A DNA stretch of 64,000 nucleotides from the NCBI GenBank assembly GCA_947476745.1, contig CANJRG010000001.1:457616-521615 (forward strand), written 5' to 3'. Shown piece by piece: positions 1-64,000 of the stretch. The notes under the pieces were generated by a model. It was given only the letters and a program-made list of their open reading frames with translations. It had not been told where the DNA came from and did not search any database. Position 1 is the first letter of the stretch; each line of letters opens with the position of its first letter. This DNA is from Acidimicrobiia bacterium. Lineage in GTDB: Bacteria; Actinomycetota; Acidimicrobiia; Acidimicrobiales; CAIXPF01. The translations under genes and the position numbers were made by a program.

Positions 1-1
1 C

Positions 2-2005
2 GAGACCGCCAAGGCCTCACCGTTCGCCGCGTCTCTGCTGTTCGGCTGGATCGCCGTGTACATGTACGAGGGCGATGCGCCACTGGCCGAACGCCGGGCT
101 GCGGCGCTGGCCCTCGACCGTGACCTGCTGCGCGATCTCCTCGGGGCCGAGGAGCTGCGGGAGCTGCTCGACCCCGAGGCGCTCGCCGAGCTCGAGCTGG
201 AGCTGCAGCTGCTCACCGAGAACCGCCGGATGCGCCACGTCGAGGACCTGTGGGACGGCCTGCGCCGACTGGGCCCCCTGACCCGGGACGAGATCGACTC
301 CCGGAGTATCGCTGACCCCACGCTTTGGATCGACAGCCTGCTGCGCGACCGACGGGTGATCGAGGTCAACGTCGACGGCCTCCCCCACCTCGCTGTGGCC
401 GAGGATGCCGGTCGGTTGCGTGATGCGTTGGGCATTGCCATCCCAATCGGTCTGCCGATGGCGTTCACCGAGTCGAGCGCCGAGCCGCTCGTCGAGCTGC
501 TGGCCCGATTCGCCCGCAGCCACGGGCCGTTCACCACCGCCGAGGCCGCCCGGCGCCTCGGCCTCGGCCCGCCGCGGGCCGAGGCCGCCCTGCAGCGCCT
601 CGAACACGGCGGCCGCCTGGTCCACGGCGAGTTCCGTCCCGGTGGCGTCGAGCGCGAGTGGTGTGATCCGGAGGTCCTGCGCCAACTCCGGCGACGTTCC
701 CTCGCGGCACTTCGGCGCGAGGTGGAACCGGTTGAGCAGCAGGCCTTCGCACGGTTCCTGCCCTCGTGGCAGGGCGTGGGCCGCAACGCCCGTGGCCTCG
801 ATGCCCTCGCCGACGCCCTCGCCACCCTCGCCGGGGCGGCCATACCGGCCAGTGTTCTGGAATCCGACGTGCTGCCGGCCCGGCTGGCCAGCTACCGCAG
901 CGCCGACCTCGATGCGCTGTGCACCACCGGCGAGGTGGTGTGGATGGGTACCGGGGCCATCGGCAGCAACGACGGCCGCATCCGGCTGGCCTTCCGCGAC
1001 CAGGCCCCGCTCCTGCTGCCCGGGCCTGCGCCCGACCGACGGACCGGCCCGCTGCACGACGCGCTGGTCGCGCAGCTCAGCGGCGGCGGTGCCAGCTTCT
1101 GGGCCGACCTCGTCGGTGCCGCCCAACGGGCCGGCGCGGCCCACGACGACGCCTCGGTGCTCGCCGCCCTTTGGGACCTGGTGTGGGCCGGGGTCGTCAC
1201 CAACGACTCGCTCGCACCGCTGCGCGCCGTACTTATCGGTACGCGGGCCCGCAACAACACCGCCCGGGCCCCGCGGGGCCGACCGCGCCCCGGCCGGCTC
1301 TCCCGGTTGGGGCCGGCGGCGGGGGCCGGTCGTTGGTCATTGGTCTCCACCGTGCTCGTCCCGGCACCCTCCGCCACCGAGGCGCTGACCGGACGGGCCC
1401 TGCAACTGTTGGAGCGCTACGGGGTGCTCACCCGTGAGAGCGCCCTGGGTGAGGGCGCCGAAGGCGGGTTCGCCGGGGTCTACCCGGTACTCAAGGCCCT
1501 CGAGGAACGAGGGCAGGTTCGCCGGGGCTACTTCGTGGACGGTCTCGGCGCAGCTCAGTTCGCCCTGCCCGGCGCGGTCGACCGGTTGCGCTCGTTCCGC
1601 TCCGGTGTGCACCGCGACGACCGCGAGGCCCCCACGACGCTGGTCCTCGCCGCCACCGATCCCGCCCAGCCCTTCGGGGCCACGCTGCCGTGGCCGGCGG
1701 GCGAGGGCCGGCCCGCCCGTACCGCAGGCGCCCAGGTCGTGATCCACGACGGTGAGGCCGTTGCCTATCTCGACCGCTCCGGGCGCCGCCTGGTCACATT
1801 CCCGGCTGCAGCTCGCCTCACCGAGGATGGCGAGATCGGCTGGGCCGCGGCCCTGGCCTCGCTGGTCCAGCGCCGCCGGGTCCGCCAGGTCCTCATCGCC
1901 CACATCGACGGCCTACCCGCCGCCGACAGTCCCCTGGCCCCGGTGCTGGGTGCGGTCGGGTTCCGTGACGGCTACCGCGGGCTGGTGCTGCGCGGCGAAG
2001 GGTGA
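2..2005 (+). CDS. lhr: ATP-dependent helicase Lhr, C-terminal region (5' end outside window)
   Basis: The ORF is open to the window edge. The long Ala/Leu/Arg-rich region (e.g. LKALEERGQVRRGYFVDGLGAAQFALPGAVDRLR) resembles the C-terminal DEAD-associated/winged-helix part of Lhr-type helicases. The motor domain is not in the window. Confidence 0.6.
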   Translation, partial: ETAKASPFAASLLFGWIAVYMYEGDAPLAERRAAALALDRDLLRDLLGAEELRELLDPEALAELELELQLLTENRRMRHVEDLWDGLRRLGPLTRDEIDSRSIADPTLWIDSLLRDRRVIEVNVDGLPHLAVAEDAGRLRDALGIAIPIGLPMAFTESSAEPLVELLARFARSHGPFTTAEAARRLGLGPPRAEAALQRLEHGGRLVHGEFRPGGVEREWCDPEVLRQLRRRSLAALRREVEPVEQQAFARFLPSWQGVGRNARGLDALADALATLAGAAIPASVLESDVLPARLASYRSADLDALCTTGEVVWMGTGAIGSNDGRIRLAFRDQAPLLLPGPAPDRRTGPLHDALVAQLSGGGASFWADLVGAAQRAGAAHDDASVLAALWDLVWAGVVTNDSLAPLRAVLIGTRARNNTARAPRGRPRPGRLSRLGPAAGAGRWSLVSTVLVPAPSATEALTGRALQLLERYGVLTRESALGEGAEGGFAGVYPVLKALEERGQVRRGYFVDGLGAAQFALPGAVDRLRSFRSGVHRDDREAPTTLVLAATDPAQPFGATLPWPAGEGRPARTAGAQVVIHDGEAVAYLDRSGRRLVTFPAAARLTEDGEIGWAAALASLVQRRRVRQVLIAHIDGLPAADSPLAPVLGAVGFRDGYRGLVLRGEG

Positions 2006-2030
2006 GCGGTCCGCCGCTAGCGTGACCGCC

Positions 2031-3011
2031 ATGAGCACCGGCGCGGACCAGATCCTCGACGTCGACCTGCTGCGCTACGAGACCGGCGACCGGGCGGCCC
2101 GCCGCGCCGTCGTCGAGGGGGTGATGCGCTCGCTGGCCACCGGCTTCGTGTTCACCTCCCACGATCTCGGCGAGGACCTGCTCGACGACGCCTACGGCTT
2201 GCTCGCAGCGTTCTTCGACCAGCCGCCGGCCGAGAAGGCCCGGTACGTCACGCCCGGATCACACGGCCAGACCGGCTACACCGGCCTGCTGGTTGAGACC
2301 GCGGCAACCGCCACGCACGCCGACTGGAAGGAGATGCTCAACTGGGGCAGCCCGCCTCCCGCCGGTCACCCACTGCGCCACCGCTACCCGCACCGGTATC
2401 TCGACCCCGTCTTCCCCGAGGCCTCGGTGCCGGGCATCGGCGAGGCACTGGCCCGCATGCACGTGCAGATGGCGGCGTTGCAACATCGGTTCCTGCGGAT
2501 CATCGCCGTCGGCATCGGCGTTGCCGAGGACTTCTTCGACCGACTGGTGCAGTACGGGCCCACGCTGACCCGGGCCATCCACTACCCGGCGATGGACCTC
2601 GCCCCGGACCACGAGCACGTGTGGGCCGCGGCCCACGGCGACATCAACCTGCTCACGGCGCTGCCCCGGGCTAGCGCCCGCGGCCTGCAGGTCCTCACCG
2701 ACCAGGGGTGGATCGACGCGGTGCCGCCGGCGGGCCGGGTCGTGGTCAACTCGGGGATGATGCTCGAGCAGCTCACCAACGGTGTCATACCAACAGGTAT
2801 GCACCGGGTGGTGGCCGACCCCGGCCAGAGCGGCGAGCGCTACTCGGTGGTTCAGTTCTGCCACCCGACGCCGTGGACCGTGCTGGCCCCACTGGCATGC
2901 TGCGTGAGCCCCGGGCGGCCGCAACGCTATGGGGCCATCTCCGCCGGGGACCGGCTCGACGAAGTCCTGTGGGAGATCAACCTGCTCGAGGCCGACGGCG
3001 ACCAGCCGTGA
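2031..3011 (+). CDS. 2-oxoglutarate/Fe(II)-dependent oxygenase (isopenicillin N synthase-like family)
   Basis: ATG at 2031 lies in frame in ORF 1752-3011. HxD motif (AAHGDINLLT), distal His (GMHRVV) and RYSVVQF are typical of 2OG oxygenases. Confidence 0.8.
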   Translation: MSTGADQILDVDLLRYETGDRAARRAVVEGVMRSLATGFVFTSHDLGEDLLDDAYGLLAAFFDQPPAEKARYVTPGSHGQTGYTGLLVETAATATHADWKEMLNWGSPPPAGHPLRHRYPHRYLDPVFPEASVPGIGEALARMHVQMAALQHRFLRIIAVGIGVAEDFFDRLVQYGPTLTRAIHYPAMDLAPDHEHVWAAAHGDINLLTALPRASARGLQVLTDQGWIDAVPPAGRVVVNSGMMLEQLTNGVIPTGMHRVVADPGQSGERYSVVQFCHPTPWTVLAPLACCVSPGRPQRYGAISAGDRLDEVLWEINLLEADGDQP

Positions 3012-3110
3012 CGGGTACCAGGCGGAACCCGGCCCCTACCAGGTGGTAGGCCCCTACCGGCTGGCACGCGACCCATGGCGGAGGGGCAGCAATGCGCCGT
3101 TGCATGCCGG

Positions 3111-4151
3111 TCAGCCGGCAGCCGGACAGACGGGACGCCAGGCCGACTCGGTGAACACCTCGGCGATCAGCTCGTAGAGCGCGGGGTCGTACCGGCGCAG
3201 GGTCTCACGCGAGGAGATCGGACTGTCGTAGCCGTCGCCACCACCATCGGGCCCGTAGGCGGGGCGGCTGGCGTCGAAGAAGTCCTGGACGCCTTCCGCC
3301 CAGTATTCGTCGTGGTTGGTCATGGCGTAGGTGTTCCGGTAGACCGCCATCGACCGGGCCGCGGCGAACGCGTCCTCGACACGGGCCTCGAAGCCGCGGT
3401 CCGCGGGCCCGACCGCCATGTCGAGCACCGAATGGCCGAGCTCGTGCACCAGGACCGACTGGCCCGGGTAGGTGTCCTCACCGCTGCACAGCAGGTTCTC
3501 CTCCGGCGCTGCGGCGAGGGGCCGTTGCGGCGTGGCGCCGTAGGCCCGCGCCGCATCCCAGTCGGTCCTGGGGAAGTGCACGGGCAGGTCGCGGTACTCA
3601 GGCAGGTCCACCGCACGTTGGTCCCGGCCGATCACGCCGAGCCGGAAGTGGCGGCGAGCCATGGCCGCGGCGAGGTCGGGCCGCGGCGCCAGCATCCCCT
3701 CGAGGATCTTCCCGGCAGCCTCGAGTGCGTCGTCGGCGACGACACCGGAGGCCACCACCGGCAGGCCGTGGACCATGCACGCCTTCTGGTAAAAGGCATC
3801 GAGGCCCATCGAGCGCAGCACTGCGTCGACCGCGCACCCCGCGCCTGCGATACTGCGCGACGCGGCCGGGGCCGACCTCGTATCCGGTGCGGTCACCGCC
3901 GCAGCGGTGGTGACCGTGACCACCATCGCCGTCGCGACATCGGTCGCGGGTCCCGGCGCTGTCGGCCGCGCCGCACCGTCGGCGGAGGCCGGACCAGATG
4001 ACGCGGGACGGGTCTCCACCACGACCGGCAGCCGATCGGCCCCGATGACGGCCACGCTGTCGGCCACCGACCCCGTGACCCCGCACGCCGGCAGCGCTAT
4101 GAGCAGCCACGCCGCCCACCGCCGACACCACGGAACTCGGCGGCGCCGCAC
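3111..4151 (-). CDS. secreted/lipoprotein zinc metalloprotease (HExxH)
   Basis: HELGH motif (VLVHELGHSV) with downstream DEYWAEG. The N-terminal signal has an RRRR n-region and an LLIALPAC lipobox-like site. The GTG start at 4151 was chosen to precede the signal; GTG 4178 is an alternative. Confidence 0.6.
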   Translation of the reverse strand: MRRRRVPWCRRWAAWLLIALPACGVTGSVADSVAVIGADRLPVVVETRPASSGPASADGAARPTAPGPATDVATAMVVTVTTAAAVTAPDTRSAPAASRSIAGAGCAVDAVLRSMGLDAFYQKACMVHGLPVVASGVVADDALEAAGKILEGMLAPRPDLAAAMARRHFRLGVIGRDQRAVDLPEYRDLPVHFPRTDWDAARAYGATPQRPLAAAPEENLLCSGEDTYPGQSVLVHELGHSVLDMAVGPADRGFEARVEDAFAAARSMAVYRNTYAMTNHDEYWAEGVQDFFDASRPAYGPDGGGDGYDSPISSRETLRRYDPALYELIAEVFTESAWRPVCPAAG

Positions 4152-4332
4152 GACCTGATGCTGGGCGAGATCACGCACAAGGACTCCACGGCCGGCTATC
4201 GGGCAGCACTGCAACGACCGGCGGGGCCTCACCCTGGAGCGGTGGTCGTACCCCGGATAGGTGAACGGCTCCGGATTTCCCTCATCCGGGGGGCCTGCAG
4301 GCCCGGGAGCGGGCGGGCCGTAGCATCGAACC

Positions 4333-5490
4333 GTGCCCTCCGATCCCGACCCGACGGCAGTTCCCGAACCAGCCGCGTCGACCGGCCCCACGGCAGAACC
4401 CGGCCCGGTCGTGTCGACCGGGCCGACCGCGTCGCCGGGCCCGGTTGTAGCCGCCGACCCGACCGCACGCTCGGGCCAGTCGGGTCGGCCCAGCGAACGG
4501 GCACGGGCGGTCGGGCTGGTGCTCGGTGCCGGCGGCGTGCCCGGTTACGCCTTCCACGTCGGGGTACTCGCCGCACTCGCCGACCACGGCCACTGGGACG
4601 CCCGCGGCGCGGAGCTGATCGTGGGCACCTCGGCCGGCGCCGGGATCGCCTCGCTGCTACGGGCCGGGCTGTCCCCGCTCGACCTGTATGCGCACACCCT
4701 CGGGCGGCGGCTGTCCCCCGAGGGCGATGCCCTGCTGGCCCGGCTGCCCAGCGCAGCCTGGGACAGCGGGGCCGAACGTCCGGGCCGGTACGGGCCGGCC
4801 TCGGTCGCGCTCGCGGCCAGAGGCCTGCTGCGCTGGCCGCCGCGTCCCGGGGTGATACTGGCCGGGGCCCTGCCACGCGGTCGACGCAGCCCCACACCGC
4901 TCGGCGACCGTCATCGGGCGGTGCACACCCGGTGGCCCGATGCTGCGCTCTGGCTGTGCGCGCTGCGCGTCGGCGACGGTCGGCGCACGGTGTTCGGCCG
5001 GGACGACCACCCGCCGCTCGACGTGGGCACCGCGGTGGAGGCATCGTGCGCAGTGCCCGGCCGCTTCGACCCGGTGGCCGTAGGCGACGAGCGCTACCTG
5101 GACGGGGGCACCTGGTCGGCCACGAACGCCGACCTGGTCGCCCGCCTGGGCTTCGACGCCGTGGTGGTCGTCGCCCCGCTGTCGACCCCGCGCCTGGTGG
5201 CGACCAGCCCGCGGCGGCTGGCGACGGGCGGCCGCAGTTGGTCCGAACCGGGACGGGTGCTGTCGCGGGCCTACCATCGGGCGGTGCTGGAAGCCGAAGT
5301 TCGCCGGGTCGTCCACGCGGGCACCCCCGTGATCACCATCGAACCGACCGAGGACGACCTCGGCCTGCTCGACGGGCCCGGCCCGGGCGGGCGAGTCGAC
5401 GTGGCCGAGCAGGCCTACGCCTCGGTCACCGCCCGTCTGCGCCAGGACCGCGACCTCACCGTGCTGCTCAACGCGCCGGTGCCGGCATGA
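4333..5490 (+). CDS. patatin-like phospholipase
   Basis: Oxyanion GAGGVPG, nucleophile elbow GTSAG and catalytic DGG (YLDGGTW). The stop overlaps the hemE start (ATGA). Confidence 0.8.
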   Translation: MPSDPDPTAVPEPAASTGPTAEPGPVVSTGPTASPGPVVAADPTARSGQSGRPSERARAVGLVLGAGGVPGYAFHVGVLAALADHGHWDARGAELIVGTSAGAGIASLLRAGLSPLDLYAHTLGRRLSPEGDALLARLPSAAWDSGAERPGRYGPASVALAARGLLRWPPRPGVILAGALPRGRRSPTPLGDRHRAVHTRWPDAALWLCALRVGDGRRTVFGRDDHPPLDVGTAVEASCAVPGRFDPVAVGDERYLDGGTWSATNADLVARLGFDAVVVVAPLSTPRLVATSPRRLATGGRSWSEPGRVLSRAYHRAVLEAEVRRVVHAGTPVITIEPTEDDLGLLDGPGPGGRVDVAEQAYASVTARLRQDRDLTVLLNAPVPA

Positions 5491-6545
5491 CCGCCGACCT
5501 GACCGCCTCACCGTTCCTGGCAGCCTGCCGGGGCGAGCGTCCGTCGCGCCGCCCGGTGTGGTTCCAGCGCCAGGCCGGTCGCTCGCTGCCGGAATACCGG
5601 GCCATCCGCGGCACCGGCAGCATCCTGCAGGCGGTGCGCGACCCGGCTCTGGCCACCGAGATCACCCTGCAGCCGATCCGCCGCTACGACACCGACGCCG
5701 CCATCCTGTACTCCGACATCATGGTGCCGATCGCCGCCACCGGCTTCGGCGTGGACATCAAGGCCGGGATCGGACCGGTCGCCGAGCAGCCCTTCCGTTC
5801 CCGGGCCGACCTCGACCGGGTCCGGCCGCTCGATCCCGACAGCGACGTGCCCTACGTGGCGGAGACCGTCCGCCTGCTGGTCCGCGAGCTCGGCGTTCCG
5901 CTGATCGGCTTCGCCGGGGCGCCGTTCACCGTGGCCAGCTACCTGATCGAGGGCGGCCCGTCGCGCACCTACACCAAGACCAAGACCCTGATGCTCGGTG
6001 ACCCCGAGCTGTTCGGCGAGCTGCTCGGCCGGTTGGCCGAACAGGCGGTGGCCTCGCTGCGAGCCCAGGTCGCCGCCGGGGCCTCAGCGGTGCAGGTCTT
6101 CGACAGCTGGGCTGGGGCGCTGCACCCGGCCCACTACGAGCGTTACGTCCTGCCCCACACCAAGCGGGTGTTCGCCGGGGTCGCCGACCTCGAGGTCCCG
6201 CGCATTCACTTCGGGGTCACCACCGGCGAGCTGCTGCCGTTGATGGCCACCGCCGGCGTCGAGATGGTCGGCATCGACTGGCGAGTGGCGCTCGATTCGG
6301 CCCGGGCCCGGGTACCCGCCGGCATCAGCGTGCAGGGCAATCTGGACCCCGCCGTCATCCTGGCCGGCTGGCCACAGGTCCAGGCCGAGGCCAGCGACGT
6401 GCTGCGCCGGATCGGCTCGCACACCGGCCACGTGTTCAACCTCGGACACGGCGTGCTGCCCGAGAGCGACCCCGACGTGCTGCAACGCCTCGCCGAGTTC
6501 GTCCACGCCCAGCCGGTGGGCGTGGCCCCGGGCACTCCCCGGTGA
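5487..6545 (+). CDS. hemE: uroporphyrinogen decarboxylase
   Basis: The N-terminus PFLAACRGERPSRRPVWFQRQAGRSLPEYR and full-length similarity match HemE. ATG at 5487 is in frame in ORF 4158-6545. Confidence 0.95.
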   Translation: MTADLTASPFLAACRGERPSRRPVWFQRQAGRSLPEYRAIRGTGSILQAVRDPALATEITLQPIRRYDTDAAILYSDIMVPIAATGFGVDIKAGIGPVAEQPFRSRADLDRVRPLDPDSDVPYVAETVRLLVRELGVPLIGFAGAPFTVASYLIEGGPSRTYTKTKTLMLGDPELFGELLGRLAEQAVASLRAQVAAGASAVQVFDSWAGALHPAHYERYVLPHTKRVFAGVADLEVPRIHFGVTTGELLPLMATAGVEMVGIDWRVALDSARARVPAGISVQGNLDPAVILAGWPQVQAEASDVLRRIGSHTGHVFNLGHGVLPESDPDVLQRLAEFVHAQPVGVAPGTPR

Positions 6546-8023
6546 CCGTCGGGCCCCGGGTCGCGGTCGTCGGCGCGGGCATTGCCGGGCTGAGCGCCGC
6601 CTACGACCTGACCCGGGCCGGGATCGACGTCGTGGTGATCGACCCGGCCGACCGCCCGGGCGGCAAGCTACGCACCAGCCCCTTCGCCGGGGTCGACCTC
6701 GACGAATCGGCCGACATGTTCCTGGCCAGGCTGCCGTGGGGCGTGGGGTTGTGCCGCGACCTCGGGCTGGAGCCGGCGCTGATCCACCCGGCGATCGGGT
6801 CGGCGCTGGTGGTGCACAACGGCCGGCTGCGGCGCCTGCCCGAGGGCCTGGTGCTCGGCGTGCCCAGCGACCTGGAGGCCCTGCAGGCGAGCGGACTGGT
6901 CAGCGAGGCCGGTCTGGCCCGCCTGGCCGAGGACCTGGCCCGTCCGGAGGGGCCGCCACCAGAGGACCGCGGCGAGGACTGCACCGTCGGTGAGCTGGTG
7001 CGCAGCCGCCTCGGCGACGAGGTCTTCGAGGTCCTGGTCGACCCGCTGCTGTCGGGGGTCAACGCCGGCCGGGCCGACGACCTCAGCGCCCAGCTGGGCG
7101 CCGCCCAACTCCTCGCCGCCGCCCGTCGCGACCGCAGCCTGGTGCGCGGGGCACGCGCCCAGCTCCCGCCGGTCCCGCCCGGCGGCGGACGGGCACCGGT
7201 CTTCGCCGCCCTACCCGGTGGTATGGGCACCCTGGTCGGAGCGTTGGTCGAGGCGATCGGCATCGGCCGTTTCCGACTCGGCCGAACGGTCACCGAGCTG
7301 ATCGAACAGCCCGACGGTCGCTTCGTGATCGCCACCCGCACCGCCCCGGCCGCCGCCGATCCGGCCTACGGACCCGTCGCCGACCCCGTCGCTTCCAGCG
7401 CCTCAGGCGAACGCGCCGGCAGTGAAACCGTCGATGCCGTCGTGCTCGCCACCCCCGGGCCGGTCAGTGCCGCCCTGCTGGGCGACCACATGGCGAAGGC
7501 CGCGACGGAGCTCGGGTCGCTGGCCTACGCCTCCGTCGCCATCATCGCCCTGGCGTGGCGCGCCGCCAACGTGCACGGCAACCTCGACGCCTCCGGGTTC
7601 CTGGTGCCGCGACGATCCGGTCTGCTGCTCACGGCCTGTTCGTGGGCGTCGGCCAAGTTCCCCCACCTCGGTGCCGACGGCCTGGTCCGGCTGCGGGCGT
7701 CGGTCGGACGCAGCGACGACACACGCTTCCTCGCGCTCGACGACGCCGAGCTCATCGGCCGGGTCCGGGCGGAGCTGGCCGAGCTCATGGGCATCGAGGC
7801 CGCGCCGGTCGCGGCGCGGGTGCACCGCTGGCTCGATGCCCTGCCCCAATACCGGCCCGGACACGGTGCCCGCATCGACGCGGTGGAGGCCGAGCTGGCC
7901 GAGCGGCTCCCCGGGGTGGTGCTGGCCGGCGCGTCCTTGCGCGGCCTGGGCATCCCCGCCTGCATCGACTCGGGCCGACGAGCCGCACAACACCTGCTCG
8001 AACGGCTCCTGCCGACCGCCTGA
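6542..8023 (+). CDS. hemY: coproporphyrinogen/protoporphyrinogen oxidase (HemY/CgoX type, FAD)
   Basis: FAD dinucleotide fold VAVVGAGIAGLSAAY. The GTG start overlaps the hemE stop (GTGA). Length and hemE adjacency are typical of actinobacterial hemY. Confidence 0.9.
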   Translation: MTVGPRVAVVGAGIAGLSAAYDLTRAGIDVVVIDPADRPGGKLRTSPFAGVDLDESADMFLARLPWGVGLCRDLGLEPALIHPAIGSALVVHNGRLRRLPEGLVLGVPSDLEALQASGLVSEAGLARLAEDLARPEGPPPEDRGEDCTVGELVRSRLGDEVFEVLVDPLLSGVNAGRADDLSAQLGAAQLLAAARRDRSLVRGARAQLPPVPPGGGRAPVFAALPGGMGTLVGALVEAIGIGRFRLGRTVTELIEQPDGRFVIATRTAPAAADPAYGPVADPVASSASGERAGSETVDAVVLATPGPVSAALLGDHMAKAATELGSLAYASVAIIALAWRAANVHGNLDASGFLVPRRSGLLLTACSWASAKFPHLGADGLVRLRASVGRSDDTRFLALDDAELIGRVRAELAELMGIEAAPVAARVHRWLDALPQYRPGHGARIDAVEAELAERLPGVVLAGASLRGLGIPACIDSGRRAAQHLLERLLPTA

Positions 8024-8138
8024 CACCTGGAGGACCCACCCCCGAGCCCGGGTGAGTCCGGCCGGGCGCGCGCCCGGCCGGCGCGCCCGGCGTGGTTCAC
8101 CGGGAGGAGTTCGCTCACCAGGGCCCTACGCTGAGCCC

Positions 8139-9047
8139 GTGCGGGATCCCAGCCCCCCGTCGAGCAGCCCCCCGTCGAACACGCCCCCGACGGACCCGGA
8201 CGCGCCCAGAACCGCCGCGCCCGGCCGCCGGGCTCGCACCGTTGCGATCGGTGTCATCGCCGCCGTCCTCGTACTGGTCGCCGGGGTCCTGGTGCAACGT
8301 GACCAGGCCGAGCGGTCACGGGCGGCGACAAGCGCGCTCGCCGCCGGCCACCGGCGACCGGGCCGCACGGCGGTCACCGCAGCCGGACCGGCCGCCACCA
8401 CCACCGAGACCACGACGGAACCGCTCCCGACGACCACCTCGGAGCCGGCGGGCCCGACGATGACCGAGCCCTCCCTCCCGGTACCCGAGCCCCTCCCCCT
8501 CGACCCCTACGCCGACACGCCGGAGGTGGTCGTCGCCCGAATCGTCATCCCGGCGATCGGCCTCGACGAGGACGTCCACCAGGGCATGACCCTGACCGCC
8601 ATCAACCGGGGACCGTCGCACTGGCCGGGCACCGCGCTGCCGGGGCAGCTCGGCAACGTCGTGATCGCCGGCCATCGCACGACCTACGGCAAGCCCTTCC
8701 GCGACCTCGATCAGCTGCAGCCAGGCGACCAGGTGATCTACCGCACCGGGTCTGGCACGTTCACCTATGTCGCCACCCACACCGAGATCGTGACCCCCGA
8801 CGAGGTTCACATCGCCGACCAGACCGCGGCGTACACCTCGACGCTGTTCGCCTGCCACCCTCCGGGCTCGGCGGCCTACCGCATCGTGGTCCGACTCGAA
8901 CTCCAGGGCGAACCGGCGGCGAAACCCCCCGGTGGCCAGATCGGTTCCGACTCGGACGGTCAGGTCAGCGTCGCCTCGGACGGTCAAGTCGGCACCGGCC
9001 CGAACGGGTCGGCCGGTACGGCAGCGGTGACCGTGCCCGACGCCTGA
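8139..9047 (+). CDS. sortase (class E-like) with N-terminal membrane anchor
   Basis: TM segment VAIGVIAAVLVLVAGVLV. Catalytic His (VIAGHRTTYG), Cys (TLFACHPPGS) and Arg (YRIVVRLEL). GTG 8139 is in frame; the upstream part of ORF 7422-9047 overlaps hemY. Confidence 0.8.
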   Translation: MRDPSPPSSSPPSNTPPTDPDAPRTAAPGRRARTVAIGVIAAVLVLVAGVLVQRDQAERSRAATSALAAGHRRPGRTAVTAAGPAATTTETTTEPLPTTTSEPAGPTMTEPSLPVPEPLPLDPYADTPEVVVARIVIPAIGLDEDVHQGMTLTAINRGPSHWPGTALPGQLGNVVIAGHRTTYGKPFRDLDQLQPGDQVIYRTGSGTFTYVATHTEIVTPDEVHIADQTAAYTSTLFACHPPGSAAYRIVVRLELQGEPAAKPPGGQIGSDSDGQVSVASDGQVGTGPNGSAGTAAVTVPDA

Positions 9048-9067
9048 GTCCCCCTAGCCTGGCCCGG

Positions 9068-10735
9068 ATGATCCGGGCCGCGCGGGCAATTCGGGCCGTG
9101 CTGGCCGGTGCAGGAATCGCCTTCGCCATGCCCCCGTGGGGATGGTGGCCGCTGGCGATTGTCGGCCTCGCGCTGCTGCCGGCTCTGTTCGCCGGGACCG
9201 ACCGCCGGGGCCGCTTCTGGTGGGGCTGGCTCGTCGGCCTGGCCTGGCTGGTGCCCTCGACGGTGTGGCTCGTGGACTTCTCGATTCCCGGCTACCTGGT
9301 GACCGCCGGGTTGCTGTCCTCCTTCGTCGGTCTCGCCGCCGCCGCCCTTCCCGACGACCGCCGGTCCTCCTATCTGGCGATTCCCGCCGTGCTCGCCCTG
9401 GCCGAGTTCGCCCGCACCACGGTGCCCTTCGGCGGGGTCCCCCTCTCGACGTTGGCCATGAGCCAGGTGGCCTCACCCCTCGGGGTCGTGGCGCGGGTCG
9501 GCGGCACCGTGGTCCTGACGCTGGCGACCGTCGCCGTCGGCATGGCCGCGGCCGCGGCCGCGGCCCGACACTGGCGTCCGGCCGTCGTCGCCCTGGTCGC
9601 CGTCGTCGCCCTGGTCGCCCTGGCGCGGGTGGCTCCGAGCGGTCACGATGTGGGGCCGTTGGAGGTCGCCGTCGTGCAGGGCGGCGGGCCACAACGCACC
9701 CGGGCGGTGGACTCCGACGCCGGCGCGGTGTTCGAGCGCCATCTCGCCGCCTCCGAGGCCATCGAGCTGCCGGTGGACCTGGTCCTGTGGCCGGAGAACG
9801 TAGTCAGCGTGTCCGGCTCCCTGGCCGGCAGCGCCGAGGAGAAGGCCCTGGTCGGCCTGGCCGAACAGGTCAGGGCCCCGGTTGTACCCGGCGTCGTGGA
9901 GTCCTTCCCCGGCGAATTCTTCAACGCCTCGGTGGTGATCACCCCCGACGGGCAGACGGTCAGCCGCTACGACAAGGTCCGCCGGGTGCCCTTCGGCGAG
10001 TACGTACCGCTGCGCGACGCCATGGACCTGCTCTCCGGCGGCGCCGTTTCCCGCTACGTGCCCAGCGATGCCGTGCCCGGCACCGGGCCGGCCGTGCTCG
10101 ACACACCTATCGGGACGATGGGGGTCGTGATCTCATGGGAGGTGTTCTTCGAACGCCGGGCCCGTGACGCCATCAGCCACGGCGGTGAAGTCCTGCTGAA
10201 CCCGACGAACGGGTCGAGCTACTGGCTGACCATCGTGCAGTCCCAGCAGGTGGAGTCGTCGCGGCTGCGGGCGCTCGAGACCGGCCGCTGGGTGCTGCAG
10301 GCAGCGCCGACGGGCTTCTCGGCCATCGTGTCGCCCGACGGCACGGTCCACCAGCGCTCCGCCATCAGCGAGGCCGCCGTGCTGCAGCAGACCATCCAGC
10401 GCCGCGCCGGGTTGACCTGGTCGGTCCGGTTCGGACCGTGGCCAGGGCTTACGGCCTGCGCCCTGTTCCTGGCCGCGGCCCACCTCCTGACCCGCCGCCG
10501 GCCCAAGGCCACGAACCACGTCGCCACCGAGGGTGGAACCGCACCCGGCGGAACGGCACCCGGCGCCGAACCCGCGGAGGCAACCACGTCCGCGTCGGTA
10601 GCCGACGTCGCCAACCCACTCGCGGCGACCGCGGCCGGGACCCGGGTGGACGGCAGCGCGACGCCCACACTCCCGACCGAGTCCGGTCCAACCCAGCCGG
10701 GGCCAACCGAACCCGGCCCAACCCAGGACTGGTGA
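9068..10735 (+). CDS. lnt: apolipoprotein N-acyltransferase homolog (CN-hydrolase domain; nucleophile position is Ser)
   Basis: Multi-TM N-terminus plus a CN-hydrolase domain with Glu (LVLWPENVV) and Lys (YDKVRRVPFGEYVP). The segment aligning to E. coli AAICYEII reads GVVISWEVFF. Low-complexity C-terminal tail (GPTQPGPTEPGPTQ). Confidence 0.8.
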   Translation: MIRAARAIRAVLAGAGIAFAMPPWGWWPLAIVGLALLPALFAGTDRRGRFWWGWLVGLAWLVPSTVWLVDFSIPGYLVTAGLLSSFVGLAAAALPDDRRSSYLAIPAVLALAEFARTTVPFGGVPLSTLAMSQVASPLGVVARVGGTVVLTLATVAVGMAAAAAAARHWRPAVVALVAVVALVALARVAPSGHDVGPLEVAVVQGGGPQRTRAVDSDAGAVFERHLAASEAIELPVDLVLWPENVVSVSGSLAGSAEEKALVGLAEQVRAPVVPGVVESFPGEFFNASVVITPDGQTVSRYDKVRRVPFGEYVPLRDAMDLLSGGAVSRYVPSDAVPGTGPAVLDTPIGTMGVVISWEVFFERRARDAISHGGEVLLNPTNGSSYWLTIVQSQQVESSRLRALETGRWVLQAAPTGFSAIVSPDGTVHQRSAISEAAVLQQTIQRRAGLTWSVRFGPWPGLTACALFLAAAHLLTRRRPKATNHVATEGGTAPGGTAPGAEPAEATTSASVADVANPLAATAAGTRVDGSATPTLPTESGPTQPGPTEPGPTQDW

Positions 10736-11146
10736 GCAGGGTCGGCCAGCGACGCTGTAGCGGCAACAGCGAGGCCTCTCCCGACCTCAGCTGACTGTCC
10801 TGCCGATCCCGCGCCCCCCACCTCCCGGCCACGCCAGCGCCCCCCGGCCACGCCCGTTTCCGGCGTCCTTCTGCGCCGCATTCCCGGGCACCCTGAACCG
10901 TTCAGACCCCCGCGGTGGTCGCTCGGGCGAGACCGAGGCGGATTCGGGCAAAATACCGCTCGGTATTGCCCCGATTTGTTGACGTTGTGTGACTTGCCGA
11001 ACGCGAAGGGTCAACATTTCGACCTCCTTGCCCAGCTGCGTCGGAAAAAACCGCCACGGTCTCCCGAAATAGATCGATTTCGGCCTGGCCGACCAGCAAC
11101 GGGCCACCGTCATCGCATCGATTCGGTATCGATTCGCCGAACCGGC

Positions 11147-11200
11147 AGCGCCGAAGCGCCGAAGCGCCGAATCGCCGAATCGCCGAATCGCCGAATCGCA
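11147..11200. repeat. 8-bp tandem microsatellite (agcgccga x3, atcgccga x3, partial unit)
   Basis: Read directly: six full 8-nt units plus a partial unit in the lnt/dtd convergent spacer. It is preceded by atcgattcg repeated with an 11-nt period at 11117-11136. Confidence 0.9.
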
Positions 11201-11272
11201 CCGGCCGAACTCGACCCGAACCCAACCGAACCCGAACCCGACCCCGGCCGGACCTGATCGGCACGATCTCGT

Positions 11273-11710
11273 TCAGACGTCGATCAGGATGGTGACCGGG
11301 CCGTCGTTGACGAGGGAAACGGCCATGTCGGTCCGGAAACGGCCGGTGGCGACCGAGGCACCGAGTCGGGCCAGTTCCGCCACCATCGCGTCGATCAGCG
11401 GCTCAGCCACCTCGGGTCGGGCGGCGTCGATCCACGACGGGCGCCGACCCCGTTCGGTGTTGCCGTAAAGCGTGAACTGGCTGACCACCAGCACGGCGGC
11501 GGTCGTATCGGCCACCGAACGGTTCATGACGCCGGCATCGTCGTCCATGATCCGCAGGTTCCACAGCTTGGCCGCCAGCTTGGTCGCCTCGGCCACGGTG
11601 TCGTCGTGGGTCACCCCCACCAGCACGCACAGCCCCGCCCCGATGGCCCCGACCAACTCGCCGTCGACCCTGACCGACGCCTCCGTCACCCGTTGCACGA
11701 CCGCACGCAC
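11273..11710 (-). CDS. dtd: D-aminoacyl-tRNA deacylase
   Basis: MRAVVQRV start, SQFTLYG and NDGPVT motifs, 145 aa. Confidence 0.95.
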
Positions 11711-11773
11711 GTTGCCTACTCCCCGGTAGCTTCCTCCGGCCCAGAACCGACGCCGACCCTAGTGTGAGCATCC

Positions 11774-13102
11774 GTGCCCGAGACCCCCCTGCGCATCGCC
11801 TACCTCTGCTACCGGGGCAAGCCCCACGTGGGTGGCCAGGGCGTCTACACCCGTCATCTGACCAAGGCGCTGGTCGACCTCGGCCACACCGTCGACGTAC
11901 TGGGCGGCCAGCCCTACCCGGTCCTCGACGATCGGGTGCCGTTGCTGAAGCTGCCCAGCCTGGACCTCTACAACGACCACTACCCGTTGCGGCCACCGGG
12001 CATCTGGGAGCTCAAGAGTTGGCCGGACTGGGTGGAGACCGCGGTGTTCATGAGCGGCTCGTTTCCCGAACCGCTGTCGTTCTCGCTGCGGGCCTGGCGG
12101 TACCTCGCCGACCAGCAACGAACCAGACCCGGGTTCTACGACGTGGTCCACGACAACCAGTGCCTCGGCTACGGCCTGTTGGGCATCGAGCGGGCCGGGT
12201 TGCCGGTGATCGCCACGATCCACCACCCCATCACGGTCGACAAGCGGCTCGAGCTCGAGGCGGCCCGCACCCGCTACGAACGGATCTCCAAGGCCCGCTG
12301 GCACGGGTTCACCCGGATGCAGATCCGGGTCGCTCGCCGGATGCGCCGGGTGATCACCGTCTCGGAGAACTCCCACCGCGACATCCAGGCCGAGTTCGCC
12401 GTTCCCGGGGAGCGGATACAGGTCATCCCGGTCGGGGTCGACGTGGAGCTGTTCCGGCCGCTCAAGCACGTGGCGGTGGTCCCGGGCCGCATCATCACCA
12501 CCGCCTCCGCCGACGTGGCCCTCAAGGGGTTGCGCTTCCTGCTCGAGGCGCTGGCCAAGGTCCGCGTCGACCGGCCGCACGCCCATCTGGTGCTCATCGG
12601 GCGACGGAAGCCGGGCGGGCCGTCCGACCGGATCATCGCCGAGCTGGGGCTGGAGGACGCGGTGTCCTTCGTCACCGGGGTCGACGAGTCGCGCATCATC
12701 GAGTTGTACGCCGAGGCCGAAGTCGCCGTAGTGCCCTCGCTGTACGAGGGGTTCAGCCTCCCGGCCATCGAGGCGCAGAGCTGCGGGGTGCCGCTCGTCG
12801 CCACCACCGGTGGGGCCATTCCCGAGGTGGTCGGCAAGGACGGTGACACCGCCCTGCTGATACCCCCGGGCGACAGCGAGGCACTCGCCGAGGCCCTGCG
12901 GCACACCTTGGGGCGCGGCGCCGAGCTGCGGGCCGGGCTCGGGGCACGGGGACGCCAACGGGTGGTCGAGAACTGGAGCTGGGCGGTGATGGCCGCCCAC
13001 ACGGTCGACGAGTACCGGCGCACGATCGAGGACAAGCAACGCCACCCGGGCCTGCCCGGCACCGGCGGCGGGTCGTCCCGGTTCGGGCGTCGGCATCGCT
13101 GA
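11774..13102 (+). CDS. glycosyltransferase family 4 (GT-B)
   Basis: N-terminal GKPHVGGQGVY and a C-terminal EGFSLPAIEAQSCGVPLVAT (E-x7-E type) motif. Confidence 0.85.
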   Translation: MPETPLRIAYLCYRGKPHVGGQGVYTRHLTKALVDLGHTVDVLGGQPYPVLDDRVPLLKLPSLDLYNDHYPLRPPGIWELKSWPDWVETAVFMSGSFPEPLSFSLRAWRYLADQQRTRPGFYDVVHDNQCLGYGLLGIERAGLPVIATIHHPITVDKRLELEAARTRYERISKARWHGFTRMQIRVARRMRRVITVSENSHRDIQAEFAVPGERIQVIPVGVDVELFRPLKHVAVVPGRIITTASADVALKGLRFLLEALAKVRVDRPHAHLVLIGRRKPGGPSDRIIAELGLEDAVSFVTGVDESRIIELYAEAEVAVVPSLYEGFSLPAIEAQSCGVPLVATTGGAIPEVVGKDGDTALLIPPGDSEALAEALRHTLGRGAELRAGLGARGRQRVVENWSWAVMAAHTVDEYRRTIEDKQRHPGLPGTGGGSSRFGRRHR

Positions 13103-13899
13103 TGCTGACCGTCGATTTCGACCGCCTGGGTCTCGAGCCCGGCGACCGGTTGCTCGATCTCGGCGCCGGTTTCGGACGCCACGCCTTCGAGGCGTTGCGA
13201 CGCGGGGCGGCGGCGGTCGCCGTCGACCTCGGCCCCGCCGAGCTGCGGGTGTGCACCAGCACCTTCGTCGCCATGGCCGCGGCCGGCGAGTGCCCCGCCG
13301 GCGCCACCGCCGCGGCGGTTCAGGGCTCGGCCCTGCAGTTGCCCTTCGCCGACGCGGCCTTCGACCGGGTCATCGCCTCGGAGGTCCTCGAGCACATCGA
13401 CCGCGACGTCGACGCCCTGCTCGAGCTGGCCCGGGTCCTGCGAGCGGGCGGCACCCTGGCGGTGACGGTGCCGAGCTGGCTGGCGGAGATCATCTGTTGG
13501 AAACTGTCCGAGGATTACCACCACCCGGCGGTGGAGGGTGGCCATGTGCGGGTGTACACCGCGGTGGAACTGCGCAACCGGCTGCAACAGGCCGGGTTCG
13601 AGCCGTTCGGGCTGGGCCGGGCCCATGGCCTGCATACCCCCTACTGGTGGTTGAAGTGCGCAGTCGGGGTCCGGCGCGACGACCATCCGTGGGTGACGGC
13701 CTACCACCGGCTGCTGGTGTGGGACATCACCCGCCGCCCGTTGCTCACCCGGGTCGCCGACCGGGCGTTGAGCCGGGTCATGGGCAAGTCGATCGTGCTC
13801 TACGCCCGCCGTCTGCCCGGGTCGTCACACCAGGCGGGCGACACGAAAAGCGGCCGGGAGAGCGGCGCAGCGAACGGGAACGGCGATGTCGCTGCGTGA
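13102..13899 (+). CDS. class I SAM-dependent methyltransferase
   Basis: Motif I LLDLGAGFGRH and post-I AVDLG. The start overlaps the GT4 stop by 1 nt. Confidence 0.85.
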   Translation: MLTVDFDRLGLEPGDRLLDLGAGFGRHAFEALRRGAAAVAVDLGPAELRVCTSTFVAMAAAGECPAGATAAAVQGSALQLPFADAAFDRVIASEVLEHIDRDVDALLELARVLRAGGTLAVTVPSWLAEIICWKLSEDYHHPAVEGGHVRVYTAVELRNRLQQAGFEPFGLGRAHGLHTPYWWLKCAVGVRRDDHPWVTAYHRLLVWDITRRPLLTRVADRALSRVMGKSIVLYARRLPGSSHQAGDTKSGRESGAANGNGDVAA

Positions 13900-14953
13900 C
13901 GTACCGGGCATCATCAGCGCTGCCGAGCTGCGCCTCACCGCCGACGGCATCGCCGACTGGCAGCTGCCCAACGGGATGATCCCGTGGTTTCCCGGCGGGC
14001 ACGCCGACCCGTGGAACCACACCGAGGCGGCCATGGCACTCATGGTGGGTGGCCACCACAGGGCGGCGGAGCGGGCATTCGAGTGGCTGCTGGCCCGGCA
14101 ACGACCCGACGGGGCGTGGTACCGGTACTACCTCGCCGACGGGGTCGAGGAGGACAAGCTCGACGCCAACTGCTGCGCCTACCCGGCCACCGGACTGTGG
14201 TTCCTGTACCGCTGCAGCGGCGACCGGGGTCTGCTCGAGGCGTTCTGGCCCATGGTCGATGCCGCCTTGGACTTCGTGATCGGCCTGCAGACCGAACGGG
14301 GAGAGATCCTGTGGGCCCGCCAGAGCGACGGCACGCCTTGGTCGTTCGCGTTGCTGACCGGCAACGCGTCGATCAGCCTGAGCCTTCGCTGCGGGCTGCT
14401 GCTGGCCGCCGCGGTCGGGGTGCAGCGGCCCCGCTGGCAGCAGGCCCTCGACCGTCTGCTGGCCGTTATCCGCCACCAGCCCGACGCCTTCGCCCCGAAG
14501 CACCGCTGGGCGATGGACTGGTACTACCCGGTGCTCGTCGGCGCCCTCGATCCCCGCGTCGCCCATGCCCGCCTCGAGCAGGACCGCCCCCGATTCGTGC
14601 TCGACGGGCACGGGGTGCGCTGTGTGGCCGACCAGCCCTGGGTCACCGCCGCGGAGACCTGCGAGTGCGCCCTGGCCCACCTCGCGGCCGGTGAAACCGC
14701 CGTCGCCGGGGAACTGTTCGCCTGGACCCTGGCCCACCGCCACCCCGACACCGGCCGCTACCGGACCGGCTTGGTCCATCCCGGGGCGATCACCTTCCCC
14801 GACGGCGAGACGTCCACCTACACCGCCGCCGCGGTGATCCTCGCCGCCGACGCCCTCGCCGGCGACGGACCTACCGCGGACCTGTTCGCCCCAGCCGGGG
14901 ACCGGCTGACCGACGGGCCTCGCCCGACTGACCCCCCGGCCCGGCCCGACTGA
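13886..14953 (+). CDS. prenyltransferase/terpene-cyclase-like alpha/alpha-toroid repeat protein
   Basis: Repeated DG-W type motifs (WQLPNGMIPWF, RQRPDGAWYRYY, RQSDGTPW). Overlaps the methyltransferase gene by 14 nt. Function is unknown. Confidence 0.6.
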   Translation: MSLRDVPGIISAAELRLTADGIADWQLPNGMIPWFPGGHADPWNHTEAAMALMVGGHHRAAERAFEWLLARQRPDGAWYRYYLADGVEEDKLDANCCAYPATGLWFLYRCSGDRGLLEAFWPMVDAALDFVIGLQTERGEILWARQSDGTPWSFALLTGNASISLSLRCGLLLAAAVGVQRPRWQQALDRLLAVIRHQPDAFAPKHRWAMDWYYPVLVGALDPRVAHARLEQDRPRFVLDGHGVRCVADQPWVTAAETCECALAHLAAGETAVAGELFAWTLAHRHPDTGRYRTGLVHPGAITFPDGETSTYTAAAVILAADALAGDGPTADLFAPAGDRLTDGPRPTDPPARPD

Positions 14954-15012
14954 CCGAGCCGTACCGCACCTGCCGCCGGGGAAAGCCGTCGACCCTGCCC
15001 TAGCGTGAAGCC

Positions 15013-15552
15013 ATGTCCCGTCGCCGTCTGCTAGCACTCGCCACCCCCCTGCTCGTCACCGGGCTGCTCGCCGGGGCCTGTGCCGGGTCCTCAGACCGGG
15101 CCACCGAGCGCGCCGAAGCCGCCGCCACGACCACCTCCCTCGGCAGCACGATCGGCGCTGCCGCCGCAGCGGGCGATCCGTTCTGTCAGAAGGTCGCCGA
15201 AGCCGGCCAGAAGTTCGGGCTGGACCTCTCCGTCACCAACCTCGGGGCGGCGCTGCAGCAACTTCCCGAGGCGGCCGCGCTACTCGCACAGGCGCAGACC
15301 GTCGCCCCGGCGGAGATCAAGGGCGATATCACCGTGCTGGCCGGCACGCTGAAGGACCTCACCCCGCTGCTGACCCGCATCGCCACGCTGAACGCCGCTG
15401 CCCAGACCGACCCCTCGGCCGCCGCGGAGGCACAGAAGGCCACGCTGGAGTTGATGGGTCGCCTGACCTCGACCCAGTCGACCGGGTTCGCCACAGCCGT
15501 GGCGAACCTCAACACGTACAGCAAGCAGCACTGCGGCGTGAAGTTCGCCTGA
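15013..15552 (+). CDS. helical lipoprotein, unknown function
   Basis: Signal peptide with lipobox LLAGAC. Ala-rich helical body with one Cys near each end. Confidence 0.6.
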   Translation: MSRRRLLALATPLLVTGLLAGACAGSSDRATERAEAAATTTSLGSTIGAAAAAGDPFCQKVAEAGQKFGLDLSVTNLGAALQQLPEAAALLAQAQTVAPAEIKGDITVLAGTLKDLTPLLTRIATLNAAAQTDPSAAAEAQKATLELMGRLTSTQSTGFATAVANLNTYSKQHCGVKFA

Positions 15553-15655
15553 CCGGCCGAACCTGCCCGGCACGTCCGGTCCCGCCGACCCCGCCCGGTT
15601 CCGTCGGCCCGGGGCGCGGCCCAGTCGGCACGTGGCCCGGCCGGAGAGGGCGCGG

Positions 15656-16387
15656 CTAGGGGACCGACGGTCGTGCCGTGGGGCGGAGCGGGACATCGAG
15701 CCGCTGCAGCACCCTCAGCGACCCGCACCCCTCGAGTTCCGCGAACGCGCCGCTGGCCAGGGCCCGCCCGAAGATCTCGAAGGGCGGACGGCCACCATCG
15801 GCTGGGTCGGGGAACACGTCGTGGATGGCCAGCCGGCCACCGGGGGCGACCAGCGGCGCCCAGCACTCGTAGTCGCGGTGGGCGGGATCCTCGCCGTGAC
15901 CCCCGTCGATGAACAGCAGGGCCAGCGGCGTCGTCCACCACCGGGCCACGGTGGCCGACTCGCCCACCACCGCGACCACGACGTCCTCGAGGCCGGCGTC
16001 GTACACCGCACGGCGGAAGTGGGGCAGCGTGTCGAGACGGCCGACTGCGGCATCGACCAGGTCCGGTTCGTGCCATTCCCAGCCGGGCTGGTTCTCCTCG
16101 GACCCGCGGTGATGGTCCACGCAGAACAGCACCCGCCCCGTCCTCCGGGCCGCGTCACCGAGATACAGCGCGGACTTCCCGCAGTAGCTGCCGATCTCCA
16201 ACATCGGGCCGAGCACCTCGGCCCTCACCGAGCACGCGGCGCCGTGCAGCGCCAAGCCCTCCTCGGTAGGCAGGAACCCGCGGGCCGCTTCGGCCCGCCG
16301 ACGCAGCTCCGCCGACGGCCCCGTGGCCGGGTCGATGCCGGCCGGGCGGGCGGCACCGGCACGGGCGTCGGCGGACGAGCTGCTCAC
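15656..16387 (-). CDS. class I SAM-dependent methyltransferase (O-methyltransferase family 3-like)
   Basis: EIGSYCGKSALYL motif I and LLFIDGGH...LAIHDV pattern. A 4-nt overlap with the upstream nitroreductase gene suggests an operon. Confidence 0.75.
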   Translation of the reverse strand: MSSSSADARAGAARPAGIDPATGPSAELRRRAEAARGFLPTEEGLALHGAACSVRAEVLGPMLEIGSYCGKSALYLGDAARRTGRVLFCVDHHRGSEENQPGWEWHEPDLVDAAVGRLDTLPHFRRAVYDAGLEDVVVAVVGESATVARWWTTPLALLFIDGGHGEDPAHRDYECWAPLVAPGGRLAIHDVFPDPADGGRPPFEIFGRALASGAFAELEGCGSLRVLQRLDVPLRPTARPSVP

Positions 16388-17037
16388 CAGGTGTCGACGT
16401 GGATGATCGACATGGGGTCGGGACGAAGCGCCGCCTTGAAGTCGGTCCCCTTCGTGTAGGCCACCGGGGTGAGCAGTGCCTGGCTGACCCGGTCATAGGG
16501 GATGCCCAGGATGTCCGCGGCCTCCTGCTCGAAGCGCAGGTGCAACGTGGTCCAGCAGGTCCCCAGACCGCGTGCCCGGGCGGCCAGCATGAAGCTCCAG
16601 GCCGCCGGCAGGATGGCGCCGAGCAGGCCCGCCGAGTTGGCCCCCGAGGCCCGACCTTCGATACAGGGCAGCACTAGCGCGGGGGCATCGCCCATCCGTT
16701 CGGCGAGGAACTCCGCCGAGGAGGCCACCCGCGACTGCTGGGCGTCACGGTCGGCGTCCCCGTGGGTGACCGACCCGGCGTAGATCGGCGAGGTTCGGTA
16801 GCTGACGAAGGCACGCGAGTAGAGCTCGCCGAGCGCCTGCTTCTTGGCCGGGTCGGTGACCACCATGAAGTGCCATCCCTGCAGGTTCGACCCGGTCGGG
16901 GCCTGCTGGGCCAGCCCGACGCACTCGGCGATCAGCTCGAGGGGAACCGGCCGATCGAAGTCGAGCCGCTTGCGCACGGCTCGGGTGGTGGACAGCAGTT
17001 CATCAGGGCTCAGCGGCAGCGTCGACATGGCCTGCAC
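16384..17037 (-). CDS. nitroreductase family protein
   Basis: TTRAVRKRLDFDRPVP...APTGSNLQGWHF, typical of the FMN nitroreductase fold. Confidence 0.85.
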   Translation of the reverse strand: MQAMSTLPLSPDELLSTTRAVRKRLDFDRPVPLELIAECVGLAQQAPTGSNLQGWHFMVVTDPAKKQALGELYSRAFVSYRTSPIYAGSVTHGDADRDAQQSRVASSAEFLAERMGDAPALVLPCIEGRASGANSAGLLGAILPAAWSFMLAARARGLGTCWTTLHLRFEQEAADILGIPYDRVSQALLTPVAYTKGTDFKAALRPDPMSIIHVDTW

Positions 17038-17085
17038 CGTACCGGCCGAACGCGGCCGGCTGCTGCGTCGGGAGGCTGCCTGGTG

Positions 17086-17535
17086 TCAGGCCGCGACGGC
17101 CGTGGCGGCCTCGTTCTCCTTGGCCTTGAACACGGCCCGGTCGAGCAGCACGTACTTGGCCACCCACACCACGAACCAGGCCAGCAGCGATGCCGCGTTG
17201 ATGACCAGCACCTTCGAACCCCAGATGTTGTGAGCGACCGAGGTGGACACGGTGGACAGCAGCAGGCCCACGAAGTTGAGCACCCAGAACGGCAACACCT
17301 CGTGCCGGATCGAGTGGGGGCCGGACTTCTCCCACACGTAGCGGCGGGCCAGCAGGTAGGCGGGCACCGACCCGATCGTCACTGCGGCGAGGTTGGCCAG
17401 CGCGGCCTGCATGCCGACGATCACGAACAAAGCCAGCAGCGACTGGCCGAGCACCACGTTGAACACCGACACCCCGCCGTAGCGGATGAGCTTCATGGCG
17501 TGATCCACCCAAAGCCGAGAAGCCTTCGTCAGCAT
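17086..17535 (-). CDS. GtrA family membrane protein
   Basis: KLIRYGGVSVFN...AYLLARRYVW and four TM helices. ATG 17535 is preferred. The GTG 17601 alternative would add an Arg/Gly repeat N-terminus. Confidence 0.75.
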   Translation of the reverse strand: MLTKASRLWVDHAMKLIRYGGVSVFNVVLGQSLLALFVIVGMQAALANLAAVTIGSVPAYLLARRYVWEKSGPHSIRHEVLPFWVLNFVGLLLSTVSTSVAHNIWGSKVLVINAASLLAWFVVWVAKYVLLDRAVFKAKENEAATAVAA

Positions 17536-17547
17536 CGTCGGCGAGCC

Positions 17548-17595
17548 TAGTCGTGCTCCTTGTCGTGCTCCGTGTCGTCCTCCTTGTCGTACGGT
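17548..17595. repeat. 12-bp tandem repeat x4 (t/g)(a/t)gtcgt(g/c)ctcc
   Basis: Read directly, between or within the alternative GtrA starts. Confidence 0.8.
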
Positions 17596-17696
17596 CGCCA
17601 CCGCCCACGCCGCGATGCGGTTGGGCGTCGAATACGGCCGAGAGCCGTGCCTGCGTTATCCTGCTCGCTCGTCAGGTTCTGTGAAGGAGGTCACTC

Positions 17697-17945
17697 ATGC
17701 CCACGAAGGCCGGGGAACGCCTGAAGTTCGAGACCGGTACCGCCGAGGTGGTCGTCACCAAGGGTGGAGACGGGGCGATCGAATTCGATCCCTCCGGTGC
17801 TGGCGCGTTGCAGGTCGGCAAGCGCTACACCGACGAGGCGAGCGGCATCGAGGTGCTCGTCACCAAGCCGGGCGCAGGTGCGCTGAAGGTGAACGGGGCC
17901 GAGATGGCCCAGGTCCAGCCCAAGCAGACCAAGTCGGCTGACTGA
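17697..17945 (+). CDS. small protein, duplicated cysteine-less desulfoferrodoxin-N/rubredoxin-knuckle-like module
   Basis: Strong RBS gaaggagg 6-13 nt upstream. Contains GKRYTDEASGIEVLVTKPGAGALKVNGAEM and an earlier degenerate copy. Confidence 0.6.
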   Translation: MPTKAGERLKFETGTAEVVVTKGGDGAIEFDPSGAGALQVGKRYTDEASGIEVLVTKPGAGALKVNGAEMAQVQPKQTKSAD

Positions 17946-17954
17946 GGCCAAGCG

Positions 17955-18716
17955 GTGCACCCTGCACGGTTAGGGCAGGAGCGACTCCACGACGGCGCGC
18001 AGGTGAACCTGCGCCTTCCCGGGGGAATGCTCGACACCCGCACCGCTGCAGCGGTCGCCGCTGCCGCTCATGAACTCACCGAAGATCGGGCCGTGCGGGT
18101 GGTGGTGGTCACCTCCCACGGCCCCGACTTCTGTACGGGCCCCGATCCGGGGCTCGACCCAGTCTCGCTCGGCGACGACCCAGCCGCGGCGATCGCCCGC
18201 ATCCGGGTACCGGTCATCGCCGCGGTCCGCGGTGCGTGCCGCTCGGTCGGCCTGGAACTGGTACTGGCCTGCGACATCGTGCTGGCCACCGCCTCGGCGA
18301 CCTTCGCCCTCGACGACGTCGCCACCGGCCGCGGCCTGCCCTGCTGGGGAGGGACCCAACGTCTCGCCCGCGCCGTCGGCACCGCCCGGGCGACGGCCAT
18401 GGTGCTGTGCGGCGACGCACTCGCCGCGCCAGCCGCGGAAGCTGTCGGGCTCGTGTGGTCGCTCACCGCCGACGACCCGGACGACCCGGACGGGCTCGAC
18501 GCGCAGGCCATGGCCCTGGCCGACAAGCTGCGCGGTCTCGGCCCGCTGGCGCTGGAGTTCGCCAAGGAGGCCGTCCACCGCGGGGCCGAGCTGCCGTTGC
18601 GCGACGGCCTGCGCCTCGAGGGTGACCTGAACACGCTGCTGGCGACCTCGTCGGACCGGGCCGAAGGTCTCGCGGCGTTCTTCGCCAAGCGACCCGCCGA
18701 CTTCGCCGGTCGATGA
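17955..18716 (+). CDS. enoyl-CoA hydratase/isomerase family protein
   Basis: Crotonase-fold pattern (VVVVTSHGPDFCTG, AAVRGACRSVGLELVLACD, AEGLAAFFAKRPADF). GTG start. Confidence 0.75.
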   Translation: MHPARLGQERLHDGAQVNLRLPGGMLDTRTAAAVAAAAHELTEDRAVRVVVVTSHGPDFCTGPDPGLDPVSLGDDPAAAIARIRVPVIAAVRGACRSVGLELVLACDIVLATASATFALDDVATGRGLPCWGGTQRLARAVGTARATAMVLCGDALAAPAAEAVGLVWSLTADDPDDPDGLDAQAMALADKLRGLGPLALEFAKEAVHRGAELPLRDGLRLEGDLNTLLATSSDRAEGLAAFFAKRPADFAGR

Positions 18717-20182
18717 CCGCCCGGGCGCGCCGACCGCTCCGCACGCCCCCTGGGTTCCCGGCCGATGTCCTCCCACCGGGGACCCGCGCCCGGGCGCGGC
18801 GACTGCTGGAGTCGACGCTCGTCCTGCTCGGTGAGCTGACCGACTCCGGCGCAACGGCCGGCGCGACCCGGTGGCAGGTCGACCACGACCTTCTCGACGC
18901 CCATCTGCTGCTGCCCCACGTGATCGCCGCGGCCAACGGGCTCGACGCACCGCTGCCGTCCCCCTACCCGCTGAGCGCCCCCGGCGGTGGTTGGGTACTG
19001 GTCGACCTCGGCCCCGACGACGAGCCGACCTGGGCCACGCTGCGAGCGGTGCTCGATGACGAGGTGCGTGCCGGCGGCCCGCCGTCCGACGCCGAGCAAC
19101 TGGCCCGCCGTGCCCAGGAATGGCGTCTGGCCGTCACGCCCTACCGACCACCGCGGACCGTCACCTCCGGCCCGCTGAGGGTCGCGGCGGCCGACGCGAA
19201 CCCCACTGACCCGGCGTCGACCGGGGCCGGAACGTCGCCACCAGCCCGGACCGCGGCCGGCCCGCCGGGACAACCGCAGCGGTTCTTCGGCCCGGGCTCG
19301 TCCGCGCCAGGTCGCCCGCTGGCCGGGGTGCGGATCATCGACCTCACCGCCATGTGGGCCGGCCCGCTGGCCACCTGGCTGGCGGCCTCGTCGGGGGCCG
19401 AGGTGGTCAAGGTCGAGGCTGCCAGCCGTCGCGACGGGTTCCGCCGCGGTGCCCGGCCGGTGGCCGCCGGACCCGGCGACGGTGCGCTGTTCGTGGCGCT
19501 CGACCACGGCAAGACCCATGTCGAGCTCGACCTGCGGCTGCCGGCGGACCACCAGCGGTTCTTGGAACTCGTCGGCACGGCCGACGTGGTGATCGACAGC
19601 TTCAGCCGTCGGGTACGCGCCAACCTCGGCATCGCGCCCGACCGTCTCGCCGGCGGGCGACCGGACCTGATCGACCTCTCGCTGACCGCCTTCGATCCGG
19701 CCGGACCCCAGGCCGATTGGGTGGCCTACGGTGCCGGGGTCCACGCGGCGTCGGGCCTCGCCCTGGCTACCCGCACAACAGCAGCCGCACCGATGCCACC
19801 GGCGCCGACACTGGTGCCCTATGCCGACCCACTGGCAGGTCTCGAGCTGTTCCTGGCCATGGTCGGCGCCCTCGTCGCCCGCATCCGCGGTGTTACCGGG
19901 CCCTGGCGAATCGAACGTTCGCTCGAGGGCGCGATCGCGCCGCTGCTCGCGGTGGCCGCCGCCGAGCGGACCGCGCCCACCGACCCCGCCGAGCGGACCG
20001 CGCCCACCGACCCCGCCGAGCGGACCGCGCCCACCGACCCGGCCGAGCGGAGTCGGGCCTGCGCCGAGGAGGTGGCGTCGTGGGCCGGCCATGCGGCGCA
20101 ACGCAGCGTCCGGCGCGACGGCTGCGCCGTGCTGCCGCCGCCGTGGAGGTTGCTCGGTACCGACCCGGAGGCCAGGCCATGA
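18713..20182 (+). CDS. CoA-transferase family III (CaiB/BaiF-like) with N-terminal extension
   Basis: GVRIIDLTAMWAGPLATWLAASSGAEVVKVE motif. Overlaps the neighbouring genes at both ends (4 nt each). Confidence 0.8.
   Translation: MTARARRPLRTPPGFPADVLPPGTRARARRLLESTLVLLGELTDSGATAGATRWQVDHDLLDAHLLLPHVIAAANGLDAPLPSPYPLSAPGGGWVLVDLGPDDEPTWATLRAVLDDEVRAGGPPSDAEQLARRAQEWRLAVTPYRPPRTVTSGPLRVAAADANPTDPASTGAGTSPPARTAAGPPGQPQRFFGPGSSAPGRPLAGVRIIDLTAMWAGPLATWLAASSGAEVVKVEAASRRDGFRRGARPVAAGPGDGALFVALDHGKTHVELDLRLPADHQRFLELVGTADVVIDSFSRRVRANLGIAPDRLAGGRPDLIDLSLTAFDPAGPQADWVAYGAGVHAASGLALATRTTAAAPMPPAPTLVPYADPLAGLELFLAMVGALVARIRGVTGPWRIERSLEGAIAPLLAVAAAERTAPTDPAERTAPTDPAERTAPTDPAERSRACAEEVASWAGHAAQRSVRRDGCAVLPPPWRLLGTDPEARP
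19961..20050 (+). repeat. 27-bp perfect in-frame tandem repeat x3.3 (AERTAPTDP) inside the CoA-transferase gene
   Basis: Units at 19961-19987, 19988-20014 and 20015-20041 (one mismatch in the last base), plus a partial unit. Confidence 0.95.
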
Positions 20183-20907
20183 GCGACGAGGTACTGCTCG
20201 AGGTCGACGAGGGCGTGGCCACTATCACCCTCAACCGGCCCGACACGCTGAACATCGTCAGCGTCGCGGTGCGCGACGCCCTGATCGAGGCCATCCTCGG
20301 CGCCCGGGACCACCCCGATGTCCGGGCCGTCGTGCTGGCGGCGCGTGGCCGCCACTTCTCCGCCGGTGCCGACTTGACCGAGTTCGGCTCGGCCGACTCG
20401 GTGTTCGAGGCCCGGCGCATCCGCTGGGACCGCGACCCCTGGGGGCCGCTGTGGTCGTTGCCCCAACCGGTGGTGGTGGCGTTGCACGGCTACTCGCTGG
20501 CCGCGGGCCTGGAGATGGCGCTGCTGTGCGACCTCCGTCTCGCCGCGCCGGACACCGTCGTCGGCCTACCCGAGACCCGCCTGGCCATGCTGCCGGCGGC
20601 CGGCGGCACGCAGAGCCTGACCAAGGCCGTCGGTCCCGCCGGAGCGCTCCCGGTGGTCCTGACCGCCGACAACATCGGAGCCGTCGACGCCCTGCGCCGC
20701 GGCCTCGTCCACCGCATCGTCGAGGACCCCGGCGTCGACACCGCGGCGCGACGCCAGGCGCTCGCCTGGGCTGCACTCGACCCGGGCTTGCTGCAGGCGG
20801 CCAAGCGGGCGATGCGGGCGGCAGCAGAGCTGCCACTGGAGCACGGCCTCGCCATCGAGGCCCGACTGGCCGCGACCTGTCGCCCGAACGGGGAGCAGCG
20901 CTCCTGA
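20179..20907 (+). CDS. enoyl-CoA hydratase/isomerase family protein
   Basis: ITLNRPDTLN, GRHFSAGADL and HGYSLAAGLEMALLCD. ATG 20179 overlaps the previous stop. Confidence 0.85.
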   Translation: MSDEVLLEVDEGVATITLNRPDTLNIVSVAVRDALIEAILGARDHPDVRAVVLAARGRHFSAGADLTEFGSADSVFEARRIRWDRDPWGPLWSLPQPVVVALHGYSLAAGLEMALLCDLRLAAPDTVVGLPETRLAMLPAAGGTQSLTKAVGPAGALPVVLTADNIGAVDALRRGLVHRIVEDPGVDTAARRQALAWAALDPGLLQAAKRAMRAAAELPLEHGLAIEARLAATCRPNGEQRS

Positions 20908-21019
20908 TCGCCGCACCGACCGGACCGACCACCCGGCTCGACCGGACGATGGACATCGAAACAGCTTGAAATGCGCTCAAGGCTGTGCCGTCCGTCGCAG
21001 GGTGGATAACGTTCCTGGC

Positions 21020-22561
21020 GTGAACGTCGCGATGCTCCTCGACCTCCCCTCCATGATCTGCTTCGACCAGACGGCCGTCATCGACATCGACGGGACCGAG
21101 GTGTCCTACGGCGATCTGCGGACCGCGGTGTCCCAGGCCGAGGGCTTGCTGGCCAGTCTCGGGGTCACCGCTGGCGACCGGGTGGGAATCCTCGGCACGA
21201 ACCGGGTCGCCTTCCTCGAGGTGCTCTTCGGTGCCCTCTCCCTGGGCGCCACCGTCGTGCCGATGAACTATCGAGCCGGCAAGGACGAGGCCGCCCACCT
21301 CATCGCCGACTCGGGCACCAAGGTGCTGGTGACGGAGTCCCGTTACGTGTCGATGGTCGAATCGGTGCGGCCCGCCAGCCTCGAGCACGTGCTGCTCTTC
21401 GACGGCGACTACACCGAGCGCCGCAACACTGCCGAGGCGAACGAGCTCATCGAGGACGTCGACGACGACGCGTTGTGCACCCTGCTCTACACCTCCGGCA
21501 CCACCTCGCTGCCCAAGGGCGTCATGCTCAAGAACGGTGCCATCACCGGCTACATCATGGGCACCAACGAGTGTGCCGACGGCGAAGAGCACGGGCGTAT
21601 GCTGCTCGCCGCCCCGCTCTACCACGTCGCCGGCCTCACCTCGACCTTGATCGCTCTGTTCTCGGGGCGGTGCGTGGTGATGCTCCCGCAGTTCGAAACC
21701 GCCAGGTGGCTCAGCGCGGTGCAGCAGCACCGCATCACCCACGCCTTCCTGGTTCCCACCATGGTGGCCCGCCTGCTCGACGATCCGGCCTTCGCCGGCG
21801 CCGATCTGTCGAGCCTCGAGGCCGTCACCTACGGCGCTGCGCCCATGCCGCCGTCGGTCATCCGCCGGGCCATCGACGTGTTCCCCCGCACCGTGGCGTT
21901 CTCGCAGTCCTACGGCCAGACCGAGACCACCGCCACGGTGGCGGTGCTCGATCCCGACGACCACCGGATCTGGGAGGGCAGCCCGGCCGATCAGGAGGCC
22001 AAGCTGCGTCGCCTGCGCTCGGTGGGCAAGGTGCTCGACGACGTCGAGATCCAGATCTGCGACGAGAACGGCAACCCCGTCGGCCCCAACGCCCCCGGCG
22101 AGGTCTGGCTGCGAACCTTCCGGGCCATGGACGGCTACTGGGGGAACCAGGAGAAGACCCGGGTCACCGTCGACGGCTCGGGCTGGGTCCACACCGGCGA
22201 CCTCGGTTTCCTCGACGAGGACGACTACCTGTTCCTGTCGGGCCGTCACGGCGACATGATCATCCGCGGCGGCGAGAACATCGCCCCCGACGAGGTCGAG
22301 GCCGTCCTCTACGAGCACCCCGACGTCATCGAGGCTGCCGTGGTCGGCGTGCCCGACGAGACCTGGGGCGAGCGCGTGGTGGCGGCCGTCGTGCTGCGAC
22401 CCGGGGCCGGCACCGACGACGTCGCTGCGTACGTCCGCGACCACCTCTCCAGCTTCAAGCGGCCCGAAGAGATCCTCGTGTTCGAGGAGCTCCCCCGCAC
22501 CTCGACCGGCAAGCTGGTGCGCCGCGACCTGCTGCCACTGGTCGAGGAGCGCCTCGCCTGA
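21020..22561 (+). CDS. AMP-dependent acyl-CoA synthetase/ligase
   Basis: AMP-binding motif LLYTSGTTSLPKGV, plus YGQTE, GDLG and the GENIAP..E...L hinge. GTG 21020 or ATG 21032 is the start. Confidence 0.9.
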   Translation: MNVAMLLDLPSMICFDQTAVIDIDGTEVSYGDLRTAVSQAEGLLASLGVTAGDRVGILGTNRVAFLEVLFGALSLGATVVPMNYRAGKDEAAHLIADSGTKVLVTESRYVSMVESVRPASLEHVLLFDGDYTERRNTAEANELIEDVDDDALCTLLYTSGTTSLPKGVMLKNGAITGYIMGTNECADGEEHGRMLLAAPLYHVAGLTSTLIALFSGRCVVMLPQFETARWLSAVQQHRITHAFLVPTMVARLLDDPAFAGADLSSLEAVTYGAAPMPPSVIRRAIDVFPRTVAFSQSYGQTETTATVAVLDPDDHRIWEGSPADQEAKLRRLRSVGKVLDDVEIQICDENGNPVGPNAPGEVWLRTFRAMDGYWGNQEKTRVTVDGSGWVHTGDLGFLDEDDYLFLSGRHGDMIIRGGENIAPDEVEAVLYEHPDVIEAAVVGVPDETWGERVVAAVVLRPGAGTDDVAAYVRDHLSSFKRPEEILVFEELPRTSTGKLVRRDLLPLVEERLA

Positions 22562-23895
22562 GCGACCGTTTCGTCCTGCGGGGACCCTGCATCACGTCGG
22601 GTCCCGTTGCGGCCGAGGTCGGCGCGTCCACCGGGGTGGTGGTACAAGCCGGCCTCGTCGCGTCGCTGCAAGCTGTCCGCGACGCGGCCGACGCCGTCGA
22701 CGGCGGGGTCGATCTGCCGCCGGGCGCGGTGATCTGCGGGGGGTTCAGCGACCATCATCTGCACCTGCTGGCAACCGCGGCGGCCCGCCGGTCCGTCGAC
22801 CTGTCGACCGCCCGCTCGCTGGCGGAGGTCGGCGATGCCCTGGCCGACGCGGCACGGCGAACGCCCCCTGGCCGATGGCTGCGGGCCTGGGGCCTCGACG
22901 AGTCGGACCTGGCTGAGCAGCGACTGCCCACCGTCGACGAGCTCGACGAGGCCACCGCCGGGCGGCCGCTGGTGCTGCACCACCGTACCGGCCATCTGCA
23001 GCTGCGCAACCGGGCCGCCGAAGCCGCCGGCGCACCGGACCCGCTGCCCTTCGACGAGCTGGCCGAGGCGGTCGCGGCCGTGGGGGCCGAGCTGCTGGCC
23101 AACGGCATCACCGCGGTCACCGACGCCACCCACACCAACGATCGGACCGCGCTCGAGCTGCTCGACCGGTTCCGTCTGCCCGTACAGGTCACCGCCATGG
23201 TCGGCGCCGAGCACCTCCACGGGCTGGCCTTCGGCACGACCGTGGGCTCGGTGATGGTCGGACCGGCCAAGATCATGCCGCCGCACCACGGGCTCGATCG
23301 TGTCGCCGAGCGGGTCGCGGCGGCGCATCGAGCGGGGTTTCCCGTGGCCGTGCACGCCGTCGACATCGACGAGCTGCAGGCCGCGCTCGATGGCGGGCTC
23401 GGCCCCGGCGACCGTATCGAGCACCTAGGGCTCAGCCTGCCCGAGCAGCTGACGGAGTTGGCCACCCGCCGCATCGCGGTGGTGACCCAACCCGCCTTCG
23501 TCACCCGTCGGGCGGCCAAGTACCACCGCGAGCTCAGCGAGACCGAGCAGGGATGGCTGTACCGGTTACGCAGCGCGTTGGACGCCGGCATCGAGCTGCG
23601 GGGTTCCTCCGACGCGCCGGTCGTGCCTGCCCGGCCCCTCGAGCAGGTGGCCGCGGCGATGACCAGGACCGTGGGCCCGTCGGAGCGAATCGACGTCGAT
23701 TCGGCGCTGGGGCTGGTCGGCGCACCGCTGTCGGTGGGTGCCGCGGCCGACCTGGTGGTCCTGGCCGAGGATCCAAGGATGGCGGCGCGCACCGACCCCG
23801 CCCGGGTGGCCGACATCGCGGTCCTGGCCGTCTGGCGCAACGGCCGGCTGCTCGTGGGCGACGAACGCCGCTGGCCCGGACGGACGCAGGCCTAG
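22558..23895 (+). CDS. amidohydrolase family metal-dependent hydrolase
   Basis: HxH metal motif (GFSDHHLHLL), AVHAVD and SSDAPV. The start is uncertain: CTG 22558 overlapping the upstream stop, or GTG 22636. Confidence 0.7.
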   Translation: MSDRFVLRGPCITSGPVAAEVGASTGVVVQAGLVASLQAVRDAADAVDGGVDLPPGAVICGGFSDHHLHLLATAAARRSVDLSTARSLAEVGDALADAARRTPPGRWLRAWGLDESDLAEQRLPTVDELDEATAGRPLVLHHRTGHLQLRNRAAEAAGAPDPLPFDELAEAVAAVGAELLANGITAVTDATHTNDRTALELLDRFRLPVQVTAMVGAEHLHGLAFGTTVGSVMVGPAKIMPPHHGLDRVAERVAAAHRAGFPVAVHAVDIDELQAALDGGLGPGDRIEHLGLSLPEQLTELATRRIAVVTQPAFVTRRAAKYHRELSETEQGWLYRLRSALDAGIELRGSSDAPVVPARPLEQVAAAMTRTVGPSERIDVDSALGLVGAPLSVGAAADLVVLAEDPRMAARTDPARVADIAVLAVWRNGRLLVGDERRWPGRTQA

Positions 23896-23932
23896 GCGGA
23901 ATCGGGCCCAGGCGAGCGGGCAGATCGCCGGC

Positions 23933-24820
23933 TCAGCGTGGCTTACGCAGCAACAACACATCCTGCCCGTTGGGGCGGGGCATGAAGTCGCACACCTCGA
24001 ACTGGGCGCCGAAGCAGTCGATGTTCTCGCGGCGGGTCTGGAAGACCTCCCACGAGCCGATGATCTGCGTGGACACTGACGCCTGCTCCGAATTGCTGTC
24101 GAGCTGGAAGTGCCCGACCTGCTGCAGCTCGTCGCGCTGGGCGGAGGTGAGCATCTTCTGCTGGTACATCCGGCCGAGCACGGTGCAGATGAAGATCCCA
24201 CCGGGGCGCATGACCCGGTACAGCTCGGCAATCCAGGCCTGCTGGGTCTCGAGCGGGATGTGGGTGAACACCGAGTTGGCGAAGGCCAGGTCGAACTGGT
24301 TCTCGTCGGCGAAGGCCAGCGGCGGGTCGAGGGCGTTGACGTGGAAGTCGATCCCGTCGATGTTCGCCTTGCACCATTCGATCGAGTCGGCGTCAACATC
24401 GGTACCGTGCAGCTCGAGGCTCTCGACACAGCGGAGGTGGCGGATCAGCCGCGCCGACCCGACCCCCAGCTCCAGCGCGGCCCGAGCGGTGCGAAGGTTG
24501 AAGCCGTACTTCTCCGCCATGCGGACCCAGCCGTGGATCTGGCCGTACCCCGACGCGAAGTACCGGGCGGTCTGCAGCTGTCGCTCGGCGTCGGAGTCGA
24601 ACAGCACCGCCGTACGCATCACAATGTCGGTGGGGGCCATCGGGCCGGGCGCGACCGGGACGTAGAACGGGCCGAGCCGCTCCTTCATGAACGCCTCGAA
24701 CTGCAGCCGGGCACGACGCAGGTCCAGGTCGGCCCGCCGTGCCTCGGGCAGGGCCCGCAACGCCGTGTTGAGGACCCGGGAGGGGATCCGGTCGAGTACC
24801 CCGGCAACAACCTTCGCCAT
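23933..24820 (-). CDS. class I SAM-dependent methyltransferase
   Basis: ALELGVGSARL motif I, LHGTDVD, and FDLAFANSVFTHI...MRPGGIF. ATG 24820. GC looks slightly lower than in the neighbours. Confidence 0.75.
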   Translation of the reverse strand: MAKVVAGVLDRIPSRVLNTALRALPEARRADLDLRRARLQFEAFMKERLGPFYVPVAPGPMAPTDIVMRTAVLFDSDAERQLQTARYFASGYGQIHGWVRMAEKYGFNLRTARAALELGVGSARLIRHLRCVESLELHGTDVDADSIEWCKANIDGIDFHVNALDPPLAFADENQFDLAFANSVFTHIPLETQQAWIAELYRVMRPGGIFICTVLGRMYQQKMLTSAQRDELQQVGHFQLDSNSEQASVSTQIIGSWEVFQTRRENIDCFGAQFEVCDFMPRPNGQDVLLLRKPR

Positions 24821-24996
24821 CTCACATCCTCGTCGTGTCGCGATCAGGTCAAGCCACGTCAGGATACCGACCATCCCCCTGGTGCCGATCCGGGCATTTC
24901 GCCCCAGGACGGCACGTCCCGTTCCGACGCCCCGGCATCGCGGGCCGATGACGGACGGCCCGGACCACCCCGTGCCCGACCGCAGCTGTCGAGATC

Positions 24997-26037
24997 GTGG
25001 CCGTGGCGAGCACCGGCCGGCACAGCACCGGCCGGCACCGACGGTTGGGGGTGGCGGCGGCCTTGGTCGACGGGGTGGTCGTCCCCGGCGACGTCGTGAT
25101 CGACACCGCGACGATCGACGCCGTCGGGGTGTCACCGCCCGGTCGCCGGGGTCTCGCCGTGCCCGGCTGCGTCGACGTGCAGATCAACGGCTTCGCCGGC
25201 GTCGACTTCACCCGGGCCGAGCCCGCGGCGATCGCCGGTGCCCTCACGGCCCTGGCCCGCCACGGGGTGACAGCCTGGGTACCGACACTGCCCACCGCCG
25301 AGACCGGCGCGTACGCCTTGGCGCTGCGGTCCCTGGCCGAGGTCATGAACCGGCCGCCGCTCGGCGCCAAGGCCCTCGGTATCCATCTCGATACCCCGTT
25401 CCTGAACCCGGCCCGGCGCGGCGCCCACCCCGAGGCGTGGCTGCGCGAGCCCGACCCGGCCCTGCTCACCCGCTGGGCGCAGCTCGCGCCCCTGGCCGTG
25501 GTGACGCTGGCCCCCGAACTCGACGGCGCGGCGGGGCTCATCGCCGAGGCCCGGCGTCGGGGCATCGTGGTGTCCCTCGGCCACAGCGAGGCCACCGCAG
25601 CGCAGGCCCACGCCGCCTTCGATGCCGGCGCCTCGATGGTGACCCATCTGTGGAACGCCCAGCCCGCCATCGGATCTCGCCAACCGGGCCTGACGGGCGT
25701 GGCCCTGGCCCGACCCGACGTGGCGGTCGGGCTCATCGCCGATCTCGTCCACGTCGCCCCCGACACCCTGCGCCTGTCGCTCGCCGCCGCCGGGCCGCAG
25801 GCTTTCGTGGTCAGCGACGCCCTCGACGCAGCGGGCACCCCTCCCGGGACACGGCAGAGGGCCGACGACAGCGACCAGCACAACGACGGTATCGCCGTCC
25901 GCCTCGCCGACGGAACGCTGGCCGGCAGTGCCCTCCCTCTCGACAGGGCACTGCGGCCCGGCGATCCGGTCCCACGCCACCCGAGCCGTGCCGGTCAGCG
26001 CTGGCTGTCCACCACCGCCAGCACCTCGTCGCCGTAG
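24997..26037 (+). CDS. nagA: N-acetylglucosamine-6-phosphate deacetylase-like amidohydrolase, apparently 3'-truncated
   Basis: VDVQINGFAG, GIHLDTPFLN, SLGHSEAT, THLWNA, VSDALD and DGTLAGSAL align in order with E. coli NagA. Only about 25 unrelated residues follow GTLAGS, where about 65 are expected. Confidence 0.6.
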   Translation: MAVASTGRHSTGRHRRLGVAAALVDGVVVPGDVVIDTATIDAVGVSPPGRRGLAVPGCVDVQINGFAGVDFTRAEPAAIAGALTALARHGVTAWVPTLPTAETGAYALALRSLAEVMNRPPLGAKALGIHLDTPFLNPARRGAHPEAWLREPDPALLTRWAQLAPLAVVTLAPELDGAAGLIAEARRRGIVVSLGHSEATAAQAHAAFDAGASMVTHLWNAQPAIGSRQPGLTGVALARPDVAVGLIADLVHVAPDTLRLSLAAAGPQAFVVSDALDAAGTPPGTRQRADDSDQHNDGIAVRLADGTLAGSALPLDRALRPGDPVPRHPSRAGQRWLSTTASTSSP

Positions 26038-29000
26038 CGCTCGAGCTTGGTCGGGCCGATGCCATGGCAGTGTGCCAGCAGCGCCAGTGTGGTGGGACGG
26101 CGGCGGGCGATGTCCTCCAACGCCCGGTCGGGAAGCACCAGGTAGGCCGCCACCGCGTCCTTCCGGGCCCGTTCGCGGCGCCACACCTTCAACGCATCGA
26201 CCGTGGCCTGGTGAACCCCGGCGGCCTCGGGCACGGCTCCGCCCCGACCGACGGCCGAGCGCGACGGCGGCCGACCCGCACCGGAGCTGGTGACCGGCCC
26301 ACCGGAGCCCGACGAGGCCCGCAGCTCGGGGGTGGCCGACAACGGCGGTGGCGATCCGGGCGCGTCGAGCTCGACCAGGAACGGGCTCGGCGCAGCGGCA
26401 TCGGCCACCACCACGGTTTGTCGGGACGACCTCGTCAGCCCGACGTGCAACACCCGGCGTTCCTCCTCGATGTCGGTGGCCAACCGGTGTGGCAGTAGAC
26501 CCTCGGAGGCATCGTGGACGATCACGTAGGGCCACTCCCGGCCCTTGACCCGGTGCACCGTGGCGAGCTGCACCCCGTCGGGGCTGGCCTGTCGCCCCGA
26601 CTCGGTCAGCTGCTGGCGCAGCCAGGCCCCGAACCCGGCAGGGTCGGGGTGGAGATGGGCCACCGCCTCGAGCGCCGCGAGGTCGTCGCCATGAGCCGAC
26701 CGGTCGACCGCACCCCGGGACCGGTCCAACGTGTCCATCGCCGCACCCAGACCGAGTTGCTCGGCGACGGCCCGCAACACCGTCGCGGTGTCGGCCCCCT
26801 TCGCCACCAGGGAACCGAGCAGGTCAACGTCGGCGGCGAACGCCTCGACCTTGTCGGCATCCTTCGGTGAACTCAGCCGTGTGGCCAGACGGCGAAGGCC
26901 CTCGAGGCTGCGCTGCTCGTCCATCCACTCCACCAGCCGGGGGGACAGACTGCGCGGCGGTCGTCGGGCAGCATCGGCGATCCAGCCCGGAACGAGCGCG
27001 GCCTCGGACCGGCCACCGGCGGCGGCGAGAGCCAGCCAGGCCAGCGCGGCGCGCACCCCCGAACGGGCCAGCAACGCGGTGTCCACCGGCGCCGTGGTGG
27101 GGATCCCGGCCGCGGCGAGGCGGAGCTGCACCGGTAGCAGGGTGACGTTCACCCGGGTGAGCACCGCCACCTCGCTCGGTGCCGCCCCGTCGTCGAGGAT
27201 CTGTCGGACCACCTCGCAGGTGGTGCCGGGTACATCGCTCACCGGCCGGACCACCAGGTCCTCCGGAGCGGCGGTGCGGCCGGGCGCCGGACGGATGTCC
27301 TTGTTGACCCGCTGACGGTTCCGGGTCAACAGGTTCGACGCCGCCTGCACCACCCCCGGCGGACAGCGGTAGTTGACCTCGAGCGGATGGTCACCGGCCC
27401 CGGGGAACCAACGGTCGAAGCGCACCAGCCAGTCCGGAGAGGCCCCCACGTAGCCGTAGATCGTCTGATCGTCGTCACCGACCCCGAAACAGTCGTACGC
27501 CGGGGACGACAGGAGCCGCACCAGCAGCAGGTGGGCGGGGGCCAGGTCCTGGAACTCGTCGACCAGCAGGACCCGGCAGGCCAGCTGCGCGGTGCGTCGC
27601 GCCGCGGGGTCCTGCAACAGCCGCTCGATGGCGGCGACGATCTGTTCGTCGAAGTCGAGCGCGCCACGACGAGCCAACTCCTCGCGGTAGCGGGGCACGA
27701 CCTCGGCGAGTCCGCCGACATCGCCGCCGAATGCTGCCTCGACCTCGGCTGGGTCGCGCAGGCCGAGGCGGACGGCGGAGAGGGCTTCGAGCCAGGGGGC
27801 CGCCGGGTCGGTCCCGGCGCGACGGCCGAAGCGGACCAACTTCTCCAGGATCCGGCGCACCTCGGTCTCGTCGATGGTCGACAACCGACGCCCGTCGGCC
27901 CGGGCCAGGAACGGACCACCGCCGTTGATGATGGCCAGCCCCAGGCTGTTCAACGTCCGGATGTGCAGGCGAGGCAGGTCCGGGGTGCGGGCCCGCATCT
28001 CCTCTGCGGCCCGTACGTTGAACGCCACCAGCGTGACCAACTCGGCCGGCACCCCTCGGCCCGCCAGCAGCAACCGGGCCCGTTCGGTGAGCACGCGGGT
28101 CTTGCCCGAACCGGCCGGAGCGATGATGCGGGCACCACCACCGGTATGGGCCACCGCGGCGAGCTGATCGGCCGCCAGATCAGCGACCGGATCGACGGCG
28201 GCGAGCGGTTCGAGCCGGCCGATGGCCAGCGCCGCCGCCGGCACCACCACCAGGGAACCCACTGCGTCGTGCGGGGTCAGCGGTCCGCCGTCGATCGCCG
28301 CCGGACGCCCGTCGGCCAGGACCACGTCCACCCCCGGCCGGTCACCCGGCGACGCCCCCAGGGCGACGGCAACCTCTGCCGGGCGGTACCGGGCGCCCAG
28401 CGGGTCGCGGGCGTCAACGGCATGTTGGCCCAGGAGCACGGCCAGGCGTTCGGCCCGGAACTCGAAACCGACCCCCACCGCCCACGGGGCGCGTTCGTCG
28501 CGTTCGGCCGCCCCGAAGGGATCGACCGAACCCGATGACGCATCGAGCTCCACCACGAAACGGCGCCGACCCACCCAGCAGGCCACCAGCTCCTCGAGCG
28601 GTGCGTCGGCGGCGAGCTGGCCCGTTACCCCGAAGGCCAGCCGGAACACCGCAGCCTCGGCCCACGGCCCGGGCGGGGCCACCCCGGCGAGGACCACCAG
28701 CCCTCGGCCGAGCTCGTCGGGCCCGGCCCAGTCGACTGCCGGGCGAGGCAACGGCTCCGTCGACGGGTCGCTGCCCGACAACGGTCGACCCGCGGCTCGA
28801 CCCACCGGTCGACCCACCGGTCGACCCACCGGTCGACCCACCGGTCGACCCGACGCGGCGGCCGGGCCGGCCGGGCCGCGACGCAACGATGCGGCCCGCT
28901 CGGCCCGCCCGCCGGAGGGTGCCCCCGTGCGATCGGGCAACGCCGGCAGGTCGAGGACCGCATCGGCCCATGCGGGTTCCTCGACATCGGCAAAACGATC

Positions 29001-29138
29001 GAGTTCGTCCCACCGGGCCGCATCGGCAGCCCGGTCGTCGTCCCCCACCGGCGTCGACGGCCTCTCGGTGAAGCAGCGCCGCACCTCGGCCGCGCTGGCA
29101 TGTGACGCTCCACAGTTCCCGCAGCTGATCTGGGCCAT
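25995..29138 (-). CDS. UvrD/PcrA-family DNA helicase with about 320-aa N-terminal extension and C-terminal HRDC domain
   Basis: Walker A APAGSGKT, DEFQD (LLVDEFQDLAP), and late motifs VATVHRVKGREW and VGLTRS. HRDC-like tail LKVWRRERARKDAVAAYLVLPDRALEDIA. ATG 29138 (MAQISCGNCG) has an AGGAA RBS. Confidence 0.85.
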   Translation of the reverse strand: MAQISCGNCGASHASAAEVRRCFTERPSTPVGDDDRAADAARWDELDRFADVEEPAWADAVLDLPALPDRTGAPSGGRAERAASLRRGPAGPAAASGRPVGRPVGRPVGRPVGRAAGRPLSGSDPSTEPLPRPAVDWAGPDELGRGLVVLAGVAPPGPWAEAAVFRLAFGVTGQLAADAPLEELVACWVGRRRFVVELDASSGSVDPFGAAERDERAPWAVGVGFEFRAERLAVLLGQHAVDARDPLGARYRPAEVAVALGASPGDRPGVDVVLADGRPAAIDGGPLTPHDAVGSLVVVPAAALAIGRLEPLAAVDPVADLAADQLAAVAHTGGGARIIAPAGSGKTRVLTERARLLLAGRGVPAELVTLVAFNVRAAEEMRARTPDLPRLHIRTLNSLGLAIINGGGPFLARADGRRLSTIDETEVRRILEKLVRFGRRAGTDPAAPWLEALSAVRLGLRDPAEVEAAFGGDVGGLAEVVPRYREELARRGALDFDEQIVAAIERLLQDPAARRTAQLACRVLLVDEFQDLAPAHLLLVRLLSSPAYDCFGVGDDDQTIYGYVGASPDWLVRFDRWFPGAGDHPLEVNYRCPPGVVQAASNLLTRNRQRVNKDIRPAPGRTAAPEDLVVRPVSDVPGTTCEVVRQILDDGAAPSEVAVLTRVNVTLLPVQLRLAAAGIPTTAPVDTALLARSGVRAALAWLALAAAGGRSEAALVPGWIADAARRPPRSLSPRLVEWMDEQRSLEGLRRLATRLSSPKDADKVEAFAADVDLLGSLVAKGADTATVLRAVAEQLGLGAAMDTLDRSRGAVDRSAHGDDLAALEAVAHLHPDPAGFGAWLRQQLTESGRQASPDGVQLATVHRVKGREWPYVIVHDASEGLLPHRLATDIEEERRVLHVGLTRSSRQTVVVADAAAPSPFLVELDAPGSPPPLSATPELRASSGSGGPVTSSGAGRPPSRSAVGRGGAVPEAAGVHQATVDALKVWRRERARKDAVAAYLVLPDRALEDIARRRPTTLALLAHCHGIGPTKLERYGDEVLAVVDSQR
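28797..28852 (-). repeat. 12-bp tandem repeat x4+ (tcgacccaccgg) encoding (GRPV)n in the helicase N-terminal extension
   Basis: Units at 28797-28808, 28809-28820, 28821-28832 and 28833-28844, plus a partial unit. Confidence 0.9.
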
Positions 29139-29265
29139 CGGAAGGTTCCTAGCACGGGGGGTAGGACAGCATCCGCCATGCGCGTGCCGTCGGCCGATGC
29201 GGCGCCCATCCCCACGACAGGGCAAGCCGGTCAACCGCACGACGCCGACAGCCGAAAACCGGTCG

Positions 29266-29688
29266 ATGCCCCCGGAGTTCGGCCCCCACGACACCCTCAG
29301 TCCGACCGAGGCACACGCGTGGCGCATCATCGAACGTCGCCTCCGCATCGACCTTCCGGTCCGCCGCATCGAGCGTCGCGCCCACCTGCGCGCCGACCGA
29401 GTACTCCGCCTGGCGATCCGCTGCGTGCCCGGCGGCCTCCTCCTCGCCTTTCTGGCCTGGTACAGCCCCGAGCTGCTGGTGGCCGTCGGATCCTGTGTCG
29501 CCGTGGCCGGGCTCGTCACGGCGACGGTGCGTGCGGCGGCCCTCGTGCGCCCCGAACGTCTGCACCGTGCCGGTCGCTCCCCGAGCCCTCGGGAACAGCG
29601 TCCACGGAGCGGACCACGTGTCGGCGCAGAGCACAGCCGGGGGTATGACCAGCGACGCGGAAAGCGGCGTCGCTACTGGCACCGCTGA
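29266..29688 (+). CDS. small membrane protein, DUF3040-like
   Basis: LSPTEAHAWRIIERRL resembles the DUF3040 N-terminal helix and is followed by two hydrophobic segments. Divergent from the helicase gene. Confidence 0.4.
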   Translation: MPPEFGPHDTLSPTEAHAWRIIERRLRIDLPVRRIERRAHLRADRVLRLAIRCVPGGLLLAFLAWYSPELLVAVGSCVAVAGLVTATVRAAALVRPERLHRAGRSPSPREQRPRSGPRVGAEHSRGYDQRRGKRRRYWHR

Positions 29689-29695
29689 GCACGCG

Positions 29696-29725
29696 CCGGT
29701 TCCGGTGCCGGTGCCGGTGCCGGTG
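29696..29725. repeat. hexanucleotide repeat (ccggtg/ccggtt) x5
   Basis: Read directly, just downstream of the 29688 stop. Confidence 0.85.
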
Positions 29726-29795
29726 GGACGCCACCGCACCGACCGGACCACCGGCATCGCGCCGGCCGCGGTAGGTTGACCCCGAAGGGGGTCCG

Positions 29796-30251
29796 ATGGC
29801 GATCAAAGACGTATTCCATGTCAACGTGAACTGCACCGACCTCGACCGGTCCCGCGCCTTCTACGAGAAGGTCGGGTTCAAGGTCGTGACCGAGCTGGGC
29901 GTCGGCGGTTCGCCGAGCATGCTGACCGGGCTCGACCTGCCGGCCGACGGCAAGGCCCGGGCGGTGCTGATGATGCTCGAGCCGGACAAGCCGCGGGGCA
30001 CCCGAATCGACCTGATCGAGTGGATCAACCCACCCACCTCGGGCAGCACCCCGCCGACGCTGAACCACGTCGGCATGGCCCGCATGGCCCTGTGGACGAT
30101 CGGGATCGATGCCGAGTACGAACGGCTGAAGGCGGAGGGCATCGAGTTCATGTCGCCGCCGGTGCAGATGGGCCCGACGGTGCGCTTCTGCTGCTTCCGC
30201 GACCCCGACGGCACGGTGTTGGAGCTGATCGACTTCGGGGGCGGGCGATGA
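29796..30251 (+). CDS. VOC/glyoxalase family protein
   Basis: FHVNVNCTDLDRSRAFYEKVGF and FRDPDGTVLELI are typical of the paired beta-alpha-beta-beta-beta fold. RBS gaaggggg. Confidence 0.85.
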   Translation: MAIKDVFHVNVNCTDLDRSRAFYEKVGFKVVTELGVGGSPSMLTGLDLPADGKARAVLMMLEPDKPRGTRIDLIEWINPPTSGSTPPTLNHVGMARMALWTIGIDAEYERLKAEGIEFMSPPVQMGPTVRFCCFRDPDGTVLELIDFGGGR

Positions 30252-31441
30252 GCCTGCGCGGCTCGGCCGCCGTGGTGGGCGTCGCCGAGCTGAAGCCGAC
30301 CCGGTGGACCGACAACGTGTCCACCATCGACCTGTTCACCCGGGTGGGCCTACAGGCCATTGCCGATGCCGGGCTCGAACTGTCCGACATCGACGGCCTC
30401 GTCGCCCACCCCATGGCCGGTGTCCCCATGCTGGTGCCGTCCACGCTGATCGAGTCGATGGGCCTGCGCTGCAGCTTCGCCTCGACCGTCGACCTCGGCG
30501 GCGCCACCGGCGCGGCGATGGTGTGGCGTGCCGCTGCGGCCATCGCCGCGGGCCAGGCCAACGCGGTGTTGTGCGTGACGGCCTCCCGCCGCCAGCGCCG
30601 CACCCCCACACCGGGGCCGAAGCGCCCGAGCGGATCGGGCGGGGTCGGGGGCAAAGACACCTCCGCCTGGGCCGAGTTCGAGGTGCCCTTCGGCAACGTC
30701 GGGGCCAACATCGGCTACGCCATGATCGCCCAGCGTTACCTGCACGAGCACCAGGCGACACCGGAGCAACTGGCCAAGATCGCCGTCCACCAGCGCGACA
30801 ACGCCTGCGCCAACCCCGATGCCTGGTTCTACGGCGAGCCGATCACCATCGACGACGTCCTGGACTCGCCGATGGTGGCCGACCCACTGCACCTGCTGGA
30901 GATCGTGATGCCCTCCGGCGGCGGCGCCGCGCTGGTGGTGGTCAGCCCCGAACTGGCCCGCAAGCTCGACCGGCCGAAGGCCTGGCTGCTCGGCGCCGGC
31001 GAGTGCACCACCCACAAGACCATCACCTACGCCCCCAGCCTGATGGACACCGCCATCAAGCCCGCCGCCGACCGGGCCTTCGCCCAGGCCGGCGTCACCC
31101 GAGACCAGATCGGCCTGGCGTCGCTCTACGACTGCTACACCATCACCGTGCTGGTCACCCTGGAGGAGGCCGGTTTCTGCGCACGGGGGGCGGGGGGCCG
31201 TTTCATCGACGAGCACGACCTGCGCTTCAACGGCGACTTCCCGCTCAACACCCACGGCGGGCAGCTCAGCTTCTCCCAACCGGGACTGGCCGGCGGGATG
31301 AGCCACGTTACCGAGGCCGTGCGGCAGATCCAGCAGCGTGGCGGCGACCGTCAGATCAAGGACCTGTCCTTCGCCTTCGTGAACGGCAACGGCGGGATCA
31401 TGTCCGAGGAGTGCGCGCTGATCCTGGGGGTGGAGCCGTGA
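30248..31441 (+). CDS. thiolase-like protein (SCP-x/Ltp type)
   Basis: Thiolase-fold pattern ending with NTHGGQLS and GNGG. The usual nucleophile Cys region reads VDLGGATGAA, so aldolase-like (Ltp2-type) chemistry is possible. Overlaps both neighbours. Confidence 0.8.
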   Translation: MSLRGSAAVVGVAELKPTRWTDNVSTIDLFTRVGLQAIADAGLELSDIDGLVAHPMAGVPMLVPSTLIESMGLRCSFASTVDLGGATGAAMVWRAAAAIAAGQANAVLCVTASRRQRRTPTPGPKRPSGSGGVGGKDTSAWAEFEVPFGNVGANIGYAMIAQRYLHEHQATPEQLAKIAVHQRDNACANPDAWFYGEPITIDDVLDSPMVADPLHLLEIVMPSGGGAALVVVSPELARKLDRPKAWLLGAGECTTHKTITYAPSLMDTAIKPAADRAFAQAGVTRDQIGLASLYDCYTITVLVTLEEAGFCARGAGGRFIDEHDLRFNGDFPLNTHGGQLSFSQPGLAGGMSHVTEAVRQIQQRGGDRQIKDLSFAFVNGNGGIMSEECALILGVEP

Positions 31442-31842
31442 GCCATCCCCGTCCTGGCCGACCGTCGGTGGTGACCCGCCCGTTCTGGGAGGCGACCGCC
31501 GAAGGCCGTTTCCTCATCCAACGCTGTGCCGGTTGTGGCACGGCGATCTTCTACCCCCGTCCCGCCTGCCCCCACTGCGGCGGCGGCGAACTGGCCTGGG
31601 AGGCCGCGTCGGGTGCCGCCACCGTGCACACCTTCAGCATCGCCCGCCGGCCCACCCACCCGAAGTTCACCGGTGACGAGCCTTACGTGGTGGCCATCGT
31701 GGAACTGGCGGAGGGCCCGCACGTCACCACCAACATCGTCGAGTGCGATCCCGACGACGTTCAGATCGGTATGGCCGTACAGCTGGTGTTCGACGAGGTC
31801 GGCGACGACGGCTACGCCCTGCCGTTCTTCCGGCCCGCCTGA
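31438..31842 (+). CDS. Zn-ribbon/OB-fold protein (DUF35 family), thiolase partner
   Basis: CAGCGTAIFYPRPACPHCGG zinc ribbon followed by an OB-fold segment. The GTG start overlaps the thiolase-like stop. Confidence 0.85.
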   Translation: MSHPRPGRPSVVTRPFWEATAEGRFLIQRCAGCGTAIFYPRPACPHCGGGELAWEAASGAATVHTFSIARRPTHPKFTGDEPYVVAIVELAEGPHVTTNIVECDPDDVQIGMAVQLVFDEVGDDGYALPFFRPA

Positions 31843-31974
31843 GCCGGCAGCCCGCACCACCCGGACACCACCCGGACAGAACGCACACCCGGTTCGGCCC
31901 GGCAGTCCCCGAGGCTGCCGGGCCGAACTGCGCCTGCAGGCCGTTGCACCCGCCGCCGGGCCGCACGGCGTCGG

Positions 31975-34290
31975 TCAGTAGAACACCACGAGCGTGGCCG
32001 CCACGAGCAGAGTGAGGATGCCCGGCCAGTACAGCAACTCGGGCAGCAGGTTCTTGCGCCAGTGCACGAAACGCCCGCCCCGGCCGGTGCCGAAAACCAG
32101 CGAGTTCACCGCGACCAGCAGCAGCGCCACGTAGAGCACGAAGTAGGCATAGTCCAGGTACACGATCTCGGTGGCGTCGATCGTGCTGCGCAGGTTGTTG
32201 TGGGCGAGGATCGTCACGAACATCAACGCCAGCACCGAGGTGAGCGTCGCCTGCACGTAGTAGTTGCCCCCGGCGGGTTCGGTCACCTCGTCATCGGACC
32301 ACGAGTGGGTCATCGGGTGCTCGGCAGCCCACAGCCTCGCTGCCATTCCCTTGGGCAGCGTCCGGGGTGAGATCACCATCGAGAACTCCGCCGGCCGGGT
32401 GGCCATCAGGTGGACGGTGAACAGCAGCAGCATGATCACGACCAGCTGGATCATCTGCGAGATGAACGGGTCGAGGAACTTTCGCGTCATGTGCACGGTG
32501 AAGGTGAGCTCGGGAAAACCCGACTGACGGGCGAAGTTGGGGATGCCCATGGTCGAGTTGATGCTGGTCGTCGAGTAGCCGAACTCGCTGCCGGTGATCT
32601 CGAAATCGTCCGGCTTGATCCCGGGGGACAGGCCCGGGCGGGCGATGGGGACGATCAGCTCGTACTCTGCCACGTCGGGAACCAGCACGATGGGCCGGGA
32701 GACCTCCCGGTGCGCCAGCCGCAACTGTAGTTCCATGCGGTCGAGCGGGTACGCCCCAAGGTCCCTCTCCGGCTGGACCGTCACCGTGAAGTTCCAGGCG
32801 ATCGTCCTGGTGTCGCCGTCCTGGACGTCGTAGAACGGCTCGAACTGGGGCGTGTCGACCGCATCGGGGAACTCGAAACCCGGCACCTCACCCTCGGGAA
32901 CCCCGTTGGCGTAGCGCTGCCAGATCGTGCCCGACAACCGCCACCCGTCCCCGCTGCTCTGGCCCGGTTCGATGGCCTGCAAGAAGACCCCGGCCAACAC
33001 CGTATGCGGCTTGAGATCGGCCGACACCGACGACACGTAACTGAAGTAGTCGTCGATGGTCTCGCTCAGCTGCTCGAGCCCACCGGCGACCTCGAACTCA
33101 CCGGAGTTCGAGGTATGGACCAGTTCGCTGACGGTGAAATCTGCCGACGAGTCCTTGTGCAACTTCCACGTGACACCGATGGCGACGGCCGGCGTCAACG
33201 TGACGACGAGCACGATCACCCAGATCCGCGCCGTCTCACGCAGGGTGACCAACGCCAGAGCGATGAGTAGGCAGGCGAGGCCGTTGACCGCGGCGAAAAA
33301 GATGCCGAGGTGGTAGTGGAAGGCGGTACGGTCCCCGGCCAGTATCACCTTCTTGATCACCACGAAGCCCAGCACCCAGTCCGCAGTCGGGATCCGGGCG
33401 TAGAACAGCCACGCTGGCTCCCCGGTTATCTCGTCGTGGTAGTCGAACACCGTGTCGGCGTCGGGGTTGGCCGGGTCGAGAATCGCGGTCGCGGCCTCGT
33501 TGCCGTTCTCGGCGGCGACCTCGGCGAAGGTCGGCACGTCCGCGCCGCGCCAGTACGTCTTGATCGGGTGGGTGACGAAGCCACCGTTCTGGTTGGCCGA
33601 GGGATGCGCCGAGTACGAACCACTACGCGAGAGCACGAACCCGTACCCCGAGGCACCGAGCTCGGACCAGCCGACGCTGCGGTTGAGGGTGTCGAGCTGC
33701 ATCGAGATGATGATCGCCCCGGCCGGACCGCCGCCGGGAGGGGCCTCGGGGCCGTAGAAGCGTCCGGTGTAGACCGCGACCATCCGTTTCGTGGTGCCAC
33801 CGAGGTACGGCGGCACCCACGTACTGCCCACCTCCATCGCCCGACGCCACCAGTGGCCCTTGGGTTCGGCCGGATTCTCGTAGTCGTAGGTGATCTTGCC
33901 CGGCTTGATGACGCCGCCGGGCCGGGTGTCGTAATGGTTCGCATCGGCCGGAGCCGTCGGCAGACGGCGGTCGTAAGTGATGCCGACGCCCCACAGGTTG
34001 GGCTGCGCCTGCAGCAGGGCCTGGGTGGCCTTGCCGGCGTTCGACGAGTTGACCTCGCCGCTGTTCAACTGCTCGAGCAGCCGGTTCCCGGCGTCCTGGA
34101 CCCCGTTCAGCAGCTGGTCCACGGACTTCGCGGCGTCCTGAGCCTGGACCCTGGCGCGCTCTTGTGCCTGTTCGACGTAGAGCTTCTCATGATCTCGGGA
34201 AGCCAGGATCAACTGGCCCGCGACCAGAAGTGAGACAACCCCGAACGCGATGAAGAGCAGCACCGCGTAGCGTGCTCTCAGACGCAACAC
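31975..34290 (-). CDS. membrane protein: N-terminal double-Cache sensor fused to a pentameric ligand-gated ion channel (pLGIC)-like module
   Basis: TM1 spans aa 8-28. The Cache-like region (aa 30-320) contains WWRRAMEVGSTWVPPYLGGTTKRMVAVYTGRFY, GAIIISMQLDTL and GYGFVLSRSGSYSAHP. Two TM helices span aa 325-378. The pLGIC-like extracellular domain contains YPLDRMELQLRLAH (compare GLIC YPFDSQTLHIYL) and LTFTVHMTRKF pre-M1. Four C-terminal TM helices follow, with an M2-M3 pattern ATLTSVLALMFVTILAHNNL...YLDYAYFVLYV. Confidence 0.65.
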   Translation of the reverse strand: MLRLRARYAVLLFIAFGVVSLLVAGQLILASRDHEKLYVEQAQERARVQAQDAAKSVDQLLNGVQDAGNRLLEQLNSGEVNSSNAGKATQALLQAQPNLWGVGITYDRRLPTAPADANHYDTRPGGVIKPGKITYDYENPAEPKGHWWRRAMEVGSTWVPPYLGGTTKRMVAVYTGRFYGPEAPPGGGPAGAIIISMQLDTLNRSVGWSELGASGYGFVLSRSGSYSAHPSANQNGGFVTHPIKTYWRGADVPTFAEVAAENGNEAATAILDPANPDADTVFDYHDEITGEPAWLFYARIPTADWVLGFVVIKKVILAGDRTAFHYHLGIFFAAVNGLACLLIALALVTLRETARIWVIVLVVTLTPAVAIGVTWKLHKDSSADFTVSELVHTSNSGEFEVAGGLEQLSETIDDYFSYVSSVSADLKPHTVLAGVFLQAIEPGQSSGDGWRLSGTIWQRYANGVPEGEVPGFEFPDAVDTPQFEPFYDVQDGDTRTIAWNFTVTVQPERDLGAYPLDRMELQLRLAHREVSRPIVLVPDVAEYELIVPIARPGLSPGIKPDDFEITGSEFGYSTTSINSTMGIPNFARQSGFPELTFTVHMTRKFLDPFISQMIQLVVIMLLLFTVHLMATRPAEFSMVISPRTLPKGMAARLWAAEHPMTHSWSDDEVTEPAGGNYYVQATLTSVLALMFVTILAHNNLRSTIDATEIVYLDYAYFVLYVALLLVAVNSLVFGTGRGGRFVHWRKNLLPELLYWPGILTLLVAATLVVFY

Positions 34291-34323
34291 GAACCCGTTA
34301 TCCCCGCAGGATCCGGGCCGTCA

Positions 34324-35205
34324 TCAGGCCGATCGCGCCACGTCGAACAGCCGGCTCCGATCCTCGCCCCGCTCGAACACCAGGACCGGATCGGGGCCCT
34401 GCAGGATCCGCTCGGTCACGCTGCTGAGGGCGAAGCGGGTGAACCCGGTGCGACCCCGCGAGGCGATGATCACCAGATCGACCGGGTGGGTGTCGAGGTG
34501 TTCGACAATGCTGTCGGCGGCGTTGCCGATGACCACGTTGGTGTTGACCTTCAGGCCGGGGAACGCCTCCGCCACCCGGGCGAGGTAGGTGTTGGCCGAC
34601 TCGAGCACGCCGGGCATCAGGTCCGCCCCGACGCCGGTGTCGCCCACGACCATGCCCGAGGTGACCGAAACCGCCTGGATCAGATCGACCTCGGCCCCGA
34701 CGAGGTTCGCCAGATGACGGGCGATCGGCAGCGACTCCTCGGAGAGGTCCGAACCGTCCACCGGCACCAGGATGCGCTTGAGCGAGTAGGTCGCCATGTC
34801 GATGTCGACGTTGGGACCCACCACCAGGCGGGGGCACAGGGCGTTCTTGATCAGCTTGTCCGAGACGCTGCCGAGACGGATCCGCTCGAGGCCGGTGCGG
34901 CCGTGGGTGGCGAGCAGGATCAGGTCGACGTCGGTCTTGCTCGCTGCCTCGAGGATGAGGTCCACCGGGTCGCCCTCGGCGATCACGGTCTCGACCTGCC
35001 AACCTGCGGCGGTGGCGGTGGCGGCGTGCGCCGCCAGGTAGTCGACGAACCCAGCGGCCGTCCGCGTCTTCAGGTTCTTGGGGCTGTCGACGCTGACGAA
35101 ACGCAACTTCGAAAAGCCGATGGTACGCAGCATCGGCAACACGAGCAACGCGTCCTCGGAAGTCTCGTCCCCGTCGAGAGGCAGCAGAACGGTGTAATCC
35201 GACAT
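34324..35205 (-). CDS. universal stress protein, tandem Usp domains
   Basis: Two Usp-like halves, each ending with a G-x2-G-x9-GS type motif (ATHGRTGLERIRLGSVS; ASRGRTGFTRFALSSVT). Confidence 0.85.
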   Translation of the reverse strand: MSDYTVLLPLDGDETSEDALLVLPMLRTIGFSKLRFVSVDSPKNLKTRTAAGFVDYLAAHAATATAAGWQVETVIAEGDPVDLILEAASKTDVDLILLATHGRTGLERIRLGSVSDKLIKNALCPRLVVGPNVDIDMATYSLKRILVPVDGSDLSEESLPIARHLANLVGAEVDLIQAVSVTSGMVVGDTGVGADLMPGVLESANTYLARVAEAFPGLKVNTNVVIGNAADSIVEHLDTHPVDLVIIASRGRTGFTRFALSSVTERILQGPDPVLVFERGEDRSRLFDVARSA

Positions 35206-35345
35206 TGAGGGCTCGTTTCTCTGTAGGCCGATGCCGAACCTTACCGCGGCCCGCGCCCGGCTACATGGCGGCCGGTGACGCCTCCGACCATCCTCGCCAC
35301 CGTCGCCGTGAGTAGTTTGGGCTGGTCACGACCCAGGAGAACGCC

Positions 35346-35759
35346 ATGACCATCGGCCCCGTCGAATACATCCTCGTCGAGTTCCCGGAAAACCGCTTCA
35401 CCGGTGAGATCGTGCCTGCGCTAGCCGAGCTGATCGCCTCGCGGATCGTCCGGCTGATTGACGCGGTGTTCATCACCAAGGACGAGGCGGGCATCGTGCT
35501 CTACGAGGAGTACGACGCCGCGGAGATCGGCGACGGGTTCGGCTTCGCCGACCTCGAGGGCGAGGTCGGATTGTTCAACGAGGAGGACATCGTCATCGCC
35601 GCCGCCTCGTTGGCCCCGAACTCCTCGGCCCTGCTGCTGGTGTGGGAGGACCTGTGGGCCGCCCCGCTGGCCGGCGCCATCCGTCGCGCCGGGGGCCAGC
35701 TGCTCGACGGTGGCCGCATCCCCCACAGCCTCGTCGTCGCCGCGCTCGAGCACGACTGA
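35346..35759 (+). CDS. DUF6325-like small protein
   Basis: GPVEYILVEFPENRFTGEIVPAL and LLLVWEDLWAAP match my recollection of the DUF6325 family, which is often paired with SHOCT proteins. Confidence 0.55.
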   Translation: MTIGPVEYILVEFPENRFTGEIVPALAELIASRIVRLIDAVFITKDEAGIVLYEEYDAAEIGDGFGFADLEGEVGLFNEEDIVIAAASLAPNSSALLLVWEDLWAAPLAGAIRRAGGQLLDGGRIPHSLVVAALEHD

Positions 35760-35775
35760 GCGCCCCACCCCCGCA

Positions 35776-35833
35776 CCGTCAGTTCTGCATCATCCGTCAG
35801 TTCTGCATCATCCGTTACTGCAACATCCGTTCC
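35776..35833. repeat. 18-bp tandem repeat (ccgtcagttctgcatcat x2) plus degenerate third and partial fourth unit
   Basis: Units at 35776-35793 and 35794-35811 are identical. 35812-35826 is ccgttactgcaacat. This is a low-GC island in the spacer upstream of the SHOCT gene. Confidence 0.9.
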
Positions 35834-35853
35834 GAACCGAGGAGAACCTTCCC

Positions 35854-36180
35854 ATGATGAGACGAGGAATCGGCCGAGGCGGCCGCCCCGGCATGCTCGG
35901 CATCGCGGCCCGAACCGCGGTCATCGCCGGTACCGCCACAGCGGTCTCCGGCAGTGTTTCCCGACACCAGCAGGCCAAAGCGGTCCAGAAGTCCGAGGCC
36001 GGCGCCAACGAGCAGGCGCAGCTCCAACAGCAGCAGTCCGTCGCCGCGGCGCCGGTGGCCTCCAACGGCCCGACCGACGAGGACCTCGGGAAGCTGGAGA
36101 AACTCGGCGCCCTGCACGCCCAAGGCATCCTGACCGACGAGGAGTTCACCTCCCAGAAGGCCCAGATCCTGGGGCTCTGA
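35854..36180 (+). CDS. SHOCT domain-containing protein
   Basis: C-terminal LEKLGALHAQGILTDEEFTSQKAQILGL is a canonical SHOCT motif. RBS gaggag lies about 10 nt upstream. Confidence 0.75.
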   Translation: MMRRGIGRGGRPGMLGIAARTAVIAGTATAVSGSVSRHQQAKAVQKSEAGANEQAQLQQQQSVAAAPVASNGPTDEDLGKLEKLGALHAQGILTDEEFTSQKAQILGL

Positions 36181-36186
36181 CCTGTT

Positions 36187-36237
36187 CGTCGAAGGCCCGG
36201 TCCCGTCCGCTCGCCGGGCGGGGCCGGGCCTTCGACG
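36187..36237. terminator. bidirectional stem-loop between convergent genes
   Basis: A 14-bp perfect stem, cgtcgaaggcccgg (36187-36200) pairing with ccgggccttcgacg (36224-36237). No U-tract, as is common at high GC. Confidence 0.5.
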
Positions 36238-36272
36238 CGTCGGTAGCGGGCCGCAACTGGTGCGCGGTGCGA

Positions 36273-37475
36273 TCAGTCCGGGTGCGTCGCCCCGTAGCGG
36301 GCCGCAACCGGTGCGGCGCTGACGCCGTGCAGCACCACGCTGGCCACCACCGTCATCGTGATGATTCGCACCGTACGGTGCCCGTCGACCGGCGCCAGGT
36401 CGTCGTAGGCGAGCAATCCGAACACCACCGACGCCAGGCCCCGCGGGCCGAACCAGCCGATCACGCCGACCGTGGCCCGGTCGAAGCCCGCGCCGACCAG
36501 CGACAACGCCACGGGGACCAGGCGCACCGCGGTGAGGGCCAGCGCGGCGAAGAGGACCTCCCGCCAGGTGACCTCCTGCAGGATCGGCACCATCACGGCA
36601 CCGAAGATGAACCAGACCACCAACGACATCAGCCCGGCGACACCGTGGGTGAACTCCAGCGACTCCTCCAACCGGTCCGTCGTCACCGCGCCGTAGGCGA
36701 GGCCGGCCACGAAGGCGGCCACGAACCCGTTGCCACCGACGTGCACCACCCCGGCGTAGGCCAACACCGCCAGGGCGGTGGCGCCGAGCTTGCCGTACGC
36801 CGTGCCGCCGAGCCCGTAGGCCCGGGCCATCACCAGCAGCCAGCCCCCGATCGCCCCGATCAGCGCGCCGCCCACTGCTCCGAGCAGCAACTCCTTCAGA
36901 GCCCCGGTCTCCGACACCGACTGCAGCGACGTACCGGCCACCGCAGCGACCAGAAAGAACTTCACGAACGGAGTGGCGATCCCGTCGTTGAGGCCCGACT
37001 CGACGTTGAGCACCCGGCGGATGCGTCGGGGAACCCGGCTGTCCTCGATGATCGGGGCGCCGAGCGCCGCATCAGTCGGGGCGACCGCCGCCCCGATCAC
37101 CGCGCAGACCCACCAGGACAAGCCGGGGAAGATCAACTTTGCAGTGACCGTACCGGCGGCCATGGTCAGCGGCAGCCCGACGAGCAACAGCCGTCCCGGC
37201 AGGGCCGCGTCACGGGCCAGCTCGCGCACGCTGACCCCGGCGGCATCGCCGAAGAGCACGATGGCCAGGGTGAACTCGGCCAGCTCACGGATGCCGGTAG
37301 CGCCGATCCCGACGTGCAACACGCCGGTCGGACCGTTGGCCAGCACCAGGCCGACCCCGACGAGCGCGCTCGCCGCGCTGATGTTCCAGCGTTCGAGACG
37401 ATCGGAGAAGACGCTCCAGAGCACCACTGCCGCGGCGATCGCGCCCACCGCAGCCAGGTTCAGACCGTGTTCCAT
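36273..37475 (-). CDS. cation:proton antiporter (Na+/H+ exchanger family)
   Basis: About 11 hydrophobic segments. GLNDGIATPF and FGPRGLASVVF motifs are typical of CPA1-type exchangers. Confidence 0.85.
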   Translation of the reverse strand: MEHGLNLAAVGAIAAAVVLWSVFSDRLERWNISAASALVGVGLVLANGPTGVLHVGIGATGIRELAEFTLAIVLFGDAAGVSVRELARDAALPGRLLLVGLPLTMAAGTVTAKLIFPGLSWWVCAVIGAAVAPTDAALGAPIIEDSRVPRRIRRVLNVESGLNDGIATPFVKFFLVAAVAGTSLQSVSETGALKELLLGAVGGALIGAIGGWLLVMARAYGLGGTAYGKLGATALAVLAYAGVVHVGGNGFVAAFVAGLAYGAVTTDRLEESLEFTHGVAGLMSLVVWFIFGAVMVPILQEVTWREVLFAALALTAVRLVPVALSLVGAGFDRATVGVIGWFGPRGLASVVFGLLAYDDLAPVDGHRTVRIITMTVVASVVLHGVSAAPVAARYGATHPD

Positions 37476-37581
37476 GACCCCATCACCTTCACCGATCGTG
37501 ATCGCGCCGGGTTCCGAAGGGCCCGGATCGGCCGACGGGTACCCGACGGCCGAGCGTCGACGCCGCGCGCGTCACCCCAGG

Positions 37582-37817
37582 ATGGCTGATGGGACCGCGG
37601 CGACGTGGGAACCTGTGCAGCTGATCGCCGCCGAAGCGCTGCTGCCCATCCTGCCGGGCGAGACGGTGGCGGTGACCGCGGTGACCGCGGCGACCGCGGC
37701 GAGCCATGCAGGCCTGTCGATCGGGCGGGCGTTCGCCGCCGCATGTTCTGGCGCAAGGCCCAGGCCGAGCGACGCTCCGAAGAGGCGGAAACCGGAAGTG
37801 TCGCCGCCAGTCAGTAG
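37582..37817 (+). pseudogene. possible DedA/VTT-family gene remnant (internal deletion plus frameshift)
   Basis: IAAEALLPILPGETVAVTA resembles the DedA N-terminal motif. Only about 75 codons remain, and the reading frame must shift to reach the stop at 37817. Contains a 9-bp repeat (gtgaccgcg) at 37672-37698. Confidence 0.25.
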
Positions 37818-37863
37818 TGCGCCCCCGCCGGCGGGCCGCTGGTCGGCACCCGGACGGCCGATG

Positions 37864-38295
37864 TCAGTCGAGGTCGAAGCGGTACACGTTGGTGGTCCGC
37901 TGCTGGAAACCGATCCGCTGATAGAGGCGGTTGGCCGCCTCCCGGCTGGGACGGGAGGTCAGATCGACCGTCGTCGCCCCGGTGGCACGGGCCCGGACCA
38001 GAGCCTCCTCGTTGAGCGCCTCGCCGACGCCGCGTCCCCGCGCCGCGTCGTCGACCACCACGTCCTCGATCCACGCCCGCACCCCGGTGGGGATGCGGAA
38101 CACGGCCAGGGTCAGCGCACCGAGCACGGTGTCGTCGTCGTCGACCGCGAGCAGCAACTGGGTGGCGGGCGCAGCGATGATCTCGGCGAGCTCGGCCGCC
38201 GTCGGCGGGGGACTCGACGAGGAGAGCTGCGGGATCAGCATGGCGAAGGCGCGCACCAACTCGTCGGTGACGGTCGTGGCTTCGACGATCTGCAT
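37864..38295 (-). CDS. GNAT family N-acetyltransferase
   Basis: Acetyl-CoA motif A: VVVDDAARGRGVGEAL...ANRLYQRIGF. ATG at 38295. Confidence 0.85.
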   Translation of the reverse strand: MQIVEATTVTDELVRAFAMLIPQLSSSSPPPTAAELAEIIAAPATQLLLAVDDDDTVLGALTLAVFRIPTGVRAWIEDVVVDDAARGRGVGEALNEEALVRARATGATTVDLTSRPSREAANRLYQRIGFQQRTTNVYRFDLD

Positions 38296-38393
38296 GGTCG
38301 GGCAACCTACCCGCTCCGACCGGTCAGCTCGGACCGTCGGGGGTCGCGGCCGAACGGTACGGTCGCGGCCCCTGCAAGTAGGATGGAGGCCGC

Positions 38394-39230
38394 ATGGAGT
38401 CTCTTCGCTGGTCGAACCGACCACAGCTGCAGCGGCCCGTCCTTATCGCCGCCTTCGAAGGCTGGAACGACGCGGGCGATGCGGCGACCACCGCCGTCCG
38501 GTTCCTGGCCGAGCGCTGGCGGGCTCGGCCCTTCGCCACGATCGAGGCCGAGGAGTTCTTCGACTTCACCACCCACCGGCCCCTCGTGCAGCTCGATGAC
38601 GACGGCCGGCGCTCCATCACCTGGCCGCGGAACCGCTTCCTGTCGGCCTCGGTGCCCGAGCTCGGCGACGTGATCCTGCTCGACGGCACCGAGCCGGCGC
38701 TGATGTGGCGCACGTTCTGCCGCCAGATCGCCCACGTGATGGAGACCTACGACGTCTCGATGGCCTTCACCCTCGGGGCGCTGATCTCCGACGTCGCGCA
38801 CTCCCGCCCGGTGGACGTGTTCGGCAGCAGCGCCGACCCCACGCTGTCCGAGCGGTTCCACTTCGAACCCTCCATCTACGAAGGCCCCACCGGCATCGTC
38901 GGCGTGCTGCAGACCGTGCTGCACGAGGCCGGGGTCCCGTCGGGCTCGCTGTGGGCCTCCGTCCCGAGCTACGTACACGGTTCACCCTCGCCCAAGGCGG
39001 CGCTGGCCCTGGTGGACAAGCTGGCCAACCTGCTCGACGTCGGCCTGCCGACGACCGACCTGCAGATCGCCACCGCCGCCTACGAGCGCCAGGTCAACAA
39101 GCTGGTTTCCGACGACGAGGAAACAACCGAGCTGGTACGCAAGCTCGAGCAGCGCTACGACGAGATGAGCGACCCCGCCGGCCTCGTCGAAGAGGTCGAG
39201 CAGTTCCTGCGCGAGCGCCTCGACGAGTAA
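38394..39230 (+). CDS. PAC2 (proteasome assembly chaperone 2-like) family protein
   Basis: LIAAFEGWNDAGDAAT, and YEGPTGIVGVL...VPSY, are typical of actinobacterial PAC2 proteins. Confidence 0.85.
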   Translation: MESLRWSNRPQLQRPVLIAAFEGWNDAGDAATTAVRFLAERWRARPFATIEAEEFFDFTTHRPLVQLDDDGRRSITWPRNRFLSASVPELGDVILLDGTEPALMWRTFCRQIAHVMETYDVSMAFTLGALISDVAHSRPVDVFGSSADPTLSERFHFEPSIYEGPTGIVGVLQTVLHEAGVPSGSLWASVPSYVHGSPSPKAALALVDKLANLLDVGLPTTDLQIATAAYERQVNKLVSDDEETTELVRKLEQRYDEMSDPAGLVEEVEQFLRERLDE

Positions 39231-39257
39231 CCCGCAACCGTGCGGGCCGGCGTTCGC

Positions 39258-39935
39258 TCAGCCGGCGTGCGGCTTCCACACGTCAGGTCGTGGCTCGTCG
39301 AAGAAGACCTCGAAGGGTTCCCCCCTGATCGCCTGGAACACCAACTCCCACAGGTTCCCGCTCCCGGCGAGCGGTTCGGGCAGACGGTCTGCGGCGAAGA
39401 ACCCGGCGTCGAGGGTCTCGAGGGGATGCGGTGCGAGTTCGCCACCGACCGCCTCGCACACGAACACCACCGAATACAACGGAACCTGGGTGAACCCGCG
39501 TCGCATACCGTCGAGTACCCCGAGCACCCCGCGCACCTCGCAGATGATGCCGGTCTCCTCGCGGACCTCCTTCACCGCCACCTCGGCCGGCGAGTAACCG
39601 ATGTCGGCCCATCCGGTGGGATACAGCCAGACGCCCGAGTCGGAACGTTGGATCAGCAGCAGCTCGCCGGCCACGTTGCCCACCACCGCACCGACCGCCA
39701 CCTTCGGGGTGACGTAGCCGGAGCTGCCCTGGCCGACCATGCGCATCCACTCGGCGACCCGATGGTGTGGGTCGAGCTCGTGATCGGCATGGGCGCGGAT
39801 GTCCCCGGCGATGGCCAGGATCTCCTCGAAGCGTTCCCGCTCGTAGAGGCTCTGGGTGAACCCGAGGCCGGTGCGAGCCACGCCGGCGAGCGCTTCGCTC
39901 CAACGGATGAGTTCCTGGGAGGTGACCCGTTCCAT
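39258..39935 (-). CDS. NUDIX hydrolase with N-terminal Nudix_N_2-type helical domain
   Basis: Nudix box GWADIGYSPAEVAVKEVREETGI. ATG at 39935 (MERVTSQELIRW). Confidence 0.85.
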   Translation of the reverse strand: MERVTSQELIRWSEALAGVARTGLGFTQSLYERERFEEILAIAGDIRAHADHELDPHHRVAEWMRMVGQGSSGYVTPKVAVGAVVGNVAGELLLIQRSDSGVWLYPTGWADIGYSPAEVAVKEVREETGIICEVRGVLGVLDGMRRGFTQVPLYSVVFVCEAVGGELAPHPLETLDAGFFAADRLPEPLAGSGNLWELVFQAIRGEPFEVFFDEPRPDVWKPHAG

Positions 39936-39979
39936 GGACCGCCACGGTACTGGCCACCCGGGCGGGCCACCGCCCTGTG

Positions 39980-42292
39980 CTATGCACCGCCTCCGATGGC
40001 GTAGGTCAGGGCCCGTTCGATCTCTGCCAGGTAGCCGGGATCGGTGATCTTGCCCCCGCCGGCCCCGCGCACGTAGAACGCGTCCACCACGTGGTCGCCC
40101 AGCGTCTGCACCTTGGCCGAACGGATGTCCAAGTCGAGCTCGGCCATGGCCGTGGTGATGCGGTAGAGCAGCCCGATGGCGTCGAGCGCTCGCACCTCGA
40201 GCACCGTGGAGGAGGCCGAGGCGTCGTTGTCGAAGATGATCTTGTTGTCGAAGGGGGCCCAGGCCCTGGCCTGGCGGGGCCGACGCCGGCCATAGGTCCG
40301 CGCCCGCTCGGCCAGTCGGGCCCGGAGCGCGAGTCGACCCGACAGCGCCTTGTCGAGCTCGGCCCGGATGCGCGACCAGGGCGGCGTGTCCTCGAACCGG
40401 GACTCGACACGGAAGGTGCACAGGGCCGACCCGTCGTCGTCGGAGTACGCCTCGGCCGCCAGCACGTCAAGCCCGGCGAGGGCCAACACGCCGGCCACCT
40501 TGGAGAACAGGCCGGGACGGTCGGCGTCGACCACGGTGAGGGTGTGGCCTCCGGCCTGCACCCCGTACTGCTTCGCCGCCATCGCCCGTAGCTGCTCCGC
40601 GGTGGGGAACTGCGTCGCGATGGCATCGCTGATCGCCCCTCCGCCGAGCACGTGCGCGCACTTGTCCACCAGCTCGCGGACCAGACCCGCCTTCCACTCC
40701 CCCCAGGCCGCCGGCCCGGTGGCGATCGAGTCGGCCTCGGTCAGGCCGTGCAGCAGGCGCAGGGTGGCCGAGGTGCCCACGGTGTCCGCCACCGCCGTGA
40801 TGGTGGCGTCGTCGGCGAGGTCACGCCGGGTCGCCACGTCGGGTAGCAGCAGATGCAACCGGACCATGTCGACCAGCGCGTTCATGTCGGTCGGACCGAA
40901 ACCCATGCGTTCGGCGATGCCCCGGACGAGTTCCATGCCGATCTCGGTGTGGTCGTGGTCGGGATAGCCCTTGCCAATGTCGTGCAGGAGGGCACCAATG
41001 ACCAGCAGGTCGGGCCGATCGACCCGGGCGACGAGGTGGGCGGCGCCGGCGGCGGCCTCGCACAGATGCCGGTCCACGGTGAAGCGGTGGTACGCGTTGC
41101 GCTGGGGACGGCTCCGGCACGGCGCCCATTCGGGGATGACCGTCACGAACAGCCCCCAGTGATCGAGGCTCTCCACCACCGGGATCATCGGCGGGCCACA
41201 ACGCAGCAACTCGACGAACCGGGCCCGGATCTCCTCCGGCCAGGGATCCGGGAACGCCGAGCCCGACGCCGCCAGCAGCTCGAGGGTGCCGCGGGCCATG
41301 CGCACCTCGTTGTGCGCCGCCGCCAGGGCCACGTCGAGCACCTGCGCGGCGAACGCTGCCGGGTCGGCGCTGACCGGCGCGTCGAGGTGGACCTGGCCGT
41401 CGCGCAACGCCACGCCGTTGCCGAGCCGGCGTTCACGGGGGCCACGACGGAACCGCGAGCCGCCGAGCGACACCCGGTCGAAGGCGTCGTCGGTGAGCCA
41501 CTCGATCGCCCGGGCTGCACCCGCCAGCGCCGCCATGAGGGCGTCGGCGTCGCCGTAGCCGAGGGCGGCGGCAACCGCATCCTGGTCCTGCAACAGCAGC
41601 ACGTCGCTCGGCCGGGCGAGGCGGCGGTGAAGCGCCACCCGGATGTCCAGCAGCACCGTGCAGGCGTCGTCGTACACCTTGCGGTCGGGGCGCAACAGAC
41701 CGGGCTGGAGGGCCTCCAGCCAGCGCAGCACGTGGGAGTCGCGCAGCCCGCCGCGTCCGAGCTTGATGTCCGGCTCCAGCACGAAGGCGACCTCACCCGG
41801 CGTCACAGTGCGCTGCAGCAGCGCTTCGCGCAGTTTCGGCAGCCACCGGTTGGCGCTGCGCACCCACTGGGCCCGTGCCGCGCCCAGCAGCTCCTCGGCC
41901 AGCGCAGCATCCCCGGCGATCAGCCGGGTGTCGAGGTAGGCGGTGGCGGAGTCGAGTTCCTCCTCGGCGAGCCGCAGCGCCTCCTTCACCGTGGGCGTGG
42001 CGTGCCCGAGCTTCAGCCCGGTGTCCCATATCGGATACCACAACCGCTCGGCGATGGCACCCACGTCGACCCGCTGGTCGTGCAACAACAGCAGGTCGAG
42101 GTCGGAATGCGGGCACAGCTCCTTGCGCCCGAACCCGCCGACGGCGACGAGGGCCACGCCCTGCGGTGCTCCGGTAGCGCTCTGGTAGAGCTGGCGGAGC
42201 CAGCGATCGATCCGGCTGGTGTACGCCCGGCAGAAGGCGGCACCGCCCAGCGTTTCGTCCTGGAGGATGTCGTCACGGACCAGTTGCGCCAC
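39980..42292 (-). CDS. glnD: [protein-PII] uridylyl/adenylyltransferase
   Basis: NTase motif GGFGRKELCPHSDLDLLLL, HD domain (LHDIGK) and two C-terminal ACT-like regions. GTG 42292 is preferred; ATG 42367 is an alternative. Confidence 0.9.
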   Translation of the reverse strand: MAQLVRDDILQDETLGGAAFCRAYTSRIDRWLRQLYQSATGAPQGVALVAVGGFGRKELCPHSDLDLLLLHDQRVDVGAIAERLWYPIWDTGLKLGHATPTVKEALRLAEEELDSATAYLDTRLIAGDAALAEELLGAARAQWVRSANRWLPKLREALLQRTVTPGEVAFVLEPDIKLGRGGLRDSHVLRWLEALQPGLLRPDRKVYDDACTVLLDIRVALHRRLARPSDVLLLQDQDAVAAALGYGDADALMAALAGAARAIEWLTDDAFDRVSLGGSRFRRGPRERRLGNGVALRDGQVHLDAPVSADPAAFAAQVLDVALAAAHNEVRMARGTLELLAASGSAFPDPWPEEIRARFVELLRCGPPMIPVVESLDHWGLFVTVIPEWAPCRSRPQRNAYHRFTVDRHLCEAAAGAAHLVARVDRPDLLVIGALLHDIGKGYPDHDHTEIGMELVRGIAERMGFGPTDMNALVDMVRLHLLLPDVATRRDLADDATITAVADTVGTSATLRLLHGLTEADSIATGPAAWGEWKAGLVRELVDKCAHVLGGGAISDAIATQFPTAEQLRAMAAKQYGVQAGGHTLTVVDADRPGLFSKVAGVLALAGLDVLAAEAYSDDDGSALCTFRVESRFEDTPPWSRIRAELDKALSGRLALRARLAERARTYGRRRPRQARAWAPFDNKIIFDNDASASSTVLEVRALDAIGLLYRITTAMAELDLDIRSAKVQTLGDHVVDAFYVRGAGGGKITDPGYLAEIERALTYAIGGGA

Positions 42293-42441
42293 GGGACCCC
42301 CTCGGAATCGGACGCAGCAGCAAGACGCCGCCGGCTTCGGGCGGCCTCGATCGTAGGACGCCGACATCTTTCGGCCGCGGCGGAGCGGCAGCCCGCCTGC
42401 GGCGTGCCCGACCCCTTCGACCGGGCGGCAACCGCCCGGGC

Positions 42442-42792
<351 letters not shown>

Positions 42793-42835
42793 CTAGGCCG
42801 TTCCGGCCGCTCGCGGCCCGGCTCCTGCCAACCTG

Positions 42836-42863
42836 TGCCGACCACCCGGTGCCGACCACCCGG
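42836..42863. repeat. 14-bp perfect direct repeat x2 (tgccgaccacccgg) in the spacer upstream of glnB
   Basis: Read directly. It lies 53-80 nt upstream of the glnB start codon (minus strand). Confidence 0.9.
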
Positions 42864-42880
42864 GCCTTAGGCCGCGCCGC

Positions 42881-44218
42881 TCACAACGCCGCCAACAACC
42901 GCCGCGCCGCCACCTGGACCGGATCCCACAGCGGCGAGACGGGCGGCGCATAGGCGAGATCGAGGCCGACGAGGTCCTCCGCGGTCATCGATGCCGTGAG
43001 CGCCGTCGCTACCACGTCGATCCGCTTGCCGGCGCCGTCCTCACCGACGATCTGACAGCCGAGCAACCGGCCGCTGCCGACCTCGGCAAGCATCTTGACC
43101 GTCATCGGACGCGCCCCGGGCAGGTAACCGGCACGATTGGTGGCCTCCACGGTGGCGCTGACCACCCGGAACCCGGCCGCCGCCGCCTCGCGTTCGTTGA
43201 GCCCGGTTCGGGCCACCTCGGTCGAACAGATCCGGGTGACCGCCGTGCCCACCACCCCACCGAAGGTGGCATAGCCCCCGCCGAGGTTGATGCCGGCGAC
43301 CCGCCCGGTCTTGTTGGCGATGGTGCCCAACGCGAGATGCACCGGCCGTTGGGTGATGCGATGGAAGGTCTCGGCGCAGTCGCCGGCGGCGTAGACGCCC
43401 TCTGCACCGGCGGCCTGCCGGCGGTCGACGCGGATCGCCCCGCCCGCACCGAGCGCCAAGCCGGCTTCCGCGGCCAACGCGGCGTTGGGCGCGACGCCGA
43501 TCCCGAGCACCACCAGGTCGGCGATGATCGGCCCCTCGGCGGTGAGCACCCGGCCCGGTTCGAACCCGGTGACCTCGAGGCCGGTACGCACGGCAATGCC
43601 GTGACGCCGCATGGCCTCCTCCACCCGGACCGCCATGTCGGCATCGAGGCTGGCCATGACGTGGGCGCCCCGGTCCACGACGGTGACGACCGCCCCCCAG
43701 CGCACGAAGGCCTCGGCCAACTCCAGCCCGATGTAACCGCCGCCGACCACGACCACGTTCGCGCACCGGGCGGCCTTGGCGTGGGCCAGCAGATGGCCGG
43801 CGTCGTCGAGCGTCTGGACCCCGTGCACGAACCCGGCGTCGATCCCCGGCAGGTCGGGCCGGATGGGCCGGGCCCCGGTGGCGAGGTGCAACAGGTCGAA
43901 GCCGAGTGTTATGTCCCGCTCGTGGGCGTGATCACGCACGGTCACCCGCCGGGCGTCGAGGTCGATCGCCACCGCCTCGTGGCGCATGCGGACGTCGATG
44001 CGGTGTTCCGAACGGAACTGCTGCGGGGTGCGGGCCACCAGCTCGTCGAGTGACCCCACCTCCCCACCGATCACATAGGGGATCCCACACGCCGAGTATG
44101 ACGTGTAGCCACCCTTCTCCAACGCCACGATCTCCAGATCGGGCCGCAGACGCCGGGCAGTCGCCGCCGCCGACATCCCGGCGGCATCGCCGCCGATCAC
44201 GATGAGCCGTTCAGCCAT
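42881..44218 (-). CDS. FAD-dependent pyridine nucleotide-disulfide oxidoreductase (CoA-disulfide reductase/NADH oxidase-like)
   Basis: LIVIGGDAAGMSAA FAD fold, single redox Cys motif SYSACGIPY, and second dinucleotide fold VVVVGGGYIGLE. Confidence 0.85.
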   Translation of the reverse strand: MAERLIVIGGDAAGMSAAATARRLRPDLEIVALEKGGYTSYSACGIPYVIGGEVGSLDELVARTPQQFRSEHRIDVRMRHEAVAIDLDARRVTVRDHAHERDITLGFDLLHLATGARPIRPDLPGIDAGFVHGVQTLDDAGHLLAHAKAARCANVVVVGGGYIGLELAEAFVRWGAVVTVVDRGAHVMASLDADMAVRVEEAMRRHGIAVRTGLEVTGFEPGRVLTAEGPIIADLVVLGIGVAPNAALAAEAGLALGAGGAIRVDRRQAAGAEGVYAAGDCAETFHRITQRPVHLALGTIANKTGRVAGINLGGGYATFGGVVGTAVTRICSTEVARTGLNEREAAAAGFRVVSATVEATNRAGYLPGARPMTVKMLAEVGSGRLLGCQIVGEDGAGKRIDVVATALTASMTAEDLVGLDLAYAPPVSPLWDPVQVAARRLLAAL

Positions 44219-44358
44219 GGGCGGCGACGCTAGTGGCTCACCCCACGATCACGGGCCGGGCCGGGCGTCCCGATTGGGCCGGCCCTTCTCGGCGGTTCGG
44301 GCTGCGCCGATCGCAGAGGGCCCCGACGAGCGCGGCGAGGACACCTGCGGACCCCGGC

Positions 44359-44691
44359 TCAGGACGGGTTCGCCAACCGCCGGAAGAACACCGAACGGGC
44401 CAGCACCTCGCCGACCCCGGCGGCGGTCGCTGCAGCCGCCGTGGCATCGTCGACGTGGGCCACGAAGCCGACCACGACCGCCCCGCAGCCTGCCAGCGCC
44501 TCGATCACCCCGATGCGGCCGAGGTCGACCAGGACCACGTCATGTTCCCCGAGCCCGGCCAGTTCCACCGGGCCGCGCAGGAAGGAGACCTCGGGCCGGG
44601 CCGCGCTGATACGGCTGCGGTCCATCAGGTCCGTCACCAGCGCCACCAGCCGGCCACCGGCGCCCACCGTCGGCCAGGCCCCGGAGGTCAC
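44359..44691 (-). CDS. hypothetical protein
   Basis: The GTG start overlaps the upstream stop (GTGA). The alternating hydrophobic pattern LVALVTDLMDRSR...VVLVDLGR suggests a small alpha/beta fold. No family recognised. Confidence 0.4.
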   Translation of the reverse strand: MTSGAWPTVGAGGRLVALVTDLMDRSRISAARPEVSFLRGPVELAGLGEHDVVLVDLGRIGVIEALAGCGAVVVGFVAHVDDATAAAATAAGVGEVLARSVFFRRLANPS

Positions 44692-45182
44692 CGACGGCCC
44701 CGCCGCCGGGTTAGCACCACGTGGGCCTTGGCCGCACCCCACACCAGACCCGGCTCGTGCAGGGACTCGTCGATGTCGGCGAAGGTGGCCGGCGACAGGT
44801 CGTAGTCGTCGTCGGGGAAGTTGCGCACGGCGAACTCGTCGCGTACCACCGGCGGCACGCCGGCCGCACGCAGTACCGCGGTCGGATAGACCACTGCCCG
44901 GCGCAACACCGCGAGCGGCCCGGTGCGCTGGGCGTCGACGTCGGCCTCCAGCAGCTCGCGGAGTCGGCCCACCACCACGGTCGCAGCCTCCCGGCCGGCC
45001 TCGACCGAGGCGTCCCGCAACGCCGGGCCGGGTTCGCTGCCGGTCCAGTCGGCCCATCGACGGGCCACGCTGCGCTCGACCCACGGCCCGAGGGCCGCAT
45101 CGGCGGCGTCGATCAGCGCCTCGGCGTAGGCGGCGAGCAGCTGCTCGGCCGCACCCGCGGCCTCGCCCACGTCGCCCATCAC
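44688..45182 (-). CDS. hypothetical protein
   Basis: Non-repetitive composition with third-position GC bias. Translationally coupled to the downstream ORF. No family recognised. Confidence 0.5.
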   Translation of the reverse strand: MMGDVGEAAGAAEQLLAAYAEALIDAADAALGPWVERSVARRWADWTGSEPGPALRDASVEAGREAATVVVGRLRELLEADVDAQRTGPLAVLRRAVVYPTAVLRAAGVPPVVRDEFAVRNFPDDDYDLSPATFADIDESLHEPGLVWGAAKAHVVLTRRRGRR

Positions 45183-45209
45183 TTGGCCCGGTCCGTCATC
45201 ACGCCCGGC

Positions 45210-46013
45210 TCAGCGGGCGACATCGGTCAGGGCGTGGTTGAGGTTTCCCGACCGCAGGCCCTCGAGGTCGACGGTGACGTAGCGGTAACCGGCGGCGTGC
45301 ACCGCGGCCACCACCTGCTCGCGTCGGACGAGGAGCCCGGGGAGGTCCTCGAGCGGCACCTCGATGCGGGCCGTGTCGCCGTAGTGGCGTACCCGCACCG
45401 CGGCGAAGCCCAGCCGGTGCAGCGCCGCTTCGGCCCGGTCGAGCTGGGAGAGCAGCTGCACCGAGACCTCGGTGCCATAAGGCAGTCGGGAGGCCAGGCA
45501 CGCCGCCGCGGGTTTGTCCCAGATCGACAGGCCGAGCGCCCGGGCGTGGTCGCGCACCGCAGCCTTGGTCAGGCCGGCCTCGACCATGGGGAAGGTCGCA
45601 CCCCGCTCCGCGGCGGCCCGCTGACCGGGACGATGGTCGCCGAGGTCATCGACGTTGACCCCGAGCAGCACCGTGGCACCGAGCGGCGCAGCGAGCGGCT
45701 CCAACGCGTCCATCAGGGCGCTCTTGCAGTGGTAGCAACGGTCGCCGTCGTTGTACCGGTAGGCGGCTCGTTCCAGTTCGTCGGTCTCGACCTCGACCCA
45801 GCGCAGGCCCCAGGCCGCGGCCAGCTCGGCGCAGGCCCGGCGCTCGTCGGCGGCCAGCGACGGGGACACCGCAGTCGCCACCAGGCACCGTTCGGGCCCG
45901 AGGGTGTCGTGGGCGACCTTGGCCAACAGGCCGGAATCGACACCGCCGGAGAAGGCCACCACCACCGCCGGCTGGGCGGTGAGGATCCGGCGGAGATCGT
46001 CGAGGGTGCTCAC
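45210..46013 (-). CDS. larE: PP-loop ATP-utilising enzyme, LarE-like sulfur transferase
   Basis: PP-loop FSGGVDS, RCYHCK and the conserved Cys in AAACLASRLPYG. GTG 46013 gives about 268 aa. Confidence 0.75.
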   Translation of the reverse strand: MSTLDDLRRILTAQPAVVVAFSGGVDSGLLAKVAHDTLGPERCLVATAVSPSLAADERRACAELAAAWGLRWVEVETDELERAAYRYNDGDRCYHCKSALMDALEPLAAPLGATVLLGVNVDDLGDHRPGQRAAAERGATFPMVEAGLTKAAVRDHARALGLSIWDKPAAACLASRLPYGTEVSVQLLSQLDRAEAALHRLGFAAVRVRHYGDTARIEVPLEDLPGLLVRREQVVAAVHAAGYRYVTVDLEGLRSGNLNHALTDVAR

Positions 46014-46158
46014 CGCCGCCGACACTACCGCCCCGGCCGCGGTCCGTCCCCACGGGAGGCCGGCGACGAGCCCGAACGCAGTAGCCCACCGCGTGGCAGC
46101 ACCTCTACTCCGGCGATCCAGGGGGACACCCATACTGGGACCGGGGAGCAGCCTGTTC

Positions 46159-46971
46159 GTGCGGAACAGGATCATCGGGTGGACAGCAACGGTGGTCGCC
46201 CTGTTGGTGGCGGTCGTCGCCCTGGCCTCCCCGGCTGCGGCCCGTCAGGACGGTGCCGAGTCCATCGCCGGCAAGGTGTTCAACGAGAAGCTCGTCGAGG
46301 ACCGCACCACCCGTGACCCGGTACCCGGCGACTACGTCCTGCCGGTCGATCCCGACACCTTGCCCGACGGGCTGGCGGCCAAGGCCGGCGACGAGTCACG
46401 GCCGGTCTCGGTCACCGCCGGGCAGGAGCTGGTGGGCAACTTCTTCCTCGGGGCCGACACCCGAAAGGTCGAGTCGCGCTTGTCCCGGCTGCCCCAATCG
46501 GTGTTCGACGGGCTGTTCTTCGCGCTCATCGTCGCCATCGCCGCCATCGCCGCCATAGGACTCTCGCTCATCTACGGCACCACCGGCCTGTCGAACTTCG
46601 CCCATGGCGAGATGGTCACGTTCGGGGCGGTGATGGTCTGGGTGTTCAACCAGACGTGCGGGATCAACCTCATCGTGGCCGCCGTGCTCGCCATCGTGTG
46701 CGGGGTGGGCGCGGGGTTCGTCTTCGACCAGGTGGTGTGGGCACCGCTGCGCAGGCGACGGATCGGGCTGACCTCCCAGATGATCGCCTCCATCGGGCTG
46801 GCGCTGTTCCTCCGTTACCTCATCCAGTACCTCTTCGGCCCCAAGACCCAGTCCTACGGTCAGTTCCAGAACCAGACCGACCCAATCGGCCTCGGCCTCG
46901 CCGCATTGGTGGTGTTCCGGCCGCAGGGCATCTTCGGCGACCGACGGGAGCAGGCCTTCGATGTCCGCTGA
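46159..46971 (+). pseudogene. livH: branched-chain amino acid ABC permease remnant: livH 5' third fused in frame to the extreme 3' end of livM
   Basis: GLSLIYGTTGLSNFAHGEMVTFGA...SIGLALFLRYLIQYLFGP matches the first ~130 aa of the LivH core. It then jumps (about 46861-46890) to LAALVVFRPQGIFGDRRE, a permease C-terminal tail. That tail's stop overlaps the livG start, as in intact operons. Confidence 0.6.
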
Positions 46972-47701
46972 GCCCGAGCCAACGACCGCAACCGACGACG
47001 GCCCGCTCAGCGGGGTAGCCCGCGAGCCCGGCTCGGCCAAGCCCGACCCCTTGCTGGTCGTGGACGGCACGCGACGTTCCTTCGGCGGTCTCGTGGCCGT
47101 CGACGTCGATCACGTCGAGTTCCAGCGAGGCTCCATCACCGGCCTGATCGGCCCGAACGGGGCGGGTAAGACCACCTTCTTCAACCTGCTCACCGGGTTC
47201 GACACCCCCGACACCGGGAACTGGGCCTTCGACGGCAACCCGATCCGCAAGGCGAGCCCGTACCGGTTGGCCCGCAGCGCCATGGTGCGCACCTTCCAGC
47301 TCACCAAGTCCCTCACCCGTATGACGGTGCTGGAGAACATGAAGCTCGGGGCGCTGAACCAGCGGGGCGAGTCGGTGTTCGCCGGCCTGCTCAAGCCACT
47401 GTGGCGGGATCAGGAACGCGAGATCGAGCAGCGGGCCGAGGGCCTGCTGGCCCGCTTCAAGCTCGACCACATGCGCGACGAGTTCGCCGGGAACCTCTCC
47501 GGCGGACAACGCAAGCTGCTCGAGATGGCCCGGACGCTGATGGCCGATCCCAAGCTGATCATGCTGGACGAGCCCATGGCCGGCGTGAACCCTGCCCTGA
47601 CCCAGAGTCTGCTGGGCCACGTGAAGGACCTCCGCAGCGAGGTCCGCACCGTCATCTTCGTCCAGCACGACATGGGCGTCGTCAACGACATCAGCGACTG
47701 A
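46961..47701 (+). pseudogene. livG: ABC ATPase LivG-like, truncated by in-frame TGA at a conserved Trp position, 3' end deleted
   Basis: Walker A GPNGAGKTT, LSGGQRKLLEMAR, Walker B LIMLDEPMAG and H-loop VQHDM. The stop at 47699-47701 interrupts ISD-(W)-VVVMAEG. The expected C-terminal ...AYLG tail is absent. Confidence 0.65.
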
Positions 47702-47736
47702 GTGGTGGTCATGGCCGAGGGTCCCATCCTGGCCGA

Positions 47737-48253
47737 GTGGCCGCCGGCTACGTGCCCGAGGTGAACATTCTCAACGGGTGCAACCTGGTGCTCGAGGCCG
47801 GCGAGTTCGTGGGCATCATCGGCCCCAATGGCGCCGGGAAGTCGACGCTGCTCAAGGCCATTCTGGATCTGGTCACCATACGATCCGGTACGGTGCGGCT
47901 GTCTGGTGAGGCCATCACCGGCCGCAAGCCCCACGAGCTGGTGGAGCGGGGGGGGCTTCGTACCCCAGACCCGCAACGTGTTCCCCAGCCTCACCGTGAC
48001 CGAGAACCTGGAGATGGGCTGCTTCCTCAAGCCTGCCCTGCTCGAAGAGCGGCTCGCCTACGCCTTCGAGCTGTTCCCCCGCCTCGGCGAACGGGCCAAC
48101 TTCCGGGCCGGTGCGCTCTCCGGCGGCGAACGGCAGATGGTGGCCATGGGGCGGGCGTTGATGCCGAACCCCAGCGTGCTGCTGCTCGAGGACCGAAAGG
48201 TCATCGAGCTCTACCTCGGCACACTGGCCCGGGCCCGCACCGAGACGAGCTGA
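47737..48253 (+). pseudogene. livF: ABC ATPase LivF-like with G8-tract frameshift and internal deletion
   Basis: GYVPEVNILNGCNLVLEAGEFVGIIGPNGAGKSTL lies in one frame. After the G8 run (47948-47955), GFVPQTRNVFPSLTVTENLEMG...LSGGERQMVAMGRAL continues in another frame. Walker B through the D-loop/H-loop is missing (LLLED-RKVIELYLG). Confidence 0.65.
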
Positions 48254-48257
48254 CCGG

Positions 48258-48297
48258 ACGAGCGGTGCCCCGGCCCGGATGCCGGGGCACCGCTCGT
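48258..48297. terminator. bidirectional 17-bp perfect stem-loop between livF remnant and the SBP gene
   Basis: acgagcggtgccccggc (48258-48274), loop ccggat, then gccggggcaccgctcgt (48281-48297). A second imperfect hairpin lies at about 48308-48330. Confidence 0.6.
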
Positions 48298-48338
48298 TCA
48301 TGCTGCGACGTTCACGCTGCAGCGGTGAACACCACAGA

Positions 48339-49664
48339 TCACTTCCCGGCGTCGAAGCTCTCGCCGAGGGCGTTGCCCATGTTGCCGTCCACGCCGTACA
48401 CGGCGATCTTGGTGGGGCCGACCCCCGCCTCGACCATGGTCGAGAGGATCTTCGAGCTCTCCTCGAAGCCGATGATCACCACGGCGTCAGGCTTCTGCGC
48501 CTTGATCTCATTGACCTCGGCGTTGAACTTGTCGGCCTTCTCGTCGTAGGTCTTGGTGATGACGACCTTGCCGCCGGCCTCGGTGATGGCCTTGGTCAGG
48601 TCCTCGGTCAGGCCCACGCCGTAGGAGTCGTTGCGGTTGATGATGGCCACGTTCTTATGACCGTCACCCACGACGATGGCGCCGAGCACCGCACCCTGCA
48701 CCACGTCGGACGGGGCGGTACGGCAGTACAGGCCCTTGTCCTTGTAGGTCGACAGGGTCTTGGAGGTGTTGGCCGGCGAGAACTGCACGACGCCCGCACC
48801 GGTGATCTTGTCGATCACCTTGAGCGACACACCGGAGGAGGCGCCGATGATGATGGCGTCCACCTTCTCCGCCAGGAGACGGTCGGTGGTCTGGTTCACG
48901 GTGTCGGTGGTGGCGTCGCCGGAGTCACCCTTGATGCCCACGACCGGCTTGCCGAGCACCCCGCCGGCGGCGTTGATGTCGGCTATGGCAAGGTCGAACC
49001 CTGCGAACTCAGGCGGGCCGAGGAAGGCAAGGCTACCCGCCTGCGGGAAGATGGTGCCCAGCTTGAGGGTACCGTCACCGGCCCGGGTGCCTTCGACGGG
49101 CACCTGCGGCACATCGGCAGCCGCCGGGGCGGAGGCCTCCTTGTAGACGGTCTTGGTGTCGTCGAGGCGGTTGTCCTTGCCGAACTGCAGCACGCCGAAG
49201 CTCGCCTTGGTGGGCTCGCAGTTGCCGCTGAACTCCAACGGACCGGAGATGCCGTCGTAATCGGGATCGCCGCCCTTGGCGATGATCGCCTTGCAGCTGG
49301 TGAAGTCCTTGCACTTTTCGCCGCCGCGGGTGATCCCGTTGATCTCCTTGGCGTAGTCGATGCCGTCGGTCTTGGCCTTCTCGGCCGCGAGTGCGATGAC
49401 CACGACGGCGTCGTAGGCCTCGGCGCCGTAGTTGTAGTCCTTCAGCGGCTGGTTGCCGGCCTTGACCCAGGCGTCGCTGAGCTTCTTCTTGAAGTCGTCG
49501 CTGAGCTTCACCAGCGGGGTGGTGCCCTTCATGCCGACCAGCTGGCCGGCGGTGGCAGCAGCGGCACCAGTCTCGCTGGCCTTGTCCTCGCTCCCACCGC
49601 ACGCCGCGCCGACCAATGCCAGGCCGAGCACTGCAGCACCGAGCTGCGCCCAAGTTTTCCTCAT
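48339..49664 (-). CDS. LivJ/Peripla_BP_6-type solute-binding lipoprotein with circularly permuted segment order
   Basis: Lipobox LVGAAC. Residues 41-170 (GMKGTTP...AEAYDAVVVIALAAEKA...YDGISGPLEF) look like the usual C-terminal part of this family. Residues 199-441 (TLKLGTIFPQAGSLAFLGPPE...INAAGGVLGKPV...IIGASSGVS...YGVDGNMGNALG) look like the usual N-terminal two thirds. ATG 49664 has an AGGGAAG RBS. Confidence 0.8.
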   Translation of the reverse strand: MRKTWAQLGAAVLGLALVGAACGGSEDKASETGAAAATAGQLVGMKGTTPLVKLSDDFKKKLSDAWVKAGNQPLKDYNYGAEAYDAVVVIALAAEKAKTDGIDYAKEINGITRGGEKCKDFTSCKAIIAKGGDPDYDGISGPLEFSGNCEPTKASFGVLQFGKDNRLDDTKTVYKEASAPAAADVPQVPVEGTRAGDGTLKLGTIFPQAGSLAFLGPPEFAGFDLAIADINAAGGVLGKPVVGIKGDSGDATTDTVNQTTDRLLAEKVDAIIIGASSGVSLKVIDKITGAGVVQFSPANTSKTLSTYKDKGLYCRTAPSDVVQGAVLGAIVVGDGHKNVAIINRNDSYGVGLTEDLTKAITEAGGKVVITKTYDEKADKFNAEVNEIKAQKPDAVVIIGFEESSKILSTMVEAGVGPTKIAVYGVDGNMGNALGESFDAGK

Positions 49665-49785
49665 CGCTTCCCTCTGCCATCCCAAGCGACGGACACATCG
49701 CAAGCCGCCGACTGCGATTCGCGTCCCGTTCACCGGCGCGCAGCGTAGGTGCTGGTCGGAAAATAGTTGGCGCGGTCGCTCCGGT

Positions 49786-50475
49786 TCAGACCGACAGAAG
49801 GTCGAGGACCTCGTCAAGCGAGCCGCTCACCCCGGTGATGAACCGGCCGAAGATGCCGAACACCGCCGACGCCTCGTCGAAGCGCATGGTGTAGACGACA
49901 GCCTTGAGGTCGTCGGGATGGTTCGCGAACAGCGTGACCCCCCACTCGTAATCGTCGAGACCGGTGGAGGCGGTGACCAGCTGCGAGATGCGCTCGCCGA
50001 AGGCGCGGCCGGAGTGGCCGTGCTCCTCCATCATCGAGCGACGCTCGTCGAAGCCCTCGCGGAACCAGTTGGCGCCGGGATCGCGCCGCTTGGACATCGG
50101 GTAGAAGCACCAGGCCCGCTTGCCCGGCGGGGGCAGACGCTTGGGGTACAGCCGCATCTGCTGCATCGCCTCGGGTACGCCGGACGCCACGGCGTACTCG
50201 GAGATCTCGGTGACCGACACGAAGCTGTCGACCAGCTCGACCCCGGCGCAACGCGCCGCCGACTGCAGCTGGCGCAGGACCACGGCATCGCGGTGCAACG
50301 CCATCAGGCACAGATCGGCCTTGTGGCCGAGTACCGCCACCGGAACCAGCATGCCGGCGGCCTGTTCGAACCGGGCGCAAGCCGCTTCGAGCGCCGCGCG
50401 GTCGAATGAGGCGGTCAGCTTGCCGAACAGGTGCACCACGGTCAGCCCGACCGAGACCTCGAGCGGTTCCGTCAT
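49786..50475 (-). CDS. hemQ: coproheme decarboxylase (chlorite dismutase family, HemQ/ChdC)
   Basis: WCFYPMSKRR, ...NWF..., EHGHSGRAF, and YEWGVTLFANHPDDLKAVVYTMRFDEAS. Confidence 0.9.
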   Translation of the reverse strand: MTEPLEVSVGLTVVHLFGKLTASFDRAALEAACARFEQAAGMLVPVAVLGHKADLCLMALHRDAVVLRQLQSAARCAGVELVDSFVSVTEISEYAVASGVPEAMQQMRLYPKRLPPPGKRAWCFYPMSKRRDPGANWFREGFDERRSMMEEHGHSGRAFGERISQLVTASTGLDDYEWGVTLFANHPDDLKAVVYTMRFDEASAVFGIFGRFITGVSGSLDEVLDLLSV

Positions 50476-50485
50476 GAGCCGAAGC

Positions 50486-51340
50486 CTACCGATCGGGCGT
50501 GGTGGGCACGTGCTCCGGGGCGTACAGGGACAGCCGCTGCCCACGCACGAACCCCGCGAGGGTCATACCGGCGGTGCGGGCGGTGCTCACCGCCAGCGAC
50601 GACGGGGCGCTCACCGCGATCAGCAGCGGGAAGCCGGCGGCCCACGCCTTCTGCACCAGCTCGAAACTGGCCCGGCTGCTGACGAACAGACCGAGCTCTG
50701 TCGCCGGCAACCGGCCGCCGAGCAGGAGGTGGCCGACGACCTTGTCGACCGCGTTGTGCCGGCCGATGTCCTCGCGCACCACGACCAGGTTGCCATCGGC
50801 GTCGAACGCCGCGGCGGCGTGCGCCGCACCGGTCCGATCGAACAACGGCTGGTGGGCACGCACCGCCTCGGCCACCGACCCCAGCCGGCCGAGATCGACC
50901 GGGGGGCGTGCCGGCAACGGGTCGAGCCGTTCGGCCAGCTCGGCGATGGTGGTCGACCCGCACAGGCCGCACGCCGAGGTGGTGAGGCCCAGCCGGGACA
51001 CCGGTGTGGGTGCCCGTCCGCCGGTCTCGACCGTGACCACGTTGAACCCGGTGTCCGCCGCCCGACTGGCCCTCGGTCCGGGCGTGGCGGCGGCGATGGG
51101 CCCCTCGCCGCAGTACCGGCAACTCAGCACCGGGAAGCCGCCGAGCAGCCCTTCGGCGTGGCAGAACCCGACGGCGAGCTCGAAGTCGTGGCCCGGTGTC
51201 CGCATGGTGGTGGCCACCAGGCGACCGTCGAGCTGGATGGCGAGAGGTTCCTCGACGATCAGCTCGTCGGGACGCCGCGACAGCGTCCCGTCGTCGTAGG
51301 TGTGGATCAGCACCTGGTCACTGCGGCGCCGCGGGCTCAT
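50486..51340 (-). CDS. fdhD: formate dehydrogenase accessory sulfurtransferase
   Basis: TPGHDFELAVGF, SACGLCG, and REDIGRHNAVDKVVG. Confidence 0.9.
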   Translation of the reverse strand: MSPRRRSDQVLIHTYDDGTLSRRPDELIVEEPLAIQLDGRLVATTMRTPGHDFELAVGFCHAEGLLGGFPVLSCRYCGEGPIAAATPGPRASRAADTGFNVVTVETGGRAPTPVSRLGLTTSACGLCGSTTIAELAERLDPLPARPPVDLGRLGSVAEAVRAHQPLFDRTGAAHAAAAFDADGNLVVVREDIGRHNAVDKVVGHLLLGGRLPATELGLFVSSRASFELVQKAWAAGFPLLIAVSAPSSLAVSTARTAGMTLAGFVRGQRLSLYAPEHVPTTPDR

Positions 51341-51446
51341 CGGCCAACGTTACCGGGGTCCGCACCGAGGCCTCCGACGACCCGCCTCGGGCACGATCGA
51401 ACCACCGTGTCCGGCACGCCATCGACGCCATGCGGGGCCGGGTCCG

Positions 51447-51914
51447 TCAGCGTCGTTGTAGCACCGCCACCAGATGTGGCTGCAACGGCAGTCCGACCGA
51501 GCCCATCGCCACCTCGTAGCGCAGCTCGTCGCCGCGCAGCTCGAAACGCCGGATCGTGGTCCGCACGTCCTTGGCGGTCGTGGTCAACGCGATCGCCCGG
51601 CTGGCCAACGGCAGGTCGAAGCCGTCGGCGACAGGGTCCAACCGGCCTTCGAGGATCTCGGCGATGCCGGTGGGGTGGGCCAGGACGACCTCGATCGTGG
51701 TGCCGTCACCGACCCAACGCCAGTACCCGGACTCGGCGTGCAACGGCCGGTCCTCGGTCGCGTGGCGGGTGCGTTGCTGGTAGGCCAGGAAAGGCTTGGT
51801 CGGTACGGCGCCGAAGGTGATCTCCTCGGTGTAGCCGAACGGGGCGATGGTCGGGTAGCGGCCGCTACCGGTCCCCACCCACGTGCCGAGCAACTGATCG
51901 AGCGGACCGCTCAT
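51447..51914 (-). CDS. nitrobindin/FABP-family heme-binding beta-barrel (DUF1794)
   Basis: LLGTWVGTGSGRYPTIAPFGYTEEITF, HAESGYWR, and C-terminal LQPHLVAVLQR with the proximal His. ATG at 51914. Confidence 0.75.
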   Translation of the reverse strand: MSGPLDQLLGTWVGTGSGRYPTIAPFGYTEEITFGAVPTKPFLAYQQRTRHATEDRPLHAESGYWRWVGDGTTIEVVLAHPTGIAEILEGRLDPVADGFDLPLASRAIALTTTAKDVRTTIRRFELRGDELRYEVAMGSVGLPLQPHLVAVLQRR

Positions 51915-52114
51915 CGCGAGCCGTTCGCGAGCCGGGACCGGAAATGGTATCGAGTTGCACGCATGCCGGGCACTGTTGCACATCGGGAGCTGACACGGAG
52001 CCCCGGACGGCGACTCGAGCCGGGTCGGCGCCACACCTCGAGCTTGCCGCAGCAGCACCCGGCCCTCAGGGAAAGGCCGGGCGCCACCTGCGTTGCATCA
52101 GTTTTCGGTCACCC

Positions 52115-53314
52115 TCAGAGCTTTATAGATGGGTCGATGAACCCGTTCGTGACGATGTCCGACGGCTTGAGATCGTCCTTCACCTTGCCGCCGGCCTGTT
52201 GGTAGACGGGCAGCGCCTTCTTGATGAACTCGGCCACCCGCACCTCGTCGTGGTCGCCGAGCGTCTGGTTGGGCCCGTTGCCGACGATGCCCAGCTTGCG
52301 CATCTGCGTGACCGCGTAGTCGGCCACGCCCTGGCTGTACACCCACCCGGTGTTGTAGCGCTTCACCAGGTCGAGGATCAGCTTGTCGGTGCGGGCCGGG
52401 TTGTTCAAGAAGTCGACCTGAGCCTGCTGGATGACGGGAACGAGCTTCTTCAGGCAGGGTGCCAGCTTGTCCCGCTCGGCACTGCGGATGACCAGCGACT
52501 GGGCGTAGGGCTGCCAACCGGTGTCGTAAATCAGCTGGTAAGCAACGTCGCGGCCCCAGTTCTTGACCTCGTTGCGGTAGATGTACGGCTCGGCGGAGGC
52601 GAAGCCCTGCTGGGCGATCTTGCCCTGCTGGGCCACGAACACGCCGGGGGTGCCGTCGTAGGACCCGTCGACCTGAGCCTTGTCCAGCACCCCCGACTGG
52701 ACGAGGTACTGCATGAACGCGATGCCCTCGAAGGTCCGTACCTTGGTCCCGGTGGCCTTCAGATCCGCAATGGTGCGGACCTGCGGGTAGGTGGAGGGGT
52801 CCCACATGATGATCTGCGGGTTGATCTCCAGACCCGCCATGACCGACAGGGTCGGCAACGAGGCGTAACGCTGCACGATGCCGTCGGTGTTGGCGTAGCC
52901 CAACATGATGTCGGTGTTCTCGTAGAGGTAGGCACCCACCGGCTTGAAGCCGATCGCCGGGCCGCCCATCCGGATCTCGATGTCGACGCCGGTGTCCTTG
53001 CCGCCGGCGACCAGCGGGCCGCGAACCCGCTTCTGGTCGGCGTCCACGGTGTAGCCGTCACCGACCAGCTCGTAGACCCCACCATGTTCGGCCTGGGGGT
53101 TCCAGTCGGTCTGGATCACGACCTTCTCCGGGCAGACACCGGCGAGCACACCACCCGGCTCGGTGGTGGCCACTCCGGCCGTCGCGGCCGTGGTGGCCAC
53201 TCCGGCCGTGGCGGCCGACGAGGGCGCCGTGTCGCTGCTCCCCCCGCACGCCGCGATCGCCAGCGCGCTCGCCACAACCAGGGCGAGCACCCCCCGGGTC
53301 CGTTGGTTGACCAT
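52115..53314 (-). CDS. ABC transporter substrate-binding lipoprotein (NMT1/THI5-like, NitT/TauT family)
   Basis: Lipobox LAIAAC and strong RBS gaggagag. VIQTDWNPQAEHGGVY is typical of this SBP group. Confidence 0.8.
   Translation of the reverse strand: MVNQRTRGVLALVVASALAIAACGGSSDTAPSSAATAGVATTAATAGVATTEPGGVLAGVCPEKVVIQTDWNPQAEHGGVYELVGDGYTVDADQKRVRGPLVAGGKDTGVDIEIRMGGPAIGFKPVGAYLYENTDIMLGYANTDGIVQRYASLPTLSVMAGLEINPQIIMWDPSTYPQVRTIADLKATGTKVRTFEGIAFMQYLVQSGVLDKAQVDGSYDGTPGVFVAQQGKIAQQGFASAEPYIYRNEVKNWGRDVAYQLIYDTGWQPYAQSLVIRSAERDKLAPCLKKLVPVIQQAQVDFLNNPARTDKLILDLVKRYNTGWVYSQGVADYAVTQMRKLGIVGNGPNQTLGDHDEVRVAEFIKKALPVYQQAGGKVKDDLKPSDIVTNGFIDPSIKL
53164..53217 (-). repeat. 27-bp tandem repeat x2 (one mismatch) encoding AATAGVATT x2 in the SBP linker
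   Basis: Units at 53164-53190 and 53191-53217, read directly. Confidence 0.9.
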
Positions 53315-53383
53315 CGTCTCTCCTCGACCTCGGACAGTTCCCGCCGGCCGGCCGACGGTGCGTGGGGGTGACACTCTACGGCG

Positions 53384-54262
53384 TCAGCGCTGACCGGTGG
53401 ATTCGTGCCAGCGGCCCATCGCCAGCCGGCCGAGGAACCCGAACAGCCAGAAGACGGCGATCCCGAGGGCTGCGGCCAGGATGACCGCGGCGAACATCTC
53501 GGCGTTGTCGTTGCGGGAGCGGTACACGTCGATGAGCCGGCCGATGCCCGGTTCACCCTGGCGGAAGAAAAAATCGCCGACCACCGCGCCGATCACCGCC
53601 AGGCCGGCCGAGATCCGCAACCCGGTGAAGATCGACGGCAGCGCCGCCGGGAACTGCAGCTTCAGCAGACGCTGCCGGCCGCTTGCGGCATACAGGGTGA
53701 ACAGGTCGTGCTGACCAGGCTCGGCCGACAGCAGCCCGAACAGGGTGTTGGCGATGATCGGGAACACCGAGATGATCACACACACCAGCACCCTGGAGGT
53801 GAAGTCGAACCCGAAGAACGAGCCGATCAGCGGCACGAACGCCAGGATCGGCACCGCCTGCAGCGCCACCGCGTAGGGGTAGAGCGAGCGCTCGATCCAG
53901 CGGGCCCGGCTCATCAGCACCGCCAGGCCCATCCCGACCACGATGGCGATGGCCAGACCGAGGAAGGCGACCTGGGCCGACAACCACACCCCCTCGAACA
54001 TCTGGCCCCGGATCATCGCGTTGTCGAGGAAGCCGGCGGCGATGACCTGATGCGGGGGTGGCAGCAGGAACGACGGCTTGCCGAACACCGCGTCGATGGC
54101 CCAGCCCGACACCAGGTACCACAGCCCGATGAACAGGACGAACACGACGAACGGACCGAGCCGCTCCGTCCGTCGCTTCCCCCGACCGACCGACGCAGAC
54201 CCGGTTGCACCGGGGCCGGCGGGTTCGGGCCGCGGTGCGCCGCCCGGCGTGGATGCGCTCAT
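53384..54262 (-). CDS. ABC transporter permease (NitT/TauT family)
   Basis: Six hydrophobic segments and an EAA-like loop (LYAASGRQRLLKLQFPAALPSIFTGLRI). Confidence 0.85.
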   Translation of the reverse strand: MSASTPGGAPRPEPAGPGATGSASVGRGKRRTERLGPFVVFVLFIGLWYLVSGWAIDAVFGKPSFLLPPPHQVIAAGFLDNAMIRGQMFEGVWLSAQVAFLGLAIAIVVGMGLAVLMSRARWIERSLYPYAVALQAVPILAFVPLIGSFFGFDFTSRVLVCVIISVFPIIANTLFGLLSAEPGQHDLFTLYAASGRQRLLKLQFPAALPSIFTGLRISAGLAVIGAVVGDFFFRQGEPGIGRLIDVYRSRNDNAEMFAAVILAAALGIAVFWLFGFLGRLAMGRWHESTGQR

Positions 54263-55014
54263 GCGTACGCCTCGCGCAACGCCGCCGACAGCTGCCCGGC
54301 CAGCGCCGTGAACGCCGCGTCGAAGCGCAGTGCCGGGGGACGCGGATACTCGAATGGCACCTCTAAGGAGGCCACCAGCCGGCCGGGACGCGCCGACATG
54401 ACCAGGACCCGCGTCGACAGGTACACCGCCTCGTAGATCGAGTGGGTGATGAACAACGCGGCGAAGCGTTCCGACACGAACAACCGGGCCAGCTCCTCGT
54501 TGAGGTGCTCACGGGTGATCTCGTCGAGGGCCCCGAACGGCTCGTCGAAGAGGAACAGGCCCGGCCGCAGGGTCAGGGACCGGGCCAGCGACGCCCGCAT
54601 CCGCATCCCGCCCGACAGCTGGTGCGGATAACGATCGGCGAATCCGTCGAGACCGACGAGGTCGAGGACCTCGTCGGCGCGGCGGGCCCGCTCCGGCTTG
54701 GCCACGCCACACAACTCGGCGAACAGCTCCACGTTGCGCCGTACGGTGCGCCACGGCAGCAACGTCGGGTCCTGGAACACGTAGCCCAGGTTCTCGTCGG
54801 CAACGGTGATCGTGCCCGACGCCCCCTCCAAAAGCCCCGAGGCCAGTCGCAACACGGTCGACTTGCCGCAGCCGGACGGGCCGATGATCGTCACGAACTC
54901 GCCCCGGCGGACCTCGAAGGACACGTCGTCGAGCGCTCGTGTCCCGTCGGGGAAGGCCATCGAGACCCCGTCGAAACGCAACGCAACCGGGTCGGCGTGC
55001 GCGGCAGGGGCCAT
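54259..55014 (-). CDS. ABC transporter ATP-binding protein (NitT/TauT family)
   Basis: Walker A GPSGCGKST, signature LSGGMRMR, Walker B LFLFDEPFGALD. Overlaps the permease gene by 4 nt. Confidence 0.9.
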   Translation of the reverse strand: MAPAAHADPVALRFDGVSMAFPDGTRALDDVSFEVRRGEFVTIIGPSGCGKSTVLRLASGLLEGASGTITVADENLGYVFQDPTLLPWRTVRRNVELFAELCGVAKPERARRADEVLDLVGLDGFADRYPHQLSGGMRMRASLARSLTLRPGLFLFDEPFGALDEITREHLNEELARLFVSERFAALFITHSIYEAVYLSTRVLVMSARPGRLVASLEVPFEYPRPPALRFDAAFTALAGQLSAALREAYA

Positions 55015-55064
55015 GGCCCCAGTGTGCCAGTTCCGGCGCGGTCCAGAGCTGTCCGGTGGTCGAG

Positions 55065-55106
55065 CCGGCCCGACCCTGGCGTTGCCCGGCCCGACCCTGG
55101 CGTTGC
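55065..55106. repeat. 21-bp perfect direct repeat x2 (ccggcccgaccctggcgttgc)
   Basis: Read directly, in the spacer between the groEL stop and the ABC operon start. Confidence 0.9.
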
Positions 55107-55133
55107 CCCGGACGGCCCGGGCCCGAACGCGCC

Positions 55134-55157
55134 GAAGGCGCCCCGAAGGGCGCCCTC
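55134..55157 (-). terminator. candidate groEL terminator hairpin
   Basis: ggcgccc-cgaa-gggcgcc stem-loop about 40 nt downstream of the groEL stop. The stem is short and there is no U-tract. Confidence 0.3.
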
Positions 55158-55197
55158 GAACCTGGTGTCTGCTGACGGAGCCGGCGAACCGGTCGGG

Positions 55198-56935
<1,738 letters not shown>

Positions 56936-57067
56936 GTAGAGCACCGCCGGGCCCCCTTCCGCAACCCGGAACAGCGGATGTAGGCGGACCGGGGTGGGCC
57001 GACCGGGCCGGTCGGCCCGTCGGCCTCGGTCGAAACGATCCGACCGGCTGACGAGTCGGGCCGTTCG

Positions 57068-58684
57068 TCACCCGCTGAGGTAGCCCGCGCAGGCCTCCAT
57101 GCCGTTGACGAAGCCGTCCTGGAACGCGCCGATCCGCTGGAAACCGCTGCTGCGTTCCGCGTCGCCGGACCCGACCATCGACGGCGGGTCACCGATGGCG
57201 AGCAGCGCCATGATCGCCTCGTCGAGGTCGCCCGGCGACAACAGCAGCTGCTGCGAGCTGCTGCGGTCCTCGCGGAACAGGCTGGCGGCCCAGGTACCGG
57301 TCAGACAGCCGGCCTGCAGGCCGAGCGCCAGCGGGTCGCCGCTGAGCCCGAGACGGGCCTGCACCGCGGCCGAGTACTGGGCCCCGATCACCGTCGACAC
57401 CGCGAAGTCCCCGCCCTCCTCGTAGATGACCGACGTCAGGTTGACCTCGTCCCAGGCCACGAAGTCGTCGGCCTCGCAGTAGAACGCCGCCGCGACGTAC
57501 TCGTCGGGCTCGGCGGTGAGCCCGCCACAGGCCGGCACCTCGTCGTCGGGGTCGAAGGCGACCGCGTCAGACAGCGGCTGCCAGCGCAGCTTCGCCGCAG
57601 CGAACACCGCCGACCAGTAGTCGTCGAGGTCGTCCATGGTGACCGATTCGATCTCCTCGAAGGGGCGGTTGCCGCCGCTGCCCGCATCGGCCTCGTCGAG
57701 GAACGGCAGGGCCACCAGGCGTGAGGCGACCAGGTCGTCGTCATAGTCCGCGCACTGCCCGACCCCGTTGTCGAAGCCGTCCCCGAGGGCCGCTACCCGG
57801 TCGAAGGCGGTGCCGTGGGCATCGGGATCGTCGGCGGTCACCCCGGGGGTGTCCCGCAGCAGCAGCAGGCCGCCGACCGCCAGATCGAGCTCGTCGGCCC
57901 CACCGGCGAAGACCGCGGAACGCCCCTCGGCCACCGAACGCACCCAGGCTCCGGCGAAGCAGTCCGCCTGCTGCTCGAGCGTGACCGCGCGCCCGTGCAC
58001 CCCGGCGCGGGTCTGGATGGCGTGACCCATCTCGTGGGCCATGACCATGCCTAAGGTCAGGTCGCCGAACTCGCGCCGTAGCGGCCGCAGCAAGTTCTTG
58101 CTGTCCCCGGCGATGAAGTCACCTTCAGGGCAGTAGAAGGCGTTCTCCGCGATGTCGTCGTAGGAATCGATTCCCGGACAGGGGGGCAGCGCGGTACGAG
58201 GTCCGTAAGGATAGAAGCCGCCCTCGACCGGCACGTAGTCGCCGCCGTAGACCCGGGAGAAGCTGTCGGCCCAGAAGGCCTCGATCTCCCCCAACGCGTC
58301 TTCGACGAGCTGGTCCTCCGATCGGCTGCTGACCGTTCGCCCCGGTCGCGAACGGCCGGAACCCCCCGCGCCGGAGCTGGTCGCCGTGGCATCACCACCG
58401 GACGCGCCCACCAGCAACAGCCCTGCCCCGGCCACCAGTAGGGCGAGGACGAGGACGACGGCCACGACGACGGTCGCCATGGAACGCGTCCGCCGCGGCT
58501 CGTGCGGCGCGAGCTCGGGCCACCCCGGTGGCAGCTGCGGGCCGTACCCATCCGGTGACCCACCCGGATACGGGCCGGGCACTGGTGGGTCCGGCATGTC
58601 TGCATCGGCGTCACCCGGACCTCCACCGATCGGGCCGGGGCCCGGCGTTTCGCTCATCTCGCCCCTTCGGGTGCCTGCGGCCAC
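57068..58684 (-). CDS. membrane-anchored neutral zinc metallopeptidase (YpfJ/Zn_peptidase-like) with degenerate second copy
   Basis: Pro-rich N-terminus and TM helix VVVAVVLVLALLVAGAGLLLV. HExxH in VMAHEMGHAIQ followed by QADCFAGAWV. The second half repeats the fold (FYCEADDFVAW...QAGCLTGTWA) without HExxH. Start is GTG 58684 or ATG 58657. Confidence 0.75.
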   Translation of the reverse strand: MAAGTRRGEMSETPGPGPIGGGPGDADADMPDPPVPGPYPGGSPDGYGPQLPPGWPELAPHEPRRTRSMATVVVAVVLVLALLVAGAGLLLVGASGGDATATSSGAGGSGRSRPGRTVSSRSEDQLVEDALGEIEAFWADSFSRVYGGDYVPVEGGFYPYGPRTALPPCPGIDSYDDIAENAFYCPEGDFIAGDSKNLLRPLRREFGDLTLGMVMAHEMGHAIQTRAGVHGRAVTLEQQADCFAGAWVRSVAEGRSAVFAGGADELDLAVGGLLLLRDTPGVTADDPDAHGTAFDRVAALGDGFDNGVGQCADYDDDLVASRLVALPFLDEADAGSGGNRPFEEIESVTMDDLDDYWSAVFAAAKLRWQPLSDAVAFDPDDEVPACGGLTAEPDEYVAAAFYCEADDFVAWDEVNLTSVIYEEGGDFAVSTVIGAQYSAAVQARLGLSGDPLALGLQAGCLTGTWAASLFREDRSSSQQLLLSPGDLDEAIMALLAIGDPPSMVGSGDAERSSGFQRIGAFQDGFVNGMEACAGYLSG

Positions 58685-58831
58685 GGAGGCCCCGGGACAG
58701 CATTCGGGTCCGACGATGCTACCGCCGCCCCTCGGGCCCGCTTCCTCGCCCGGATGCAGCGAAGGACCGACCCGCCGACGCGGAGCGGTCCTTCGGGCAA
58801 TCGTCCGGCCTTCGGTGGGGCCGCAGGGAGA

Positions 58832-59620
58832 TCAGCCGCTGAACGGGGCGAAGTTCGGCGGGCGCTTCTCGAGGAAGCTCGAGACGCCCTCCTTGAAGTC
58901 GCCCCGCTTGAGCGACGCCCGCATCTCGCTGTCGGAGAGGGAGTTGTTGGTGGCCATGTCGTTCTGCACGCCGTGCCACACCTGCTTCTTGATGACCGCC
59001 ATGGACGTCGGCGACACGTTCGCCGCCAGGTCGAGCGCGTAGGCCCGGGCCTCGGCCATGAGCTGATCGGCCGGATACACCCGGTTGACCAGGCCCATCT
59101 CCAGGGCCTCCTCGGACAGGATCACCCGGGCCGACATCAGCAGGTCGAGCGCACGTGACGGGCCCACCAGCTTCGGCAGGACCCAGCCGATGCCGTGCTC
59201 CGCGATGAGGCCCCGGCGGGAGAAGGCCGTGGTGAACTTGGTCCCGGCAGCGGCGAAGCGCACGTCCGCCATGACCGCCTGCACCATGCCGAGACCGGCG
59301 CACGAGCCGTTGACCACGGCGATCACCGGCTTGGGGATGGACAGGGTGTAGGTCTGGTGCTCGTCGCGGCGACGGCCCTCGCCGGTGATCCCCCCCGCGG
59401 CGCCGATTCCTTGCAGCACATCCATGTCGGCGCCGGAGCAGAAGCCCCGCCCGGCACCGGTCACGATGATGACCTTGACCGCGTCGTCGGCCGCAGCCTG
59501 GTCGAGGTAGGTCCAGTAGAGGTGGCCGATATCGCCGTTCCAGGCGTTGAGCCGCTCCGGGCGGTTCAACGTGATGGTGGCGATTCCTTCGGCGACCTCG
59601 TAGAGCACAGCATCAGACAT
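58832..59620 (-). CDS. enoyl-CoA hydratase/isomerase family protein
   Basis: ITLNRPERLNAW, TGAGRGFCSGADM, and FKEGVSSFLEKRPPNF. Confidence 0.9.
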   Translation of the reverse strand: MSDAVLYEVAEGIATITLNRPERLNAWNGDIGHLYWTYLDQAAADDAVKVIIVTGAGRGFCSGADMDVLQGIGAAGGITGEGRRRDEHQTYTLSIPKPVIAVVNGSCAGLGMVQAVMADVRFAAAGTKFTTAFSRRGLIAEHGIGWVLPKLVGPSRALDLLMSARVILSEEALEMGLVNRVYPADQLMAEARAYALDLAANVSPTSMAVIKKQVWHGVQNDMATNNSLSDSEMRASLKRGDFKEGVSSFLEKRPPNFAPFSG

Positions 59621-59721
59621 AGGACTTCCCCCTGGGAGACCGGCCCGGCACCCCCGAGCGAAGCGGCCTCACCCTAGCCCGTCGGGCCGCTTCGCCGACC
59701 GGCCCGCAGCCCGCCCGTCGG

Positions 59722-60009
59722 TCACTGCAGGGCGGAGCCACCCGCCGTGGCCAGGGCGTTGGCGACGCGGCGATAGCGGTCGGCCCGGTCCTCGTCCTCG
59801 AGGGACTCGGCGGCCTGCGCCGCCAGCAGCAGGGCGTCCTGGTTGTCCGGCTCCTGCAACAACAGCCACTGGGCATGCCCGAGCGCACGGTCGCTCAACC
59901 CGCCCGACAGCAGCAGGGCAATGAGATGTAGATGGAGCTTGCGGTTCTCCGGCGCGGCCTCGACGGCCTCTTCCAACCCCGCCAACAGTTCTGGATCGAG
60001 CAAGGTCAC
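59722..60009 (-). CDS. small TPR-like helical protein (possibly an orphaned N-terminal module)
   Basis: LHLHLIALLLSGGLSDRALGHAQWLLLQEPDNQDALLLAAQA resembles the TPR-like N-termini I recall preceding AAA ATPases in actinobacteria. No ATPase domain follows. Confidence 0.4.
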   Translation of the reverse strand: MTLLDPELLAGLEEAVEAAPENRKLHLHLIALLLSGGLSDRALGHAQWLLLQEPDNQDALLLAAQAAESLEDEDRADRYRRVANALATAGGSALQ

Positions 60010-60252
60010 CTCCTTGGTGCGGCGTCATTCTTCGTACAACGGTGCGAGCTGGTCAGTGGGGTCTTGGCCCCATGACGTTCGGGCCGTCCGACCAGGACAG
60101 TTCCGCGCGACGCCCCGCAGGACACGCCACGGGGTGCGCCGCCTCACGGCCCGCAGCCGAGCCGGGACGAAGAGCGCTGCCGGCTCCCCCGACACCACTC
60201 GAGGGAGCCGGGTTCGCGCGCTGCGTCGGCACAATCGGACCGGCTCGGCGCT

Positions 60253-60284
60253 CTCGTGGCGAATCGACGTCGATTCGCCACGAG
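60253..60284. promoter_or_regulatory. perfect 32-bp palindrome ctcgtggcgaatcgac/gtcgattcgccacgag
   Basis: The reverse complement is identical to the forward sequence (checked base by base). It lies in the 383-bp divergent spacer, 109-140 nt upstream of the GGDEF gene start. A 9-bp-stem hairpin ccggctccc/gggagccgg lies at 60180-60220. Confidence 0.85.
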
Positions 60285-60392
60285 CGGTACGACGGCGCGG
60301 GACATTCGTCCCGATCAACACCCCGGCCGGCCGAATCGCCATTATCTGCGCTCGTACCACCACTTTTGGTGAGCTGTTCGTAGGCTGGACCC

Positions 60393-61559
60393 GTGGACAG
60401 CTGGCGCTTCTCGCATCATCGACGACTCATCGCCCTGAGCACCCTGCTCGTCGCCGTCCTCGTCGCCGCCGTGATCATCACGGTGCACACCATGCGCCAA
60501 CGCCAGGAGCTCTCGGCGAACTACTCGTCGGCCCTGGGGCTGGCCGCCAACAGCTCCACCTTGCGCGTCGCGGCCAGCGAGCTGTTCACCTGGCAGATCG
60601 CCGGCACCCTCGGCATGCTCGAGGGCCGACCCGACGCCACCGACGCCGCCGACCCTGCCCGTCAGCAGTACGGGGATGCCATCCGCGGCATCGATGCCGT
60701 GCTCGGCCGGCTGGCCACCGGGCCCCTCGACACTGCCGAACGGGCCCAGCTCGACCAGGCACGGGCCGCCCTGGCGGACCTACGTCGCCTCGACCAGGCC
60801 ATCCGCACCGACTACGCCAGCGGCGACGAGGCCCGTATGCGCGCAGCGGCTCGCACCGCCACCACCACCGGCATCGACCAGTTCCAGGTCGTGTCCGAGT
60901 CGCTGTCACAGCTGGCCCTGCGCCTCGACGAGCGGGCCAGCCGGCTGGGCGACGAGAACGAGCAGGTCGGCAGGCAGGTCCAGCTGCTCGTGGTCAGCCT
61001 CGCCGGCATCATGATCATCGCCCTCATCGGCCTGCTCACGTGGGCCTGGCAGGACGGCCGACGCAACCAGCAGGTCATCAGCCAACTGTCCGACGAGGCA
61101 GCCCTCGACCCCCTCACGGCGATCGCCAACCGCCGGCGCTGGGACTCCCGGCTGGGCGACGCCCTGCGACGCGGACGGGCCGACGGCACCCCGTTCACCG
61201 TGGTCCTCATCGACCTCGACCACTTCAAGCGGTTCAACGACACCTACGGCCATCCGGCCGGCGACCGCCAGCTGCAAGCCATGGCCCGGCTGTGCGAGGA
61301 CGTGGTGCGCCGCGGCGACCTCGTCGCCCGTCTCGGCGGCGAGGAGTTCGGCCTGCTGCTGACCGCATCGGTGGCCCTCGACGCCGCCCGGGTGGTCGAA
61401 CGCATGGGACCGGTGGTGCCGGGAGGCGAGACGTTCTCCGCCGGCATCGCCGAGTGGGACGGCAGCGAGACCGCCACCGAGCTCGTGGCCCGAGCCGACG
61501 AGGCGTTGTACGCCGCCAAGACTGCTGGCCGCGACTGCCTGCAGCTCGCCGCACGCTGA
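60393..61559 (+). CDS. diguanylate cyclase (GGDEF) with N-terminal TM-bounded sensor region
   Basis: Two TM helices flank a helical about 170-aa region. DPLTAIANRR, active site GGEEF, and I-site RRGD five residues upstream. GTG start. Confidence 0.9.
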   Translation: MDSWRFSHHRRLIALSTLLVAVLVAAVIITVHTMRQRQELSANYSSALGLAANSSTLRVAASELFTWQIAGTLGMLEGRPDATDAADPARQQYGDAIRGIDAVLGRLATGPLDTAERAQLDQARAALADLRRLDQAIRTDYASGDEARMRAAARTATTTGIDQFQVVSESLSQLALRLDERASRLGDENEQVGRQVQLLVVSLAGIMIIALIGLLTWAWQDGRRNQQVISQLSDEAALDPLTAIANRRRWDSRLGDALRRGRADGTPFTVVLIDLDHFKRFNDTYGHPAGDRQLQAMARLCEDVVRRGDLVARLGGEEFGLLLTASVALDAARVVERMGPVVPGGETFSAGIAEWDGSETATELVARADEALYAAKTAGRDCLQLAAR

Positions 61560-61597
61560 ACCGAACGCCGTCGCTCCCGACGCCTAGCCTCATCCCG

Positions 61598-62542
61598 GTG
61601 TTCACCAACCTGCCCGACCGCGACGACGACCGGGCGGTCCTGGTCCGTTTCTGCCTGCCGGCCGGAGCGGACGGTGACGCCGAACTGCTCGGCGCAGCCC
61701 TGTTCGCCCTCGGCGCCACCGGCATCGAGGAAACCCTCGCCGAGCCCGACAACAGCGACTGCGGCGACGCCAGCACCGTGCTGCTGGCCGGTTTCCCCAA
61801 CCGGTCGGCGGCACGAACCGCTATCGAGAACCTTCCAGCGAGCTGGCATGCCCTGGCCGTGATCGATCTGCCCGACGACACCTGGTTCGACGGCTGGCGG
61901 GCCTACGCCCGGCCCCAGCGCGCCGGGCGCCGATTGGTGGTGCGTCCCCCGTGGGTCCCGCTCGTCGTCGAGCCGCCGGTCACCGACGACGACCTGATCC
62001 TCGAGATCGATCCCGGCCGGGCCTTCGGCAGCGGTGCCCACCCCACCACCCGGCTGGTGCTGGCCGAACTCGAGCTGTTGGTCGGCCCCCGCAGCCGGGT
62101 CCTCGATCTCGGCTGCGGCAGTGGCGTGCTGGCCATCGCGGCGGCGCTACTCGGCGCCGCCGAGGTGCTGGCGGTCGACATCGACCCCGCGGCGCTGGGC
62201 GCCACCCGCGCCAACCAGGCCCGCAACGGCGTGGCCTTCCCGGTCCTCGACACCCTCGGACCGGACCCGGGAGGCGATCGCTACGACGTGGTCGCCGCCA
62301 ACATCGGGGCCAACACCCTCATCGGACTGGCACCGGTGCTCCTGCGATGGGGCCACACCCTCGTGCTGTCGGGGTTCTTCGCCGACCGGGCCGCCGAGGT
62401 GGCCGGGGCGTTCGCCCGGTCGGGCGCGACCACCGTACGGCTCGTCTCCGCCGAGGACGGCTGGAGCGCCCTCACGCTCGCGGCGCCAGCCGACCCGCAA
62501 CGACCGCCGGCGCGTTGGGTCGAACCCATCGGCAGCGAGTAG
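61598..62542 (+). CDS. prmA: ribosomal protein L11 methyltransferase
   Basis: IDPGRAFGSGAHPTTRL, DLGCGSGVLAIAA, AVDIDP, and ANI. GTG 61598 is in frame. Confidence 0.85.
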   Translation: MFTNLPDRDDDRAVLVRFCLPAGADGDAELLGAALFALGATGIEETLAEPDNSDCGDASTVLLAGFPNRSAARTAIENLPASWHALAVIDLPDDTWFDGWRAYARPQRAGRRLVVRPPWVPLVVEPPVTDDDLILEIDPGRAFGSGAHPTTRLVLAELELLVGPRSRVLDLGCGSGVLAIAAALLGAAEVLAVDIDPAALGATRANQARNGVAFPVLDTLGPDPGGDRYDVVAANIGANTLIGLAPVLLRWGHTLVLSGFFADRAAEVAGAFARSGATTVRLVSAEDGWSALTLAAPADPQRPPARWVEPIGSE

Positions 62543-62597
62543 CGTTTTTCTTTCGCTCCTAACCACGGACAGGGCGAGTTCAGAGAGAGGGTCATAG

Positions 62598-63788
62598 TTG
62601 GCAGAGATCGCCAAGTCCGCACTTGGTCAACACACGATCTGTGAGTTCTGGGGCGCCACGAACCTCGACTCACCGGAGATCACGGAACGGGCTTTCCGTG
62701 ACGCCGTCGAGGCCGGCAAGGCCACGCTCGTTCACCTCGTAGTCCACCAGTTCGCCCCGCAGGGAGTCTCTGCGGTGGCCGTCATCGCCGAGAGCCACCT
62801 CTCGATCCACACCTGGCCGGAACTCGGGTATGCCGCCATCGACTACTTCACGTGCGGCAACCACGTGGACGTCGATGCCATCTTCGACGTTCTGAGCAAA
62901 GCGTACGAACCGACCGACGTCGTGAGGCACCAGATGATGCGAGGAACCAGCCCCGAAGACTCGACCTTCGGTCGCTTCGAGGAACGTGAACCGGCGAGCA
63001 TGTACCACGCCACCTACCCGGTGGCCCGCGTGCTCGAGAACCGGCGCACCCAGTTCCAGGACCTGCTGCTCTTCGAGCACCCCACCGCCGGCAAGGTCCT
63101 GACGCTCGACGGCATCGTGCAGATGACCGATGTGGACACCTACGTGTACCACGAGGTGTTGACCCACCCTGCCCTGGTGGCTCACCCCAACCCGCGCACC
63201 GTGGCAGTGGTCGGCGGCGGCGACGCCTTCATCGTGGCCGAGGCCCTCAAGCACGACACCGTCGAAAAGGTGTACCTGCTCGAGCTCGACAGCGACGTCA
63301 TCGAGATCGCCCGCAAGCACTATCCCGTGGCTGCCGCAGCGCTCGCCGACCCCCGGGTCGAGGTGCGACCGGCCGACGCGTTCGCCACGATCGCCGAGTT
63401 CGACGACGAGCTCGACGCCATCCTGGTCGACCTCACCGACCCGATCGGGCAGGCTGCCCGGCTCTTCGAGGACCCGTTCTACGCCCTGTGCGAGAAGGCC
63501 CTTCGCGCCGAGGGCATCCTCATCGCCCAGACAGAGTCGGTGCACTTCCACCCCCAGACGGTGAAGCAGTGCTACGCCACGCTGGCCGCCCGCTTCGCCC
63601 GGACCGAGCTGCTGTGGGGATCCATCGCCACCTACCCGGGCGCCTTTTGGACCTTCGCCATGGCCACCAAGGGTCTCGACCCGACGGTGGCCCGGCGGAT
63701 GCCACAACTCGACACCCAGCTCTACAGCCCCGAGGCCCACAGCTGGTTCTTCGTGCCGCCGCCCGTGCGGGCCAAGCTGCTGGCCTGA
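62598..63788 (+). CDS. fusion protein: pyruvoyl-dependent S-adenosylmethionine decarboxylase (SpeH/SpeD class 1) plus spermidine synthase (SpeE)
   Basis: The first ~120 aa contain the self-processing site AESHLSIHTWPE and DYFTCG. The remainder has the SpeE pattern QDLLLFE...LTLDG..Q...DE..YHE, VGGGDAF, and VDLTDPIGQAARLFEDPFY. TTG start with gagagaggg RBS. Confidence 0.85.
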   Translation: MAEIAKSALGQHTICEFWGATNLDSPEITERAFRDAVEAGKATLVHLVVHQFAPQGVSAVAVIAESHLSIHTWPELGYAAIDYFTCGNHVDVDAIFDVLSKAYEPTDVVRHQMMRGTSPEDSTFGRFEEREPASMYHATYPVARVLENRRTQFQDLLLFEHPTAGKVLTLDGIVQMTDVDTYVYHEVLTHPALVAHPNPRTVAVVGGGDAFIVAEALKHDTVEKVYLLELDSDVIEIARKHYPVAAAALADPRVEVRPADAFATIAEFDDELDAILVDLTDPIGQAARLFEDPFYALCEKALRAEGILIAQTESVHFHPQTVKQCYATLAARFARTELLWGSIATYPGAFWTFAMATKGLDPTVARRMPQLDTQLYSPEAHSWFFVPPPVRAKLLA

Positions 63789-64000
63789 ACCGGCCACATC
63801 CGAGCGGTGGGTCGGTCCACGCGTCACACCGCCGAGTCGGCCGCCCTGCACGGGGCGGTCGACGCCGTTTACGAGCCCGCCCGACGCCGCCCGGCGACGT
63901 GGACGTTGGCGAAGGCGCCGCCCAGGGTGGACGGTTGCGGTCATGACCGGTTCCGACCTCGCCGAGCTGATGAACGACCCGGCAGCCTCCAGGGCCCACG

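Follow-up and report, generated by a model that had tools for sequence, protein, structure and literature searches.

Pentameric ligand-gated ion channels, or pLGICs, include the acetylcholine, GABA, glycine and serotonin receptors, and the bacterial members GLIC, ELIC, sTeLIC and DeCLIC have been the main structural models of pLGIC gating. In the pLGICs that have been studied, a linker of about 5 residues between M1 and M2 forms the cytoplasmic selectivity filter and a proline in M1 matters for gating; eukaryotic members also have an intracellular domain, which shapes conductance via lateral portals and binds regulators. Prokaryotic pLGICs are described as usually having no sizeable intracellular domain, and as of 2025 no pLGIC other than DeCLIC is said to have had its N-terminal domain characterized, even in part (PMC12664993). 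Proteins that join a Cache sensor to a pLGIC core were predicted in silico in Methanosarcina, Cytophaga and Microbulbifer as an MCP-N + Cache + ART-LGIC architecture; they were predicted to be homopentameric chemoreceptor channels, and some are encoded near genes for solute-binding proteins or Na+/H+ transporters (Tasneem, Iyer, Jakobsson & Aravind 2004, Genome Biol 6:R4, PMC549065). This architecture has been known in silico since 2004, and the class is without experimental study.

We analyzed a window of 64,000 nucleotides, the whole stretch of DNA under consideration, from an Acidimicrobiia bacterium. One gene in the window had been predicted from its letters to encode a double-Cache sensor fused to a pLGIC module with a long M1-M2 insertion (here called the original prediction). 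The open reading frame lies exactly at the position given there, on the minus strand, starts with GTG, encodes 771 amino acids plus a stop codon and contains every peptide that had been quoted (Table 1). We found a canonical pLGIC subunit fold downstream of a double-Cache sensor and a transmembrane hairpin, and we consider it likely that the protein is a Cache-fused pLGIC subunit, predicted to form a pentameric ligand-gated channel with ion flux as its output. The published precedent that the original prediction had alluded to, prokaryotic pLGICs with extra domains, is found in the 2004 proteins (PMC549065), which have the same order, with a double-Cache domain (older name MCP-N + Cache) N-terminal to a full pLGIC core. 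In contrast to those proteins, whose 2004 description is purely computational and makes no mention of a transmembrane hairpin between the Cache and ligand-binding domains, the window protein is actinobacterial and has a 47-residue M1-M2 insertion and a Gln at the position of the M1 proline. We infer, from architecture and taxonomy rather than direct alignment, that the 2004 proteins belong to the same family as the window protein; the family includes a Cytophagaceae member.

Table 1. Features of the predicted channel gene and its upstream neighbor (coordinates are those of the window; residue numbers are those of the 771-residue protein)
Feature	Coordinates	Strand	Basis
Whole ORF, one predicted Cache-fused pLGIC subunit	31975..34290	-	ORF, homologues, metatranscriptome fragments
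TM1, residues 10-28, preceded by three Arg, N-terminus inside	34207..34263	-	hydropathy, charge counts
Periplasmic dCache_1 sensor domain, residues ~35-322	33325..34188	-	sub-threshold Pfam, family profile vs 3li8_A
TM2-TM3 hairpin, residues 327-374, short cytoplasmic turn TLRETAR	33169..33312	-	hydropathy, family TM pattern
Variable linker from TM3 to extracellular domain, residues 375-404	33079..33168	-	length variation, low pLDDT
pLGIC extracellular domain, residues 405-605: N-terminal helix, then 10-strand beta-sandwich	32476..33078	-	model, hhalign, Foldseek
Pro-loop Y514-P515-L516-D517, counterpart of the Cys-loop, between beta6 and beta7	32740..32751	-	alignment to GLIC Y119-P120-F121-D122
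Pre-M1 arginine R603	32482..32484	-	alignment to GLIC R192
M1, residues 606-631; Gln615 (32446-32448) at conserved proline position	32398..32475	-	model helix
Cytoplasmic M1-M2 insertion, residues 632-678	32257..32397	-	family length comparison, insert vs both profiles
M2, presumed pore-lining, residues 679-703	32182..32256	-	column composition; model helix 675-703
M3, residues 711-735, family motif Y-L-[ED]-Y-x-Y-F	32086..32160	-	model, column counts
M4, residues 748-771, C-terminus outside	31978..32049	-	model, charge counts
Tandem-Usp (universal stress protein) gene, 33 bp upstream, same strand	34324..35205	-	Pfam Usp E 3e-39, two domains

Kyte-Doolittle hydropathy of the protein gives seven transmembrane peaks (residues 10-28, 330-348, 356-374, 607-631, 678-696, 712-733 and 750-770) in the 1 + 2 + 4 arrangement that had been foreseen. 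The numbers of basic and acidic residues (K+R/D+E) are 3/0 at the N-terminus, 2/1 in the TM2-TM3 turn and 4/0 in the M3-M4 loop, a short basic segment (GRGGRFVHWRKN) just before M4; the predicted outside domains are net acidic, with 16/34 in the second extracytoplasmic domain. Hydropathy and charges fit a position of this putative extracellular domain outside, and not in the cytoplasm, the location that the original prediction had named as counting against it. The predicted N-out/C-out topology of the channel core is consistent with hydropathy, positive-inside counts and the periplasmic nature of Cache domains, and a distant relative with a periplasmic-binding-protein domain fused after M4 is consistent with a C-terminus outside. 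The extracellular domain had been put at about 200 residues and is present, but the segment from TM3 to M1 is really 231 residues long, of which about 30 (375-404) are a linker ahead of its N-terminal helix. This linker is 17 residues shorter in relatives P0008-P0010 and had a pLDDT of 28-37 in the first model. The TM2-TM3 hairpin, in which W357 and P367 are invariant within the close clade, brings the chain back to the periplasm, and the seven-helix layout that contains it prevails in the family (seven peaks in 75 of 125 sequences, six in most of the others). The 771-residue protein has no cytoplasmic output domain.

The Pfam and NCBIfam models did not detect the channel half. Neither Neur_chan_LBD (PF02931) nor Neur_chan_memb (PF02932) matched the window protein or any of the relatives scanned (8 close, 10 distant), even at E <= 10, and NCBIfam found no channel domain in the window protein. 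A missing Neur_chan match is a limit of model sensitivity and not a structural criterion. When a 39-sequence family profile was aligned by hhalign with a profile of 41 pLGICs, all of which have Pfam PF02931, the comparison gave 98.35% (E 1.1e-14) over 280 columns corresponding to GLIC residues 12-317, an alignment that takes in the extracellular domain and M1-M4. Against GLIC alone, hhalign gave 97.2% (E 3.5e-11), with the extracellular domain aligned to GLIC residues 11-205. A family-profile hmmsearch of the PDB returned 75 matches at E <= 10, and the best 60, which were listed, are all GLIC or GLIC chimeras (best E 7e-4). An AlphaFold2 monomer model of residues 405-771, built from the 39-sequence alignment, has a pLDDT of 87.5 (mostly 82-98 in the extracellular domain) and a pTM of 0.79, and shows an N-terminal helix, a 10-strand beta-sandwich and a four-helix transmembrane bundle in the order of a pLGIC subunit in a single chain. 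Foldseek returned 1029 matches to this model with E <= 1e-3; the best 50, which were listed, are all pLGIC chains, each covered over the whole target chain (TM score 0.54-0.70), among them GLIC 6f0j_A (E 1e-12, TM score 0.69), ELIC 8twv_A (0.68) and sTeLIC 9ex6_A (0.70), and with GlyR and GABA-A chains at 0.54-0.67. Identity in the structural alignments to studied channels is 12-15%, which together with the missing Pfam Neur_chan detection indicates a large divergence from those channels. The pLGIC assignment in the original prediction is supported by these searches, and residues 425-771, on which it had been staked, match pLGICs significantly in both profile and structure.

We also considered whether the pLGIC likeness could be a coincidence of a generic beta-sandwich followed by four helices, or whether the M1-M2 loop could be an artefact of assembly, frameshift or gene fusion. 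The silence of the Pfam and NCBIfam channel models would fit such a reading, as would the poor first model from a shallow alignment (pLDDT 58). Against coincidence, three independent tests (profile-profile alignment, PDB search and Foldseek) give only pLGICs among the matches listed, motifs agree at the Pro-loop, the pre-M1 Arg and the M1 Pro, and the same architecture is found in hundreds of clusters. Against an artefact, the length of the insertion is conserved in 7 orthologues from separate assemblies, and assembly error is excluded because near-identical copies of the gene turn up in more than 20 freshwater and lake metagenomes from at least 8 studies. On the profile, PDB, Foldseek, orthologue and metagenome evidence, we regard this reading as extremely improbable and effectively refuted.

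The computed alignments bear out those made by hand in the original prediction (YPLD loop, pre-M1 Arg and M1). Among 128 relatives, the Pro-loop [FY]-P-x-D has Pro in all 128, Asp in 116 and either Tyr (111) or Phe (17) at its first position, and the pre-M1 position is Arg in 116 and Lys in 9. Like GLIC, ELIC and sTeLIC, the window protein has the subunit fold over the whole chain (TM score 0.63-0.70), a Pro-loop Y-P-F/L-D, a pre-M1 Arg, four transmembrane helices and a short M3-M4 loop. Those channels differ from it in lacking an N-terminal sensor and extra transmembrane helices and in having an M1-M2 loop of about 5 residues. Compared to GLIC, the extracellular domain in the window family is about 9 residues longer; the family-specific motifs are WQ[KR]Y, LVPD..[SAE]Y....P...PGL, H..LR and YLEY.YF. 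Within M2, the family column composition shows F691, H697, L700 and R701 to be near-invariant. The M2 register in the original prediction is plausible; alternatives with Leu or with Phe at 9' are two residues apart, hhalign places gaps inside M2 and the models are of monomers. At the cytoplasmic end of M2, neither a Glu at -1'/-2' (cation) nor a Pro-Ala-Arg (anion) signature is assignable.

The predicted insertion of about 50 residues between M1 and M2 is real, at 47 residues between the anchors used here, but it is a feature of one small clade and not of the whole family; 89 of 128 full-length members have 12 residues between these anchors. Intervals of 47-48 residues are found in only 7 of the 128 sequences, all of the window's own clade (Acidimicrobiia and Thermoleophilia), and a survey of homologues, which had been proposed along with the prediction, finds this length held in 7 orthologues from separate assemblies. 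The close orthologues P0008-P0010 are without the insertion. It consists of two blocks of about 14 and about 21 residues flanking a conserved R-x-x-W; its N-terminal half (RPAEFSMVISPRTLPKGMAARLW) is basic and its C-terminal half (SWSDDEVTEP...NYY) acidic, and in the 7 orthologues it carries a conserved P-x-G-M-x-x-R-L-W and an acidic tail. The hhalign comparison treats the M1-M2 segment as an insert relative to both profiles, and the model has two short helices there with a pLDDT of about 60. Even the 12-residue M1-M2 loop usual in the family exceeds that of GLIC.

In the window clade, five copies of the insertion, basic and then acidic, would lie at the cytoplasmic pore mouth. This ring would most likely form a small intracellular vestibule that tunes ion access, selectivity or gating, although at the low confidence of the model it could instead occlude the pore. 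The eukaryotic Cys-loop intracellular domain (M3-M4, MX/MA helices) is likewise a five-copy cytoplasmic appendage at the inner pore mouth; the analogy is functional, with no homology claimed, and that domain is located between M3 and M4 rather than between M1 and M2. To our knowledge, no studied pLGIC has an intracellular domain at the site of the insertion.

A different reading of the window clade is that the pLGIC fold is kept in a non-conducting protein, a membrane sensor or anchor or a permanently closed 'pseudo-channel', where the cytoplasmic mouth would be blocked by the insertion and gating abolished by loss of the M1 proline. The insertion lies exactly at the selectivity-filter and cytoplasmic-mouth position of studied pLGICs, no charged selectivity ring was recognized in the M2 columns, and Gln615 replaces a proline that is present in 116 of 128 relatives and aligned to the M1 Pro of GLIC. 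This proline is gone, replaced by Gln or Val, in five of the seven insertion-bearing sequences, but the other two have kept it. In addition, conservation within the clade is highest in M2-M4 (81% pairwise identity, with the extracellular domain at 69% and the insertion at 53%), which fits continued selection on a pore; the near-invariant M2 residues are retained, and the protein offers no alternative output domain. We consider loss of conduction quite unlikely.

For the sensor half, the scans that the original prediction had proposed gave a dCache_1 match, albeit a sub-threshold one (23.9 bits against a cut-off of 45, E 3.5e-5, single sequence), and no match to Neur_chan. Its reading of a Cache domain is borne out by a 40-sequence family profile, which matches the double-Cache structure 3li8_A over residues 8-284 of the 291-residue chain (E 6.9e-30) and also matches 3lib, 3lic, PctA/B/C (about 4e-16 for PctA/B) and the alpha2-delta subunit. 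Relatives P0016 and P0018 pass the Pfam cut-offs (dCache_1 or MCP-like_PDC_1 among relatives). TM1 and TM2 bracket the domain, as they do family-wide. The sensor is like those of the dCache_1 receptors (3li8/3lib from Methanosarcina mazei HK, PctA/B/C, Mlp24/37 and Tlp3) in being a full-length double-PDC flanked by transmembrane helices, and unlike them in that its output is a channel module rather than a HAMP/MCP, kinase or cyclase.

Gumerov et al. are said to have defined, in 2022, a dCache_1AA motif made up of Y121, R126, W128, Y144 and D173 in PctA numbering. We compared these positions with the PctB sequence, and the equivalents in the window protein, in a region where the alignment is weak, are Y137, G145, W147, Y162 and S196. 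In this weak alignment, none of the 128 relatives carries both the Arg and the Asp (R126 and D173) with which the amino-acid-sensing subclass binds the carboxyl and the amino group of its ligand, and the window protein has Gly145 and Ser196 in their place. Because this Arg/Asp amino-acid motif is absent, the Cache ligand is probably not an alpha-amino acid. Most of the family retains the pocket aromatics (equivalents of Y121, W128 and Y144), with the pocket assigned from weak alignments.

It is possible, if somewhat unlikely, that the channel is real and the Cache domain is not the sensor of the gating ligand, acting instead as an accessory or modulatory domain or as a dock for solute-binding proteins; the gating stimulus would then be pH, ions or a ligand at the extracellular domain of the channel itself. 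GLIC and sTeLIC are gated by pH, and the linker from TM3 to the extracellular domain is long and variable. Of 8 sampled relatives, 3 have a solute-binding-protein gene next to or fused with the channel gene, and a similar proximity was noted in PMC549065, but no such gene adjoins the window locus. The N-terminal domain of DeCLIC modulates kinetics and does not house the agonist site (PMC9897478, PMC12664993). DeCLIC, a pLGIC from Desulfofustis, resembles the window protein in being prokaryotic and in devoting about half of its mass to a large accessory domain in the periplasm, but this N-terminal domain consists of two jelly-roll lobes that run straight into the extracellular domain, whereas the dCache_1 domain here is anchored by its own transmembrane helices and joined via the hairpin; DeCLIC is not among the best 50 Foldseek matches listed. 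Retention of the pocket aromatics in most of the family argues against a purely accessory role. So does the general behavior of dCache_1 domains, which bind ligands in essentially all studied receptors.

The chain is predicted to start in the cytoplasm, cross the membrane at TM1, build the periplasmic double-Cache domain, dip through TM2-TM3 and continue into the pLGIC core. Five subunits would surround an M2-lined pore, with 35 transmembrane helices in total. A small periplasmic molecule would bind the membrane-distal Cache pocket, an inter-subunit site in the extracellular domain or both; binding would shift the interface of the Pro-loop, pre-M1 and M2-M3 segments and open the pore, and the resulting ion flux would alter membrane potential or ion balance. 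Coupling between Cache and channel is probably lateral: the Cache domain would touch the extracellular domain at its periphery, and the hairpin would touch M4/M1/M3. Being variable and disordered, the 30-residue linker is an unlikely signal carrier. A further reading, which we put forward tentatively and hold to be rather doubtful, has two separate parts, the insertion as a true intracellular domain and the hairpin as an allosteric route. The five-copy charged ring would set selectivity or conductance or admit a cytoplasmic gating signal, with this ring in place the M1 proline would have become less necessary, and the Cache signal would cross the membrane through the hairpin to the lipid-facing M4/M1 surface. 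We know of no such hairpin route in the pLGIC superfamily.

The family counts 1517 representatives with E <= 1e-3, of which 832 reach E <= 1e-30, in at least 1,500 clusters at 50% identity, and its members are publicly labeled "hypothetical" or "cache domain-containing". Large as it is, the Cache-fused class has a channel half that is invisible to standard annotation. In this class the commonest extracellular sensor of bacteria is fused to a pore of the neurotransmitter-receptor type via two extra transmembrane helices per subunit, and the class could show how an accessory sensor modulates a pLGIC. Its less ordinary features are the hairpin between sensor and channel, which is the family norm, and the 47-48-residue insertion of the window clade. 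This clade is a natural experiment at the pore mouth, with the insertion-free orthologues P0008-P0010 as built-in controls. In physiological terms, the protein would give abundant freshwater Actinomycetota an ion flux under the control of a ligand.

No conserved partner gene was found across the sampled family. The Usp gene upstream of the channel gene also adjoins the homologue in a 66%-identical relative (L008), and does not in P0004 or P0010. Fragments of the channel gene are present in four freshwater metatranscriptomes, and an RNA contig (34149-34412) spans the junction of the channel and Usp genes, which are possibly co-transcribed.

The open reading frame predicted at 31975..34290 was recovered with exact coordinates on the minus strand, where it opens with a GTG start and encodes 771 aa, and every peptide quoted in the original prediction is present in its translation. 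Kyte-Doolittle analysis of the window protein gave seven hydrophobic segments (residues 10-28, 330-348, 356-374, 607-631, 678-696, 712-733, and 750-770). The counts of lysine plus arginine versus aspartate plus glutamate were 3/0 at the N terminus, 2/1 in the turn between TM2 and TM3, and 4/0 in the M3-M4 loop, while both large hydrophilic domains are net acidic. These charges are those expected of an N-in protein by the positive-inside rule, and hydropathy and charge counts are consistent with an extracellular domain of the channel that lies outside the cytoplasm. A 1 + 2 + 4 arrangement of TM helices is the norm in the family, which places a TM hairpin in each subunit between the Cache domain and the channel extracellular domain; the hairpin is followed by a variable linker of ~30 residues. 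An extracellular C terminus in this family is consistent with the distant relative P0083, in which a periplasmic-binding-protein domain is fused C-terminal to M4. At least 8 studies contributed the more than 20 metagenomes (freshwater and lake) in which we found near-identical copies of the gene, so it is no artefact of assembly. Fragments were also present in four freshwater metatranscriptomes, where DNA carry-over in the libraries is possible. GC content is mostly ~70 to 75% in the window and drops to 65 to 67% over 32 to 36 kb (32001-36000), with a value of 65.4% for the channel ORF; this low-GC stretch could reflect membrane-protein composition or horizontal acquisition.

Single-sequence searches of Pfam, NCBIfam, and PDB (phmmer) returned weak Cache matches and none for the channel half. 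The Neur_chan_LBD and Neur_chan_memb profiles had no match at permissive thresholds in the window protein, 8 close relatives, or 10 distant relatives, and a 9-sequence profile had no match in PDB. A first AlphaFold2 model from a 9-sequence alignment reached a pLDDT of only 58 and was replaced by a 39-sequence model, although its Foldseek matches were already pLGICs (TM 0.35 to 0.48). The 9-sequence profile also defined the extent of the family in an exhaustive HMMER search, which at E <= 1e-3 gave 1517 representatives (clustered at 50% identity), 832 of them at E <= 1e-30; most members are ~700 aa long.

Three independent tests were based on an alignment of the C-terminal module that comprised 39 diverse sequences. 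When this profile was searched against PDB, all 60 matches listed (of 75 found at E <= 10) were GLIC or GLIC chimeras, the best having an E value of 7.2e-4 and an alignment running from the Pro-loop to M3. In hhalign comparisons, the alignment matched GLIC (a sequence checked beforehand to be identical to 2xq3_A) over the entire extracellular domain at 97.2% and E 3.5e-11, and it matched a profile of 41 genuine pLGICs, each containing PF02931, at 98.35% and E 1.1e-14 over 280 columns (GLIC residues 12-317), a span that takes in the extracellular domain and M1-M4. Finally, the AlphaFold2 model of residues 405-771 (pLDDT 87.5, pTM 0.79) has a single helix at its N terminus, then ten strands and four long helices, and Foldseek returned 1029 matches to it with E <= 1e-3, the 50 best matches listed all being pLGIC chains at E ~1e-12. 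The TM-scores, normalized to the target and from alignments covering whole target chains, were 0.63 to 0.70 for GLIC, 0.66 to 0.68 for ELIC, 0.70 for sTeLIC, and 0.54 to 0.67 for GlyR and GABA-A. In the alignment, Pro-loop residues Y514-P515-L516-D517 correspond to GLIC Y119-P120-F121-D122, with the proline present in all 128 full-length family members and the aspartate in 116, and the pre-M1 residue R603 corresponds to GLIC R192 (Arg in 116/128, Lys in 9). Thus, profile-profile comparison, PDB profile search, and Foldseek agree with the predicted channel identity, and these profiles and models identify the C-terminal half as a subunit of a pLGIC. That the likeness is a coincidence or an artefact, as the empty searches with single sequences and the 9-sequence profile might suggest, is effectively excluded; those failures reflect limited sensitivity, not missing homology.

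The N-terminal half showed a similar dependence on profile depth. Alone, the window protein scored 23.9 bits against Pfam dCache_1, for which the cut-off is 45, and matched chemoreceptor Cache domains in PDB by phmmer at E ~0.01, while several relatives exceed the Pfam thresholds for dCache_1 or MCP-like_PDC_1. A full-length profile of 40 family sequences matched 3li8, a Methanosarcina mazei histidine-kinase sensor, at E 6.9e-30 over residues 8-284 of 291, which bears out the proposed Cache sensor. The same profile matched 3lib at E ~1e-28, PctA and PctB at ~4e-16, and, more weakly, the Cache domains of calcium-channel alpha2-delta. The pocket aromatics equivalent to PctA Y121, W128, and Y144 are conserved. 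In amino-acid-sensing Cache domains, the ligand is held at its carboxyl and amino groups by an Arg and an Asp. The window protein has Gly145 and Ser196 where these residues are expected, and none of the 128 relatives has both, in a region where the alignment is weak. An amino acid was dropped as a candidate ligand on these motif grounds, and since the Arg/Asp pair is missing throughout, an alpha-amino-acid ligand appears unlikely, at moderate confidence given the weak local alignment.

The long M1-M2 segment, predicted at about 50 residues, was also found, with a narrow distribution. This interval is 12 residues long in 89 of the 128 full-length members and reaches 47 to 48 residues only in 7 sequences, all from the window's clade. 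A scan of genome contigs with narrow patterns, which places the clade and is no census, found 7 loci in Acidimicrobiia, Thermoleophilia, and Chloroflexota. These hits put the insertion-bearing clade in Acidimicrobiia and Thermoleophilia MAGs, with sister sequences from Chloroflexota that lack the insertion. The insertion comprises two blocks of ~14 and ~21 aa flanking a conserved R-x-x-W; its N-terminal half is basic with P-x-G-M-x-x-R-L-W, its tail is acidic, and its length is conserved, while pairwise identity within the clade is 53% in the insertion versus 81% in M2-M4. AlphaFold2 modeled it as two short helices with a pLDDT of ~60. We also found that the M1 proline, present in 116 of the 128 relatives and aligned to the GLIC M1 proline, is Gln615 in the window protein (32446-32448) and is replaced by Gln or Val in five of the seven insertion-bearing sequences, so that in these alignments proline loss and insertion tend to co-occur. 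Such changes could mark a non-conducting derivative in the window's clade, a reading we consider improbable; M2 itself contains the near-invariant residues F691, H697, L700, and R701. Two candidate pore registers for M2 conflict: one places the conserved Leu689 at 9', and the other, anchored on the model helix end and the C-terminal segment of the hhalign alignment, would place R701 at 19' and Phe691 at 9'.

The fusion itself is not new, and its kind is known but uncharacterized. Fusions of MCP-N plus Cache to the core of a pLGIC were reported from Methanosarcina, Cytophaga, and Microbulbifer by Tasneem, Iyer, Jakobsson and Aravind (2004, PMC549065), who proposed a chemoreceptor-channel role, so the architecture is of a kind already predicted in silico. 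In their account the extra domains follow the signal peptide and precede the ligand-binding domain, and no TM hairpin is mentioned, in contrast to the hairpin of the window family. In our literature search, pLGICs and Cache domains appeared together only in that paper, and we found no paper on the structure or function of a Cache-fused pLGIC or on an M1-M2 insertion in a prokaryotic pLGIC. N-terminal domains and Cache go unmentioned in the main text of Jaiteh et al. 2016, and recent structural papers name DeCLIC as the only pLGIC with an N-terminal domain that is even partly characterized (PMC9897478, PMC12664993). In public records, members of the family carry the names "hypothetical protein" or "cache domain-containing protein." Experiments are best directed at the clade-specific pore-mouth insertion, at the M1 proline loss that accompanies it, and at the explicit 7-TM topology.

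Our analysis demonstrates the domain order, fold, and homology of the window protein and makes its topology likely. Because the protein has no cytoplasmic signaling domain, the channel itself is supported as the output. We consider the protein probably to be a functional subunit of a ligand-gated channel with the architecture given above, with gating and conduction predicted. It would assemble as a homopentamer, and a periplasmic small molecule would be sensed by the Cache pocket, an inter-subunit site of the extracellular domain, or both. The signal would pass through the interface of Pro-loop, pre-M1, and M2-M3 to the M2-lined pore, with the Cache domain and hairpin acting by lateral contacts and not via a floppy linker. 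In the window's clade, the five insertions could together build a charged vestibule on the cytoplasmic side, tuning access or gating. A channel in which the Cache domain is only modulatory overlaps with this model and is the less likely form, though a stronger contender than a non-conducting derivative.

Genes and fused domains near the channel gene and its relatives
Feature	Locus	Position	Strand	Relation
Tandem-Usp gene	window		-	33 bp upstream of channel gene
DUF6325 gene	window	35346-35759	+
SHOCT-domain gene	window	35839-36180	+	after DUF6325 gene
Na+/H+ exchanger gene (PF00999, E 5e-34)	window	36273-37475	-	~2 kb upstream of channel gene
Thiolase/ChsH2/glyoxalase cluster	window			downstream of channel gene, converging
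SBP_bac_3 gene	L010	8357-9433		directly downstream of close relative P0010
SBP_bac_5 gene	L012	3253-4950		50 bp upstream of relative P0025
Gene of P0083 with fused Peripla_BP_6 (PBP-I type) domain	L013	5001-8480		domain after M4, at C terminus of P0083 (1159 aa)

This arrangement of genes in the window is common to a 66%-identical relative and to none of the other relatives sampled, so the neighborhood is a mark of common descent and not of a functional module. Usp was rejected as a conserved operon partner, being adjacent in close relatives only and missing from five further contexts, and we draw no functional inference from it. An RNA contig (34149-34412, run X24) covers the tandem-Usp stop codon and the start of the channel gene with 10 mismatches, which suggests cotranscription of the two genes, DNA carry-over also being possible. 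A scan of 31700-35500 for promoters and terminators found none. Tasneem et al. (2004, PMC549065) noted that the Microbulbifer Cache-LGIC shares an operon with a Na+/H+ transporter; in the window, the exchanger and channel genes are not one operon, being separated by the Usp gene and two genes on the plus strand. The five further contexts had nothing in common apart from occasional solute-binding proteins. A solute-binding protein is next to or fused with the family gene in 3 of 8 relatives sampled, the sole recurring theme and one already observed in 2004 (PMC549065), where the PBP-I fusions were N-terminal, in contrast to that of P0083. Such genes may mark a recurrent functional partnership; the window has no solute-binding-protein partner gene. 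A HAMP-guanylate cyclase gene lies downstream of the P0083 gene, in convergent orientation.

We also noted several repeats in the window. Between the DUF6325 and SHOCT genes (35776-35831) are direct repeats of 18 bp (perfect) and 15 bp (imperfect). A 12-bp tandem repeat, CGGTCGACCCAC, is present in 5.8 copies at 28782-28851 and encodes (GRPV)n inside a 1174-aa minus-strand ORF (25995-29519), in whose translation the UvrD-like helicase motifs APAGSGKT and VDEFQD are seen. A hexamer repeat, (GCCGGT) x 5.2, is found at 29695-29725, just upstream of a glyoxalase-family gene (29796-30251).
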